Below are positions 1 to 64,000 of a DNA stretch of 64,000 nucleotides, piece after piece; position 1 is the stretch's first letter; the number at the start of each line of letters is the position of its first letter. A program made the translations under genes and the position numbers. The stretch lies in contig CAZXWN010000001.1 of assembly GCA_964644695.1 (NCBI GenBank), forward strand, positions 642,805 through 706,804, given 5' to 3'. Under the pieces are notes generated by a model, which was given only the letters and a program-made list of their open reading frames with translations, did no database searches and had not been told where the DNA came from. Origin of the DNA: an uncultured bacterium. GTDB lineage: Bacteria; UBP4; UBA4092.

Positions 1-573
1 GCTCCTTTGTATCATCGTTCCACACGCTATGCAGCTCCTGCGCGACAACAAATGGGCATCAGAACTGTATTCAATATCATTGGCCCAATGACAAACCCGG
101 CATTAGCACCTTGTTACATGATGGGTGTTTTTAATCCAGAAATGCCACCAATGATCGCCCAAGTGTTACTAAATCTTGGTGTATATAGGGCACTGGTTGT
201 CCATGGTGTCGATGGTTTAGATGAGATAACCCTTGCAGGCGACACTAAAGTAGCTGAACTATGTAATGGCAAAATAAAAGAATATTACATTGAACCCAGA
301 GACTTTGGATTAACGACTCAATCACTGAACACTATTGTGGGTGGAGATGCACTTCGGAATGCAGAACTTTTTAGAGAAGTGTTAAATGGCAAGTCAGGAC
401 CTCATAGGGATATTGTTTTGATGAATGCTGCTGCGGCAATTCTTGCAGGTGATGGTGCAATAAACCTTCAAGAAGCTTTTAATAAGGCAGCTCAGGCCGT
501 AGATTCTGGTTCCGCTATCAGGTTATTGAATGAATTTATTACCCTTTCTAATAGTACAGGGGACCTTCAATGA
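1..573 (+). CDS. trpD: Anthranilate phosphoribosyltransferase, 5'-truncated by window edge
   Basis: RTVFNIIGPMTNP and VVHGVDGLDEI motifs; frame is open from base 1; directly upstream of trpC. Confidence 0.95.
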   Translation, partial: APLYHRSTRYAAPARQQMGIRTVFNIIGPMTNPALAPCYMMGVFNPEMPPMIAQVLLNLGVYRALVVHGVDGLDEITLAGDTKVAELCNGKIKEYYIEPRDFGLTTQSLNTIVGGDALRNAELFREVLNGKSGPHRDIVLMNAAAAILAGDGAINLQEAFNKAAQAVDSGSAIRLLNEFITLSNSTGDLQ

Positions 574-1361
574 CTTATCTGGATGAAATAATTGCTTATA
601 AGAAAAAAGAAGTTGAAGCCTCCAAAATAAAGATGCCTTTGTCATTTATTCGCGACAAAGTCGAAACAAATAAACCTGTTTTACGGGATTTCAAAAAATC
701 CTTATCACGCCAACAGGGTGAAAAAATCAAACTTATCGCGGAGTTAAAAAAAGCTTCGCCCAGTAAAGGTTTAATTCGGCCGGATTTTGATCCAGTTTCA
801 CTTTCAATGGAGTATTATGAACATGGCGCCAATGCCGTGTCTATATTAACGGATTCTCATTTTTTCCAGGGAAACCTTGGTTATCTGGATGATGTCAGGC
901 AAATAGTTCCTCTACCTTTACTGAGAAAAGACTTCATTGTTGATGAATATCAAGTATGGGAAGCTCTTTACGCTGGTGCAGATGCAATTCTGCTAATAGT
1001 TGCTGCTTTATCTGCTAATAATTTTCAGAAACTTTATAAATTGGCCACGCAGCTTGGATTAAATGTACTAGTTGAAGTTCATACTCCAGAAGAAGCAACC
1101 TTTGCTGAACAGTCAGAGATTGCTATTATGGGTATAAATAACCGCGATTTAAGAACATTTCAGATATCTTTGAATACAACATTTAAAGTTCTGGATATTC
1201 TTAACCGTAAACCAATATTGGTTAGTGAAAGTGGTATCAAAACAGCAAATGACGTCAAAAGAATGTCTGATGCCGGGATTGATGCTCTTTTGATTGGTGA
1301 AACACTAATGCGCTCTGAGCATATTGGATCAACAATTAAGGAATTATGGAGTCTGGTATAA
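570..1361 (+). CDS. trpC: Indole-3-glycerol phosphate synthase
   Basis: IAELKKASPSKG, LLRKDFI, GINNRDL and VSESGI motifs. Confidence 0.97.
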   Translation: MTYLDEIIAYKKKEVEASKIKMPLSFIRDKVETNKPVLRDFKKSLSRQQGEKIKLIAELKKASPSKGLIRPDFDPVSLSMEYYEHGANAVSILTDSHFFQGNLGYLDDVRQIVPLPLLRKDFIVDEYQVWEALYAGADAILLIVAALSANNFQKLYKLATQLGLNVLVEVHTPEEATFAEQSEIAIMGINNRDLRTFQISLNTTFKVLDILNRKPILVSESGIKTANDVKRMSDAGIDALLIGETLMRSEHIGSTIKELWSLV

Positions 1362-1384
1362 CTCTTTTGGAGGATAAGAACGAT

Positions 1385-1999
1385 ATGAGAACACGAATTA
1401 AAATATGTGGCATTACCCGGTCAGAAGATGCTTTATATGCTGCTGAACAGGGGGTGGATGCATTAGGATTCGTATTTTCCAAAAGCCCTAGACGAATTGA
1501 TGCCGACACAGCTAGAGACCTTATTTGGGAGATACCTCCTTTAGTATCTGTTGTGGGTGTTTTCGTTGATGAAACAGATGAAATTGTAAAACATATAGCC
1601 AGACGTTGTCGCTTAAATATGTTGCAATTCCATGGTTCTGAAAAACCCGAATATATCAGCACATTTAATAGAAAAATTATCAAAGCAATTCGTGTACAAT
1701 CAGAAAAGGATTTAGAACAAATCAGTCACTATCATGTTCATGCAATTCTTTTGGATACCTATGTTGATGGTATAAATGGTGGCACAGGAAAGACCTTTGA
1801 TTGGAACCTGGCCATAAAAGCAAAACAATATGGTCGAGTGATATTATCCGGAGGACTAAATCCAGACAATGTTGCAGAAGCCATCCAGAAAGTCAAACCT
1901 TTTGCAGTTGATGTAAGTTCTGGTGTCGAATCTGAGCCAGGAATAAAAGACCATAACAAAATCAAATCATTCATTGAAGCAGTAAACAAAGCAGGTTAA
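1385..1999 (+). CDS. trpF: Phosphoribosylanthranilate isomerase
   Basis: IKICGIT, QFHGSE, GGTGKTFDW, VDVSSGVE; ATG at 1385 follows GGAGGA at 1369-1374. Confidence 0.95.
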   Translation: MRTRIKICGITRSEDALYAAEQGVDALGFVFSKSPRRIDADTARDLIWEIPPLVSVVGVFVDETDEIVKHIARRCRLNMLQFHGSEKPEYISTFNRKIIKAIRVQSEKDLEQISHYHVHAILLDTYVDGINGGTGKTFDWNLAIKAKQYGRVILSGGLNPDNVAEAIQKVKPFAVDVSSGVESEPGIKDHNKIKSFIEAVNKAG

Positions 2000-2003
2000 T
2001 TAA

Positions 2004-3218
2004 ATGGAAAACTATACAACACCTTTATCATCCCATGAATTACCAGACCATAAGGGACATTTTGGCCCTTATGGCGGAAAATTTGCACCAGAAACACTTA
2101 TGCCAGCATTGGAAGAATTGGAGAGAGAATATCGAAAAGCTGCAGCAGATCCAACTTTTCACCAGGAACTCCAGTATCTTTTAAAGGAATATGTTGGTCG
2201 TCCGACCCCTTTATACTATGCTGAACAACTCAGTCGTAAATTAGGTGGCGCCAGAATTTACCTTAAAAGAGAAGACCTTGCCCATACCGGTTCTCACAAA
2301 ATCAACAATACAATTGGACAAGCTTTATTAAGTAAACGAATGGGTAAACCACGTGTAATCGCTGAAACAGGTGCAGGTCAGCATGGAGTAGCAACAGCAA
2401 CCGCCGGTGCTCTTATGAATTTGGAATGTGAAGTTTTCATGGGAGAAGAAGATACTATTCGACAAGCTCTCAATGTTTTTCGCATGAAACTATTGGGAAC
2501 AAAAGTAACTCCAGTCACCTCAGGTTCAAAAACATTGAAGGACGCTATTAACGAAGCTATGCGCGACTGGATTACTAATGTTCACAATACAAACTACATC
2601 TTCGGAACCGTTGCAGGACCTCATCCATTTCCGATGATGGTCCGAGATTTTCAGTCTGTTATCGGATGGGAAACAAAAAATCAAATAATAAAAAAGGAAG
2701 GTCAGTTCCCTGATTTTCTTGTCGCATGTGTTGGTGGTGGTAGTAATTCGATGGGACTGTTCTATCCTTTTTATGATGAGAAAGATGTCGCTTTCATTGG
2801 AGTAGAAGCAGGAGGATTAGGGATAAATACTGTTAAGCATGCAGCGACACTCTGTGCAGGAAAACCAGGTGTTTTACATGGAGCTTACTCTTACCTGCTC
2901 CAAGACAATGATGGCCAAATCCGAGAAACACATTCAATCTCCGCGGGATTAGACTATCCAGGAGTTGGCCCTGAACACTCATATTATAAGGATTCTGAAA
3001 GAGCACAATATGTTTCAGTTACAGATGATGAATGTTTAGAAGCTTTTCAGATGTTGGCTCAAACAGAGGGAATCATTCCAGCATTGGAAAGCTCTCATGC
3101 TTTAGCATATACCATGAAATTAGCCCCAACACTCACCCCAGAACAAATTGTCGTCGTTAATTTGTCAGGGCGCGGAGATAAAGATGTTCAACAAATTGCA
3201 ACTCACTTTAACTTTTGA
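2004..3218 (+). CDS. trpB: Tryptophan synthase beta chain
   Basis: [14 protein letters not shown]-lysine motif, [20 protein letters not shown]. Confidence 0.98.
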
Positions 3219-3226
3219 GAATAATC

Positions 3227-4030
3227 ATGAATAGAATAAATAAAGTATTTAACAAATTAAAAGAACTAAACAGACCAGCACTAATAACTTATGTATGCGC
3301 AGGAGATCCAGATTTGGATATAACTTACAGTCTGGTAATGGAGTTAGAAAAAGCTGGAGCAGACATTATTGAATTAGGCATCCCATTCTCTGATCCAATC
3401 GCAGATGGTCCCACAATTCAACGTGCTGCACAAAGAGCTCTATCTTGTGGAACAAATCTTAGCAACATATTAGATATGGTTACTAAATTAAGGGATGTCA
3501 CTCAAATTCCCATAGTATTAATGGGTTATTACAATCCCTTTTTAGCTATGGGCTTAAATGAATTTATTGAGCGGGCTTCCATATCAGGAGTGGATGGATT
3601 AATTGTTCCTGACATACCCCCTGACGAAGCTGATGAAATAATCAAGAAAGCTAAAGAAAAAGAACTATCAACCATTTTCTTATTAGCTCCCACTTCAACA
3701 GAGAGCCGCATAAATCTAGTATCTAGTATAAGTACCGGTTTTATCTATTTTGTTTCAGTTACTGGAGTTACTGGCGCCAGAAATAGCCAAAGCTTTAATA
3801 TTGAAAGATATATTAAAAACATCAAAAGTAAAACGGATAAACCTGTGTGTGTTGGTTTTGGAATTTCAAACGCCACACAGATCCATCAAATTACCCAATA
3901 TGGAGCAGATGGTATTATAGTAGGTAGCGCTTTTGTGAATATAATTGAAGAAAATTTATCCAATCGTGACAAAATTCCACTTTTAATAGGCGGTTTTTGC
4001 CGCTCATTGGTTGATGGACTAAAAAGATAA
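3227..4030 (+). CDS. trpA: Tryptophan synthase alpha chain
   Basis: ELGIPFSDPIADGPTIQ, VTGVTG, VGFGI; ATG at 3227 preferred over TTG at 3215. Confidence 0.97.
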   Translation: MNRINKVFNKLKELNRPALITYVCAGDPDLDITYSLVMELEKAGADIIELGIPFSDPIADGPTIQRAAQRALSCGTNLSNILDMVTKLRDVTQIPIVLMGYYNPFLAMGLNEFIERASISGVDGLIVPDIPPDEADEIIKKAKEKELSTIFLLAPTSTESRINLVSSISTGFIYFVSVTGVTGARNSQSFNIERYIKNIKSKTDKPVCVGFGISNATQIHQITQYGADGIIVGSAFVNIIEENLSNRDKIPLLIGGFCRSLVDGLKR

Positions 4031-4045
4031 GGTAAAATAGCATAT

Positions 4046-4903
4046 ATGTCTTGGTTTAGAAAAAAAGAAGAGTACACAGTCCTCCGCTCTAAAACGATGA
4101 GCAAAAAAGTAGAGATCCCTGAAGGGATGTGGACTCGCTGTGAAAAATGCCAAACAATTCTCTATAACAAGGACCTTGATAATAATTTTCGTGTATGCCC
4201 AAAATGTAGCTTTCACTTTAAATTGTCTCCAGAAGATCGGGTCAGAATCACTGTTGATGAAGGTTCATTCAAACCACTTGATACTGGATTAATATCTACG
4301 GATCCATTGAAATTTCCTGGGTACAAAAGGAAACTCGAAGCCCTTAAAGAAAATAATAATACCCAAGAAGTAATATCAGGCTTAGCAAAAATCGATGGTA
4401 TTCCTGTATCCTTAGCTATAATGGACTTTCGTTTTATTGGTGGATCAATGGGTTCCGTTGTTGGAGAAAAGATAACAAGAACCATTGAACGAGGTGTCGA
4501 AGGGCGAAACCCAGTTATCATTTTTTCGCAGACAGGTGGAGCTCGAATGCATGAAGGTATTCTCTCTTTAATGCAAATGGCAAAAACAAGCTGTGCTGTC
4601 AAAGAATTAAATAAAGCACGAATACCTTATGTTTCTGTTTTAACAGATCCTTCTACTGCAGGCGTAATGGCAAGTTATGCGTCATTGGGTGATGTTATCA
4701 TAGCTGAACCCAATGCATATATTGGATTTGCTGGAGCCAGAGTAATAGAACAAACAATTCGGCAACCATTGCCACCAGGCTTTCAAAAATCAGAGTTTCT
4801 TATAAAGCATGGGATGTTAGATATGGTGGTAGATCGTCGTGATATGAAAAACACCCTATCAAAGTTATTAAGCATGTTTTCTTATAACACATGTGAAACA
4901 TAA
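4046..4903 (+). CDS. accD: Acetyl-CoA carboxylase carboxyltransferase beta subunit
   Basis: CxxC...CxxC zinc finger, GGSMGSVVGEKI, GGARMHEG, GFAGARVIEQTI. Confidence 0.96.
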   Translation: MSWFRKKEEYTVLRSKTMSKKVEIPEGMWTRCEKCQTILYNKDLDNNFRVCPKCSFHFKLSPEDRVRITVDEGSFKPLDTGLISTDPLKFPGYKRKLEALKENNNTQEVISGLAKIDGIPVSLAIMDFRFIGGSMGSVVGEKITRTIERGVEGRNPVIIFSQTGGARMHEGILSLMQMAKTSCAVKELNKARIPYVSVLTDPSTAGVMASYASLGDVIIAEPNAYIGFAGARVIEQTIRQPLPPGFQKSEFLIKHGMLDMVVDRRDMKNTLSKLLSMFSYNTCET

Positions 4904-4955
4904 CAATTACCCACAATTCATCTAATACCACTAATCAATAAAATCTTTAGTTAAA

Positions 4956-4996
4956 AAAATATCCGATAAAACTATTCTTATTTTATCGGATATTTT
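4956..4996. terminator. Bidirectional intrinsic terminator between convergent accD and corrinoid gene
   Basis: 16-bp inverted repeat AAAATATCCGATAAAA / TTTTATCGGATATTTT. Confidence 0.7.
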
Positions 4997-5028
4997 GGGT
5001 TGTTCAAAATCAATTTTCAAAACATAAC

Positions 5029-5715
5029 TTATATTCCTTTCACCCAACCTCCAGAACTAATAAATTGATCAGGATTATTTTGTTGACCAAAAAGATACTT
5101 TATTACTTGTACAGCGGTTGCCGCATCAGGAGCATATGCATCACAACCAATCTCTTCCGCAAACTTGTAGCTAACTGGAGCCCCCCCACACACTAATTTA
5201 ACCTTATCGCGCAAACCTTCTTTCTCTAAGGCCTGAACTACCAACCGAAAATTTACCATAGTGGTAGTTAATAACGCAGACATTCCAACAACAGTTGCTC
5301 CATGTTCTTTCACTATATTTACATATTTTTCAGGAGCATTATTAATTCCTATATCAATAACGGTAACTCCCGCTCCTTCCCACATCATTCCAACAAGATT
5401 TTTCCCAATGTCATGTAAATCACCCTTAATTGTTCCAAGAACTGCAGTACCTATCGGTTTAGCTCCAGTTTTTGTTAGTAAAGGCCGAAGAATCTCCATA
5501 GCAGATTTCATTGCTCTTGCTGATATCAAAACTTCTGGAACATAGATTAAGTTTCTTCTAAATCTATCACCGACCACATCCATTCCCGGTATGAGTCCTT
5601 GATTTAAAATAATTTCAGGAGGAATTCCATCACTTATGGCCTGATTTGTTAAAGAAACACATAGTTCTTGTTGGCCCTTAATTACACTCTCAGATATACC
5701 TTGATAATCTGCCAT
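5029..5715 (-). CDS. Corrinoid (cobalamin-binding) methyltransferase partner protein, MtbC/MttC-like
   Basis: Cap domain (GMDVVGDRF...YVPEVLISARAM) plus B12 motif DLHDIGKNLV...SALLTTT...GGAP; start 5715 follows GGAG. Confidence 0.9.
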   Translation of the reverse strand: MADYQGISESVIKGQQELCVSLTNQAISDGIPPEIILNQGLIPGMDVVGDRFRRNLIYVPEVLISARAMKSAMEILRPLLTKTGAKPIGTAVLGTIKGDLHDIGKNLVGMMWEGAGVTVIDIGINNAPEKYVNIVKEHGATVVGMSALLTTTMVNFRLVVQALEKEGLRDKVKLVCGGAPVSYKFAEEIGCDAYAPDAATAVQVIKYLFGQQNNPDQFISSGGWVKGI

Positions 5716-5796
5716 GTCAGAAATCTCCAAATAGGGTATTATAGGCAATATAAGCACCTAAGTTTTTATCATTTTATCAAACATTGAGGTAAAGAT

Positions 5797-6555
5797 ATGT
5801 TACTGAAAAATAAAGTTGCCATTATTACTGGTTCTAATCGAGGTGTAGGAAGACAAACAGCAGAATTACTATCTAAATATGGTGCTAAAGTAGTAATCAA
5901 TTGTCGACATCATGATTCTGAAGCCGAAGATGTTGTTTCTACCATTCAACAGCAAGGAGGAGAAGCAACATATATAAAAGCCGATACAAGACATCCAGAA
6001 TCTGTTGATCTTTTAATTAGCCAAACTCTAATGTTGTGGAATCGTATAGATATCTTAATTAATAATGCATCAGAGTTTCTCCCCCCTACCACCGTACAAA
6101 ATGCACACTGGGAATATTATGAAAAAGAAATTAACGGTTGTTTAAAACCAGCTTTCTACTGCAGTAGAGCTGTACTGCCTACTATGAAGAAAAATAAGTA
6201 TGGTCGTATTATCAATATCGGAGCGACTCTAATTAATAGACCAGCTAGTGGATATGGTGCTCATACCGCGGCAAAAGCAGCATTACTCGGTTTGACAAAA
6301 ACATTAGCTCGTGAATGTGCCCAAGACAATATCACTGTAAATATGATATCTCCTGGCATGCTTGAAAGTAATTATATAGAAGAACATAATAAAAACTTAG
6401 CTGATTTAATTAGAACAAAAACTCCATTACAAAAACTAGCAACATTAAATGATGTTTCAAATGGAATATTATTTTTTGCATCAGATATGTCTGCGTCAGT
6501 AACTGGAAGTGAACTATCTATTGACGGAGGTTTAAGTTATTTGCATGGAGCATAG
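5797..6555 (+). CDS. Short-chain dehydrogenase/reductase, FabG-like
   Basis: TGSNRGVG, LINNA, VNMISPG and IDGG; catalytic YxxxK appears as HTAAK. Confidence 0.85.
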   Translation: MLLKNKVAIITGSNRGVGRQTAELLSKYGAKVVINCRHHDSEAEDVVSTIQQQGGEATYIKADTRHPESVDLLISQTLMLWNRIDILINNASEFLPPTTVQNAHWEYYEKEINGCLKPAFYCSRAVLPTMKKNKYGRIINIGATLINRPASGYGAHTAAKAALLGLTKTLARECAQDNITVNMISPGMLESNYIEEHNKNLADLIRTKTPLQKLATLNDVSNGILFFASDMSASVTGSELSIDGGLSYLHGA

Positions 6556-7007
6556 CTTTTGGGATTTACTTTATTACTATCTGGCAAGTATTTGTTGGCA
6601 ATAAATGCCAATAAAAGTCTGGGGAGAGCTATACAAATAAAAAACAAGCTAACCACTATAAAATTGGGCGTATTTAGAGTAGCAAATAACAAAGTATCTT
6701 CAGGAATAGCATGGCAAATATTTAAAAAGTCGGATAGAAGTCTTTTATCTTCACCCTCTAATCTACCCTCTTTATTTGATTGGACAATCACACCACTTCC
6801 ATAAGTAATTCCAAATAAAACCCCTATTAATAAAGGAAAAACGGCTGACTTAGAATAACCATATTTCTTCAATACTTTGTAAATACTACTCGAAATATTT
6901 TCTATATAATCATTTTCTTTCGAAAACTCTAATATAATCATTAAGGGTATTATGTAAGAAGCTAATTTTAAAACAAGCAAAAAAGAATCCACAAATAAAT
7001 TTCTCAT
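6537..7007 (-). CDS. Nucleoside-recognition (Gate) domain membrane protein
   Basis: Hydrophobic; GITYGSGVI and ICHAIPED motifs; paired with the adjacent paralog. Confidence 0.65.
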   Translation of the reverse strand: MRNLFVDSFLLVLKLASYIIPLMIILEFSKENDYIENISSSIYKVLKKYGYSKSAVFPLLIGVLFGITYGSGVIVQSNKEGRLEGEDKRLLSDFLNICHAIPEDTLLFATLNTPNFIVVSLFFICIALPRLLLAFIANKYLPDSNKVNPKSYAPCK

Positions 7008-7438
7008 ATTTTACCAATCAGAGAATTCATCATATTTAAGATAAATCCTGCCAAGAGAGATAACACTAACCGAATCAGAAGTGATCTCCAAACAGATATG
7101 CCTATTTGCTTTATAACCGCCACTTCCTGTGGCAAACTATGTGCTATCCCCAACATTATCCCCAAAATAACAATTTGTGTATTCGATAGCATCAACGCGT
7201 GAGCAGCACCAATCGCCGCATATAAGTTAATAGTCCATCCTAATAGCATAACAATAGAGGATTCAGGAGGTAATCCAAAGAGCCCCATATACGGCTCTAA
7301 GAAACCAGTAAGGTTAGTAAGCCAACCAGATTTATGCAATAAAGAAACCAAAATATTAATAGGAACTAAAACAATCGAAAGTTTGAAAATAACAGATATC
7401 CCATTTTTTAAACCTTTTTTAAAAACTATATAATGCAT
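7004..7438 (-). CDS. Nucleoside-recognition (Gate) domain membrane protein
   Basis: EPYMGLFGLP, NLYAAIG, AHSLPQE motifs; 4-bp overlap with the partner gene. Confidence 0.7.
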   Translation of the reverse strand: MHYIVFKKGLKNGISVIFKLSIVLVPINILVSLLHKSGWLTNLTGFLEPYMGLFGLPPESSIVMLLGWTINLYAAIGAAHALMLSNTQIVILGIMLGIAHSLPQEVAVIKQIGISVWRSLLIRLVLSLLAGFILNMMNSLIGKI

Positions 7439-7444
7439 AATCTG

Positions 7445-9832
7445 TTAATCAGTGGCACCCGAAACCAGTATCTTGCGAAAATCAACTGGAAGATAAATAC
7501 TAAAACTACTCCCTTTATCAAGCTCAGACTCAACCATGATTTTGCCATGGTGACCATCCTCAATAATCATTTTACAAATTGGAAGCCCCAATCCTGTTCC
7601 CATCATCCTCAATTTATTAGAATGTGCCTGATGATACTTATCAAATATATGAACAATATCCTCTTTACCGATACCCGATCCTGTATCTATAACCTGTATT
7701 CTAACAGCAGGTTGGCCAATAGTTAATCCATCATCTATAAAATCATAGAATACGGAATCCATTACAACGGTAATAGAACCATACTCAGGAGTAAACTTCA
7801 CGGCATTATTCAACAAATTTCCAAACACCTGATACAACCATTCATTGTCACCATATAACTCAATTGGTTGATCTGATATATTTATTTTTAAAACTATTGA
7901 TTTTCTACTAATAATCGGCCTATAGGAATCTATGCAACGAATTAGTATATCTTTCAAATTTACAACTCTCATTTGAAAGCTAATTTTCCCAGATTCCAAT
8001 TTTGCCATTTGTAGAAAATCATCGACCAACCGATTTAATCGAATAGCATTCTGGGAAATAATCTCCAACAACTTCTGTTGTTCAGTAGATAAAGACACAT
8101 TGGAATCCTGCGTTAATGCCTCAGCAGCACCTCTTAGGGCGGTTAATGGAGTACGAATCTCATGTGACATAAATGAATAATATTCTGATTTCAGGCCATC
8201 AATTTCTTTTAGTTTTTCAGTCATATTATTAAAGATTTGTGAAAGCTCTGACAATTCATCTCCAGATTCTGAAGGAACTTTAACATCCAAATTACCATGA
8301 GCCACTTCTTTAGCAGCATATCCAAGTGACACAATAGATCGGGTTAATGTTGCAGATAATCTTGAACCCAACCACCATGCCAAGAGCGTAACAGGAACAA
8401 TTATTATTATCAGGAGTATCAGAATTTCTGTTTTACGGAATTCATAATCATCCGCTGATATACCAGTCATAATTGCACCTTGAATATTCCTTTGTGGACC
8501 AAAAACGGGTACCAGACTAATATAAAAAGGTTGCTTTAAAAAGGTTATTTCATCAGTTAATGGCTCTTTTGAAAGGTATAGTTTGTCTAAGATTTTGCTC
8601 ATCAAATAATCTTGAGCAATATCAAGACGTTGCTTTTTAGTTAGTGGTTGGCTTGAAGCAATTATACTGTTATTACTGAACAAGTATGCATCAAGCTGTA
8701 GGTTTTTCTTAAGTTTAATAAAATAGCTATCATCCACAGTTAATCCGGTGAGTACTATACCAACTAATTTATCATTTTGATAAACAGGTGCAGCTCCAAC
8801 AATATCAATATTAGTTATAAAACGCTCAACTAATGCAACAACATTTTGACCACTGAAAGCACGTTCATATAACCAAGGTTCTATTGAAACAGTATCCAAT
8901 TCTCTTCCATCCGACGATAGACCGTTAACCACAACACCATATTGATCAACGAATATCGCAAAACTCATTCCCGTTTCTATTAGTATTTGGTGAATTTCAT
9001 CAACAGAAACAGTTTTTTTCTTATTTGTTTTCGAAAAGACATTGATAACATATTGATTACCACTAATAATCTGTGATGCACTTAAAACTTGTTGTTTATC
9101 TTTTTCCAAATAATCTTGAATACTCTTTGAATCCCTGGCTACAGTTTGTATTGATATTTGTTGGACATTGTACAAAATCAAAACAGCCATAGGCATGATT
9201 ACCATCATAACTGTCAACAGAACTAAACCCCTTAAAACAACTTGCATTTTATCGACAAATCGTAACCTGGGATATTTTAGAAATACCCAAGAAAGCATAC
9301 CAATGCCAATTACTCTGCTTAAATGACCCAAATACCAAAACAAATGTCCCTGCGGAAATATTGAAAAAATAAACTCACTAACAGTTATTAAACCAAAAGC
9401 CCAAGGCATAATATGAGACACATAATTACGAACGATTCGCCCTCTACTCCATGCATAGACAGTAATAACAAGACATAATAATCCACTCATCAAATTGGAA
9501 AATAATGATATTCCACTTACGGGATATAACACATGATTAGTTCGCGAATTACGTAATTGATTTAAATCATACCGTTGAAAAGCCAGAAGGATTAATAAAT
9601 AACCCGTTAATTTACACCAAATCATTGATACTTGAGACCAAGACATATCATTTAAATTAAAGGCATGTATTACTCCACTTATCCCCAATAGAAGAAATCC
9701 AAAAGAATAGAAGACCATAGCCAAACGGCGATTACGTAAATAGAGCTGCCAAGAGACATGTGATATTGCAAAACACATCAGAAAGCATAGGAACTCAAGA
9801 CCAAAGTGTAGTAAAGAAAGATATCCACTCAT
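7445..9832 (-). CDS. Sensor histidine kinase (multi-TM N-terminus, Cache-like, HAMP, HisKA, HATPase)
   Basis: SHEIRTPL H-box, NLLNNAVKF N-box, DTGSGI, GTGLGL; HAMP motif DELSELSQIFN. Confidence 0.92.
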   Translation of the reverse strand: MSGYLSLLHFGLEFLCFLMCFAISHVSWQLYLRNRRLAMVFYSFGFLLLGISGVIHAFNLNDMSWSQVSMIWCKLTGYLLILLAFQRYDLNQLRNSRTNHVLYPVSGISLFSNLMSGLLCLVITVYAWSRGRIVRNYVSHIMPWAFGLITVSEFIFSIFPQGHLFWYLGHLSRVIGIGMLSWVFLKYPRLRFVDKMQVVLRGLVLLTVMMVIMPMAVLILYNVQQISIQTVARDSKSIQDYLEKDKQQVLSASQIISGNQYVINVFSKTNKKKTVSVDEIHQILIETGMSFAIFVDQYGVVVNGLSSDGRELDTVSIEPWLYERAFSGQNVVALVERFITNIDIVGAAPVYQNDKLVGIVLTGLTVDDSYFIKLKKNLQLDAYLFSNNSIIASSQPLTKKQRLDIAQDYLMSKILDKLYLSKEPLTDEITFLKQPFYISLVPVFGPQRNIQGAIMTGISADDYEFRKTEILILLIIIIVPVTLLAWWLGSRLSATLTRSIVSLGYAAKEVAHGNLDVKVPSESGDELSELSQIFNNMTEKLKEIDGLKSEYYSFMSHEIRTPLTALRGAAEALTQDSNVSLSTEQQKLLEIISQNAIRLNRLVDDFLQMAKLESGKISFQMRVVNLKDILIRCIDSYRPIISRKSIVLKINISDQPIELYGDNEWLYQVFGNLLNNAVKFTPEYGSITVVMDSVFYDFIDDGLTIGQPAVRIQVIDTGSGIGKEDIVHIFDKYHQAHSNKLRMMGTGLGLPICKMIIEDGHHGKIMVESELDKGSSFSIYLPVDFRKILVSGATD

Positions 9833-9867
9833 TTAAATAATATATCCAGTGAAAATAAAAACGAACA

Positions 9868-9903
9868 AGGATGACCCTTACTTACATAAATAAAGGTCAT
9901 CCT
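9868..9903 (-). terminator. Hairpin downstream of the redox operon
   Basis: AGGATGACC / GGTCATCCT stem, followed by a T-rich run on the minus strand. Confidence 0.45.
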
Positions 9904-9986
9904 CATAATATTTACCTTACTAAGGCATATATAATCCACTCTAATATTATATGCATTTCCAGTTAATAAGACATAAAAAAGAAATT

Positions 9987-11207
9987 TTAACCAAACAATA
10001 CCTTCGCTTCTTGAATTCTTTCACCTATCTTAATTTGGTGGGGACAACACATTTCGGCAACAGACACGTCAGCTTCATTTAAAACGTCCCTGGTTGATTC
10101 AGGAATAGACTTATATGTGCTTTGGGCTAACTCAAGATTTCCATATCCTTTGTAATACATTAAACACCGCATAATATCTGCTATTGGCTCCAAAGAGTCT
10201 CGCCCAAATGAACACAGATGGTTACAACCTGCACAGTAAGAATCACAGGTTGTCTTTGCATATTCTCTAAGCACTTGATAATCAATAAGAGATAAAGCTT
10301 TTTTATCAACAGCGGCTGCCACATTAGCTGATAATACTGTTAAATTCGGCATTTGGGAACAAATAGATGATATCCTTTTATCTCCCCAAACTGCTTTTAA
10401 TTTTGCTTGAAAAGGAGTATATCCCTTTGTTATAAAATGTCCCGCAAGTTTCATATCGGCTTCAGAGTCAGAATTAATAGTCACCCCCTGGGTTTTCATG
10501 GCAGTCAATCCAATACCAGCCTTTACGCACTTATCAATAGCCTTATTCATCTTATCATCAGTCATAAACCTGAAATTGTAGGTCAACATAATACCATCAA
10601 TCCAACCCAAATCTGCTGCTTTATCTAGCAAGTCTGCCATATTAGAATGCGTACTAAATCCAAAATAACGAATTTTACCTGCATTCTTCATTTTTTCTGC
10701 CCAGATTTTAACTGCAGGGGTAAGAGGATCGATACTTCTAATTCCATGTAAAAAATAAAGATCAATATAACTGGTTTTCATTCTGTCTAATGATCTCTGA
10801 AGTAATTTGGTCATGCCTTCTGGATTCATATCACCAGACTTAGTAACCAAAAAGATGTCTTTTCGTGTCTCGGGAAATTTTTCAAAGAACATTCCTATGC
10901 CAGTTTCACTGTTTCCACCATTATACCCAGCGGCTGTATCCCAGTAATTTATACCCCAGTCATAGGCCTTTTTGGCAACAATAAGGTTAGTAGTAATATC
11001 ATACATCCCCCCCATACCTAAAACTGAGACCTGCACTTTTGTTTTTCCAAAAGCTCTTCGAGGAACTTTGATGGCTGCCTTTGCCGTTGGATTTGTTGCT
11101 AATAGACTTAAATCAACAGGAATTCCACTGATTCCCGCAATTCCCAGCAACCCTGCAACACTCCCCGTTTTAATAAAATCTCGTCTTGAATAATTATCTT
11201 TAGCCAT
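9987..11207 (-). CDS. Aldo/keto reductase with N-terminal twin-arginine motif and C-terminal Fe-S Cys cluster
   Basis: SRRDFIK; WDTAAGY, LVTK, IDLYFLHG, GFSTH; CAGCNHLC...C...CPH. Confidence 0.85.
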   Translation of the reverse strand: MAKDNYSRRDFIKTGSVAGLLGIAGISGIPVDLSLLATNPTAKAAIKVPRRAFGKTKVQVSVLGMGGMYDITTNLIVAKKAYDWGINYWDTAAGYNGGNSETGIGMFFEKFPETRKDIFLVTKSGDMNPEGMTKLLQRSLDRMKTSYIDLYFLHGIRSIDPLTPAVKIWAEKMKNAGKIRYFGFSTHSNMADLLDKAADLGWIDGIMLTYNFRFMTDDKMNKAIDKCVKAGIGLTAMKTQGVTINSDSEADMKLAGHFITKGYTPFQAKLKAVWGDKRISSICSQMPNLTVLSANVAAAVDKKALSLIDYQVLREYAKTTCDSYCAGCNHLCSFGRDSLEPIADIMRCLMYYKGYGNLELAQSTYKSIPESTRDVLNEADVSVAEMCCPHQIKIGERIQEAKVLFG

Positions 11208-12966
11208 TTGTTTTTCTCCTGACTGAAAATGAATGTTTATCATTTCTTGTTTCATTATCCGCTGTAACCCGAATAGCCCTTAACCCACTAACCGGACATT
11301 CATGTTCACAAGTTCCACATCCCACACAAAGATTAACATCAACCATCGGAGCATGCAGTAATATCTCAATATCAAACGCATCTCCATTCTGTATCGCAAT
11401 GCCCCTTTCTTTCCCACCTGCACTTTCTAGAGTTATTGTAAAATCTGTATTATCAGAAAGCCTATATCGAGTTCCATTTCTGGTTTTCAAATAATAATCG
11501 CCTGTATTTAAGGATGCAGGTTGAATAATTGATCCTTTAAACTTAATCTCATTTCCATTTATTTGAAAAACTTGTCCACTCTGGTCAGGCAACATCTGGT
11601 AATAATCCACCGTTTTTATAGCCTTAGGGCTTACAGGACAATTTTCCTGACACACCAAACAAGGACGATTCATTGACCAGGGCAGACAACGGCCTTTATC
11701 CACAAATGCTGTACCAATTCTAATCGGCCCTTTATCTTGATATCTTCCTGAACCGTTTTTTTCATCCAGGGTTAAGGGGCGGATAGCACCCGTTGGACAA
11801 ATATGGCTGCAGGCAACACAATTGATTTGACATCCACTTGTTCCAATACGGAAATTTAAAATTGGTGTCCAGAGGGATTCAGGACCATTGATAAAGCCAT
11901 CTGGCATAATTATATTGGGAGGACAAATTTTCATGCATTGCCCGCAACGTATACATCTTTTCAAAAACTCATTTTCGGGTAATGTTCCTGGAGGACGAAT
12001 CAAATTGGCATTCCAATTCTGCTTGAAAGCACCATCAATATGAATGGCTGGGATAAGTAATGCACCACTGGCCATGGAAATTAGTAATCCTCGACGGGTT
12101 AAATCAGGATTAGTTATTTCACCAGAAGCCGACAATTTAGTTTGGTATCCCATACTTTTCTGATTACATGCATCTAAACAATTCATGCACAACAGGCAAT
12201 CATGAATATGTATTTTGCCAAAAGGATCACACGCTCCCTCACAATAATTATTACAAAGCTGGCAGGATGAACATTTAGGCTCTTTCTTCCCTATCCGCCA
12301 AATTGCATATCTGCTAAATAAACCCATAAGCGCCCCAGCCGGGCAAATAAAACGGCAATAGAACCTGGGAAGCCACCAACATGTAATTAAAATACCAAAA
12401 AATAAAAGAGCGATAACTCCAGCTTGCGAATAAAGACGAGGTGTAACGGAGTTAGATATCTGGGTAACATCAGCCCAATATCCAAATGAAAAATAAATTG
12501 ACCGATGAGCTAACGAAATAGGATCAAATATTCCAGATAGTAACAAACGAAATCCTTCAAAGGGCAGAAGCGCTACTACAATTAAGACAACTAAAATGTA
12601 ATATTTGATTATTTGAAAACCACGGTACTTATTGGATTCAATCTTCTCCCTTCTGCTTTTCAGACAACTCCCCAGCCATCCAAACACCTGCTGCAAAGTT
12701 CCCAGAGGACATATCCATCCACAAAAAAATCTCCCCAGTAATACGGTTAAACCTAAAACCACCCAACCCAATAAAAGCCCCTTATACAATATCCCAGTGG
12801 TGAGCAGAGTCATCAGTGACGCTAATGGATCCATCTCCAAGAAAAGATTCACAGACCATCCACGGAGCTGCCAATACTTATCACCCCACACTGCAACCCA
12901 GCAGAACCAGAAAAAGAGTACCAGTAGGATTCCTTGGCATAATCTCCGTGTCCAAATAATCTTCAC
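11200..12966 (-). CDS. Polytopic membrane polyferredoxin (NapH/MauN-like fused to NapG/MauM-like)
   Basis: Two CxxxCP motifs (FCGWICP, YCRFICP), several CxxCxxCxxxCP motifs, IRPPG. Confidence 0.85.
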   Translation of the reverse strand: MKIIWTRRLCQGILLVLFFWFCWVAVWGDKYWQLRGWSVNLFLEMDPLASLMTLLTTGILYKGLLLGWVVLGLTVLLGRFFCGWICPLGTLQQVFGWLGSCLKSRREKIESNKYRGFQIIKYYILVVLIVVALLPFEGFRLLLSGIFDPISLAHRSIYFSFGYWADVTQISNSVTPRLYSQAGVIALLFFGILITCWWLPRFYCRFICPAGALMGLFSRYAIWRIGKKEPKCSSCQLCNNYCEGACDPFGKIHIHDCLLCMNCLDACNQKSMGYQTKLSASGEITNPDLTRRGLLISMASGALLIPAIHIDGAFKQNWNANLIRPPGTLPENEFLKRCIRCGQCMKICPPNIIMPDGFINGPESLWTPILNFRIGTSGCQINCVACSHICPTGAIRPLTLDEKNGSGRYQDKGPIRIGTAFVDKGRCLPWSMNRPCLVCQENCPVSPKAIKTVDYYQMLPDQSGQVFQINGNEIKFKGSIIQPASLNTGDYYLKTRNGTRYRLSDNTDFTITLESAGGKERGIAIQNGDAFDIEILLHAPMVDVNLCVGCGTCEHECPVSGLRAIRVTADNETRNDKHSFSVRRKTNG

Positions 12967-12975
12967 ATTCTACCT

Positions 12976-13956
12976 CTAAATTAAAATAGGTTTTACATCA
13001 GCCAGCGGTGTCAATCCAGCTCCCGCTCGGAAAGCTCTTTCAATATGTGGCAAGTCTGACAATCGTTTTTCCAAAAGAGTCGCTCCAAAAGCATCCGCCG
13101 AGACAGGATCATTACTGATAATTATCTGGTTTGTGGGTTTCAAATCAGATAACGAACCACCCGTCGGACCATTGGATATCATAGTGAATGTCGCATCAAG
13201 TACCACAAGAGTAGGTCTCATTAATAAAGATAATTCTTCAATAATGCCATGGATATCTTGGTGAAATATATTTCGTTGTCCACCTAAAAGACCATACCAG
13301 TTTTTCATAGTCATCGAAGCACCACTTCGAAAATGACTCTTCAATGGTGCCATTCCAATAACCTTATTTATGTCATGAAAGGGCTCCCACAATACGGGCC
13401 AATTTTTTATTAACTTGCCCTTATCAAGCGAAATTTCTCTAAACTTAGATTGAGAGGGAAGAATTAATGAAGCTCCGGATTTCCGTGTAGCTTGTTCAAG
13501 ACCCGTTAATTGGAATGCTGTCGAAGGGTCGTTTATTGGATTATCTGTAACCACCACCTTCTTGGCACCACATTGATAACACTGCAAAATCATTTTAGAT
13601 AGTAAATCAGGATGAGTCGTTGCACACAAGTCTGGAGGAGTAGCAAAAGCCGCATTAACTTTTATCAAAACCCGATCTCCTGGTTTTATAAACGTCGACA
13701 GACTCCCAATGGCTGTCAAACCCTTTTCCAGCATCTCACCGCGATTTTTACCTCGGACCACAACCAACTGACTTTTGTCGGTTTTCACACGGTAATCAGG
13801 AAACACAAGGTTTTCTTTCTCTCCAGAATATACCTTCTCAGATAAAAAACCTCTGTAAGTTAGCATCCCCAAAGCCGCCATTCCACCTATTAAGGATCCA
13901 GCCTTCAGCATCCTCTCTAAAAATTCCCGACGGTTCTGTTTTAAATCATTTCCCAT
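12976..13956 (-). CDS. DUF362-family protein with twin-arginine motif
   Basis: NRREFLE; PGDRVLIKVN, TTHP, LKSH, MKNWYG, GPTGG, DPVSAD. Confidence 0.85.
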   Translation of the reverse strand: MGNDLKQNRREFLERMLKAGSLIGGMAALGMLTYRGFLSEKVYSGEKENLVFPDYRVKTDKSQLVVVRGKNRGEMLEKGLTAIGSLSTFIKPGDRVLIKVNAAFATPPDLCATTHPDLLSKMILQCYQCGAKKVVVTDNPINDPSTAFQLTGLEQATRKSGASLILPSQSKFREISLDKGKLIKNWPVLWEPFHDINKVIGMAPLKSHFRSGASMTMKNWYGLLGGQRNIFHQDIHGIIEELSLLMRPTLVVLDATFTMISNGPTGGSLSDLKPTNQIIISNDPVSADAFGATLLEKRLSDLPHIERAFRAGAGLTPLADVKPILI

Positions 13957-14965
13957 TCAGATGATCCTTGATATATTGATATTGATGCATAATGGCTTTT
14001 TCGGTCGCAACTTTTGTCCGAGCGGCATGAACTCCAACAACATAACGTTGGATAGAAAAAACAGCCTCAAAATCTCCGATTAGATTCACCCCTTGAATAT
14101 CGGATACATTTGTGGAATATGTAACAGGTTCTCCTCCCAATTCCAACATAAATTCGCGATATCCTTTTACTTTATTCGCAGCGGTAACAGCATCCTTACC
14201 ATCCAGAATAAAGCAATTAACCGTATCATTACCAATCAAATAAGACACAAGTATTACATCATTAAACTCTGAATAACTAAATGCATTTTCAGGTATTAAT
14301 TTCACAGTATCATCTAATCGCTTATCGGAGGGGAGAACGGATAAAAGACTATTGGAATCCCATTGAGATGAAGACTTGGGAGCAATCTTCATGGACATAT
14401 TTAGCATTAGTTCTATGAGTGCTTTATTATTACGGCTGGCAATAAATTCATAATATGCGTTTTTGTATGAAAAACAAAGAACATTCTCAGCAATATATCC
14501 GTTTTCACCAATATTTACAGTCTTTCCACCAACTCGCCGTTGTTGACTTAATACAACGAAACAATTTTTGGGATTGCCCATATTGTACTCATAAACTTCA
14601 AACCAATCAGAAGGATTTTTGATGGACACAAACCTCTGACATTTCATAGAAATAAAACCATTGGGAAGATATAACTCCGCTTTCCCATCAATTTTGTCAG
14701 AAAGAGTGTTTTTATCAAAAGACTCAACGGCACTCATGGGTTGAATCTGGGTTGAGTCATAGGCAAACAACGAAGCAGAAACGAAGGGGGTCCCACCTAC
14801 AATATTGTCAGATGGAACTTGATTTAAATGATAAACAGGATTATTAGAAGATACTTTTCCACGATAGAGATTTACATCATACTTATATTGTTGAAAATAA
14901 ATCCATCCCAACAGAAGGATCAATAGAATTATTACTCCTATAGATATCCGGGTTTCCATTTTCAT
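13946..14965 (-). CDS. Membrane-anchored exported protein, DUF6599-like
   Basis: N-terminal TM; LSDKIDGKAELY resembles the DUF6599 L..(I/Y)DGxAxxY motif; first gene of the DUF362 operon. Confidence 0.6.
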   Translation of the reverse strand: MKMETRISIGVIILLILLLGWIYFQQYKYDVNLYRGKVSSNNPVYHLNQVPSDNIVGGTPFVSASLFAYDSTQIQPMSAVESFDKNTLSDKIDGKAELYLPNGFISMKCQRFVSIKNPSDWFEVYEYNMGNPKNCFVVLSQQRRVGGKTVNIGENGYIAENVLCFSYKNAYYEFIASRNNKALIELMLNMSMKIAPKSSSQWDSNSLLSVLPSDKRLDDTVKLIPENAFSYSEFNDVILVSYLIGNDTVNCFILDGKDAVTAANKVKGYREFMLELGGEPVTYSTNVSDIQGVNLIGDFEAVFSIQRYVVGVHAARTKVATEKAIMHQYQYIKDHLNGK

Positions 14966-15040
14966 AGAATCTCAGTCTCTGATAGTAATTTCTGTGTGAA
15001 TTATCTCATAATAGAATTCATTACACTATAATTAATTAAC

Positions 15041-16138
15041 ATGATTTTACACAAGGGAATAAATAATTCTTCATTAAAGGTGGGGATTGATTTAAGAATG
15101 GTTTGCCATTCTGGTATTGGACGTTTTCTGCAAAACCTGATACCGGCCATGATTAAACAAGCAACGTATCCAATTGATTGGGTTTTTATTGGTAATTCAC
15201 TCCTGCTATCTAAAGAATTTTTATCGCTCCCCCCTAATGTATCTTTTTATGAATGGTCATATCCGATTTATGGTATGGGTGAACAATTATTCTCTAATCG
15301 TTTAAATAATATAAAGTTAGATGTTTTACACTGTCCTCATTATAACATCCCACTACGATTCAGTGGTCGGTTGATTGTTACAATACATGATCTTATACAC
15401 ATTAAATATCCTAAGTCTGTTACAAATCCTTTAGGACGATTTTACGCACAGTGGTTAATTCTGAATTCAATTAATAAAGCTGACCAACTGGTGACGGATT
15501 CCAAAACAGTCCATGATGAAGTTATCCATTTTTGTCCCTCGGCAAAAAATAAAACAACGGTTATCATACCTGGTATACCAATGTTTAAGGATATTTCAAC
15601 AATACCCCCTTTAATAAGCTCACCATTTATCCTTTTTGTTGGAATAAACAAACCCCATAAAAATATATCCGTACTGTTGAAAAGTTTTGCCCAGATTCAG
15701 AATAAGTATCCAGAACTTAAACTGGTTATAGTGGGGAACCGTTGGAAAGAAATCAATTCAATAAAGAATATAATTCTGTTGGAAAATATTACAGACCCTC
15801 AACTCATATGGCTATACCGTAATGCAAAGATGCTGATACACCCCTCAAAATCTGAAGGTTTTGGATTTACTCCACTTGAAGCACTATCTCAGGGATGTCC
15901 CGTTATCGTTTCTGATATCCCAGTTTTCAGGGATAATTTAGAGGATTCAGTAGAATACTTCAATCTCAATAACCCTTCGGAACTCTTAACCAAAATAGAG
16001 GCAATATTAAATAATCCTGATGCAAGAATATATTGTGTCCAGAAATATAACCATCTGGCTCCCAAATTTAACTGGAATGATACTGCAGCAGGGTATTTAG
16101 AACTATATCAAAAGCAGGGCAATCTGAATGCCAATTAA
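15041..16138 (+). CDS. Glycosyltransferase family 4 (GT-B)
   Basis: GIGR, VTIHDL, KPHKN, EGFGFTPLEA. Confidence 0.9.
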   Translation: MILHKGINNSSLKVGIDLRMVCHSGIGRFLQNLIPAMIKQATYPIDWVFIGNSLLLSKEFLSLPPNVSFYEWSYPIYGMGEQLFSNRLNNIKLDVLHCPHYNIPLRFSGRLIVTIHDLIHIKYPKSVTNPLGRFYAQWLILNSINKADQLVTDSKTVHDEVIHFCPSAKNKTTVIIPGIPMFKDISTIPPLISSPFILFVGINKPHKNISVLLKSFAQIQNKYPELKLVIVGNRWKEINSIKNIILLENITDPQLIWLYRNAKMLIHPSKSEGFGFTPLEALSQGCPVIVSDIPVFRDNLEDSVEYFNLNNPSELLTKIEAILNNPDARIYCVQKYNHLAPKFNWNDTAAGYLELYQKQGNLNAN

Positions 16139-17276
16139 AGTCGCCTTAATACATGATTGGCTTAATGGAATGCGGGGCGGTGAGAAAGTGTTGGAATCCC
16201 TCTGTCGATTATATCCAGATGCAGTGATTCAAACTCTTATCTATGAACCGGACAAGGTATCTCCAACCATACAAAGAATGAAGATACTCACCGTTCCATG
16301 GTTGAATAGTAATCATTGGATTCAATCTCATTTTCGGACTCTTTTACCTTTACTTCCATCAGCCGTAGAATCTTTCGATTTACAGGGCTTTGATCTAATT
16401 ATCAGCACCTCGCATTGTGTCGCAAAGGGAATCATCCCTCCCCCCAATGCTATACACATTTGTTATTGTTTTACTCCGGTTCGGTATGTTTGGGATAAAT
16501 CAACTGATTATCTAAAAGACCAGAGTAAAATTGTTTCAACAATATTTCCATGGGTTGCTACTTCATTAAGAACTTGGGATACCTTATCAGCAAATCGAGT
16601 CAACTATTTCATTGCAATTTCAAATAATATATCCCGAAAAATTGAGCGTTATTATCGCCGTCATTCACTTATTATATTTCCCCCTTGTGACTGTCATTTT
16701 TTCATTCCAGCAGAGAATCCCAGAAGTGAGTACTTCTTAGTTGTTTCGGCATTAGTACCTTATAAAAGAGTAGATTTAGCAATTGCAGCCTGCAATGAAC
16801 TTAAAATACCATTACGAATTGTTGGAGATGGCCCAGAAAAAGATCGATTAATGAAAATGGCTGGTCCCACAATCAGTTTCCTGGGGAAAATAAGTAACGA
16901 CGATCTTAGAGAATCTTATCAAAACTGTAAAGCTTTACTATTCCCCGGGGAAGAAGATTTTGGGATCGTACCCCTTGAAGCAATGAGTTGTGGTAAACCC
17001 GTTATTGGTTACAATTCTGGAGGGTTGAAGGAAACATTACAACCAAATGTGAATGGAATCTTTTTTGAGCACCAAACACCTGCCGATTTGATACAAGCTA
17101 TACAGCGTTTTAATGAGAAGAATTTCAATTCAAATCAAATCCGTGAAACAGCCCTTCCTTTTGATGTGTCGGTTTTTGAAAATATCTTTAAAGAAACCAT
17201 TGAAGACCTTTACTATTCAAGACATAATAAACAAGATGAATTGTCCCGAGAAACATATCCTTTAATAAATGAGTAA
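16128..17276 (+). CDS. Glycosyltransferase family 4 (GT-B)
   Basis: HDWLNGMRGGEKV, PYKRVD, EDFGIVPLEA. Confidence 0.9.
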   Translation: MPIKVALIHDWLNGMRGGEKVLESLCRLYPDAVIQTLIYEPDKVSPTIQRMKILTVPWLNSNHWIQSHFRTLLPLLPSAVESFDLQGFDLIISTSHCVAKGIIPPPNAIHICYCFTPVRYVWDKSTDYLKDQSKIVSTIFPWVATSLRTWDTLSANRVNYFIAISNNISRKIERYYRRHSLIIFPPCDCHFFIPAENPRSEYFLVVSALVPYKRVDLAIAACNELKIPLRIVGDGPEKDRLMKMAGPTISFLGKISNDDLRESYQNCKALLFPGEEDFGIVPLEAMSCGKPVIGYNSGGLKETLQPNVNGIFFEHQTPADLIQAIQRFNEKNFNSNQIRETALPFDVSVFENIFKETIEDLYYSRHNKQDELSRETYPLINE

Positions 17277-17285
17277 GATATATAT

Positions 17286-18692
17286 ATGAACCATCATTTA
17301 AGAATGCGTCAGGAAATCTTCCTTCAGTTACTTCTGGTACTGATGGATATTGTAGGTATTGTTATAGCATTCGGCCTTGCTTATTGGATTCGCTTTTATA
17401 GTGGGTTAATACCCGTTTTATATGGTCCTCCCAATCAGGCAGATTATATTAATGCCTTAGGATTAACATTGGTTTTTGGGGAATTTCTTTTTATATACAA
17501 TGGGCTTTATCTCATTCGGGGGAAAAAGATTAGTTATCACACGATTTATCAGATTGCCCGGTGCGCTGTAATTGGCATGTTCTTTTTGATGGCATTTGTT
17601 TTCATGTTTCGCAATCTAAACTTGTCCCGACAAGTCGTTATTCTTGGAATGTTTTTTAGTATTCCACTCATCACACTGGAACGTTTTCTATTTTCCATTC
17701 TTCTTCACTATCTAAGGAAAAAAGGTTGGGGCATGACTCGGACACTTATTGTCGGAACAGGCAAAATGGCAAAACTGATTGCTGACAACATGAAAAATCA
17801 CCCTGAATCCGGTTATCAATTCTGTGGTTATGTAACTATTCCCTATTCAGAAGCTAATGCCGCTCTGAACCAAGATATTGTCGGTAACCTAGAAGACCTT
17901 AGTAAAATCATAAGGTTACAAGCCATTGATAAAGTCCTTATTGCCAGCCCTGAATTGGATAGAAATCTTATCTTTGAGGTCTTGTTGGAAGTTGAAAAAA
18001 ATATTGCTGATTTTGCAGTTGTTCCGAATCTCGTAGAAATGATGATTCAAAAGGTTTCTATTGATGATATCCAGGGAATTCCACTTTTATCACTCAGAGA
18101 GACTCCATTAAAAGGGTGGAAAATGGTTTTCAAGTACTCTTTTGACAGAATTATTGCATTTCTAGCATTAATCATTTTAGCCCCATTATTTTTACTATTA
18201 GCCCTAATTATAAGATTGGATACACCAGGCCCCATATTCTATCGGCAAAGAAGGATTGGTGCTGATGGAAAACAATTTGTTATCTATAAATTTCGTTCCA
18301 TGAGGTCAGATGCCGAAGAAGATACCGGTCCGATATGGGCACATAAGAACGATCCCAGGTCTACAAAAGTAGGCCGATTTATTCGTCATTATTATATTGA
18401 TGAACTTCCGCAATTTTTAAATGTACTTAGAGGTGACATGAGTCTGGTGGGACCACGCCCTGAAAGACCTTTTTTTGTCAGTCAGTTCAAAGAAAGAATA
18501 CCTCAATATATGTCCAGACACAGGGTAAAATCAGGTATTACGGGTTGGGCCCAGGTTAATGGGTACCGTGGAGATACTTCCATTGAGGAACGCACTAAAT
18601 ATGATCTTTATTATGTCGAAAATTGGGATTTCCTGTTTGATATAAAAATACTTCTTATGACGGTTTTTTCTTTAAAACCCTCGGAAGAATAA
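17286..18692 (+). CDS. Undecaprenyl-phosphate glycosylphosphotransferase (WcaJ-like priming enzyme)
   Basis: 4 TMs, Rossmann-like IVGTG segment, KFRSM, DELPQ, SLVGPRPE, GITGWAQ. Confidence 0.9.
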   Translation: MNHHLRMRQEIFLQLLLVLMDIVGIVIAFGLAYWIRFYSGLIPVLYGPPNQADYINALGLTLVFGEFLFIYNGLYLIRGKKISYHTIYQIARCAVIGMFFLMAFVFMFRNLNLSRQVVILGMFFSIPLITLERFLFSILLHYLRKKGWGMTRTLIVGTGKMAKLIADNMKNHPESGYQFCGYVTIPYSEANAALNQDIVGNLEDLSKIIRLQAIDKVLIASPELDRNLIFEVLLEVEKNIADFAVVPNLVEMMIQKVSIDDIQGIPLLSLRETPLKGWKMVFKYSFDRIIAFLALIILAPLFLLLALIIRLDTPGPIFYRQRRIGADGKQFVIYKFRSMRSDAEEDTGPIWAHKNDPRSTKVGRFIRHYYIDELPQFLNVLRGDMSLVGPRPERPFFVSQFKERIPQYMSRHRVKSGITGWAQVNGYRGDTSIEERTKYDLYYVENWDFLFDIKILLMTVFSLKPSEE

Positions 18693-18755
18693 ACTTTATA
18701 GACATCAGACGAAACTTTATCGTATGCTAAGCTAATCAACTGAAAAGGACACAAA

Positions 18756-19748
18756 ATGAAAAAAGCATATTTATGGTTAATTGGGATATTTTTATTTCTT
18801 GTATTATCTGGATTTTTGACTTGTATTATTTTCGTTATGATTATGACAATGAAAAATGACTCGTCATCTCTTTCACTTTCCAATAAGAAAATTGCCATAA
18901 TTGATATATCAGGACCGATATATGACTCAGAAGAATATCTGAAATTGTTAAAAAAAGCCGATAAGAATTCTTCAGTGAGCGCAATTGTCTTAAGAGTTAA
19001 TAGTCCCGGGGGATCTGTAGGTGCTTCTCAAGAAATATACGAAGAAATCTTAACCATACGAAAAAATGGAAAAGTCATCGTCACTTCTATCGCCGATGTC
19101 GGCGCATCTGGAGCCTATTATATTGCGTGTGCCTCAGATAAGATTGTAGCGAATCCAGGCACTCTTACAGGAAGTATCGGAGTGATCATGGACTTTATGA
19201 ATTGGCAGGGACTCATGGAAAAGAAATTAGGAGTGCAATTTTATACCATTAAAAGTGGTAAATTCAAAGATACAGGGTCTCCTAATCGTCCTATGAATGA
19301 TGAAGAAAAACAATATCTCCAAGAGATGATCAACGATGCCTACCAACAGTTTCTACAGGCGGTTGCTAGTGGACGTGATGAATCAATCAGAAATGTTCTG
19401 GCACGTCAAAAACTTGCATCAAAGGACGTTAAAGATATAAAGGAAAAAGATATTAACAAGGCTAAAGCTGAAGTCACCTACAGCGAGATAACATCATTTA
19501 TCAAGCCCTATGCAGAGGGGAATATCTACACAGGAAGAAAAGCTCAAGAAGTGGGATTAGTTGATGAGTTGGGCAGTATAAATAAAGCAATTAAGGTTGC
19601 TGCCGATTTATCTGGTATTGATGGCGAACCTACTACTATTAAATTGGAACCAGAACGAAAAGGTGTTTTCGATAAGATGTTCGGTGAGGCAACAGATTTA
19701 ATGCCTTGGAAGAAAAGCCAGGTTATGCTCTTATATATGTTGAAATAA
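18756..19748 (+). CDS. sppA: Signal peptide peptidase, S49 36K type
   Basis: RVNSPGG, ASGAYY, TGSIGV, SGKFKD, GLVDELG. Confidence 0.93.
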   Translation: MKKAYLWLIGIFLFLVLSGFLTCIIFVMIMTMKNDSSSLSLSNKKIAIIDISGPIYDSEEYLKLLKKADKNSSVSAIVLRVNSPGGSVGASQEIYEEILTIRKNGKVIVTSIADVGASGAYYIACASDKIVANPGTLTGSIGVIMDFMNWQGLMEKKLGVQFYTIKSGKFKDTGSPNRPMNDEEKQYLQEMINDAYQQFLQAVASGRDESIRNVLARQKLASKDVKDIKEKDINKAKAEVTYSEITSFIKPYAEGNIYTGRKAQEVGLVDELGSINKAIKVAADLSGIDGEPTTIKLEPERKGVFDKMFGEATDLMPWKKSQVMLLYMLK

Positions 19749-19953
19749 TTGCAAATCTTAAACACATAATAATATAGTGAGTTAAGAAAACAGAAAAAAG
19801 GGTGCCGCGAAAATCCTCACCATTTTCATGTCTCTCTGCTGTAAACACAAGGTATTTGGCCTACTGCATGAAAAGTTGATCACGCCGAATACTAGTATTA
19901 TTTAGAGCAGAATGAGCAAACATGGAGCCTTCGTGATGGCTTGAATTTCCAAA

Positions 19954-20370
19954 CTACGTTTCGCTCGTGCTGCCGATTTCAAGCAGGTTACCCTCCGGGT
20001 CGGCGACATAAAAATTGCGTATGCCGAAGGAAAAGGTCTTGGGTTCTCCAGTCGGAAATCGCACGCCCAACTTGGATAGTCGCTCATATTCCGCATCCAC
20101 ATCGGCAAAGCAGGGCAACCAAAGGGCAATTTCGAACGTCTGATTAATTCCCTTTGGAGGGACGTAGCTCTCCCCAATTGCCTGCGCGAATGCTTTCCTG
20201 CTGTACATGAACAAGGATAGCGCGCCGCTTGCCGTCTCAAACTCCGCGAAATCCGCGCCATTCCATTGAGTATGAAAGCCCAATGTATCTCTGTAGAATC
20301 GAACCATACTGTCCATGTCGCCGGCGTATAGGCACGCGCCTACCCTTACATCTCGTCCGATCAATGTCAT
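19954..20370 (-). CDS. VOC/glyoxalase-bleomycin resistance family protein in a GC-rich insert
   Basis: FYRDTLG, DVDAEYERL, FYVADPEGNLLEI; GAGGAG RBS upstream. Confidence 0.88.
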   Translation of the reverse strand: MTLIGRDVRVGACLYAGDMDSMVRFYRDTLGFHTQWNGADFAEFETASGALSLFMYSRKAFAQAIGESYVPPKGINQTFEIALWLPCFADVDAEYERLSKLGVRFPTGEPKTFSFGIRNFYVADPEGNLLEIGSTSET

Positions 20371-20383
20371 CCATCTCCTCTTG

Positions 20384-20530
20384 TCACAAAGTTTTTTGGT
20401 GCGTCCGTATCCACGGGGCGATGTCCTCTATGACCTCTTCGGGCACCGGGGTTTCCTGTGCGACTACTGCATAAGCTTGCCCTCGCCTAGCCTGCACGGC
20501 CTTTGTGGCTCCATGATTGCGTATACCAAT
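20384..20530 (-). pseudogene. Possible 3' remnant of a gene that preceded the VOC gene in the donor genome
   Basis: Start-less frame ending ...QETPVPEEVIEDIAPWIRTHQKTL*, with the stop just before the VOC RBS. Confidence 0.35.
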
Positions 20531-20741
20531 CTAACTGTCTCCCGTGTCGAGTAGACGCTTTGGATAATTTATTTCACCGTCTATCCCCACCGCTTAAAAA
20601 TAGCAAACTTCTTGTACAGAGTTTAGCGCAAAGGGGCTTTGTGACCACATGTTGGAAATAAAAACAGGATTAGGAAATCCCCAACAAGAATTTTTTAGGA
20701 AGTGTGGCCACGCTTCCTATGCTTGCTATTCCATTTGTTAT

Positions 20742-20787
20742 AACAAAACACCGATATTGTCTTCAAGTACAATATCGGTGTTTTGTT
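20742..20787. terminator. Intrinsic terminator downstream of efp
   Basis: 19-bp perfect stem AACAAAACACCGATATTGT / ACAATATCGGTGTTTTGTT. Confidence 0.75.
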
Positions 20788-20829
20788 TTCCTGTCTATCT
20801 GGCCTCTTTTATTTATATATGAATTATAT

Positions 20830-21402
20830 TTACTTATTAACTCTTTCGATGTATTTTCCTTCACTTGGATTGACCCGGATAACATCGCCCTCATTAATAA
20901 AGCCAGGAACAGGAACCACCACACCTGTTTCTAATTTGGCCGGCTTTAATACATTGCTAACGGTGGCACTTTTGATACCAGGTTCAACTTCAATTACTTT
21001 TAAATCGATTGAAGAAGGCAATTCAATTGATATTGGTTTTTCTTCATAAAAACAGATTTCTACTTTTAAATTTGGAATCAGATAATTAACGGCATCACCA
21101 ATATCTTCAATGGAAAGAGTTACTTGCTCATAAGTCTCGGTATTCATGAAAGAATAACCATTATCATCGTTATAAAGAAATTCCATCATCTGTTCATCTA
21201 ATTCAGCCTTAGGTATCATTTCTGTTGCAGAAAATCGGGCCTCGGTAGATAAACCTGAGCGGAGATTTCTTAATCTAACTTGAACAAAGGCACGAAGATT
21301 ACCAGGAGTACGGTGTTGAAAATCTAATACCCGGTGAGGATCGTTATTGAAAATAATAATAGCGCCTTTACGAATCGCAGACGCCTGAATAGATGAAGCC
21401 AT
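20830..21402 (-). CDS. efp: Elongation factor P (PGN variant)
   Basis: FMNTETYEQ, KPAKLETG, VPGFINEGD; tip loop HRTPGNLRAF. Confidence 0.95.
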   Translation of the reverse strand: MASSIQASAIRKGAIIIFNNDPHRVLDFQHRTPGNLRAFVQVRLRNLRSGLSTEARFSATEMIPKAELDEQMMEFLYNDDNGYSFMNTETYEQVTLSIEDIGDAVNYLIPNLKVEICFYEEKPISIELPSSIDLKVIEVEPGIKSATVSNVLKPAKLETGVVVPVPGFINEGDVIRVNPSEGKYIERVNK

Positions 21403-21501
21403 AATTGGAATCTCCTTTATGAGGATAAAATCATTTGAAATGGGTGTCTATTTCCATAGAACCTTATTATTTTAACATCGGGAGAGGATAACTGGCAACA
21501 A

Positions 21502-21534
21502 AATACCGGTTAACAATTTATGTCAACCGGTATT
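21502..21534 (-). terminator. Hairpin terminating the GlmL-like operon
   Basis: 14-bp stem with one G-U pair (AATACCGGTTGACA / TGTTAACCGGTATT on minus), 13 nt past the stop at 21548. Confidence 0.65.
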
Positions 21535-21547
21535 AAAAGATAAACTT

Positions 21548-22213
21548 TTAGCTTAATCCAATAAATGGACCTAACCAATCCACTAAGAGAAAACGAATTC
21601 GCCCAATTACCAGTGAAACGCGGCCCATAACAGTGTAACCAAATGAGGCTCCAAAGAAGATCATTAAGTATATGATACCAATTTTAGATAAATATTTAAG
21701 TCCCTTATTCTGTTCAATGGAAAAAAAGAAATAAAACAAAACAGAAATAACACCTAATAAAATCAAGATATTGCTAATATCAGCAAAAGTAAAAATGTGC
21801 CATATATCTGACATATTGCCAGTAATTAAGGGGGTGATCGTAGAACTGCTTTGTTTCATCAATGAACCTTGAACACTGTATGGGATGCTAATTCCAGCTC
21901 CCACCCCGATGACAAATGAAATTGGAATACGGCTAATCCAAGATATATTTGAGAAGAAACGGGAAAACATCAACAATCCCAAAAATGCTGGAATAAGTAC
22001 CCAATAATTATGGTTGCTAAACAATTCATTTATCAAGTTTGGTTGTAAAACATTGTAATAAGCAATGCAAAGCGTATAACCTGCTGTCATTCCAACAAAG
22101 ATATGCTCTGCTAGTTTATACGCAGGGTTATCTTTATAAAGAAAGCTATAAATAGCTAATGTCAGAATAGCTGCTATCCAAATACCAATAGTTTCATTAC
22201 CAATCAATGCCAT
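21548..22213 (-). CDS. Uncharacterised polytopic membrane protein
   Basis: About 6 hydrophobic segments; SFLYKDNPAYKLAEHIFVG and FGASFGYTVMGR motifs. Confidence 0.8.
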   Translation of the reverse strand: MALIGNETIGIWIAAILTLAIYSFLYKDNPAYKLAEHIFVGMTAGYTLCIAYYNVLQPNLINELFSNHNYWVLIPAFLGLLMFSRFFSNISWISRIPISFVIGVGAGISIPYSVQGSLMKQSSSTITPLITGNMSDIWHIFTFADISNILILLGVISVLFYFFFSIEQNKGLKYLSKIGIIYLMIFFGASFGYTVMGRVSLVIGRIRFLLVDWLGPFIGLS

Positions 22214-22225
22214 AAGATGAGACCT

Positions 22226-23062
22226 CTAATCATTGTTCCGTTTCTTTTTATCAACTGTAAAGTACATAATATTGCCCAAAACAATCAGCAAAATGATAAA
22301 TATGTGAATAACTGATTGACTATCCATTCCTGCAGTTGCAGGCCCACTTTTACCATGTTTCCGTTTGTAGTCTATTAGTTTCTCATACTCTGAAGCACCT
22401 TTGAGACCACCAATAATTCCTGTAATCTGCTTTGCCTGTAAGGGGGGATAGTTCCCTGTAGCCATGACAGCCGTACAACCTGTTCCTATCCTGACTCGAT
22501 CTGGATATCGTTCATAACCATAATTAATCCAAGAAAAGACAGAAGAATCATCATGAATAACTACAATATAATCAAAATCCCGTAATTGATTAATACCTTT
22601 CATAACAGGTAATTCATCTAATTTTCTACGGTGATAATCCATTGGGTAGGTTTCACGGATATTATCACCCATACCAAGAACAACGGCATATCCCCCTGAT
22701 TTATAACCTAAATTGACATAATCAGTACCATTAACCTTGTTGTACATTTTGGCAACTTGGTTCATGTTTTTTTCAGCAATTGCAGCACCTGTATTTATCC
22801 ACATACACATGCCAACAACCTTTAGCTTCTTTTCAAAACAATGGCTTAATACAGCAGAAGCCATTGGATCTAACTCAGGACCCGAAGAGGGCTCGTAGTC
22901 ATAGACCAGTAAAACTTTACTACCCTCAGGAAGTTTTTCTATGGGATCATAAACCCCAAGGACTTCCTTCGTTGTTTTCACTTTTAAATTAAGAGGAAAA
23001 ATAATGGGTAGTGCAATAGCAATCACTACAAATAAATAAATAATTCGGCGGTCAAATTTCAT
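22226..23062 (-). CDS. Uncharacterised membrane protein (TM, soluble domain, TM)
   Basis: Terminal TMs flanking an approximately 210-aa alpha/beta domain (DYVNLGY, GGLKGASEYE). Confidence 0.8.
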   Translation of the reverse strand: MKFDRRIIYLFVVIAIALPIIFPLNLKVKTTKEVLGVYDPIEKLPEGSKVLLVYDYEPSSGPELDPMASAVLSHCFEKKLKVVGMCMWINTGAAIAEKNMNQVAKMYNKVNGTDYVNLGYKSGGYAVVLGMGDNIRETYPMDYHRRKLDELPVMKGINQLRDFDYIVVIHDDSSVFSWINYGYERYPDRVRIGTGCTAVMATGNYPPLQAKQITGIIGGLKGASEYEKLIDYKRKHGKSGPATAGMDSQSVIHIFIILLIVLGNIMYFTVDKKKRNND

Positions 23063-23718
23063 TAATCTTTACCCTGATAAGAGCGTTCAATACCTAAAAT
23101 TATTCTTAAAGAAGTGGCAATACCACCCAAAGCAACACCTAGCAAAACTGCACGACGGGCTGACATATTGAAAACATCGAGAATAAAACTGGTCATATTA
23201 TCCAATCCGAGAAACTTTATATTTTGAGGTAACGCATCCGTCAGCATTTCACCAAAAGGTATTCTGCCTACCATAACAATAATCGCAGCAATTAACATAA
23301 TTGTTGCTTCTATATTTCGGGCTCTAAAAGCTCTATATGAAGCGGAACAGATAAAAAATGCAGTCAGTGAAAAAGTGGTTGCTGCCAAGGGAAACTGAAT
23401 ATTATTGAAAGCCCACATAAAATAAGTTCCATCTTCAATACCCTTTGCAAACCCTAATATCGTCATTGTAAGAAAAGCGATAATCAGAGTCAAACTATAT
23501 CCCCACCCTGCACTCATATTATATATTCTACGTACATGAGCTCTTAAGAGGCTGCTGATACCTATTATCAAAGTAAAGGCAGCAATTAAGCGAATCCATT
23601 TAGTAGCGCCTTTAGACAAAGCCTCTGAGGCTTCCATAGGAACAAAAAACGTACCTATCATCAAAAATCCAACAATCAACACTATTAGGGTTGGTAACCT
23701 TCTTTTTAGAAAATCCAT
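23062..23718 (-). CDS. Uncharacterised polytopic membrane protein
   Basis: About 6 TMs; AFFICSASYRAFRARN and LRIILGIERSY motifs; translationally coupled to the next gene. Confidence 0.8.
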   Translation of the reverse strand: MDFLKRRLPTLIVLIVGFLMIGTFFVPMEASEALSKGATKWIRLIAAFTLIIGISSLLRAHVRRIYNMSAGWGYSLTLIIAFLTMTILGFAKGIEDGTYFMWAFNNIQFPLAATTFSLTAFFICSASYRAFRARNIEATIMLIAAIIVMVGRIPFGEMLTDALPQNIKFLGLDNMTSFILDVFNMSARRAVLLGVALGGIATSLRIILGIERSYQGKD

Positions 23719-23735
23719 TTTTCTATATCCTCTTA

Positions 23736-25013
23736 TTAAAACACTGTAAAGATTCGCTTAAACCAAAGCAGTACATCAAGATCAATTCCGTTTTGGGAAA
23801 GTAGCATATGTAGAGTCACTGCAATGGAAGCCAATATCATAAAAATAACTATCGTAATCTTTCCGGCATCCTGTCCTCGCAAACTGCCCAACAATTTGGG
23901 TTCACGAGACAAATATGCACTCGCCGCATATAATTCCTCACCGATAAGCGTATAGTCGCAAGAAACAATGAAAAAGGGCAACTGGAATGTAGAATCAGTT
24001 CCCGCTATCTGAATAGCACCCGTAGAAGCACCCGTTTCAGACAAAATAATAGCTTCTGCTGCAAAAGTCCCCAGAAAGAAATTAGCAGCAGGTTTTTCAC
24101 GTACCATGATGCCATCAACCGCCGCCGTAAACCCAAACTGATCTTCTGAGACATAGAATACATCATGAGGATTGAATGCATCTGGGCGACCAACATTCAG
24201 GTAGGCTTCACGAACTACCTCCTGACAAACACTCATGGCAATCGACCATCTACAGGGGACAATTATTCGTGAATCATAGTCAGCAACTTTTTTGGATACA
24301 TGGCTCAATATATTGACAGATGCTATCGTAGAAACAGAATCAATATCATTTGCACCGGTCAGATAAACTATAGGTTTTCCCATTTCAGTTGCTCTACCTA
24401 TAGCTTCTTCAATGGCTTCAAGCCCCGGTATACGTCGAATAAATAAATTAGGATTTCGCCGAGCTTTTTCAATGAAATAATAGATACATATAAATAAAAG
24501 AATGACGATTATAAAGTTGTTTATCTTATCAAACTTAAACCAATTTCCTTTAGCTTTTCCAATTATTGGCTGCGAAGTTTCTATTCGATTTATTGAATCA
24601 GTACCTACAGCGAGTTTCACATAAACAGGGGTTCTGTCAGGTAAAGAAATATCATAAAAGTGTTTAGATCGCGTAACCTTCTCATTGAAACCAAATACCG
24701 CAGGCTTTTCTGATTGAAATTGTTTACTTTCAAGAGAATCAAATTGTGCTACTTCAATAAAAGGGCCTTCAGCCTGATATGAGGTAAGAATTTGATAATA
24801 AGTGCCCTTTGATTCGCAGGAGGTTGCTGACCATATAACTGTAATACTCTTACCATTATCATTTGGTGTATCTATTACATGGACATCCGTTGGCAAACAC
24901 AACGATGGTGAAGGAATACCTTTATCGCCAGTATCTGTGGATTGTGCAATACAATTCCCAGCTAAAACTAACAGTACAGATAATAAAACCAATAATTTAA
25001 ATAATGATTTCAT
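23736..25013 (-). CDS. DUF6754-domain membrane protein with N-terminal Fn3-like exported domain
   Basis: Signal peptide, DTPNDNG..ITVIW; IRRIPGLEAIEEAIGRATEMGKP, QIAGT, DYTLIGEELYAASAYLS. Confidence 0.75.
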   Translation of the reverse strand: MKSLFKLLVLLSVLLVLAGNCIAQSTDTGDKGIPSPSLCLPTDVHVIDTPNDNGKSITVIWSATSCESKGTYYQILTSYQAEGPFIEVAQFDSLESKQFQSEKPAVFGFNEKVTRSKHFYDISLPDRTPVYVKLAVGTDSINRIETSQPIIGKAKGNWFKFDKINNFIIVILLFICIYYFIEKARRNPNLFIRRIPGLEAIEEAIGRATEMGKPIVYLTGANDIDSVSTIASVNILSHVSKKVADYDSRIIVPCRWSIAMSVCQEVVREAYLNVGRPDAFNPHDVFYVSEDQFGFTAAVDGIMVREKPAANFFLGTFAAEAIILSETGASTGAIQIAGTDSTFQLPFFIVSCDYTLIGEELYAASAYLSREPKLLGSLRGQDAGKITIVIFMILASIAVTLHMLLSQNGIDLDVLLWFKRIFTVF

Positions 25014-25018
25014 ACAAG

Positions 25019-26164
25019 TTACCTGTTCAATCCTTCAATTATTTCAACATTAGCTCGAGGTAAAACAGCAAGAGTTCCATCTTTCAACTTCACTTCAAGC
25101 ACACGAACTTTTGCTTCAGTTTCAATGTTCACCAACTCTGAAGGAAGGCTTGTAATTTCACCTAACTCTCCAAAATGTGGTTCCCTGATAATTCGAACGG
25201 TATTCCCAATCACTATTCCCGAAATATCACTAACGTCCGTATCTTTTACCATACTGTCCGCACCCTCTGCAAGAGGAATAATTACCTCGGGACGCATTAC
25301 CCCAGCACGGATTTGTGTTCTGCCAGTAATAGACGCTTTTTGAGAATGACTCTTTTTCAATAATTCATATGTTCTCTGGGCCATGGGGATTTTCCCAAAT
25401 CCCTCAGTAATAATCAAGGTCGTTGTAACATCCTCATCTCCAGTGATAGCTACTCCAATTTCATATCCGAGCCAATCTTTGATAACTTCAGCATCAATTC
25501 CACCAACAATGATTCCAGAGATACCCAGTTCATTCGCTTTTTTCAATGTGGGACCATCCACATAAGAACCACCAACAATAATCTTACCCTTCATATCAGG
25601 AGTAATCATTTTGTCCGTTAAGTGTTCACTGGGAGAATCACCTAATACCAATAACTCTCCGTTTTGTTCACCACCGATCCCAAAGATACCTTGGATATAA
25701 GTAGCTTGGTTCTGAATAGTTACCCCAAACCCATCTTCAATTTCAGTAACAGTACCAGATAGATAGGCACTTAATTCTACATGTCGTGGGGGCATTCGTA
25801 ATAGAACCTGACCTGTGATTGTGGAAATATTTTCAATAGTTCCATCAATAGGAGAAGGAATTGTTTTCTGAAATAATTTAATACCAAACATCGGTTTATT
25901 TTCAGCGATGGCTTCCCCCTGTTTGATGGCCTCACCTTCCTTTTTCAACATGTATGAATGGATATCTACAGGTTCAATGGATAGTAAATTTGCAATATTG
26001 ATTGACTGAACTTCATTAGGCAATTCAGTCCGGGCAACATATTGCTCCGAAGTAACTTTGTCTCCAACTTTAACCATAACTTCACCTTTTAAAGGTAAAG
26101 TACGTGTTTTGGACACAATTGTTTTTTCAAAAACCTGGAGTCCAGGGGTATATGCATGGGCCAT
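25019..26164 (-). CDS. Uncharacterised soluble protein with barrel-sandwich-hybrid-like repeats and C-terminal KOW-like motif
   Basis: GEVMVKVGDKV, KEGEAIKQGEAIA, SPIDGTI; C-terminal GNTVRIIREPHFGELGEI. Confidence 0.75.
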   Translation of the reverse strand: MAHAYTPGLQVFEKTIVSKTRTLPLKGEVMVKVGDKVTSEQYVARTELPNEVQSINIANLLSIEPVDIHSYMLKKEGEAIKQGEAIAENKPMFGIKLFQKTIPSPIDGTIENISTITGQVLLRMPPRHVELSAYLSGTVTEIEDGFGVTIQNQATYIQGIFGIGGEQNGELLVLGDSPSEHLTDKMITPDMKGKIIVGGSYVDGPTLKKANELGISGIIVGGIDAEVIKDWLGYEIGVAITGDEDVTTTLIITEGFGKIPMAQRTYELLKKSHSQKASITGRTQIRAGVMRPEVIIPLAEGADSMVKDTDVSDISGIVIGNTVRIIREPHFGELGEITSLPSELVNIETEAKVRVLEVKLKDGTLAVLPRANVEIIEGLNR

Positions 26165-26192
26165 TATTCAAATCTCCCAATCATTTTATTCA

Positions 26193-27986
26193 CTAAATAT
26201 TTGGATACATCGACATAGCATTAAACCAGCGTTTGAGCTGATCTATTCGATCCTGTTCTTTCACAGCTAAGGCTAAAGGTCTTCCCCGTGTATCAATAAC
26301 AACACCAGCAACACCGCCCATTAATTCAGCACGAAGAGTTTTCCCAAGGCCAGCGCCTGCATCATATTTTCCTTTAGGTGTGATTTCAATAGATACCTTT
26401 TGATCTTTTGTTGCAGGATACAGCTTCAATTCGCCAAAGGGTAATGAATCATTGAATGTTTCTGAACCAATGGTTAAAGAATAACTCACACAATCATCAC
26501 CAGGTTTTCCTGTTCCAGTGACTGCCACACAAGTTCCTAAATTAATCAAACAGTCTTTCTCAAAAACTTCTGTGGCAGCTGCTTCATGAACTTCTGCCAA
26601 AACACCTAAATGGGGCATCATAAAGATGGAGTCAACCGCCAAACGAGTAATACCTTCACATTGGAAAGCATCCATCATCATTAACATGGATTGCACACGT
26701 CGAGGGGCGTGGGATAAAACTCCACCAGAACCAATCAACAAATCCAGACTCTTCATGTTAATTAAACTCTGGCCTGATTCTACTTGTTTGAAAGAATCCG
26801 CAATGGACCTTTCCTGTTGTACACCCTTAAGTCCAACCGCCAGTAATTTATGTTGGTCCAAAGCAAGACGCAGAGCCTCACGGCAAATAGCCTGTTCCAG
26901 GATGAGATCTTCCAAGGTCTGCGGTATTGTGGTAGGTCGAATCATTTTATTCTTAATGCGGTTATTAATATCCTTTTCAGTAAACGGAAAAGGTACCCAA
27001 CGAAGAATGTTTTTAATTCCCGCATCAGCTAACACATTAGACACTGAATAACTCATTCCTAAATTGGCCGATACAGTTCGATTGAATACTGTTTCAAAAA
27101 CAGAAAAGACATCCGTAGTGGCGCCCCCAATATCTACACCCAAGGCATTAATTCCCTGGCTTTTAGCAACTTTTTCAATCAGATATCCGACAGCAGCTGG
27201 CGTCGGCATAATGGGTCTGCCAACCCATTCTTTGAGTTTCCCATATCCAGGAGCCTGCGCCATAACATGTTCCATAAACATGTCTTGAATTTTCATGCGG
27301 GCAGGTCCAAGGTTTTCTTTTTCAAGTGTGGGGCGAATATTATCCGTAATCACTAAATCAACAATCTTGCCTAAACTTTTGGTAATCTCGTCTCGAGCCT
27401 TAATATTCCCGGCATAGATAACAGGAAGCCGATAAGTATGACCTAATCGAGGACGAGGATTGGCGGCGGCGATATATTCTGCCAGCTCGACAACATGAGT
27501 AATAGTACCCCCATCGGTACCACCAGACAAAAGAATCATGTCAGGACGAAAACCCCTAATCCGCTCAATTTTTTGATGAGGCAAACGACCGTCATTGGAA
27601 GCCAGAACATCCATAACAATAGCCCCGCCACCCAAAGCCGCACGCTGAGCACTTTCACCAGTCATAGACTTTACTGCACCTGCGACTAACATCTGGAGTC
27701 CACCCCCAGCGGATGAAGTAGATATATATATATCCACGCCATGTTTATCCTTGGCGGGGGTGATAATCTTTTCACCATCCAAAATCTTTCGCCCGGATAA
27801 TTCTTCTACTTCAGCAATGGCATTGAGAACACCTCGGGTTACATCATTAAAAGGCGCTTCAACAGTCGTTGGAGCTTCCCCACGATAGGTCTGTCGGTAT
27901 TCTCCATTCACTTTTTCTATCAGAATAGCTTTAGTTGTTGTACTGCCACAATCGGTTGCGATAATTACATTTAATGGATTATCCAT
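26193..27986 (-). CDS. Glutamate mutase L (GlmL/MutL)-like ASKHA ATPase
   Basis: DCGSTTTK, TSSAGGGL, LLSGGTDGG, MPTP, VDIGGATTDVFS, GSGGVLSH. Confidence 0.85.
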   Translation of the reverse strand: MDNPLNVIIATDCGSTTTKAILIEKVNGEYRQTYRGEAPTTVEAPFNDVTRGVLNAIAEVEELSGRKILDGEKIITPAKDKHGVDIYISTSSAGGGLQMLVAGAVKSMTGESAQRAALGGGAIVMDVLASNDGRLPHQKIERIRGFRPDMILLSGGTDGGTITHVVELAEYIAAANPRPRLGHTYRLPVIYAGNIKARDEITKSLGKIVDLVITDNIRPTLEKENLGPARMKIQDMFMEHVMAQAPGYGKLKEWVGRPIMPTPAAVGYLIEKVAKSQGINALGVDIGGATTDVFSVFETVFNRTVSANLGMSYSVSNVLADAGIKNILRWVPFPFTEKDINNRIKNKMIRPTTIPQTLEDLILEQAICREALRLALDQHKLLAVGLKGVQQERSIADSFKQVESGQSLINMKSLDLLIGSGGVLSHAPRRVQSMLMMMDAFQCEGITRLAVDSIFMMPHLGVLAEVHEAAATEVFEKDCLINLGTCVAVTGTGKPGDDCVSYSLTIGSETFNDSLPFGELKLYPATKDQKVSIEITPKGKYDAGAGLGKTLRAELMGGVAGVVIDTRGRPLALAVKEQDRIDQLKRWFNAMSMYPNI

Positions 27987-28320
27987 TGTTTTTTTCCCTT
28001 GATTGAGCTCGTTCTTCAATTCTTCGGATAAATAATTCAAGTCCCTGTCGGTGCTCCAGGATTCGAATCACTTTTTCATAATCTTTCTGTGATATAAACG
28101 GATCCATATAAGGCTGTATAACTGTCATTAATTGGCTGCTTACAAAATTTAACGGCATCACGGAATACAAAGTCCAGACAGCACTGGTTACCAATCGTTT
28201 TTTTATTATGTAATCAATTACCTTATCCAGTACCTTCAAATCATCCTCGGTTGGTTCAGGACAACTTTCCAGTGTAAAGGCATTCCGAATCATATCTTTC
28301 AAACGATTGATTTTATTCAA
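27979..28320 (-). CDS. Hypothetical helical protein
   Basis: 113-aa ORF coupled to both neighbours; PLNFVSSQ...LEHR. Confidence 0.7.
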   Translation of the reverse strand: MNKINRLKDMIRNAFTLESCPEPTEDDLKVLDKVIDYIIKKRLVTSAVWTLYSVMPLNFVSSQLMTVIQPYMDPFISQKDYEKVIRILEHRQGLELFIRRIEERAQSREKNNG

Positions 28321-28321
28321 A

Positions 28322-28753
28322 TTAATAACATTCTTTCAAGTGTTTTTTCAAAGATTCAAGAAGGACTTCTGAAACAGGTCCTTCTGGAAGTATTAAATAA
28401 AGCCCACGAAAACTATCCAGACGATGAGGAATCTCGAAGGTCGATAACTGAATACCACGTCGACATTGATAAAAACAACGAAATTCTGACCATCTGCGTT
28501 CATAGCAAGCCAGAGGGGTTTTAACACGCACCCGCTGGTCATCTATATCATAATGAATGGGGATAAAATACCGTGACAACGCCCCGACTAATAACACTAC
28601 TGACAATAGGGAAAAAGCCACACTCTGATAGCTAACTAAAATAATCAGAGCAATCGACAGGATAAACAAAAGAATCACTAGGGTTTTTAACCTGGATTCG
28701 TTGGCCAGATGAACATCCCAGCTATAAATGAGTTTTTCCTGTTTATCTCCCAC
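28322..28753 (-). CDS. Hypothetical 2-TM protein with C-terminal PH/YcxB-like domain
   Basis: Two TMs, then YDIDDQRV...RRWSEFR...RLDSFRGLYL; start uncertain (GTG 28753 or 28828). Confidence 0.65.
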   Translation of the reverse strand: MGDKQEKLIYSWDVHLANESRLKTLVILLFILSIALIILVSYQSVAFSLLSVVLLVGALSRYFIPIHYDIDDQRVRVKTPLACYERRWSEFRCFYQCRRGIQLSTFEIPHRLDSFRGLYLILPEGPVSEVLLESLKKHLKECY

Positions 28754-28866
28754 AAGTCCAATCTCTATCTCTATTTTTACTAAATTATGAATGTTACCAC
28801 AGGGTACCGAGTAAGTAAATAATATCAAAATCCCATTTTATTATCGAAAATTCAATCAGCATGTAT

Positions 28867-28892
28867 ATCGAACGAGATCGATCTTGTTCGAT
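28867..28892. promoter_or_regulatory. 26-bp near-perfect palindrome in divergent promoter region, candidate operator
   Basis: ATCGAACGAGATC|GATCTTGTTCGAT, one mismatch. Confidence 0.4.
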
Positions 28893-28987
28893 GATTGTTT
28901 TGGCGTTCAATTACCCTAATTTTTGACTATAAAAGTAGATAGTTAAACATGTTACAATAAGGAAATTTAATTAAAAGGATACTTATT

Positions 28988-30067
28988 ATGTCTGAAAGCA
29001 AAGTAACCCTTATAAAAGAACGCTTAAAAGAAGTAAAATATCCTGGATACAGCCGGGATATAGTGTCATTTGGATTTATAAAGAAAGTTGCCGAATGCGA
29101 TGGCCTAGTAAAAATTGAACTCCAGGCCACCGGATTGAATGACTCTGTAAAAGCCACCATTATCCAAGACATTCAAAATTTACTGCAAAAAGAATCCGGA
29201 ATTAAAGAAGTGGCTGTTTCTTTTGTTGACCCCGCCCCCGCTCCAACACAACCACCACTCAAAAAGACGAATCCCAATGACCCATGGCAAGACCAAATAC
29301 CTGTGGAAGGCGTTGAAAACATCATTGCCGTTGCCAGTGGTAAAGGTGGCGTTGGAAAATCCACAGTGTCTGTTAATTTAGCCTGTGCCTTAAAATCTTT
29401 AGGTTATCGCGTTGGACTAATGGATTGTGATATCTATGGACCGAGTATCCCAATAATGGTCGGAACCCACGAAAAGCCACAAGTAATTGGTGAGGATCGC
29501 CTGGTACCGATTCAAAAGTATGGATTAAATATCATGTCTATAGGCTTTATGATTGATGAAGATGAACCCGTTATCTGGCGTGGGCCTATGATTCAGAGTG
29601 CCATCAAACAATTCTTACATGGTGTAAACTGGGGCCCCTTGGATTACCTTATTGTTGATTTACCCCCTGGGACAGGTGATGCACAGTTAAGCCTGGCACA
29701 ACAAGTCCCAATCACGGGTTCTGTGATTGTAAGTACCCCCCAGGATGTAGCTCTGATTGATGCCAAAAAAGGGGTTGCCATGTTCAAAAAAATCAATGTT
29801 CCCGTTCTGGGAATAGTTGAGAACATGTCTGGATTCATTTGTCCGCATTGTGGTGAAAGAACAGATATTTTCAGCACCGGTGGTGGGAAGAAGGAAGCTG
29901 AGAAACAAAATGTGGATTTTTTAGGCGATGTTCCACTCGACCTGGCAATCCGGCAACAGGGTGATAGTGGAATTCCCATCGTTGTTGCACAACCAGATTC
30001 CAGCCAATCGAATGCTTTTTTGAGTATTGCCAAAAAAGTCGCTGAAATCATTAAGAATAAAAAATAG
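28988..30067 (+). CDS. mrp: Mrp/ApbC Fe-S cluster carrier ATPase with N-terminal DUF59-like domain
   Basis: ASGKGGVGKST, DCDIYGPS, WRGPM, DLPPGTGD, ENMS..CPHC. Confidence 0.93.
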   Translation: MSESKVTLIKERLKEVKYPGYSRDIVSFGFIKKVAECDGLVKIELQATGLNDSVKATIIQDIQNLLQKESGIKEVAVSFVDPAPAPTQPPLKKTNPNDPWQDQIPVEGVENIIAVASGKGGVGKSTVSVNLACALKSLGYRVGLMDCDIYGPSIPIMVGTHEKPQVIGEDRLVPIQKYGLNIMSIGFMIDEDEPVIWRGPMIQSAIKQFLHGVNWGPLDYLIVDLPPGTGDAQLSLAQQVPITGSVIVSTPQDVALIDAKKGVAMFKKINVPVLGIVENMSGFICPHCGERTDIFSTGGGKKEAEKQNVDFLGDVPLDLAIRQQGDSGIPIVVAQPDSSQSNAFLSIAKKVAEIIKNKK

Positions 30068-30082
30068 AAAAGAGCTCTTTTT

Positions 30083-30391
30083 ATGCCTACCGTTGAACAG
30101 GTGTATGCCGCACTCAAAAGGTGCCAGGATCCAGAAATCCCAATAAATATTGTGGATTTAGGGTTAATTTACGACGTCGCAATAAACAATAATAATGTAA
30201 CCGTCAAAATGACTTTGACCGTTAAAGGATGCCACATGAGCACTTATATTTCTGAAGATGCTCAAAGAAAAATATTAGAAGATACAGATGCTGAAGGGGT
30301 ATCCGTGGAAATCGTCTGGGACCCACCTTGGAATCCAGCCATGATATCTGATGAAGGCCGAAAGCTGCTTGGACTACCTGCTGAAAACTAA
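30083..30391 (+). CDS. DUF59 (SufT/PaaD-like) Fe-S assembly protein
   Basis: DPEIPINIVDLGLIY, MTLT..GC, VWDPPW. Confidence 0.9.
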   Translation: MPTVEQVYAALKRCQDPEIPINIVDLGLIYDVAINNNNVTVKMTLTVKGCHMSTYISEDAQRKILEDTDAEGVSVEIVWDPPWNPAMISDEGRKLLGLPAEN

Positions 30392-30394
30392 CAA

Positions 30395-30421
30395 AAAAAC
30401 CGCCTGAATCAGGCGGTTTTT
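30395..30421. terminator. Bidirectional intrinsic terminator
   Basis: AAAAACCGCCTG-AAT-CAGGCGGTTTTT between convergent genes. Confidence 0.8.
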
Positions 30422-31553
30422 ATTTTTTTATCAAACTTATTATTTCCTGGGCTGCTTTATGTGCAGCGCCCCCTTCACCCAACATAGCTCGAACTTGACT
30501 TAGTTTTTCTCTCATTTGATTTCGGGCATTTTTATCCCTGATTAAATTAAGCGCCGTAGAGGTCAGTGATTGGGTTGATAAGCTTTCCTGGAGCAATTCC
30601 GGGACAATTAATTCCCCAGCCACAAGATTCACTAATCCGGCAAATGGTACTTTTATCAGTCGCCGCCCAATAAATGCACTAATGGGTGACACCCTGTAAA
30701 CAATTATCATGGGAGTTTTTATTAATGCACCTTCGAGTGTAGCTGTTCCTGAACACACAATTGATAAATCTGACGCAGCTCTCCAGTCATAACGATTTTG
30801 TGTCACCAGAGTCAAATTTAGCCCCTTTACGAAGGGATTTGACTCCACCTGAGACTTGAATTTTTCATCTACAAGAATTAAGACGAACCGAATATTGGGA
30901 ATTTCCTTTTGGAGACATTGCGCTGATTCAAGCATTACTGGCAATAATCGATCATATTCTTGATTCCGACTTCCGGGTAAAAGCGAAACGAGAAAATCAT
31001 TACTGTTAAAATTCATCTCGCGAAACAGTTCATCCCGAGTACGTGTAACCTGAACAACATCTACCAATGGATTACCTACATATCGCGCAGCAATATCATA
31101 TTTCTTAAAAAACTCAGGCTCAAAAGGAAGAATACATAATATCTTCTTAAAATACTTTTTCAAAAGTTTAATGCGACCCTGCCCCCAAGCCCACACTTGA
31201 GGACTAATGAAATAGATGAGAGGAACATCGAGAGAATAAAGTTTGGGAGCCAGACGTAGATTAAATCCTGGGCTATCTATTACAATCACAGCATCAGGTC
31301 GATTTTGATTTACCCAGGAAACGATGTCAGACATGACTTGCTTATAAAATTTAAGATGTTTAAGTGCTTCAATATAGCCGACGACTGATTTCCCCGAAGT
31401 TTGTCGAAGCAGGTGGGCACCTTGAGCCTCCATAAGTAATCCACCGACACCATATATTTCAATAGTCGGATCTAATAACCGCAAAGCTTTAATCAATTCA
31501 GCGCCGTGCAGGTCACCAGACTCTTCGCCAGCTACAATAAATAGTTTCGCCAT
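30420..31553 (-). CDS. lpxB: Lipid A disaccharide synthase
   Basis: AGEESGDLHG, IDSPGFN, SPQVWAW, LLPGSR, SGTATLE. Confidence 0.96.
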   Translation of the reverse strand: MAKLFIVAGEESGDLHGAELIKALRLLDPTIEIYGVGGLLMEAQGAHLLRQTSGKSVVGYIEALKHLKFYKQVMSDIVSWVNQNRPDAVIVIDSPGFNLRLAPKLYSLDVPLIYFISPQVWAWGQGRIKLLKKYFKKILCILPFEPEFFKKYDIAARYVGNPLVDVVQVTRTRDELFREMNFNSNDFLVSLLPGSRNQEYDRLLPVMLESAQCLQKEIPNIRFVLILVDEKFKSQVESNPFVKGLNLTLVTQNRYDWRAASDLSIVCSGTATLEGALIKTPMIIVYRVSPISAFIGRRLIKVPFAGLVNLVAGELIVPELLQESLSTQSLTSTALNLIRDKNARNQMREKLSQVRAMLGEGGAAHKAAQEIISLIKK

Positions 31554-31558
31554 AGGAT

Positions 31559-32509
31559 TTATTGGATAAACTTACCACATTGCCGGGTAATCTCCAATGC
31601 AACCTGTAGAGCATCTCTCCCATGAGAACCTGTTACAACTGGGGGTTTCTTTAATCGAATACTTTCAATAAAAGATTCCAATTCTCGCTGCAGAGAGGTT
31701 GTCTCTTGGGTAAAGGAAATCAACTCATGTGAAATATCCAATTGACCTTTTTTATTTACTTTACGAAGGACACTCAATTCAGGCTTCATGTAATCCAGGG
31801 AAAGGTAGGCACCTTCCTGGAATATTCTGATTTTCCGATGACGTGTATTAGAGATTCTACTGGCGGTTATATTTGCCACACACCCATTTTCAAAGGTAAT
31901 CCGGGCATTCGCAATATCCTCAAAAGAGGTTAATACGTTCACCCCGACACCCTCAATCTTGGAAATCTCAGAATCCACAACAGTAAGAATAATATCAATA
32001 TCATGAATCATTAGATCAAGAACAACCCCAACATCTTTAATCCGTGGATCAAAGGGCGCCAGGCGATGACACTCAATAAATCGAGGATCCTTCACAACTT
32101 CCCGAAGTTTTATAACACCTAAATTAAAACGCTCTACATGCCCAACCTGAAGAATAGCTTTATTGTCATGGGCAATATGTAATATTTCTTCAGCCTGATT
32201 CAATCCAGATGTTATCGGTTTTTCAACCAGAGTATGAATACCCTTCTCCAAGAAATATTTACTGACTTCATAATGCTCTATGGTAGGAACGACCACTGTC
32301 ACAGCATCAACTTTTCCAACAAGAGAGGATTTGTCAGTAACTACAGGCACATTATATTTTTCAGATATTTCACGGGCGCGAACCTCATTGACATCCATAA
32401 TGCCAACAATTTCAACGCCAGATATCTTTTGAAGATTCTGGACATGAAATTCACCGAGCCGACCGACACCAATTACGGCAACACGAATTATTTCTGATTG
32501 TGCACTCAT
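31559..32509 (-). CDS. Gfo/Idh/MocA oxidoreductase, probable UDP-GlcNAc 3-dehydrogenase (GnnA-like)
   Basis: GVGRLG, EKPI, VGHVERFN, VLDLMIHDID; located between lpxI and lpxB. Confidence 0.8.
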   Translation of the reverse strand: MSAQSEIIRVAVIGVGRLGEFHVQNLQKISGVEIVGIMDVNEVRAREISEKYNVPVVTDKSSLVGKVDAVTVVVPTIEHYEVSKYFLEKGIHTLVEKPITSGLNQAEEILHIAHDNKAILQVGHVERFNLGVIKLREVVKDPRFIECHRLAPFDPRIKDVGVVLDLMIHDIDIILTVVDSEISKIEGVGVNVLTSFEDIANARITFENGCVANITASRISNTRHRKIRIFQEGAYLSLDYMKPELSVLRKVNKKGQLDISHELISFTQETTSLQRELESFIESIRLKKPPVVTGSHGRDALQVALEITRQCGKFIQ

Positions 32510-33339
32510 TTAGGTTCAACTCCCACCAGACAAATACCAAAGTCTCTAGCCATGGCAGCCACATCATCTCTATTCAACATGAGGGTATTCTTTGCCTCGA
32601 CAGCAATAACACCACGGTTGATTGATTTGAATTTCTTTATGGTGCCCTTTCCTATCACTGGAATATCATAACGATAATCTTGATTGGGTTTTGCTACCTT
32701 TACTAAGGTAATACCATCCTGAGCGTATTCTAGAGCTCGTTCAATCGCTTTATCCGTACCCTCTATGGCCTCAACCGCTAGTACGGCTCTATTTTTCACC
32801 AATACTGATTGTCCGATATCTTCGGCTGCAATATGTTTTGCTATTTGATACCCATACTCAATGTCTCGCAACTGCTTTTCATCAGGATTAATACCAGACA
32901 TATTACCCAGGACAGCTAAATGTTCATCCATAAAGGTCCTTGCATCAAGAAAAGAGACACCAAACACACCGAAGGCATTTGCTGCGGCACCAATTAGCGA
33001 ATCTGCTTGTTGATTGGGTAACTTTTCTAGAGTATTGGTAATGATGGGATCAAAATTTTTAGACTCGAAAATCACAGACTGCTTTATTCGACCAGAGAAT
33101 ATGGCTTGATTAATCTGATTATCAACAAATCCACGGATAATGGGTTCAATCTTTCCAAAGGGAACCCATATAAAATTGGGAATGATGTCTGCTAACTCTG
33201 GAAAGGTTATACCTTCAAAACCAATACCAATGACTTCTGAGCCTGATTTAATGGCCTCACGGGCTAAAATGACGGGATAATCACCTTCACCAGCTATTAA
33301 ACCAAACCGTTCAGGACGGGGTAAATTGAAATCACTCAT
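32506..33339 (-). CDS. lpxI: UDP-2,3-diacylglucosamine diphosphatase LpxI
   Basis: GLIAGEGDYP, DIGQSV, AVEAIEGTD, KPNQDYRYDIPVIG. Confidence 0.9.
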   Translation of the reverse strand: MSDFNLPRPERFGLIAGEGDYPVILAREAIKSGSEVIGIGFEGITFPELADIIPNFIWVPFGKIEPIIRGFVDNQINQAIFSGRIKQSVIFESKNFDPIITNTLEKLPNQQADSLIGAAANAFGVFGVSFLDARTFMDEHLAVLGNMSGINPDEKQLRDIEYGYQIAKHIAAEDIGQSVLVKNRAVLAVEAIEGTDKAIERALEYAQDGITLVKVAKPNQDYRYDIPVIGKGTIKKFKSINRGVIAVEAKNTLMLNRDDVAAMARDFGICLVGVEPK

Positions 33340-33365
33340 AAGAGTTTAACCTTATTGTGAATTAT

Positions 33366-34175
33366 TTATCGGCAAATGCCGCGATGATGAGGACTATTTA
33401 ATGAGTCCATTATGAAATCAATAAAATGTTGTATCTCGGGGCCTTTAATACACTCTTGTTCGATTTTTCGTATAGACTCTTCAAGAGATAAGCCTGACCG
33501 ATACAAAACTTTATATGCATTTTTTAACTGGGATATCACGTCATCTGTAAACCCATTACGCTTTAAGCCTAAAGAATTTAAGCCATGGGGTACAACTGGA
33601 TGACCATCCACCTTAATATAGGGAGGAACATCCTGAGTTACTTTGGATAATCCACCAATTAAGCTATAGGCTCCCACTTTTACAAACTGATGGATACCAG
33701 ATAAACCACCAATGATGGCATTATTTTCAATTACAACATGACCTGCAAGAGATGCATTATTTGCCATCACAACATTGTTACCAATAATTGAATTATGCGC
33801 CACATGGCAATAAGCCATGAGAAAACAGTTATTTCCAATAATTGTTTTCTCACCTTCATGGGTAGCACTATGGACAGTATTGAATTCCCGGAGAATCGTG
33901 TTTTCCCCAATTTCGACGTATGAAATTTCCCCTTTATACTTCAAGTCCTGTGGACTTCCACCAATAACACACTGACTGTGGACCTGACAATTCTTTTGAA
34001 TTGTTGTATATCCATTTATAACAACATTTGTATGGAGTTCAACACCATCATGAAGTGTAACATTTTCCCCAACAACACAAAAAGGACCTATTTTTACTTT
34101 ATTACCAATTATCGCTTTAGGATGAATAATAGCTGTCGGATGAATTAAAGGACCGTCGACGTTAAGAGACATCAT
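33366..34175 (-). CDS. lpxA: UDP-N-acetylglucosamine acyltransferase
   Basis: Hexapeptide repeats, PQDLKY, HVAH, HQF, QDVPPY. Confidence 0.95.
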   Translation of the reverse strand: MMSLNVDGPLIHPTAIIHPKAIIGNKVKIGPFCVVGENVTLHDGVELHTNVVINGYTTIQKNCQVHSQCVIGGSPQDLKYKGEISYVEIGENTILREFNTVHSATHEGEKTIIGNNCFLMAYCHVAHNSIIGNNVVMANNASLAGHVVIENNAIIGGLSGIHQFVKVGAYSLIGGLSKVTQDVPPYIKVDGHPVVPHGLNSLGLKRNGFTDDVISQLKNAYKVLYRSGLSLEESIRKIEQECIKGPEIQHFIDFIMDSLNSPHHRGICR

Positions 34176-34223
34176 TTACTTCTTTCGATAGGAACGATAT
34201 AGGGGAAGATATCCGGAATGAAG

Positions 34224-34300
34224 TGGTGGGCGCTACAGGACTCGAACCTGTGACCTCTACCATGTCAAGGTAGCACTCTAACCAGCTGAGCTAAGCGCCC
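34224..34300 (-). tRNA. tRNA-Val (anticodon GAC), CCA encoded
   Basis: GGGCGCTTAGCTCAGCTGGTTAGAGTGCTACCTTGACATGGTAGAGGTCACAGGTTCGAGTCCTGTAGCGCCCACCA folds as a cloverleaf. Confidence 0.97.
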
Positions 34301-34340
34301 ATTCCAGGGTTACCCCCCTGTTTATTTACTACAAATAATA

Positions 34341-34369
34341 ACTTTAAGTAAATCAAAGGGGTATGTCAA
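34341..34369 (-). promoter_or_regulatory. Sigma70-type promoter for tRNA-Val and lpx genes
   Basis: TTGACA-17nt-TAAAGT on the minus strand. Confidence 0.6.
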
Positions 34370-34460
34370 GTGATTAATTCTCAATAAAGAATCAATTCAT
34401 AAGACTATAAAAATTATACTAAAAACTAGACCAATTGTCATTGGTAGATTTTAAAATATC

Positions 34461-36725
34461 TCAGTCAATCAATTCATCCAAAAGAACTTTACAAATATGT
34501 TTACCCTTTTCACCGACTTCATTCAGGGGGCCAACACAAGATGGACACCCATTTTCACAACGACAATCAGATATAACTTGCCTAGCAGCCTGTAATAACA
34601 CGTCATGAATTTCAAACAATTTATCAGCCAATCCAATTCCACCAGGATAAGCATCATACATATAAATAGTAGGCAATTCAGTAAAAGGAGATCGAACTTG
34701 GGATACGGTTCTTATATCCGATGGATCACACATAAGATAAACAGGTGCAATATTTCCAAGGAGATGTGCCAATCCTAATAAACCCTCTTGAATTTCTTCT
34801 GGACTGTAGCGGTCTAGTAAACTAGCTTCATAATTAAACCAATAGGCTGTTGTTTCCATTTCCTGCTCTGGCAAATAAATCTTTCCCCATCCAACATTTT
34901 CATGAGTATGGAATTTTATCTTTTTAAACATCGTTGTTATTCGTTTAACAGCTACTTCACCCAAATGGCGAGTGCAATGCCGCCCTGGAGCCTTTTGAGA
35001 ATCATCCAGAATATTTATATGAACTTCGTCCTGACCATCTGTGTAATAGTCCACATTAACAGGTTTTACAATTGCCTTTTTACCTTCCCAATCCAGTTCA
35101 ACGACTTGATACTGAAGTGATTCATGAAGATAGATTGCATCCTTGTGAATTAGTTGAGGCGCAGTAAAGGCATCTACTTCACCAATAACCTGATAATTAT
35201 TAGTCATGTCTTGAACAACAAAATTCTGAGTAGACGCTGTTCTTAAACTGATATTTTCAGCAGGAAAAACATCACTCATCCAATAATACTTATTGCGAGT
35301 ATATCGAAGGATTTTCTCTTCAGCCAGATAACTTAACAGTTCCTGTGTTCCTACAAGATCTAATCCAAAAACTTCATCATCGGAAAAAGGAATTTCAAAA
35401 GCAGCACATTTGATGTGATTTGTAAGAATGTACAAATTATCTGGATTGATAAGTCCTGTTTCAGGAGTTCTATCAAAGAAATAATCTGGATGAGACATTA
35501 AAAACTGATCCAATGGGCTACTGGTAGAGACCAGAAAAGCAGCTGAGAGGGTTTGTTTACGCCCTGCCCTGCCAGCCTGTTGCCAAGTACTTGCAATACT
35601 ACCGGGATACCCCACCATCACACAGGATTCAAGAGCTCCAATATCAATGCCTAATTCCAAAGCATTCGTACTAACAACACCCGTAACACTTCCATCCCGA
35701 AGACCACGTTCTATTTCTCTTCTCTGTAGAGGTAAATACCCTCCCCTATAACCACGAACGGAATCGCCCTTGCTATGTTTCCTGGCAACAGATTCTTTCA
35801 GATAAGTCACCAAAACTTCTGTAATAATCCTGCTTCTGGTAAACACTATCGTTTGAATCCCGTTCCGGATGAGTTCTGTAGCTATCTTAGAAGCCTCTTT
35901 CACCGAACTCTTTCGTATCCCAAGTTCTTTATTGATAACTGGCGGATTATAGAAAATAACATGCTTTTCACCTGAAGGAGCACCATTATTATCAACAAGT
36001 TCCAGAGATTCTCCTGTAAGACGGCTGGCCAGTTCTGCAGGATTTGCAATAGTGGCAGAGCAACATATAAAAGTAGGCGAGGCTCCATAAAACTTGCATA
36101 TTCGTTTTAGTCTTCTTATTACGTTGGCCAAGTGGCTTCCAAAAACACCGCGATAAGAATGAACTTCATCTATGACAATGTACTTAAGATTCTCAAATAA
36201 CTTATTCCACTCAGTATGGTGAGGGAGTATCCCATTGTGTAACATATCAGGATTTGTAATAACAATATGCCCGGCTGTTCTAATAGCTTTACGGGCAGTG
36301 ACAGGTGTATCCCCATCATAGGTAAAAGTTTTGATATCCGAACCTGTTTCAGTTACAAAATCATGCAGTTCAGATAATTGATCCTGTGATAAGGCCTTGG
36401 TGGGAAATAAATATAATGCCCTGGATGATGAATCCTGCAAAATCGAATTAATAACAGGAAGGTTATAGCAAAGGGTTTTCCCAGAGGCCGTTGGAGTAAC
36501 AATAACAACAGACTGCCCATTAAGTATTTTTGTTATTGAATCTGCCTGATGTGTATAGAGAGACTGAATACCTCTCTTTTTTAAAACCTTGATAATCTGT
36601 GCATTCAATTTTTCTGGAAAGCCCTCAAATTGTGCCGGCCGTGGAGGTAAGACTTTCCATTCTGTCACGTTGTTCATGAATGACCGATCATTCATCCAAT
36701 AATTAAGTAATTGATCCAGATTCAT
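34461..36725 (-). CDS. DEAH-box helicase with DUF1998 zinc domain (MrfA/YprA/Hrq1-like)
   Basis: TASGKT, DEVH, SATIAN, ALELGIDIG, QQAGRAGR, C-terminal CRCENGCPSC. Confidence 0.92.
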   Translation of the reverse strand: MNLDQLLNYWMNDRSFMNNVTEWKVLPPRPAQFEGFPEKLNAQIIKVLKKRGIQSLYTHQADSITKILNGQSVVIVTPTASGKTLCYNLPVINSILQDSSSRALYLFPTKALSQDQLSELHDFVTETGSDIKTFTYDGDTPVTARKAIRTAGHIVITNPDMLHNGILPHHTEWNKLFENLKYIVIDEVHSYRGVFGSHLANVIRRLKRICKFYGASPTFICCSATIANPAELASRLTGESLELVDNNGAPSGEKHVIFYNPPVINKELGIRKSSVKEASKIATELIRNGIQTIVFTRSRIITEVLVTYLKESVARKHSKGDSVRGYRGGYLPLQRREIERGLRDGSVTGVVSTNALELGIDIGALESCVMVGYPGSIASTWQQAGRAGRKQTLSAAFLVSTSSPLDQFLMSHPDYFFDRTPETGLINPDNLYILTNHIKCAAFEIPFSDDEVFGLDLVGTQELLSYLAEEKILRYTRNKYYWMSDVFPAENISLRTASTQNFVVQDMTNNYQVIGEVDAFTAPQLIHKDAIYLHESLQYQVVELDWEGKKAIVKPVNVDYYTDGQDEVHINILDDSQKAPGRHCTRHLGEVAVKRITTMFKKIKFHTHENVGWGKIYLPEQEMETTAYWFNYEASLLDRYSPEEIQEGLLGLAHLLGNIAPVYLMCDPSDIRTVSQVRSPFTELPTIYMYDAYPGGIGLADKLFEIHDVLLQAARQVISDCRCENGCPSCVGPLNEVGEKGKHICKVLLDELID

Positions 36726-36775
36726 TATTACTCCCAGATACTATTTAGTCTTATACAAAAATTTACAGTTTTCTT

Positions 36776-37486
36776 TTATTCGGCTTTATAACGTACTACT
36801 TTCCCACCTGCAAATTGAATTGCCTTTTCTGCAATAATATCAAGAGGGTCAATAAAGTCACCATCAAAATGAAACAAATCCTTTGCAGAAGACAGCTCTG
36901 TACAACCCAAGAGGATTACTTCCGCACCATGTACCCGCAACTCTTTTACAGCCTCAAAAAACTTCTCTTTATTAAAAGAATAATTACCTTTTTTTATTCC
37001 TTCATATATAAATTCCATAACATTTTTCTGGGTTAAAACAGGTGTTATTAACTTTATATTTGCCTTTTTGAAATACGCATCATAAATACCAGTACTAATA
37101 GTACCGTCTGTTGCTAAAAGTCCTACGACGATGTTGTTTCCATAAGTTTCTTCAATATAATTCACAGTCTCTTCAATAATATTTAAAAAAGGAATATTGA
37201 TAGCTTTGCATATATCCCTGTAATAATAATGAGCAGTATTGCAACCCATAATGAGAAAATCCGCACCAGCAGTTTCTAATCTTTTTGCTGACTTTATCAG
37301 TTCTACGAGAGGACTATCTCCATTTGAAATAATACTTTTTGTCCGGTCAGGAATATCCGAATTACTATCAATCAATACATGGAGATGTTCCTGATCTGTA
37401 TGGGCGTCCGTCTTACATATAATTCTTCTAAATAAATCTGCTGTTGCCAGTGGACCCATCCCACCAATAATACCAACTGTTTTCAT
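36776..37486 (-). CDS. PLP-independent aspartate/amino acid racemase (RacX-like)
   Basis: GIIGGMGPLAT, PDRT, both catalytic Cys (GCNTAH, GCTELS). Confidence 0.9.
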   Translation of the reverse strand: MKTVGIIGGMGPLATADLFRRIICKTDAHTDQEHLHVLIDSNSDIPDRTKSIISNGDSPLVELIKSAKRLETAGADFLIMGCNTAHYYYRDICKAINIPFLNIIEETVNYIEETYGNNIVVGLLATDGTISTGIYDAYFKKANIKLITPVLTQKNVMEFIYEGIKKGNYSFNKEKFFEAVKELRVHGAEVILLGCTELSSAKDLFHFDGDFIDPLDIIAEKAIQFAGGKVVRYKAE

Positions 37487-37519
37487 CGTATCTCCATACT
37501 TTCCTGACCTATATAATAT

Positions 37520-38569
37520 TTATAAGACATCCTCAACATAGTCGGCTAAACTTTTCCGTACGTTCCCTTTATATCCAACAACCTCGTTACATGTAATCAT
37601 AGAATTCAAAACAGCCTCTTCACAAGCCTCAGCAACGGCCCTAAAGACTCTATCTATCTTATTTTCATTAATGACCTTTATAGAAACAACCTCTCGCTCA
37701 TCACTATTACGGATAACATTGGCAGTCGAAAAACCAATAATGACATCACCACTACCATGCCCAATATATGACCCCACTCTGGTTATTCCAACACAGGCTC
37801 TTTTACAGACTCTTTTAAGTTGTCGGCTGCATAAGGGAATGTCTGTTGCGATAATAATAATAATGGATCCTTTATCAACGACTTCTTGAGTAGAAACCTT
37901 TTTCGCGATAATGTTTCCCACCTTTTTACCGTTGATAGTAAGATCTTCCAACAGCCCATAATTTGATTGAACTAAGACTCCCAGTGTATACAATTCCCCA
38001 TCTAATTCAACCATCCTTGAAGAGGACCCTATTCCCCCTTTGAGTGAATGACATGACATCCCTTTTCCCCCGCCAATATCACCCTCAGAAAAATCCTCAC
38101 AACAGTCAGCAATAGCCTGAAACACATGCTCTTTTTTAACGGCTCTTGATTGAATGTCATTCAAATATCCATCATTACATTCACCGATAACCGGATTAAA
38201 AGATTGTATGGGAATATTCTCTTTATTACATTGATTGATCATGTATTCTGTAATCGCATCATTAACAATGCCGACATTAAGTGTATTGGTCAAAGCAATC
38301 GGAGATTCTAGAGTTCCCAGTTCATCAATTTGTATAAGGCCCTGTGTTTTGCCAAAACCATTCAACACATAAGAAGCTGCAATCATTTTGTTTGAATATA
38401 TATTTTGCTCCGAAGGTAATATGACCGTCACCCCGGTTTTATTCTCCGAAGTATCAATCGTACTGTGACCAACCTTAACGCCCTTAACATCAGTGATTTT
38501 ATTGAGTTTGCCTTTGGGTAATTTGCCAATCGTTACACCAAAATCTTCGATTCTTTTCTGATGACTCAT
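37520..38569 (-). CDS. DmpA-like aminopeptidase (peptidase P1/S58 family)
   Basis: NKITDVKGVKVGH, NGFGK, ECNDGYLNDI, self-cleavage site KG|SII, GSGD. Confidence 0.9.
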   Translation of the reverse strand: MSHQKRIEDFGVTIGKLPKGKLNKITDVKGVKVGHSTIDTSENKTGVTVILPSEQNIYSNKMIAASYVLNGFGKTQGLIQIDELGTLESPIALTNTLNVGIVNDAITEYMINQCNKENIPIQSFNPVIGECNDGYLNDIQSRAVKKEHVFQAIADCCEDFSEGDIGGGKGMSCHSLKGGIGSSSRMVELDGELYTLGVLVQSNYGLLEDLTINGKKVGNIIAKKVSTQEVVDKGSIIIIIATDIPLCSRQLKRVCKRACVGITRVGSYIGHGSGDVIIGFSTANVIRNSDEREVVSIKVINENKIDRVFRAVAEACEEAVLNSMITCNEVVGYKGNVRKSLADYVEDVL

Positions 38570-38738
38570 AGGTTATCTCCTTCATTGTCACTGCGACACA
38601 TGAGCAAGTAATAAATCTGTCAGTTCACTTTATATTGTATTCAATGCTTTCGAAATAATACTCAAATATAACCTATATACAAAAGATTATATGAATATTA
38701 ATGATATGTGAGGTAGGGATATTACTTTGAGAATTATT

Positions 38739-39506
38739 TTATTCAGGCCAGGATGATGACTTTGATTGAAATTGAACCAACAAAGCCCATGCAAAAATAA
38801 AAACACCCAAACTAAGGAATTGTACTGGAGTAAAGTGATGGATGATCCACACGCCTGAAGGTTCACGGAAAAACTCCATAACAAAGTTAATGCCCGAAAA
38901 CATTAGCAAACTAAACCAAAATGTCTCACCATGAAATTTGGTATGCCTGTTGAGAGAAACAAGCAGGATAAACACCCCAAGATATAAGATAGCTTCGTAT
39001 AATTGGGTTGGATGCCGAGGCAGGGGGTAATTTATCATGATGCCGTCTAAATACGGAAAAGTAACAGCCCATTTAATGTATTCAGGATTACACACTTTTC
39101 CATATGATGACCCATTCATAAACGCTCCCAAACGGGTGATCACATACCCTAAAACAATGCCGGGCATAATATAATCCATCATTTTCCAAACAGGCAGTTG
39201 GTTCCGATAAAAATACCAATAAAGGGCTAACCCCGCAAAGATAATACCAGAGAATGGATCAAATCCTATTCGCAGAAGTATCATGTGTAATGGATTAATT
39301 ATGAAATAGGAAAGATTGATTAATATAAAACCCGCTCTGGCACCCACCAAACCAGACAGAATAACTAATATTGCCATATCTAAAACAGAGTCAGGATTGA
39401 GACTATTCCAACGAAATGTCTGATAAGTCCAAATTATGCCTGCAAGAAATGCCAGGGCCAACATTACACCATACCAATAGAAATGTCCCAGGAAAACGGG
39501 TTGCAT
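38739..39506 (-). CDS. lgt: Prolipoprotein diacylglyceryl transferase (divergent)
   Basis: WYG, GAR, RLGxFxNG..YG, HPTQLYE, EFFR; located after lspA. Confidence 0.88.
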   Translation of the reverse strand: MQPVFLGHFYWYGVMLALAFLAGIIWTYQTFRWNSLNPDSVLDMAILVILSGLVGARAGFILINLSYFIINPLHMILLRIGFDPFSGIIFAGLALYWYFYRNQLPVWKMMDYIMPGIVLGYVITRLGAFMNGSSYGKVCNPEYIKWAVTFPYLDGIMINYPLPRHPTQLYEAILYLGVFILLVSLNRHTKFHGETFWFSLLMFSGINFVMEFFREPSGVWIIHHFTPVQFLSLGVFIFAWALLVQFQSKSSSWPE

Positions 39507-39524
39507 AATACTCCATTCACTTAC

Positions 39525-40019
39525 TCATCGAGTTTCATATTTCCACAGGTAGATTATTAGAAGTCCGACTCCAGTACAAATTCCAGTATCCGCAATATTA
39601 AAGGTTGGCCAGTGGTAAACTTCCTGCCAATGCAAGTCTATAAAATCTATGACTTCACCGATTCGGATACGATCAATCAGATTACCCAAAGCTCCACCAA
39701 AAACAAGTGCAAGACCCCAATAAAAAGTAATATGGGCATTCTTTTGTTTGAAAAGATAAAACAGAATTCCCAATAGCGCGATAATGGTCATAATAATAAA
39801 AAATATCCGTTGCCCAGACAATACACTAAAAGCAGCACCAGGGTTGGTTGCAAATGACAAATCTATAATATTATTTCCAGAGGTAATATATTCTCTCTGC
39901 GAAATACCCTGGGTATGGACGTGCTTTACAATCCAAAGCTTGGACAATTGATCAAAAAACAAAACCGCGAAACTAACCAAAGAAAAAAATCCAAACCGCG
40001 ATTTTAAAATATTCATCAT
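39525..40019 (-). CDS. lspA: Lipoprotein signal peptidase II
   Basis: DQLSK, NPGAAFS, GALGNLIDR, VIDFI, FNIAD. Confidence 0.95.
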   Translation of the reverse strand: MMNILKSRFGFFSLVSFAVLFFDQLSKLWIVKHVHTQGISQREYITSGNNIIDLSFATNPGAAFSVLSGQRIFFIIMTIIALLGILFYLFKQKNAHITFYWGLALVFGGALGNLIDRIRIGEVIDFIDLHWQEVYHWPTFNIADTGICTGVGLLIIYLWKYETR

Positions 40020-40037
40020 CTATTTGACCATGCTGAA

Positions 40038-42875
40038 TCAGTCTTGAAGACTATTCATTTCGCTAACCACAGGATAGCAGCGTTCGCAAAGAGTGGGATG
40101 GTCTTCATGAACACCAATCTGTTCACTATAATTCCAGCACCGGGAACACTTCTCACCTTTGGCATATATTACACCAATGGTAAGACTGCCTAATTTTTCT
40201 TCAGTGCCCATCACTTCACTCATATTTATTTCTTCAGAAGAAGCCAGCAGTTCTCCGGGGAGTCGGTGAACAATTTCCACCTGAGACACAATAAATAAAG
40301 AGGTCAGTTCAGACTCATACTTGGTCAGCAAGTCACTCAATTTACCATGTTCGACAGCCAGGATGACTCTTGAATCCAGTGAATGTCCAATGCTCTTTTC
40401 CTTACGAGCCGTTTCAAGAACTTTTGTGACTAATTCTCTTAGTTTAAAGAGAACATCCCACTGGGAAGCCAACTCGGCATTGATCCATTTTTCGTTTACA
40501 ACAGGGAAATCGGCCAAATGAACACTTTCTTCGGCCTTATTAAGATATTCCCAAACTTCATCCGTCGTATATGGCATAACCGGAGCTAATATCTGGCATA
40601 ACACTGTAGCCAATTCATACATAACGGTCTGCCCTGCTCTGCGCCCAATGGAATTCTTTCCATAGGTGTACAACCGATCCTTGAGAATATCAAGATAAAT
40701 GGAACTTAAATCCACAACAAAGAAGTTATAGATTTTTGCATAAACCCTGTGGAACTCGTAATTATCATAAGCCTTATTACATTCAGTAATTAAAAGCTGT
40801 AATCGATGTAGTATCCACCGATCGATTGGCAATAATTGGTTATAGTCAATGGATTCACGGACGGGGTCAAAATCATTCAAATTACCCAACAGGAATCGGA
40901 ATGTATTTCTAAATTTGAAATAGGAGTCCTTAATTGGCTCCATAATCTTGTCCGAGAGTGAAACATCCGTAGTAAAGTCAACAGATGAGAACCATAAACG
41001 TAAAACATCCGCACCTGTCTTGTTTATGATTTCATGGGGAGAAATAACATTCCCCAGTGATTTAGACATTTTCTTACCTTCAGCATCTAGAACCAGTCCA
41101 TGAGTAGCGCACTGACGATAGGGAGATTGGTCTCTTAATGCAACAGAGGGTAATAGAGAAACCTGGAACCATCCACGATGCTGATCGCCACCTTCGAGAT
41201 ATAAATCAGCAGGGTATCTTAAGTTTTCCCGTTGTTCCACAACAGCAGACCAGCTGCTGCCGGAATCAAACCAAACATCCAAAATATCTTCTTCTTTGAT
41301 AATGTCCGTATTACCGCACTTTGGACACTTCACACCGTCAGCAATTAAGTCCTTGATATCTGACTTAAACCAGACATCAACACCCTGTTTCCTGACTTGG
41401 TCTAATAACCGATCAAAATGTTCAAGAGGCAACCAACTATGGTCACAGGCAGAACAATGGAGAGAAGGAATGGGAACACCCCAGGCACGCTGCCGAGACA
41501 AGCACCAGTCAGGACGGCTGGATACAAGATTAAATATCTTGTCATGCCCCCAACTTGGATACCATTTCACATTATCAACCGCTTTTAAGGCTCTTTGGCG
41601 CAAATCAGCATGATCAGCACCCAGAAACCACTGTCGTGTAGATCTGAAGATCAAGGGTTTCTTACAGCGCCAGCAATGAGGATAGGAGTGACTGAAGGTT
41701 TCAGACTTAATGAGAATACCTTTATTTTTAAGGAATTCAACTATCTGGTCATTTGCCTGAAAAACATGAACACCTTCCCACAATACGGCTTCTTTTGTAA
41801 ATCGGCCACCTTCATCAACAGGAGAAAGAGGTGCCAGACCATAGCGCTGACTCACAACATAGTCGTCCTGACCATGCCCGGGAGCCGTATGAACACAACC
41901 CGTTCCTGTATCGAGTTTGACAAAATCACCCAGGATAATCAGGGAGTCTCCGTCATGAATAGGCTGTGTAGCTTTCATTCTTTCCATCAGGGAACCCTTA
42001 AAGGTGCACAGGATAGAGTATTCTGTTATTCCCCAATATTCACAGGTTTTCTCAACCAGGTCTTGAGCAATAATCAAACACTCATCACCGATAGAAACAG
42101 CAGCATAGTCATAATCAGGATGCACTGTAACCGCTAAATTGGCGGGTAAAGTCCAAGGTGTAGTGGTCCAAATAACAATAGATACTTTTTTATCTTTCAA
42201 AACTGGATTCAGTTTTGCAGGATCATCTTTAAGCGGGAATTTGACATAAATAGAAGGTGACGGTTCATCTGCATATTCCACTTCCGCTTCGGCTAAAGCG
42301 GTACGGCAGCTGGTACACCAAAGGATTGGCTTTAAACCGTTGTAAATATATCCTTTTTTAGCCAACTCACCAAATACTTCCAGAATTTTGGCTTCATAAT
42401 CTGGAGACATGGTCAGGTAAGGATTAGACCATTCTCCCATGACACCCAACCGTTGGAATTGTTCAGACTGAATCTTTTGATACTTTGCGGCGTAATTACG
42501 ACATAATTCCCGTAATTCAACCTTGGTTGCTTTTATTTTCTTATTATTTAATTGTTTGACGACTTGATGCTCAATGGGCATACCATGGCAATCCCACCCC
42601 GGAACATACGGCGCATCCATACCCTGCATGGATTTATATCGAACAATAATGTCTTTCAAGACCTTATTAAAAGTGGTTCCGAGATGGATATCCCCATTGG
42701 CATAGGGAGGACCGTCATGAAGGATAAACTGTGGCTTTCCTTGACGTTTTTCACGAAGAGCCAGATAAAGATTCGTTGTCTGCCATTTCTGTAAACGTTC
42801 AGGTTCCCTCTGAGGTAAATTAGCCTTCATTGGAAAATTGGTTTGTGGCAAATTCAGCGTATGTTTGTAGTCCAT
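40038..42875 (-). CDS. ileS: Isoleucyl-tRNA synthetase, type 1
   Basis: HDGPPYANG.IHLGT, PGWDCHG, WTTTPWTLP, KMSKS, C-terminal CSRC..CERC. Confidence 0.97.
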   Translation of the reverse strand: MDYKHTLNLPQTNFPMKANLPQREPERLQKWQTTNLYLALREKRQGKPQFILHDGPPYANGDIHLGTTFNKVLKDIIVRYKSMQGMDAPYVPGWDCHGMPIEHQVVKQLNNKKIKATKVELRELCRNYAAKYQKIQSEQFQRLGVMGEWSNPYLTMSPDYEAKILEVFGELAKKGYIYNGLKPILWCTSCRTALAEAEVEYADEPSPSIYVKFPLKDDPAKLNPVLKDKKVSIVIWTTTPWTLPANLAVTVHPDYDYAAVSIGDECLIIAQDLVEKTCEYWGITEYSILCTFKGSLMERMKATQPIHDGDSLIILGDFVKLDTGTGCVHTAPGHGQDDYVVSQRYGLAPLSPVDEGGRFTKEAVLWEGVHVFQANDQIVEFLKNKGILIKSETFSHSYPHCWRCKKPLIFRSTRQWFLGADHADLRQRALKAVDNVKWYPSWGHDKIFNLVSSRPDWCLSRQRAWGVPIPSLHCSACDHSWLPLEHFDRLLDQVRKQGVDVWFKSDIKDLIADGVKCPKCGNTDIIKEEDILDVWFDSGSSWSAVVEQRENLRYPADLYLEGGDQHRGWFQVSLLPSVALRDQSPYRQCATHGLVLDAEGKKMSKSLGNVISPHEIINKTGADVLRLWFSSVDFTTDVSLSDKIMEPIKDSYFKFRNTFRFLLGNLNDFDPVRESIDYNQLLPIDRWILHRLQLLITECNKAYDNYEFHRVYAKIYNFFVVDLSSIYLDILKDRLYTYGKNSIGRRAGQTVMYELATVLCQILAPVMPYTTDEVWEYLNKAEESVHLADFPVVNEKWINAELASQWDVLFKLRELVTKVLETARKEKSIGHSLDSRVILAVEHGKLSDLLTKYESELTSLFIVSQVEIVHRLPGELLASSEEINMSEVMGTEEKLGSLTIGVIYAKGEKCSRCWNYSEQIGVHEDHPTLCERCYPVVSEMNSLQD

Positions 42876-42914
42876 GTTATTAAACTCGTTTTGTAAGATT
42901 TTGGATTGATTTTG

Positions 42915-42952
42915 AAAAAGGCGACCGAGGGTATCGCCCGCGGAATTACCCT
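42915..42952 (-). promoter_or_regulatory. Possible attenuator (overlapping antiterminator and terminator) in the ileS leader
   Basis: AGGGTA/TACCCT stem overlaps GGGCGA/TCGCCT-TTTT stem about 40 nt before the ileS ATG. Confidence 0.35.
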
Positions 42953-43056
42953 TAAAATCAATATATAGAATAACATATCAAACAGAGGACAGAAATACCC
43001 CTTGGAAATCCGCCTTTTTAACCACATTTTCAATACATTGATATTGTGGATGTTAA

Positions 43057-43103
43057 TCGAACCGTCCACGGAGCTGCTCCGAGCAAGTCCGTGGATGATT
43101 CGA
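43057..43103. repeat. REP-like hairpin, copy 1
   Basis: TCCACGGA / TCCGTGGA stem, extendable; core shares 23/26 nt with 56056-56081. Confidence 0.55.
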
Positions 43104-43232
43104 AGGGAAGAGACTCATACAACGATTGATATTCTGCCCCCTTTTTGATGAGCGAAATGTGATAAAATGAAATACTTGAATCCCCTGAATGTACTCATCC
43201 AAATTCTAAAATCATGGTTAGGAGGAATCACT

Positions 43233-43859
43233 ATGTCGGAGCAAGTAAATAATAATCCGATTAACGAACCTGTGAATTCTCAAACTGAAACATCCGATAA
43301 TATGGCTGAGAATTCACCTCAAGAAAATGATGTAACTCAGGATAAATCAATGAGCGATGATAAAGCTACGCCAGAAACAGAGATAGCACCTGAAGATAAA
43401 CCTCTGCTGGATGATTTAGGTCAAAAAAATAGTAAACTGGAAGACCGCTTACGGCGTTTAATGGCCGATTATGATAATTTCAGAAAACGAACCCAAAAAG
43501 AACGTCTGGAATGGAGAGATAATTACCATAACGAAGTTCTTGAAGAACTGCTTCCTGTTCTTGATAATTTTGAGTTGGCGTTGAAATCTATACCTGAGAA
43601 TCCAGAAGTTAAAAGCTTTGCCGAAGGGATGTTGTTAGTTCAAAAGCAGTTACTGGATATCCTTTCTAAATTTGGGGTAACCCCTGTGAATACTCAGGGA
43701 CAGTCTTTTGATCCACATTTTCATGAAGCCATGTCCGTTGTAGAAACCCCAGATCTTCCAGACAACTCCATTGTTGATGAGATTCGTAAGGGTTACCTGC
43801 ACGGAGATAAAATTGTACGACCGGCACTCGTTCGTGTATCCAAGCAACCCACTGAGTAA
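43233..43859 (+). CDS. grpE: Nucleotide exchange factor GrpE
   Basis: ADYDNFRKR, LLPVLDNFELAL, FDPHFHEA, RPALVRV; AGGAGG RBS before ATG at 43233. Confidence 0.95.
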   Translation: MSEQVNNNPINEPVNSQTETSDNMAENSPQENDVTQDKSMSDDKATPETEIAPEDKPLLDDLGQKNSKLEDRLRRLMADYDNFRKRTQKERLEWRDNYHNEVLEELLPVLDNFELALKSIPENPEVKSFAEGMLLVQKQLLDILSKFGVTPVNTQGQSFDPHFHEAMSVVETPDLPDNSIVDEIRKGYLHGDKIVRPALVRVSKQPTE

Positions 43860-43894
43860 ATATCAAATTCTGAATCAATACGGTAATTATAAAT

Positions 43895-45022
43895 ATGCCA
43901 TCAACCAAAAAAGATTATTATGAACTATTAGGGTTAGATAGAAATGCCTCTGCGGATGAAATTAAAAAAGCGTACCGAAAAGCTGCCTTAAAATATCATC
44001 CAGACCGAAATCCAGGAAATGATGAAGCTGAAGAAAGATTTAAGGAATGTTCTGAAGCTTATGAAGTCCTGAGCGACCCACAGAAAAAACAGCTCTACGA
44101 TAGTTATGGACATGATGGAGTCAAATCCTCTTTCGGTGGTCATGACTTCCGTTGGGAAAATTTCTCCCATGCCAATGATTTCCAAGACATCTTTGGCAGT
44201 ATTTTCGATGACTTGTTTGGTGGGCGGTCTCAACAACCTTCACGCGGCCGAGATTTACTTTACAATCTGGATATCTCACTCAAAGAAGCCTACACCGGCC
44301 TGGAAAAAGAAATTGAAATCAAGCGGAACGAAGCCTGTGAAAATTGTAAAGGGACAGGTGCTAAACCAGGCACCAATCGGCAAGTGTGCCCAAACTGTCG
44401 CGGAACAGGGCAGCAGCGTTTTCAACAAGGATTCTTCACCTTTGCTCAAACCTGCGGACAGTGTCAGGGAAGCGGTTCGATAATTGCCCACCCCTGCGAT
44501 AAATGTAAAGGCAAAGGACTGACCCCAAAAACAAAAACGATAAAGATTAAAATCCCTGCCGGCATTGATTCCGGGATGCGTATGGTTTTACGCGGTGAAG
44601 GAGAAGCTGGTACTAATGGAACACCTGCGGGTGATTTGTATGTTGAAATCAATGTCCAACAACACAACCTGTTTACACGGCGAGAAGCTGATTTGATTTG
44701 TGACATTCCCATCAGTTTCTCACAAGCTTCATTAGGTGCCGAAATAGAGATTCCTTCCCTTGAAGGGAATACCGTAAAACTTAAGATACCGGCTGGTACA
44801 CAGTCTCACCAGGTATTACGATTAAAGGGTAAAGGAATGCCTGGAGTTCGCAGCAGCCGACATGGAGATATGCATATTCGCGTTATTGTCCAAGTTCCAC
44901 AGAAACTATCTGCCCGTCAAAAGGAACTTCTTGAAGAATTTGCTCAAATCAGCAAAGATGACGCGAACCCCAGTGCCAGCAAGTCGTTTTTTGATAAGAT
45001 TCGCGATGTTTTTAGTGAATAG
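43895..45022 (+). CDS. dnaJ: Chaperone DnaJ (class A)
   Basis: HPD J-domain, G/F region, four CxxCxGxG repeats. Confidence 0.97.
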
Positions 45023-45066
45023 TGAGTAAATACAACTCCCCTACCGTTTGAGAGAGAGTATCCACC

Positions 45067-47388
45067 ATGACTGAAGAATCACCCAAAGAACCCGACCCAT
45101 CTACCCCGACAACATCGGATTCTGCCCCTCCGCGCATATTATTAATCAAGGGAATGCGTTGGTCCATTATTGAAGGTGTGTTTGCACTACTATTAAGCGC
45201 TTTTACTCAGGGCTCGGTACTAACGGGTATGGCGTTGCTTGTAGGCGCCAAAGAATCTCAACTGGGTATCATCTTTGGTATTCCACAATTAGCAAATGTT
45301 CTCCAGATTGCGACTCCACTTTGGGTCGAACGATTGAAAAGTCGAAGAACCTATGTGGCGTTTTTTGCCGGCACTCACCGAATTCTTTTTTGCCTGACGG
45401 CCTTGACCATCTTTCTCCCTGAATCCATTCGTGTTCAGACTTATCTAAGTTTATTAGGCTTTTGCTTTATTGCCGCATCCATGTCCTCAATCCCCTGGCA
45501 GACATGGATGGGAGACCTTGTTCCGGAAGAAATCCGGGGCCGTTTTTTTGCTCGGCGAAATGCCATCATCAACCTCACATATATAGTAGTAGCACCCTTT
45601 GCTGGGAAAATTTTGGATATATTCCCAGGACAAACTGGTTTCCTTATTTTATACGGATTCGGTCTGGCATTTGCCATTGTGAACACCGGTTGTTTCATTA
45701 AACAATATGAACCGCCCTTCCATCCAAAACCTCAAAAGACAAAGAAACTCCTTCGTACCTATCTCTTAGCAGTGAGGAATTATCCTTTCGTCAGAATGGT
45801 TCTCTTTTTCTCAATCTGGACCGTTGCTCGAGCGATTGCTGACTCTTTCTACAGCGTTTATATGATTAAACAATTAAACATCAAGTTTTTTCATATCAAA
45901 CTATTTGAAACCACATTTTTCATTGTCCTGATTATTGCATCTTTGATGTGGGGATACCTTTCCGACCGTTTTGGAAATCGCCCCATTGCCAGGATATGTT
46001 CCGCTCTTTATATCATCAGTCCTATTTTGTGGATATTTGTTACTCATGATACCTATCTATTACTTTTTGGTATTCACATCCTGAACGGCCTATTAAGTGC
46101 GGGTATGGGTATTGCCACATTCAACCTCTTACTTGCTTCATCCCCCAGACGAAATAAATCTGTTTACTTGTCACTCTGGGCAGCCATCACAGGTATTTCT
46201 GGATTTGTCGGTTCATATTGTGGAGGACAATTCCTTGAAATATTTGAGCATTATTCAATGACAATCGGTTTTATGAACTTGAACCACTACCAGCTTCTGT
46301 TCTTATTATCTTCAGGCATCACTCTGGCCGCCTGTTTGGCATTTCCAAATCAGACCGAATCCAAGCGCCCGGTTTCGGTTTCGTTTTACCAAATGTTTAG
46401 ACATCTGAATCCTGTTATTTTATTTGGTCTGATATATAACCTGGCAGTGTTTAACATCTCGCGTGTTGAAAAATCCCGCGTTAATGCCAGCCGAGCTTTG
46501 GGGCGGATCCGAAGTCCTTTAGCTGTGAACGAACTCATTGAAGCAATGGATGACCCCAGTCCCGAAGTTCGAGAGGAAGCTGCACTTTCGTTAGGTCAAA
46601 TTGGCGACCCTCAGGCAATAGACATCCTCATCAGAAAGTTGCAATCTCCTGAAGAAAATATTCAGGAAGAAGCTGCAACCGCTTTGGGAATGCTGCAAAG
46701 TGTGAAAGCCGTGGATCCACTCTTGCGCCAGTTGAATGCTCCTGAACCCTCGCTAAAAATCAGTGTCGTCGAGGCATTGGGGAATATTAAAGATGAGAAA
46801 GCCCGGGAAGCTTTATATAAACAAGTTATAGTCGAAACCGATCCAAAGATATTTCCAACAATGGTTAGTGCCCTGGCGAAAATGCAGGATGCTCGAGTCG
46901 TGAATATTGCACTCAGTAAACTCGACCGGTTTTCTTCCCCGGTTGTCAGACGCCAGATTCTTTCTTCATTAACTTATTTGTTGGATGATGATGATGGTTT
47001 TTATGAAGTGTCCGGACTGGATTCTTTTGAACAAGACCAGTGGGTGTCTAAGCATCTAAAAGTTATGCAGAAAGCACTTTCTGGTCGGCATAGTCCCATT
47101 GCCCCCGCACAAAAAGACTTAATCCACCAAATCATTTTCCATATCCAGAAGTTCTACGAAATTGAAAAATACGACCCCTGTGTGTACCACATTAAACAGT
47201 TATGTACCAACTTACGGCAATTAATAACCGATAAACCTGATCAAGACTGGGATTACAATTTAATTCAACTTGAACTGGATGCCATTGAAACCCTCATTCA
47301 ATTGAACAACTCAGTAAATCTGGAGCGTGATGAAGTCTTGTTCATATTGATTGCTCTTGACCGAGCTGTTGAAGAAGTTACGGACTAA
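45067..47388 (+). CDS. MFS transporter fused to C-terminal HEAT repeats
   Basis: About 12 TMs with DLVPEEIRGRFF and GYLSDRFGNR; repeats such as VREEAALSLGQIGD, IQEEAATALG, VVEALGNI. Confidence 0.85.
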   Translation: MTEESPKEPDPSTPTTSDSAPPRILLIKGMRWSIIEGVFALLLSAFTQGSVLTGMALLVGAKESQLGIIFGIPQLANVLQIATPLWVERLKSRRTYVAFFAGTHRILFCLTALTIFLPESIRVQTYLSLLGFCFIAASMSSIPWQTWMGDLVPEEIRGRFFARRNAIINLTYIVVAPFAGKILDIFPGQTGFLILYGFGLAFAIVNTGCFIKQYEPPFHPKPQKTKKLLRTYLLAVRNYPFVRMVLFFSIWTVARAIADSFYSVYMIKQLNIKFFHIKLFETTFFIVLIIASLMWGYLSDRFGNRPIARICSALYIISPILWIFVTHDTYLLLFGIHILNGLLSAGMGIATFNLLLASSPRRNKSVYLSLWAAITGISGFVGSYCGGQFLEIFEHYSMTIGFMNLNHYQLLFLLSSGITLAACLAFPNQTESKRPVSVSFYQMFRHLNPVILFGLIYNLAVFNISRVEKSRVNASRALGRIRSPLAVNELIEAMDDPSPEVREEAALSLGQIGDPQAIDILIRKLQSPEENIQEEAATALGMLQSVKAVDPLLRQLNAPEPSLKISVVEALGNIKDEKAREALYKQVIVETDPKIFPTMVSALAKMQDARVVNIALSKLDRFSSPVVRRQILSSLTYLLDDDDGFYEVSGLDSFEQDQWVSKHLKVMQKALSGRHSPIAPAQKDLIHQIIFHIQKFYEIEKYDPCVYHIKQLCTNLRQLITDKPDQDWDYNLIQLELDAIETLIQLNNSVNLERDEVLFILIALDRAVEEVTD

Positions 47389-47393
47389 TAAAA

Positions 47394-47424
47394 AAGAGAC
47401 CACCGTTCAAAACGGTGGTCTCTT
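47394..47424. terminator. Bidirectional terminator
   Basis: AAGAGACCACCGTT-CAA-AACGGTGGTCTCTT between convergent genes. Confidence 0.75.
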
Positions 47425-47441
47425 CATTGTTTTATTGAATA

Positions 47442-48416
47442 CTAATTTGCAGCAGAATTCATGGCAGCTTCGTAAATTTCCATTGCCTTAACACCATCTA
47501 CGCCTGTTGCCATCTTGGCTTTTCCTTCAATGATACCTTCCAGAAATGCTTTAATTTCCTTATTAAACCGACCCAGATCTCCGGCAGGGGCTGTCATTAC
47601 TTCAAAATCTTTCATACCCTCAAAACAATAGGTCAGATTATCTTTGTTATAACTGATATAAGCAGTACCCTTTGACCCACTGACTGTAATTTGATTTTCA
47701 GTCACCGGCGCATACCATGTACCTTCCAAGGTTCCAATTACACCATCATTGGATTGAAGCAGTAAAACCGCGGTATCATCCACGTTCAACTTCGGATTGT
47801 TTGTGTATATTGATGCCTTAACAGATTTGGCATCCCCCACCAGAAAACGGTAGAGATCCATAGAGTGTGTCAATGTATCTAACACCATTCCACCACCCGA
47901 AATTTCTTTCTTTGAGAACCAGAGGTTTTCCATTGCAGCCATTCCACCAAACCGATTCTCATACAACACAATTTTGCCAAACTTGCCGTCATTTATCCAT
48001 TGTTTGACAATTTCAACCTGCCATTGAAATCGATGACAATAAGCCAGCATTAACATCACACCATTGGCTGCTGCTGCAGCATTCATTGCTTTTGCTTCCA
48101 CAGCAGTGGCAGCCATCGGCTTTTCACATAACACGTTAATTTTCTTATTTAAACAAGCAATTACTGCATCTTTATGGAATACAGGAGGAGTACACACACT
48201 GACTGCGTTCAATTCTTCATTATCAAGAAGCTCTTGATAATTAGAATATGCTTTACAATTGAATTCTTTTGCAACAGCCTGTGCTTTTTCAAAATTAGAA
48301 TCTACCACGGCAACAATTTGGGCGCCTAATGCTACATAGTTTTTTAAGTGGGTATTTCCCATTCCACCCACACCGATAATTGCGACTTTCATATCTTTAA
48401 TGGCTGAACAACTCAT
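47442..48416 (-). CDS. Gfo/Idh/MocA family oxidoreductase
   Basis: IIGVGGMG, CEKP, SGGG..LDTLTHSMD. Confidence 0.9.
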   Translation of the reverse strand: MSCSAIKDMKVAIIGVGGMGNTHLKNYVALGAQIVAVVDSNFEKAQAVAKEFNCKAYSNYQELLDNEELNAVSVCTPPVFHKDAVIACLNKKINVLCEKPMAATAVEAKAMNAAAAANGVMLMLAYCHRFQWQVEIVKQWINDGKFGKIVLYENRFGGMAAMENLWFSKKEISGGGMVLDTLTHSMDLYRFLVGDAKSVKASIYTNNPKLNVDDTAVLLLQSNDGVIGTLEGTWYAPVTENQITVSGSKGTAYISYNKDNLTYCFEGMKDFEVMTAPAGDLGRFNKEIKAFLEGIIEGKAKMATGVDGVKAMEIYEAAMNSAAN

Positions 48417-48526
48417 TGTAAAAGAGGTATCCTTTCGGAGGTTTTGTATACGTTTGATTATATTTTATCATTAAACATGCTTCCTATAACAACCGGGTGC
48501 ACAAATTATTTCAATTCGACATATAT

Positions 48527-48555
48527 TTGACAAAAGTCTTGAAATCATCTAGGTT
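48527..48555 (+). promoter_or_regulatory. Sigma70-type promoter for the phosphoesterase-ligA-MBL operon
   Basis: TTGACA-17nt-TAGGTT. Confidence 0.5.
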
Positions 48556-48577
48556 ACAGGGAAATAGAGATGAGCTT

Positions 48578-49306
48578 ATGCGGATTGGAATCATATCAGA
48601 TATTCATGCAAATCTGGAAGCATTAGAAGCCACCTTGAAAGCATTAAGTGACCAAGGTGCCGATTCTTATATATGCTTGGGAGATATCGTCGGATACGGC
48701 CCTAACCCAAATGAATGTATTGAAAGAATCAAAGAACTTAAGTGCCCTGTATTAAAGGGAAATCATGACGAGATGGCTGCCGTGGATATCGAGATCCATA
48801 ACTTTAATTCTATGGCACGAAGCGCTATACTCTGGACCCGTGATCAAATAACACCAGAAAATCGTGATTATTTGAATAGTCTTCCTTATATTTATCAAAA
48901 CGAGTTCCTTTTTGCTGTTCATTCAACTCCTGCTAAACCAGAAAATTGGGATTACATTCTAACTATTGAAAGCGCTCTTGACGCGCTGCATGATTTTACG
49001 GAGCCGATAGGATTTATGGGGCACTCACACTCTCCTTTTTTCCTAGAAGCAACTAGTCCTGAACATGGGTATATTGTGAGAGAAAACATTCTTCCCGTAA
49101 AAAGCGATTGTAGATATCTTGTCAATGTAGGAAGTGTTGGGCAACCCCGGGATAATAATGCCCGAAGTTGCTGTGTCCTCTACGATTTAGATGAACACAC
49201 ACTCCAAAGACTCCGTGTAAGTTATGATATATCCGTAACACAGAAAAAAATACTGGATGCGGATTTACCCGTTTTATTGGCACATCGCCTTGAGACAGGT
49301 TATTAA
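48578..49306 (+). CDS. Calcineurin-like metallophosphoesterase
   Basis: SDIHAN, GDIVGYG, GNHD, GHSH, NVGSVGQPRD. Confidence 0.9.
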   Translation: MRIGIISDIHANLEALEATLKALSDQGADSYICLGDIVGYGPNPNECIERIKELKCPVLKGNHDEMAAVDIEIHNFNSMARSAILWTRDQITPENRDYLNSLPYIYQNEFLFAVHSTPAKPENWDYILTIESALDALHDFTEPIGFMGHSHSPFFLEATSPEHGYIVRENILPVKSDCRYLVNVGSVGQPRDNNARSCCVLYDLDEHTLQRLRVSYDISVTQKKILDADLPVLLAHRLETGY

Positions 49307-51355
<2,049 letters not shown>

Positions 51356-51358
51356 TGT

Positions 51359-51988
51359 ATGTTTTTTCGATGTTTACCTGTAGGGGTACTCCAGTCAAAT
51401 TGTTACATAATTGCTTGCCTTGAAACACATGAAGCCTGCGTTATTGATCCGGGTTCGCAAGGAGATTTAATCCAATCAGTTATCGAAAAAAATAATCTCA
51501 AGGTAAAGTATATTCTGAATACACATGGGCACCCAGATCATATTGGTGCGAATTGGTATATTAAAGAAAAAACAAATGCTTTGTTATATATTCACAAAGA
51601 TGACTTATCCCACTTAAGAAAACCTCTTCCAATGCCCTACCCTGACTCCGATATGCGACCATCTCCAGAGCCAGATGAATTTTTACAGGAAGGTAAAGAT
51701 ATTATTATTGGAACGATTACCCTGAAAATCATAGAGACACCAGGACACAGCCCTGGTGGTGTATGTATCTTGGCAGATCAGAAGTTAATTACGGGAGATA
51801 CTCTCTTTGCAGGTACCATTGGCAGAACAGATTTACTTGGGGGTTCAATGGATACCCTGATGAATTCGATAAAAACCAAATTATTTCCACTCAATGATTC
51901 GTTGGAAGTACTGCCAGGTCATGGACCCTCGTCAACTTTAGGCTATGAGAAAAAATACAATCCCTTCTTGAGTAACCTAACGCCTTAA
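51359..51988 (+). CDS. Metallo-beta-lactamase fold hydrolase (glyoxalase II-like)
   Basis: THGHPDH, TPGHSPG, GDTLF, GRTD, PGHG. Confidence 0.9.
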   Translation: MFFRCLPVGVLQSNCYIIACLETHEACVIDPGSQGDLIQSVIEKNNLKVKYILNTHGHPDHIGANWYIKEKTNALLYIHKDDLSHLRKPLPMPYPDSDMRPSPEPDEFLQEGKDIIIGTITLKIIETPGHSPGGVCILADQKLITGDTLFAGTIGRTDLLGGSMDTLMNSIKTKLFPLNDSLEVLPGHGPSSTLGYEKKYNPFLSNLTP

Positions 51989-51991
51989 ACA

Positions 51992-52021
51992 AAAAGCCCT
52001 TCCTGATCAGGAAGGGCTTTT
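51992..52021. terminator. Bidirectional terminator
   Basis: 30-bp perfect palindrome AAAAGCCCTTCCTGATCAGGAAGGGCTTTT. Confidence 0.8.
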
Positions 52022-52041
52022 GTATTTGCATCAGATAGAAT

Positions 52042-54495
52042 CTATTTTTTCTTGGATTTTGATTTCTTCCTGTTCGTGAAGTCATCTGTATTCATAGCGA
52101 TACTGAGGACTTCGTCTGCTGAACTTACCATGTGAAATTCCATCTCACGTCTGATTTCTTCAGGAATATCATCTAAATCTTTCTTGTTCTTTTCCGGGAA
52201 AATAACAACCTTGATTCCAGCTCGGCGTGCAGCAAGTATCTTTTCTTTTAAGCCACCGATGGGTAAAACTTTCCCCCGAAGAGTGATTTCACCCGTCATC
52301 GCTAAATCATGGCGAACGGGTTTCCCACTTACCAAAGATGCAATGGCTGTTGCCATTGTGATACCCGCGGAGGGACCATCTTTGGGGATAGCTCCTGCCG
52401 GAACATGGATATGTAAATCTGATTTATCAAAGAAATCTTCTTGAATTCCCAAGTCCTTTGCTTTAGAACGAATATAAGATAAAGCGGCCTGGGCAGATTC
52501 TTTCATGACATCCCCCAGTTGACCGGTTAATATCAGTCCTTTATTACCCGGCATCCGAGTGGCCTCAATGGTAAGGATTTCTCCACCATATTGGGTCCAA
52601 GCTAATCCTGTTGCCACACCTGCTTCATCTTTTTTCTCGGCAACCTCTGAGAAGAACACCTGATTTCCTAAAAACACATTTAAGTTTTTCGAGGTAACTT
52701 TAACCGGCCGGCGATTTCCTTCAGCCATTCTCCGGGCTATTTTCCTGCAGATATTACCCAGTTCTCGTTCCAGATTACGAACACCGGCTTCACGAGTATA
52801 ACGACTGATAATATCTTTTAATGTTGAATCATCCAGTAAAACATGTTCCTCTTTCAAACCATGTTCAGCAACCTGTTTTGGGAATAAGTACTTTCGGGCA
52901 ATCTGTACTTTTTCTTCTTCCGTGTAGCCCGGTAAATTTAATATTTCCATACGGTCCCGAAGAGGAGCTGGAATCGTATCGAGCACATTAGCTGTTGTAA
53001 TAAACATGACATTGGATAAGTCAAAAGGAACATCAAGATAGTGGTCCACAAAAGCATTATTCTGTTCAGGGTCCAATACCTCAAGAAGGGCGGATGCCGG
53101 ATCACCACGGAAATCCGTACCCAGCTTATCTATTTCATCTAACATGAACACTGGATTCGCTGATTCAGCGCGACGGATCCCCTGTACAATTCTGCCCGGT
53201 AAAGCACCAATATATGTCCTGCGATGCCCACGGATTTCGGCTTCATCTCGAACACCCCCTAAGGATATTCGGATAAACTTACGACCCATTGCCCGGGCAA
53301 TTGATTTTCCAAGAGAAGTCTTACCTACCCCCGGAGGGCCGGAGAAACATAAAATAGACCCCTTCATATCGGGTTTTAACTTTCGTACAGACAAATACTC
53401 CAATATACGGTCTTTGATTTTATGTAAATCGTAGTGGTCCTCATCAAGAATCCGAGCAGCTTCTTTAATATCCAGATTATCCTTTGTTTTTTTATTCCAA
53501 GGTAATGCAATCAGATAATCAATATAAGTTCTTGATACTGTATATTCAGCAGCAGCGGGTGGCATTTTGGAAAGGCGATTTAATTCCTTCAAAGCTTCTT
53601 TTTCGACAGCCTCAGGCATTCCAGCTTCTTTTATCTTCGCTTCCAGTTCAGCAACTTCCTGCATACGGTCATCGGTTTCACCTAACTCGCGCTGGATAGC
53701 TTTCATCTGTTCACGAAGAACATATTCACGCTGATTTTTGTCAATTTCCGTCTTTACCTGAGATTGGATTTTGCTGCCTATTTCAAGAACATCGAGTTCG
53801 CGATTTAAGAGAATGGTTAGTTTCTTCATTCTCTCTTTGATATCAACAGTTTCCAATATAGCTTGCTTGTCTGACACAGATAAATTGATATTGGCAGCGA
53901 TCAAATCAGCCATCTTGGAAGGGTCTTGCAGGTTCATGGCTGCTACATGCAGTTCATCTGGAAGATGAGGTGCCAAATCAACAATTCGATTAAAGGTTTC
54001 CAATAAATTTCGGCTTAAAGCCTCAACTTCAATCGACTGGTCTTCAATTTCCTTAATAATATTAATGCGGGCCTGAAAATAGGGTTCTGAAGCCGTCCAT
54101 TCTTTCACTTCAATTCTGGATAAACCCTGAATGAGCAGACGGATAGTACCATCCGGAAACTTCAGCATTTTCAGAATCGTAGCTGCAACGCCAAAACTGT
54201 ACAAGTCTCCCGCATTAGGGGCATCTATTTCCGCCCTTTTTTGGGCAATCACACCGATAATACGATTACTGCTCAAGGCATCATCAATTAATCGGACTGA
54301 TTTTTCACGGGCAATGACTAGAGGGGCCACCATGTACGGATAGATAACCGTATCACGAATTGGCAGTACCCCTATATTTTCTGGGATTGAAAAATCACTT
54401 TCTTTATCCATCTCTGGTGCTTCCACCTCTTCAGATTTAGATTTAATTACTTCAGTCTTTCTGGGAGGAATATCAGATTTTTTACTCGTCTTCAT
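52042..54495 (-). CDS. lon: ATP-dependent Lon protease (LonA)
   Basis: [30 protein letters not shown]. Confidence 0.97.
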
Positions 54496-54548
54496 ATTTA
54501 GAAATATACCACATCTGACGGTGTTTTATGAACCAGAACCAGGCAGAT

Positions 54549-55259
54549 TCAATCGTGCCGGGCAGATAATTCCTGATATAAAGAAAATGTTTCGTAGAAT
54601 GCTTTAAAAATCACCCTAATGTTTCCGCCGGAAGAAGTTCCTGCCTTCCGGGAATAATGTTTGATGGGAATTTGGCGAATTTCAACCCCTGAATTGCGAA
54701 GCCGTACCAATAGCTCCGTACTAAACAAAGCACCTTTTGCTTTCAAAGCATCAGGGTCAATGGCTTTTCGGGGGAAAAGCTTAAAAGCGCAATCAATATC
54801 TCTAACGTTTACTCTGAACAATAAATGTATCCAACGATTCCAAAGCCAGGCAAAAACCTTACGGTGGAATTTGTCTTGTCGGTGTTCACGATATCCCAAA
54901 TAAAACTGATTTCCTGTATAGACGGGTAATATCTCCAAGAGAGGATCTGCTTCTATCTGTCCATCGGCATCCATCATCAAAACCAAATCACCCTTACTGG
55001 CAATCAAACCCGTTTTAAGAGCCGCTCCATATCCCTGATTGATTTGATGCGTACAAATCACAATATTTGGATAGTCTTGTTTCAATTTGCTTAATACCGG
55101 CCCCGTATTATCATGACTCCCGTCATCAACAATCACGATTTCCCAAATCAACCCGGCCTTTTCCAATACTTCCTGTAACGAGTTAATAACCATAGGTAGA
55201 TTAGATGCTTCATTGTATGCAGGAAGTACAACGCTCAAACACGATACAGGTAATTTCAT
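54549..55259 (-). CDS. Glycosyltransferase family 2 (polyprenol-phosphate glycosyltransferase-like)
   Basis: PAYNE, VDDGSHD, GYGAAL, DADGQ, DIDCAFK. Confidence 0.88.
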   Translation of the reverse strand: MKLPVSCLSVVLPAYNEASNLPMVINSLQEVLEKAGLIWEIVIVDDGSHDNTGPVLSKLKQDYPNIVICTHQINQGYGAALKTGLIASKGDLVLMMDADGQIEADPLLEILPVYTGNQFYLGYREHRQDKFHRKVFAWLWNRWIHLLFRVNVRDIDCAFKLFPRKAIDPDALKAKGALFSTELLVRLRNSGVEIRQIPIKHYSRKAGTSSGGNIRVIFKAFYETFSLYQELSARHD

Positions 55260-55298
55260 ATGGACTCCCAATTTTATAAACTTTAGCATATCAGTCGA

Positions 55299-55358
55299 TT
55301 TACCCTGTGTCAAAGTAGATACACTGTGATTCTTTTTCACTGTGTCAAAAAGGGTAAA
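55299..55358. promoter_or_regulatory. Candidate enhancer (UAS) for a sigma54 activator
   Basis: CTGTGTCAAA direct repeat (55305, 55340), TGT-N10-ACA (55308-55323), flanking TTTACCCT/AGGGTAAA inverted repeat. Confidence 0.4.
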
Positions 55359-55418
55359 GGCACCCTTTCAGGACTCGTCATTCTAAGGATAACAAGCCAT
55401 TGTTGAGTCAATATAAAG

Positions 55419-55434
55419 TGGCACAGAAAATGCA
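55419..55434 (+). promoter_or_regulatory. Sigma54 (-24/-12) promoter
   Basis: TGGCACAGAAAATGCA with the exact GG-N10-GC spacing. Confidence 0.65.
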
Positions 55435-55475
55435 TTGATATAGCCTATAGAGTAAGGGCGAAAGAGGGCTGAAAA

Positions 55476-56036
55476 ATGCATAAAACAAAAGACATTATCA
55501 TCACCAGTTTAATAGTAGGAACACTGACTCCAGGGTGGACAAATACCTACTCAGAAAACTCCGTTATGATCCGAATTTTAAGGGATTCAAAAGTCATGCA
55601 AGTGGTATCTGGAAATCAGGTTATCAAATCCTATCCCATTGCAGTGGGTAAAAAAGAAAAGCCAACCCCGATTGGAGATTTCACCGTCATAAACAAACTG
55701 GAAAATCCGGTATGGTATCCGACAGGTAAGGAACCTGTACCTTCGGGTAAAAACAACCCTCTTGGATCCAGATGGTTAGGATTAAGTATCAAGGGGTATG
55801 GAATCCATGGGACCAACCAGCCCGCCTCCATTGGAAAAGCCGCTTCAGGAGGATGTATTCGAATGAAAGATAAAGATTTAAAGGAATTGTTCGGGATTAT
55901 TTCAATCGGAACATCGGTTAGTATTACTCATTCAGAAGTAACACCTGACTTAACAGTATCTCTATCAACGACATGTCCCAAAACATCTTCTCTGGCCGCT
56001 ATATCCAAAGACTCAACATCGCGACCTTTTAACTGA
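55476..56036 (+). CDS. L,D-transpeptidase (YkuD domain)
   Basis: YPIAVGK, TPIG, NPLGSRW, GIHGT...ASGGCIRM (catalytic His and Cys). Confidence 0.92.
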   Translation: MHKTKDIIITSLIVGTLTPGWTNTYSENSVMIRILRDSKVMQVVSGNQVIKSYPIAVGKKEKPTPIGDFTVINKLENPVWYPTGKEPVPSGKNNPLGSRWLGLSIKGYGIHGTNQPASIGKAASGGCIRMKDKDLKELFGIISIGTSVSITHSEVTPDLTVSLSTTCPKTSSLAAISKDSTSRPFN

Positions 56037-56055
56037 TTTGCATGACGAAGCATCT

Positions 56056-56081
56056 ACGGAGCTGCTCCGAACAGCTCCGTG
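56056..56081. repeat. REP-like hairpin, copy 2
   Basis: ACGGAGCTG-CTCCGAA-CAGCTCCGT; matches 43068-43093. Confidence 0.55.
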
Positions 56082-56224
56082 AAACATCCAGTCCAGGTAC
56101 CTGTCATCGGGATGTTATGGTGGTGATTTTATGAGTAAATCTGGACAAAATAACAGAGATAGTTCCAAATAAATCTCGTTTTACATTTCATTGATTTCAA
56201 GCCCTGAAAACCACCTCAAATGTC

Positions 56225-56253
56225 TTGACAAAAACATCATATTCTATTATTCT
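56225..56253 (+). promoter_or_regulatory. Sigma70-type promoter of ppdK
   Basis: TTGACA-17nt-TATTCT. Confidence 0.55.
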
Positions 56254-56374
56254 CATAAGGTCTTATGGACTGTATAATTGTGTTCAAAAACCAATTTTAC
56301 TGATGGACGCATCCAAACATCTCGTAGGAGATGTTTCCATTTTTATTCCACAAATCCTTGAAAGGGGTACAGTA

Positions 56375-59134
56375 ATGGCAAAAGCAAAAAAGCCAGCCAC
56401 GACATCAAAAACCAAAAAAGCACCTAAATTTGTGTATTTTTTTGGCGGTAAAAAGGCTGACGGCAAAGCAGAAATGAAGAATCTTCTCGGAGGTAAAGGT
56501 GCAAACTTAGCTGAAATGGCTAACTTAGGCATTCCGGTTCCTGCTGGTTTCACCATTACTACCGAAGTCTGCACCTGTTACTACGAAAACAAGCAGAAGT
56601 ATCCAGATGGCGTTAAAGCCCAGGTCGAAGCGGCCATGGCCAAAGTTGAAAAAGAAATGGGTGCCAAGTTTGGCGATGTTAAAAACCCATTATTAGTCTC
56701 CGTCCGGTCCGGCGCCCGTAAATCTATGCCCGGTATGATGGAAACTGTTCTCAATGTCGGTCTGACCGAAAAAACCATTCAAGGTATTATTGCCAAAACC
56801 AAAAACGAACGGTTTGCATATGATGCTTATCGCAGACTTATCATGATGTATTCCGACGTCGTCATGGAAAAAGCCAGCGGTCTTGAACCTGAAGAAGGTA
56901 AAGGCATTCGCCATCAGCTGGAACATGAAATGGAAGTCATGAAGAAGGCCAACGGCTATAAGCTTGATACCGATCTAACAGCTGATGATCTCAAAGCTTT
57001 GGTGAAAATATTCAAAGCCAAAGTTAAAGAAGTTTTGAAAAAAGACTTTCCAGACGATCCATGGGCTCAGTTGTGGGGCGGCGTGGGTGCCGTTTTCGCC
57101 AGCTGGATGGGCCGTCGTGCAGTAGAATATCGCCGTATTGAAAAGATTCCTCAGGAATGGGGTACCGCTGTTAATGTCCAGTCCATGGTCTTTGGTAATA
57201 AGGGTGACAATTCCGCCACTGGTGTTGCTTTCTCCCGTAACCCGGCCACAGGTGATAACTGGTTCTATGGCGAATGGCTAGTCAACGCTCAGGGTGAAGA
57301 TGTCGTCGCCGGTATCCGGACCCCGAATCCGTTGAATAAGAAAATCAAAACTGAAGATACAAAGCACCTTCAGTCCCTTGAAGAATCCATGCCAAAACTT
57401 TATAAAGAATTAGATAGTTACCGCAGTCGTCTTGAAAAACATTACAAAGACATGCAGGACATCGAATTCACTATTGAAGAAGGCCGTTTATGGATGTTAC
57501 AGTGCCGTATCGGTAAGCGCACTGGCCCGGCTGCCTTAAAGATGGCCGTAGATATGGTTGGCGAAAAGCTGATCAAAAAAGATGAAGCCATCATGCGTGT
57601 AACTCCAGCTCAGTTGGATGAACTTCTTCACCCGATGGTTGACCCCAAAGCAGAGAAAGATGCTCCCAAATTAGCCAAGGGACTTCCAGCTGGTCCTGGT
57701 GGTGCCTATGGCCAGATTGTCTTCACTGCTGATGAAGCCGAAGTTTGGTTCAAAAAAGGTAAAAAAGTCATCCTCGTCCGCAACGAAACTTCCCCGGAAG
57801 ATGTTCATGGAATGCATGTTGCTGAAGCCATTTTGACTGCTAAGGGTGGTATGACCTCCCATGCTGCATTAGTTGCTCGTGGTTGGGGCAAGTGCTGTAT
57901 CGTTGGATGTTCTGAACTCCATATCAGTGTTGCTAATAAGACTCTGACCGTTGGTGGACAGGTTCTTAAAGAAGGCGATTTCATAACCCTTAACGGTACG
58001 AAAGGTATCGTCTATAAAGGTTCCGTTGCCTTGATCGCTCCTGACATTAAGGCCAACAAAGAACTGAAATCCTTCATGACATGGGTTGATGAATTCCGCA
58101 CTCTTAAAGTTCGCACCAATGCTGACAGCCCAAAAGATGCCCAACAGGCATTAGCTTTCGGTGCCGAAGGTATCGGCCTTTGCCGTACAGAACATATGTT
58201 CTTTGACCCACAGCGAATCAAAGCTGTTCGTGAAATGATTGTGTCCAAGGATGAAGTTGCACGTCGTAAAGCCGTTATGAAACTCCTCCCCTTCCAGAAG
58301 AAGGATTTTATGGGTATTCTCGAAGCCATGAAGGGTTTACCGGTTACCATTCGTCTCTTAGACCCACCGTTACATGAATTCGTCCCACAGGTTGATAAAG
58401 ACATCATGGAACTGGCTCATGAACTGGGTATTACTTATGATGAACTTAAGAATCGTATTGCTCAGTTACACGAATTAAACCCCATGCTGGGTCATCGCGG
58501 CTGCCGTCTCGGTATCACCTATCCTGAAATTACCGAAATGCAAGCCCGCGCCATTTTCGAAGCTGCGGCAGAACTGACCAAGAAAAAAGTTAAAGTCTAT
58601 CCTGAAGTCATGGTTCCGCTTATTGGTACCAAGGCTGAATTAGATAACCAGAAAGCCATCATCAAAGCTGCTGCTGATGCTGTCCAGAAAGAATATAAGG
58701 TCAAATTCCCCTACATGATCGGGACTATGATTGAAATTCCGCGGGCTGCTATCCGTGCTGGTGAAATCGCTGAGGAAGCCGAATTCTTCTCCTTCGGCAC
58801 CAACGATCTTACTCAGATGTCTTTCGGTTATTCCCGCGATGACATTGGCAGCTTCCTGCCCTACTATCTCGAAAATAAGATAGTGAAAGATGATCCCTTC
58901 CAGACCATCGATCGTGATGGTGTTGGCTTCCTGATGCAGCATGCAGTTACTGCCGGTCGCAAGACCCGCAAGGACTTGAAATGCGGTATCTGTGGTGAAC
59001 ATGGTGGAGATCCCAAATCTGTCGAATTCTGCCACTTAATCGGCCTGAATTATGTCAGCTGCTCTCCGTTCCGGGTTCCAATCGCTCGCTTAGCTGCGGC
59101 TCAAGCTGCTATTGAACATAAAAAGAAAAAATAA
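56375..59134 (+). CDS. ppdK: Pyruvate, phosphate dikinase
   Basis: LGGKGANLAEM, SVRSGA, GGMTSHAALVAR phospho-His motif, GICGEHGGDP; ATG at 56375 follows AAGGGG. Confidence 0.97.
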   Translation: MAKAKKPATTSKTKKAPKFVYFFGGKKADGKAEMKNLLGGKGANLAEMANLGIPVPAGFTITTEVCTCYYENKQKYPDGVKAQVEAAMAKVEKEMGAKFGDVKNPLLVSVRSGARKSMPGMMETVLNVGLTEKTIQGIIAKTKNERFAYDAYRRLIMMYSDVVMEKASGLEPEEGKGIRHQLEHEMEVMKKANGYKLDTDLTADDLKALVKIFKAKVKEVLKKDFPDDPWAQLWGGVGAVFASWMGRRAVEYRRIEKIPQEWGTAVNVQSMVFGNKGDNSATGVAFSRNPATGDNWFYGEWLVNAQGEDVVAGIRTPNPLNKKIKTEDTKHLQSLEESMPKLYKELDSYRSRLEKHYKDMQDIEFTIEEGRLWMLQCRIGKRTGPAALKMAVDMVGEKLIKKDEAIMRVTPAQLDELLHPMVDPKAEKDAPKLAKGLPAGPGGAYGQIVFTADEAEVWFKKGKKVILVRNETSPEDVHGMHVAEAILTAKGGMTSHAALVARGWGKCCIVGCSELHISVANKTLTVGGQVLKEGDFITLNGTKGIVYKGSVALIAPDIKANKELKSFMTWVDEFRTLKVRTNADSPKDAQQALAFGAEGIGLCRTEHMFFDPQRIKAVREMIVSKDEVARRKAVMKLLPFQKKDFMGILEAMKGLPVTIRLLDPPLHEFVPQVDKDIMELAHELGITYDELKNRIAQLHELNPMLGHRGCRLGITYPEITEMQARAIFEAAAELTKKKVKVYPEVMVPLIGTKAELDNQKAIIKAAADAVQKEYKVKFPYMIGTMIEIPRAAIRAGEIAEEAEFFSFGTNDLTQMSFGYSRDDIGSFLPYYLENKIVKDDPFQTIDRDGVGFLMQHAVTAGRKTRKDLKCGICGEHGGDPKSVEFCHLIGLNYVSCSPFRVPIARLAAAQAAIEHKKKK

Positions 59135-59146
59135 GGTTAAAATAGA

Positions 59147-59184
59147 AACCCCGGTCAGAACAAACTGACCGGGGTTCTTTTTTT
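59147..59184 (+). terminator. Intrinsic terminator after ppdK
   Basis: AACCCCGGTCAG / CTGACCGGGGTT followed by a T tract. Confidence 0.85.
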
Positions 59185-59201
59185 ATATTGGGAATCTAAT
59201 T

Positions 59202-60497
59202 TTAGAAAACGGAAACGACTAAACCACTTAAAGGTTTTGGATAGAAATATGTGGACTTCTGAGGCATCATGCGGCCTGCTGCACAGATTTTCTTAACATC
59301 ATGAATATCCGGGGTCCTTAAGATGAAAGCATACTCAAAATCACCTTTATCTATTTTTTCGAGCGCCTCTGAATAACTATGGGAATAGCCGGTATTCTTA
59401 TATAATTGCTCTGACTTATTCAAATCAAATATCTCTTGAATGATTTTATCCCGTACTATTTCGGTATCCAGTTTGTTTTCAGATTTTACATCCTTTTTAT
59501 AAACCAGCAGATGATAGTTCCCATCATAAAAACCAATAACATTTTGACTAGGTTTATACTTATTCATCTCATCAATTAGCCATGAACGTGATTTCAACTG
59601 AGTTTTCATCGGAGAGGATATGATTTTGAAATCCACACCCAATTTATCCATTAAGGATAGATTGTCGAGGTTATTCGTTGATTTAACTAACCTATGAGTG
59701 GGTGCAATAAATAAATCACTATCATCCATGTTTGCCAAAAACATCATGATGTAATTTGAAGGGTGAGTGTCTGGTATTGCTGGGTTTTCACGCTTGAGCT
59801 TATCTCTATATTCCAGGGCTGCACCATAGCGATGATGTCCATCGGCAATCAATAAACTTTTATTCTTCATTGATTTCTGAAGCAGCTTTAAAACTACTGG
59901 ATCATCAATTTTCCAGAATCTATGGAGGGTCCCATTACCATCTTTCAGACGAATATCAGGTTTTCCCTGAACAGCAGATTTCAACAATGTCTGAATTGTC
60001 ATTTTCCTGTCTTCATAAAGACAATATACAGGCTCTAAATGAGCTTCTGTATCAGATAATAATTGCATCCGATCCAATCTCGGGGTTGGGAATGTAACTT
60101 CATGAGGTATCACCATTCCAGATTCATACGATTCAACTTTAACCAAGGAAATAAAACCAGACAGTGATTTTTTTATTTTTTTCCGACCGGGGATTAGGGC
60201 AATATCTGAATCTACCGAGTAGTCCAGAGTATAGAAATATATTGCAGGTAATTCATCTTGAATCATTACCTGTTTTTTGATCCATGCCTGCAATTTCCGC
60301 CGAACTGATTGATAGGGTTTATCATCCTGAGTAGGTTTAGCTAATGTCAGGTGAATGTAGTTATACGGATTGGTCTTTCTAAAAGCAGCCAGCTGCTTTG
60401 GGGATATCACATCGTAAGGGGGAACAAATAGTGATGAAGGGTCATTTATCTGAACTGAATTATAACGATAACCTCTGAAGGGATGTATTTCAGCCAC
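59202..60497 (-). CDS. DUF1015 family protein
   Basis: PFRG, PPYDVI, PHE, IADGHHRY, PTHR, MPQKSTYFYPK. Confidence 0.9.
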   Translation of the reverse strand: MAEIHPFRGYRYNSVQINDPSSLFVPPYDVISPKQLAAFRKTNPYNYIHLTLAKPTQDDKPYQSVRRKLQAWIKKQVMIQDELPAIYFYTLDYSVDSDIALIPGRKKIKKSLSGFISLVKVESYESGMVIPHEVTFPTPRLDRMQLLSDTEAHLEPVYCLYEDRKMTIQTLLKSAVQGKPDIRLKDGNGTLHRFWKIDDPVVLKLLQKSMKNKSLLIADGHHRYGAALEYRDKLKRENPAIPDTHPSNYIMMFLANMDDSDLFIAPTHRLVKSTNNLDNLSLMDKLGVDFKIISSPMKTQLKSRSWLIDEMNKYKPSQNVIGFYDGNYHLLVYKKDVKSENKLDTEIVRDKIIQEIFDLNKSEQLYKNTGYSHSYSEALEKIDKGDFEYAFILRTPDIHDVKKICAAGRMMPQKSTYFYPKPLSGLVVSVF

Positions 60498-60649
60498 GGA
60501 TTCTCCTCGCAATTATAATAATACAATCAACAAATATCTCTTATTTAAGATAACATATTCGTAGAGTCTGTTAAAATGAAATGCCATACAGATTCCATTT
60601 CATTTATATCCCTACTGCTAAAATAATTTACCGTTTTGAGGAGTATTTC

Positions 60650-61072
60650 ATGGCGTTGGAACAAACTGTCGTTTTACTTAAACCAGATACTGTAAGAAGA
60701 AAATTAATAGGTGAAATTCTTCGTCGTATTGAACAAAAGAACTTTAAAATTCTTGGAATGAAATTTATCCAATGGGATCGACAAATTGCTGAGAACTTTT
60801 ACTGTATTCATAAAGGCAAGAGTTTTTATGAGGAACTAATTGAATTTATTACATCAGGTCCAATAGTAGCCCTTTGCCTTGAAGGTGAAAATGCGATCCA
60901 TCAAATTAGGAAAATGATGGGAGCTACCAATCCCATGGATTCGGCACCAGGTACTATCCGCGGAGATTTAACTCTTGAGCATCAGTATAATTTAATACAC
61001 GGATCCGATTCTATGGAATCAGTATCCAGAGAATTACCTATCGTCTTCAGAGAAGAAGAGTTAATAAAATAA
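60650..61072 (+). CDS. ndk: Nucleoside diphosphate kinase
   Basis: KPD, GATNP, PGTIRGD, NLIHGSDS; ATG at 60650 follows GAGGAG. Confidence 0.96.
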   Translation: MALEQTVVLLKPDTVRRKLIGEILRRIEQKNFKILGMKFIQWDRQIAENFYCIHKGKSFYEELIEFITSGPIVALCLEGENAIHQIRKMMGATNPMDSAPGTIRGDLTLEHQYNLIHGSDSMESVSRELPIVFREEELIK

Positions 61073-61074
61073 AC

Positions 61075-61848
61075 ATGCAATTCATTGACACACATGCACA
61101 TTTAGATGATGAAGCTTATTCCGAAGATTTGGATCATGTCATCAGCAGAGCTCAGGAACAAGGTGTAACTCAGATAATCAATATCGCTCAAGATATAAAA
61201 AGCAGCAAACGGAATATTGAACTGTCCAAAATTTATAAAAATCTGTTTCCTACAGCAGGAGTACATCCTCACCTGGCCAGAGAATATCAAGTATCAGATG
61301 CGGATGAGTTATTAAAAATGGCACAAAATGGTTTAATTGTTGCCATCGGTGAAATTGGACTAGATTATCACTATAATTTTTCTGCGCCTGACAACCAAAT
61401 TGACGTTTTGAAGGTAATGTTAGATATTGCAAGCGAAACCCAATTACCGGTCATTATTCATTCGCGAGAATCAGATAGGGATATGCTCAATATTTTGGAA
61501 CAATACAATGGGAAAGTTAATGGTGTAATCCATTGTTTTTCTGGGAATTATGAAATGTTAAGCCATGTGTTAGATTATGGTTATTACATTAGTGTTGCTG
61601 GTCCAGTGACATTCAAAAAATCTGACGACTTAAGGGCAATATTAAAAAAGGTATCCATGGACCGATTGCTTACGGAAACAGACTCACCTTATCTCACCCC
61701 TGTACCATATAGAGGTAAGAGAAACGAACCTTTTCATGTGAAAACAGTTTCGGAATTTCTTGCAGACTGGTTAAACATTGATAAAGAAATATTTGCACAG
61801 AGGTTATGGGATAACGCACATCGTTTGTTCAATATCCCTTTAACTTGA
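61075..61848 (+). CDS. tatD: TatD family nuclease/hydrolase
   Basis: DTHAHL, GVHPH, GEIGLDY, IHSR, IHCF, ETDSPYL. Confidence 0.92.
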   Translation: MQFIDTHAHLDDEAYSEDLDHVISRAQEQGVTQIINIAQDIKSSKRNIELSKIYKNLFPTAGVHPHLAREYQVSDADELLKMAQNGLIVAIGEIGLDYHYNFSAPDNQIDVLKVMLDIASETQLPVIIHSRESDRDMLNILEQYNGKVNGVIHCFSGNYEMLSHVLDYGYYISVAGPVTFKKSDDLRAILKKVSMDRLLTETDSPYLTPVPYRGKRNEPFHVKTVSEFLADWLNIDKEIFAQRLWDNAHRLFNIPLT

Positions 61849-61873
61849 CGAGTTAGAATGATTTGGATAGGAT
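61845..61873 (+). promoter_or_regulatory. Sigma70-type promoter for the PPIase gene
   Basis: TTGACG-17nt-TAGGAT. Confidence 0.45.
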
Positions 61874-61920
61874 TAAAACACTTTTTCTATCCTGATTTAG
61901 ATGGTTTTGGAGGAAATCAA

Positions 61921-63696
61921 ATGTTAAACAAGCAATTTTTCAGCACTGTCGCAATAATGTTATTTACTGCCACCCATTTATTAGCACAAAGTAGCGAAAG
62001 TACTTATGATGCGAAATTACCCAAAGGGGTTGTTGCCACCTATAAGGGTGGAAAAATAACATCAAATGAATTTGAAAAACATCTTAGGACTCTTCCGATG
62101 GGTACATGGTTTAATCCCATGGAACGAAATAACAAAACGCCTATGGTGGAAGAATTAAAACAATTCGTACAATATAAATTGATTTATCCTCAAGCAATTA
62201 AGGACAAGATTGATCAGATTAATGTTAATAAATGGGCAATTTCAATGACCGAAGATTCCAAAATCTTAAACAAACTATATGATCAGGAAGTAAGGTCAAA
62301 AATTGCAGTTACTGAACAAGATGCACAGGAATACTACAATACACATAAACAGGAATTTGAAATTCCAGAATACTATAAAATACGGAATATTTTTGTAGAT
62401 TTATCAACAACAAAGCGACCAACAGAGGCAGACAGACAAGAAGGATTATCAAAGATCAATAAAGCTTATTCCAAACTAAAAACAGGGGCAAATTTTATTG
62501 ATGTTGCGAAAGAGTTTTCTGAGGACGACATATCTACCCGAGGAGAAGTAAAGGGTGAGTTTCTGACAAAGGACATACCTAATGCTCCAAAAAAACGGCT
62601 AGCATTTCCCCTGGAAAGTGCAGCAATCAACATAAAACCAGGTGAATACACCAGTGTTTTAACCACTTCCAAAGGCTACCATATTTTGTACTTGGAAGAG
62701 CATCGGTTAGGTTTTATTAACCCCTTTGAAGAAGTAAAATCAGCAGCCTTGGATCGCGTGAAAGTTGAGAAGGCTCCAAAACTTCAGAATGCAGTTGTTA
62801 GCCAAGCAACCACCTCAGTAAAACTAACAATCAATTACGACATCCTTAAAGATACAACGGCATCTTCTGACAATAAAATACTTATAGATTCACCATATCG
62901 TAAAATAAGTTTCGGTGAGTTCAAATTCCGTGTGGCACGAACAGCAATGGTGTCTCCAAATGAATATAAGGATTTTCTAGACAAGTCTAATTTTTTAATG
63001 TTATTACAATTAGCTGATTATGGACGGATATTAAAAATCAACAAAGAAGCAAGTGTAATAGACGACATTGCGGGTTATAAAACAAAATTCTTGGCTGAGC
63101 AATGGCTCTCAAAAAAGATTAATGAACAAGTAAAAATAACGGACACTGATGTAAAAAACTATTATGATCAAAACACCGGTCGGTTTATGACAGGGAAAGA
63201 ATACTTAGCCCGACAGATTTACATCAAATTTGATAAAAATTCTCAAAACAGATCAGAATTGATGACACAATCAAAAGCAACAATAGATATGGTACTTCAA
63301 AAACTAAAAAATGGAACAGATTTTAGCGACTTAGCAAGGCAATACTCTAGTATCGACAATGCAAAAAATGGCGGACTAGTGGAATGGACGCAACAAGGAC
63401 CTCAGGGAAGAATATTTGACATGACCATAAGTAAAATGACTGTAGGACAAATATCTGATGTCGTTCCAATGCCTGATGGATTCCAAATAATAAAACTTGA
63501 GAACATTAGGGGGCCTTTCCAAATGACCTTCGAAGAAAGTCAGGATAAAGCTCGTAGTTATGTAACCGCTGAAAGGCAGTATGATACTTTAACAAAAGTT
63601 AAAATAAACATTCTGAAGAGTGGATATTTCAAATACGACTCAACCCAGTTGAGTGAATTATTTGACAGAATAATTAACAAATCAGGAACAAAATAG
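61921..63696 (+). CDS. Exported foldase with two parvulin (PpiC) domains, PrsA/SurA-like
   Basis: Signal peptide; FIDVAKEFSED..RG and FSDLARQYS..NGG; GYHIL and GFQIIK; GGAGG RBS. Confidence 0.85.
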   Translation: MLNKQFFSTVAIMLFTATHLLAQSSESTYDAKLPKGVVATYKGGKITSNEFEKHLRTLPMGTWFNPMERNNKTPMVEELKQFVQYKLIYPQAIKDKIDQINVNKWAISMTEDSKILNKLYDQEVRSKIAVTEQDAQEYYNTHKQEFEIPEYYKIRNIFVDLSTTKRPTEADRQEGLSKINKAYSKLKTGANFIDVAKEFSEDDISTRGEVKGEFLTKDIPNAPKKRLAFPLESAAINIKPGEYTSVLTTSKGYHILYLEEHRLGFINPFEEVKSAALDRVKVEKAPKLQNAVVSQATTSVKLTINYDILKDTTASSDNKILIDSPYRKISFGEFKFRVARTAMVSPNEYKDFLDKSNFLMLLQLADYGRILKINKEASVIDDIAGYKTKFLAEQWLSKKINEQVKITDTDVKNYYDQNTGRFMTGKEYLARQIYIKFDKNSQNRSELMTQSKATIDMVLQKLKNGTDFSDLARQYSSIDNAKNGGLVEWTQQGPQGRIFDMTISKMTVGQISDVVPMPDGFQIIKLENIRGPFQMTFEESQDKARSYVTAERQYDTLTKVKINILKSGYFKYDSTQLSELFDRIINKSGTK

Positions 63697-63718
63697 ATTG
63701 TTTATCAAAATAATAGTT

Positions 63719-63752
63719 AAAATAAGGGGCCGACTATTCGGTCCCTTATTTT
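63719..63752 (+). terminator. Intrinsic terminator
   Basis: AAAATAAGGGGCCGA-CTAT-TCGGTCCCTTATTTT. Confidence 0.7.
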
Positions 63753-63818
63753 ATTGATATTGTATAACAGAGTTTAATGTGATAATTTAACGATGAGAAT
63801 GAATTATCGGAGCGAAAC

Positions 63819-64000
63819 ATGTCGGACGCTTTTGTGAAAAGAATTGGTGAACTTCTTATTGAATCGCAGTTAATTTCACCTGCAAATTTAGAAGAAGCTC
63901 TTGAATATCAAAAACTAGAGTATAAACCCTTGGGTAAGATATTAGTTGAAATGAATTATATTACTCAAGAGGACTTAGACAGTGTTTTAAAAAAACACCT
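63819..64000 (+). CDS. N-terminus of an MshEN/T2SSE_N-domain protein (PilB/GspE-like), 3'-truncated
   Basis: Manual translation MSDAFVKRIGELLIESQLISPANLEEALEYQKLEYKPLGKILVEMNYITQEDLDSVLKKH; GGAG RBS; not in the ORF track. Confidence 0.8.
   Translation, partial: MSDAFVKRIGELLIESQLISPANLEEALEYQKLEYKPLGKILVEMNYITQEDLDSVLKKH

Follow-up and report, generated by a model that had tools for sequence, protein, structure and literature searches.

The diol dehydratase reactivase DdrA joins an ASKHA (actin-fold) ATPase to a swivelling domain, and in ECF and some ABC importers one energiser serves several specific membrane units; to our knowledge, no ASKHA ATPase acts as a transporter motor. The closest described relatives of the ATPase reported here are GlmL/MutL of glutamate mutase, encoded between glmS and glmE, and Or-4 of ornithine aminomutase (PF13941, NF040745, NF040744), and the nearest characterised relatives are described as reactivating chaperones (PMC4682846).

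In the window (the whole stretch of 64,000 nucleotides that was analysed), the gene for a GlmL-related ATPase sits instead with genes for a soluble partner and membrane proteins, and eight minus-strand open reading frames were confirmed in one operon at 21548..28753, with the following features:

28322..28753, minus strand: g1, 143 aa; accessory protein with two predicted membrane helices followed by a small, possibly PH-like, beta-rich domain
27979..28320, minus strand: g2, 113 aa; small, probably helical, without known family; near-constant member of variable position
26193..27986, minus strand: g3, 597 aa; ASKHA (actin-fold) ATPase related to GlmL/MutL, with a C-terminal extension of ~115 aa
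25019..26164, minus strand: g4, 381 aa; soluble partner with barrel-sandwich hybrids, a swivelling domain and a KOW/SH3-like domain
23736..25013, minus strand: g5, 425 aa; DUF6754 protein (PF20539)
23062..23718, minus strand: g6, 218 aa; membrane protein, ~6 predicted helices, without known family
22226..23062, minus strand: g7, 278 aa; membrane-anchored Rossmann-like alpha/beta domain
21548..22213, minus strand: g8, 221 aa; membrane protein, ~6 predicted helices, without known family
21502..21534, minus strand: stem-loop closing the operon; probable terminator ahead of efp

The intergenic gaps from g1 to g8 are 1, -8, 28, 5, 17, -1 and 12 bp (-8 to 28 bp overall), using GTG 28753 as the start of g1 and ATG 27986 as that of g3; longer TTG frames were set aside, in the case of g3 because its relatives align from that Met. 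The hairpin has 14 pairs (-19.7 kcal/mol, z -5.3) and was equalled by 0 of 200 shuffles, with a short U-run and no counterpart in the terminator-scan output. A sigma-70-like site for efp lies at 21498-21469, although such sites occur no more often than in shuffled sequence, and a single tRNA was the only Rfam match, with no riboswitch, across the window and 27 loci. The initial annotation's description of eight same-strand genes with tight gaps or overlaps and a closing hairpin is thus borne out.

The g3 ATPase matches PF13941 (MutL) with an E value of 2.7e-124 but falls below all three NCBIfam cut-offs (NF040745, 225 versus 475 bits; NF040744, 210 versus 600 bits; TIGR01319, 159 versus 204 bits). 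The GSTxTK, SSAAGGL, DxGGATTD and GxGG motifs of GlmL/MutL and Or-4 align with g3, whereas those proteins are 461-467 aa long, without its C-terminal extension, and carry a loop after the second phosphate motif that g3 lacks. Both phosphate loops are intact, as had been noted, with DCGSTTTK and DIGGATT showing no variation in 34 of 34 aligned relatives. Identity within the group is 63-79% in 80 loci across phyla, compared with 26-31% over 394-503 columns to mutase-linked GlmL, and in a quick, midpoint-rooted tree with long branches flagged, 35 rows from the module were split from six mutase rows by a long branch with support of 100. As judged from these alignments, g3 belongs to a group of its own, apart from the B12-mutase helper GlmL, and does not cluster with it. 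The earlier proposal of a "repurposed" ATPase therefore holds as far as its orphan, GlmL-like status is concerned, but the direction, from reactivase to the present role, is unsupported because the tree is unrooted.

Searches of the source genome, which is 98.7% complete, found no glutamate mutase E, lysine/ornithine aminomutase, methylmalonyl-CoA mutase or EutB, and no diol dehydratase in a search run without a positive control. GlmE was above cut-off in 0 of 50 other genomes and lysine aminomutase was present in 3 of the 50, so that the ATPase is an orphan without glutamate mutase in the source genome and in 50 of 50 others, and strict co-occurrence with glmS/glmE does not hold. The six mutase loci, in turn, contain no relative of any of the other seven operon genes, and DUF6754 is present in 46 of 46 genomes picked for carrying the ATPase. 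That g3 is an ordinary GlmL that reactivates a B12 mutase, with the membrane genes as chance neighbours, would suit its PF13941 match and the ASKHA motifs common to both groups; against the missing mutases, the sub-threshold NCBIfam scores, the separate branch and the constant presence of DUF6754, this explanation is already largely refuted and scarcely tenable.

Of 80 related loci, 53 preserve the complete order g3-g8, running from the ATPase and its partner through DUF6754 to the three other membrane genes; contig ends truncate most of the remainder. The eight genes stay grouped in many bacterial phyla. Within this set g1 is accessory (47 of 80 loci; 36 of the 53 complete loci) and g2 near-constant (69 of 80; 52 of 53). 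In a phylum of 79 genomes, 34 carry both the ATPase and DUF6754, 40 neither, one the ATPase only and four DUF6754 only, a co-occurrence that does not amount to 79 independent cases since the genomes are mutually related. The two genes are frequently unlinked in this phylum; for example, one genome (G094) has a single ATPase near 98 kb and DUF6754 genes at 1.97, 3.58 and 3.68 Mb. The coupling of ATPase and membrane complex proposed in the initial annotation is thereby upheld as a genetic tie; the ATPase may power the membrane proteins.

Directly after g5, g6-g7-g8 follow in 123 of 164 g5 copies. Thirteen loci have more than one g5 and seven have two or three whole four-gene cassettes, with no second g3 or g4 in any multi-g5 locus; the unit is therefore modular, with one g3-g4 pair and one to several g5-g8 cassettes. 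Identities between paralogous cassettes are 50-65% for the g5 core, 37-60% for g6, 38-52% for g7 and 45-59% for g8, which by sequence marks them as old, diverged types common to several genomes. Cassette subunits covaried no more strongly than shuffled pairs did (123 rows, ~77 effective), and no DUF6754 relative was found in a plasmid collection.

The predicted model of g4 (pLDDT 87) has nested barrel-sandwich hybrids (residues 15-151), a swivelling beta/beta/alpha domain (154-298) and a KOW/SH3-like domain (314-381). Comparisons gave Z 9.2 with the enzyme I swivel domain (rmsd 2.7, 105 aligned), Z 7.9 with RnfC (rmsd 3.2, 67 aligned) and Z 8.3 with the NusG KOW domain (rmsd 2.0, 54 aligned), while Foldseek linked the KOW and barrel-sandwich parts to Thermotoga NusG (E 1.8e-5, TM 0.14). 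The swivelling fold of residues 154-298 occurs in many families. Across the g4 family, RnfC_N was detected in 113 of 125 members and KOW in 57 of 125 (E up to 1). Neither DdrA nor a known transporter subunit was among the matches listed for the g4 and g7 folds. Lipoyl/biotinyl carriers have an invariant Lys in a tight hairpin; g4 differs, since 93 of 125 members have Lys at this position but 22 have Arg, and the loop around it is lengthened.

In the membrane cassette, g5 is a full member of DUF6754 (PF20539; E 2e-117, 391 bits against a cut-off of 27), a family without described function. It comprises a predicted signal peptide, an optional Fn3-like outer domain, a membrane helix, an alpha/beta domain that is strongly conserved and whose predicted place inside the cell follows from hydropathy and basic residues, and a C-terminal membrane helix. 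The earlier assignment to DUF6754 is thus firm, whereas its exported Fn3-like domain is weakly indicated, by a signal-peptide-like N-terminus seen by eye and one profile match (2uve, E 0.032), and is dispensable, since short g5 paralogues lack it. Visual inspection suggested an SIS-like pattern in g5, which was dropped because the g5 profile finds no second match in the genome. The g7 model (pLDDT 97) has an N-terminal helix (5-21), a Rossmann-like domain predicted outside the membrane and, at the C-terminus, a long helix (241-277) in which His253 and Asn264 are conserved; the best fold match of the model is MTH777 (1kjn; Z 9.8, rmsd 3.2, 138 aligned), with many Rossmann folds tied just below. 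The domain tolerates inserts, one with a CARDB domain, which fits an outer position. Neither g6, with a conserved ASAAYRxFRAR loop, nor g8, with conserved Glu36 and an FGASFG motif, has a Pfam or NCBIfam match; among the small proteins, bPH_6 was detected in one of 22 g1 relatives (E 0.012) and no Pfam family in 13 g2 relatives. Membrane topologies were read by eye. Against solved structures, neither sequence nor profile searches produced a significant match for g3-g8 (best E 0.032), and the ESM Atlas returned only unnamed clusters for g7 and no usable named match for g5 160-425. By sequence profiles, g5/g7 and g6/g8 scored below 3% hhalign probability as inverted-topology paralogue pairs, and a predicted complex of g5(150-425), g6 and g8 with g7 as partner scored 0.61, against 0.79 for one control.

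Gene neighbours were compared across 19 lineages defined on a tree, a first clustering having merged by chaining. Of 370 neighbour families, 359 are confined to one lineage, and neither a constant regulator or kinase nor a client enzyme travelling with the module was found. In 42 loci, drawn from 2 of the 19 lineages, peptide ABC genes lie inside the operon or adjoin it, and catabolic neighbours, pooled after the fact, include branched-chain transaminase, GcvP, 2-oxoacid oxidoreductase, a SoxB-like oxidase and Glu/Leu/Phe/Val dehydrogenase. The idea that g3 stands in for missing Opp ATPases was rejected: a complete peptide ABC operon with its own ATPases is present in the source genome (contig C1, 399761-405361) and in 5 of 5 other genomes, so this system does not borrow g3.

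Taken together, we tentatively favor, at a little short of even confidence, a system in which a shared g3-g4 ATPase module drives interchangeable g5-g8 importer cassettes, with gene neighbours pointing to amino acids, short peptides or related small acids as the probable substrates. Here g3 and g4 would form one shared cytoplasmic motor docked on g5 at its invariant domain inside the cell; the actin-fold cleft would open and close as ATP is bound and hydrolysed, and through this the mobile g4 domains would lever g5. The path may be formed by g6 and g8 with helices of g5 and g7, and could be lined by conserved polar residues (g8 Glu36; g7 His253 and Asn264; g5 Asp382 and Lys385). The g7 outer domain, which differs between paralogues more than most other parts, would choose the substrate, with g2 and g1 as putative assembly or regulatory helpers.

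Instead of driving transport, g3-g4 could use ATP in the manner of a reactivase to open, assemble or repair a cassette that is itself an enzyme, an ion-driven carrier or a channel. The combination of an ASKHA ATPase and a swivelling domain, as in DdrA, is consistent with such remodelling, as is the weak likeness of g3 residues 137-207 to B12-binding domains (probability 11.6%, E 0.0026), which a subunit mimic might show. The description of the nearest characterised g3 relatives as reactivating chaperones also favors it (PMC4682846). We nevertheless consider it unlikely, given that no client enzyme accompanies the module, that the B12-domain likeness is faint, and that the conservation of g3 across phyla suggests a fixed, much-used interface. 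Distinctly unlikely is envelope sensing, in which the cassettes would be receptors with differing outer domains and g3-g4 a shared nucleotide switch signalling perhaps via KOW: regulators and kinases are absent as constant neighbours, and a receptor would hardly need two subunits of six helices each with conserved polar residues buried in them, although the variable outer domains, the several cassette types per g3-g4 pair and the NusG likeness of g4 (its E value, but not its low TM) agree with it, and the copy-number pattern fits a signalling system equally well.

A machine that imports lipoate, lipoyl peptides or octanoate, or that serves lipoyl-dependent enzymes, is suggested by the lipoyl-like barrel-sandwich domains of g4 and by related genes that lie no more than 5 kb away in 5 of 19 lineages, namely LipA (L158), GcvP (L049, L168), dihydrolipoyl dehydrogenase (L126) and an LplA-like gene (a Latescibacterota group; L188). 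This count, however, pools four gene families; LipA is equally frequent whether the module is present (28 of 34) or absent (33 of 40), and GcvH occurs in 76 of 79 genomes regardless, leaving an importer for LipA-less cells without support. With the g4 hairpin variable and lengthened, and three old cassette types not explained by one vitamin, we regard a lipoate-linked role as improbable. Very improbable is group translocation of the kinase type, with g3 phosphorylating a carrier or the incoming substrate and the g4 swivelling domain as phosphocarrier. The nearest matches of that domain are phospho-histidine domains (enzyme I, rifampin phosphotransferase and pyruvate kinase, Z 8.2-9.2), and His3 of g4 (121 of 125) and Cys352 of g5 (85 of 88) are conserved; yet His3 is the sole conserved His of g4, the swivel domain itself has none in an alignment of 125, and RraA, which carries no phosphate, lies within 1 Z unit of the top matches.

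Neither "DUF6754" nor "PF13941" was found as a term in open-access papers, and among the GlmL papers listed as matches none concerned the present system by title or abstract start; the initial annotation's remark that it knew of no experimental description agrees with this open-access literature, in which the cluster was not found characterised. Naming g3 after glutamate mutase in databases hides the system and may wrongly suggest B12 glutamate fermentation. The families are large (g7, 3280 clusters at 50% identity; at 90%, at least 8000 g5 and 6666 g4 proteins) and the ATPase is closely conserved across phyla. Under the rival readings, too, this would be an envelope machine not described before, belonging to uncultured lineages that are peptide-degrading, anammox-related or predatory, and its single compact operon makes expression and testing easy.

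Compared with known systems, g4 shares its barrel-sandwich domain with the N-termini of RnfC/NqrA in the Rnf/Nqr ion-pumping complexes, which likewise have two membrane subunits of ~220 aa. Unlike Rnf/Nqr, the operon has an ATPase in place of flavoproteins, and no Cys is conserved at 90% in g4, g6, g7 or g8, hence no FeS motif. The diol/glycerol dehydratase reactivase DdrAB also combines an ASKHA ATPase with a swivelling beta/beta/alpha domain, here split over two chains; the operon differs in its four membrane partners. In gene pattern, where a single ATPase module goes with several diverged membrane units encoded beside it or elsewhere, the system resembles ECF/ABC importers, whose motor is a P-loop ABC ATPase rather than the actin-fold g3; there is no ABC_tran match among the eight proteins, and no subunit matches an ABC or ECF family (Pfam, NCBIfam) or, significantly, any known transporter family. 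If the importer reading is true, this would be a new kind of ATP-driven transporter, and it is plausible, though we advance it cautiously, that an actin/Hsp70-fold motor, a swivelling-domain partner and interchangeable four-protein cassettes constitute a new primary class of ATP-driven importer beside ABC/ECF and P-type systems, widespread in poorly cultured phyla and possibly reflecting the ancestral job of the family that gave rise to the B12-mutase reactivases.

All eight minus-strand open reading frames, g1 (first transcribed) to g8 (last), were present, with successive intergenic gaps of 1, -8, 28, 5, 17, -1, and 12 bp and a strong closing hairpin (z -5.3), in agreement with the initial annotation of eight same-strand genes that overlap or lie no more than 28 bp apart. 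The operon and its immediate flanks are as follows:

21548-28753, minus strand: operon g1-g8
from 28988, divergent from the operon, upstream of g1: Mrp/NBP35 gene
downstream of the operon: efp

Profile searches with the eight proteins matched g3 to MutL (PF13941) and g5 to DUF6754 and gave weak barrel-sandwich matches for g4, with nothing significant for g1, g2, g6, g7, or g8. The operon is a plain, uninterrupted, single-copy example of the module, comprising the g3-g4 ATPase pair and the membrane cassette g5-g6-g7-g8, and is therefore a good template for expression. The upstream flank (28988-33339), consisting of the Mrp/NBP35 gene, a 102-aa gene, and lipid A genes, is shared by the related locus L001. 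The intergenic region separating g1 from the divergent gene contains an imperfect inverted repeat (28866-28893; folding z only -1.3), a possible operator, and a tRNA gene lies at 34227-34300 on the minus strand.

Searches of GTDB contigs found 140 relatives of g3. Among the best 80 of these (63-79% identity to g3), the order g3-g4-g5-g6-g7-g8 was intact in 53 loci, and the remaining 27, read from coordinates, included 20 cut by a contig edge and seven that were split or rearranged (L003, L033, L037, L041, L076, L079, and L080); the gene order is conserved, counter to a refuting outcome named in the initial annotation. Of the 53 complete loci, 52 have g2 and 36 have g1. The 80 relatives bear the titles Latescibacterota, Gemmatimonadota, Neomarinimicrobiota, Sumerlaeota, Oligoflexia, Caldithrix, and Acidobacteriota, some of which are unreliable as taxonomy, since L075, L076, L079, and L080, titled Caldithrix or Alphaproteobacteria, belong to one 79-genome phylum by genome search. 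Distribution was patchy, with the module in 8 of 301 sampled members of genome G052's phylum, 4 of 5 genomes of the window's own phylum, and 0 of 14 control genomes.

Several variant arrangements were observed. In L079, L080, L128-L131, and L136, 5-12 unrelated genes (TerC, aldo-keto reductase, pyrophosphatase, dienelactone hydrolase) part g3 from g4, and the cassette lies elsewhere; in the Oligoflexia-titled L033, L037, and L041 the cassette is on the strand opposite to g3-g4. Neomarinimicrobiota-titled loci of the L042 type have a g6 of ~343 aa with an internal insert, a short g5, and g2 between g4 and g5. The two-piece g3 of L126 (474+131 aa) and L073 (break near residue 320-380) reflects a frameshift or an assembly error.

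DUF6754 was present in all 46 genomes picked for the ATPase. In the phylum of G053, represented by 79 related genomes that are not independent cases and whose completeness is not given, 34 had both, 40 neither, one the ATPase only, and four DUF6754 only. The two are often unlinked there, with G094 having one ATPase gene and three distant DUF6754 genes. A census of 177 loci, comprising L001-L080 and L117-L213 with a small number of stretches represented twice (for example L124 and L077), showed g5 followed by g6-g7-g8 in 123 of 164 copies, more than one g5 in 13 loci (some copies partial), and two or three whole cassettes in seven, with no second g3 or g4 in any locus. Cassette paralogues share 50-65% identity in the g5 core, 37-60% in g6, and 38-52% in g7. 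Except in L157, a cassette resembles its counterpart of that type in another genome more closely than its tandem neighbor; judged from these sequences, the paralogues are old. The exported Fn3-like domain initially assigned to the DUF6754 protein is absent from one cassette type, while the family assignment itself held.

The g4 model (pLDDT 87) combines nested barrel-sandwich hybrids of the kind seen in RnfC and NqrA with a KOW domain and a swivelling beta/beta/alpha domain resembling enzyme I (Z 9.2, rmsd 2.7, 105 aligned) and RraA (Z 8.3), middling values that indicate fold only. The g7 model (pLDDT 97) is a Rossmann-like sandwich flanked by two helices, best matched by MTH777 (Z 9.8, rmsd 3.2, 138 aligned) and closely followed by dehydrogenases, RCK domains, and binding proteins with tied scores. 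Hydropathy and basic residues suggest that the g7 domain faces outward and the DUF6754 domain inward, and the CARDB insert of one g7 relative fits the former. Large inserts occur in the g7 relatives P0295 and P0264 (HEAT repeats, 643 aa, and a CARDB-containing stretch, 838 aa, respectively). Most invariant charged residues (Arg193, Arg207, Glu210, Arg305, Glu320, and Glu326; 88/88) fall within the inner domain of g5, as expected of a putative docking site. Conservation also extends to polar residues within or adjacent to predicted membrane helices, namely g8 Glu36 (83/84), g7 His253 (208/219), and g5 Asp382 and Lys385 (87/88).

That g3 is an ordinary GlmL, as its family match might suggest, is highly improbable. 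One paper (PMC4682846) terms MutL/GlmL a chaperone for reactivation of glutamate mutase, and four annotated GlmL genes lie between glmS and glmE. GlmE was above cut-off in 0 of 50 module genomes (of 79 intended), and lysine aminomutase was found in three. In the window's own genome (98.7% complete), a single gene of the MutL family exceeds the cut-off and DUF6754 occurs once; GlmE, aminomutase, methylmalonyl-CoA mutase, and EutB were sought there and not found, nor was a dehydratase in a search run without a positive control, in keeping with the orphan status first described for the ATPase. In a quick, unrooted tree, a long branch with support 100 separates 35 module ATPases from six mutase-linked GlmL (the four annotated genes and two added from unannotated records; 461-467 aa, 26-31% identical to g3), which answers the initial concern that g3 might cluster with the latter, and the membership tests that can be run, this tree among them, placed g3 outside GlmL. 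Two stand-alone corrinoid (B12-binding) proteins, one at window 5029-5757 and the other at G000:C1:225454 in the window's own genome, gave no indication of being connected with the module. Stand-alone cassettes of a single lineage (L163, L167, and L206) have a methionine-synthase-like B12 gene close by on the opposite strand.

We tentatively favor, at somewhat short of even odds, a shared g3-g4 ATPase motor driving interchangeable importer cassettes; the genetic pattern of one pair and several cassettes is observed, and docking of g3-g4, coupling to the cassette, transport direction, and substrate are inferred. We consider it unlikely that g3-g4 is a remodelling chaperone for the cassette, and a sensing system, which the same pattern fits as well, is more doubtful still. 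A lipoate-linked machine, a shade less probable again, draws on lipoate-related genes within 5 kb of the module in 5 of 19 lineages, but LipA does not track the module, being as common without it (33/40) as with it (28/34). A phosphoryl relay, suggested by the enzyme I-like domain, is very unlikely, as that domain has no conserved His.

For the shared motor, neighboring genes offer clues to cargo. Peptide ABC genes, which encode a transporter equipped with ATPases of its own, are inserted between g3 and g4 or immediately precede the operon in 42 loci from two lineages; other neighbors include IlvE, Glu/Leu/Phe/Val dehydrogenase, 2-oxoacid oxidoreductase, and peptidases. Since 359 of 370 neighbor families occur in a single lineage, the substrate is a weak inference. 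The window's own genome has a complete peptide ABC operon (G000:C1:399761-405361) of the same family as the module-embedded one in other phyla, and the gene after g8 in L177, L184, L187, L196, L203, and L205, all of one lineage, is Memo-like (AmmeMemoRadiSam B).

No description of the system was found in searches of the open-access literature, in keeping with the initial remark that no experimental description was known. Membership tests that can be run on module genes set it apart from ABC, PTS, and Rnf/Nqr systems. Putative likenesses are to DdrA, for g3-g4, and to ECF importers, whose sharing of one ATPase module would parallel that proposed for g3-g4 and its cassettes.
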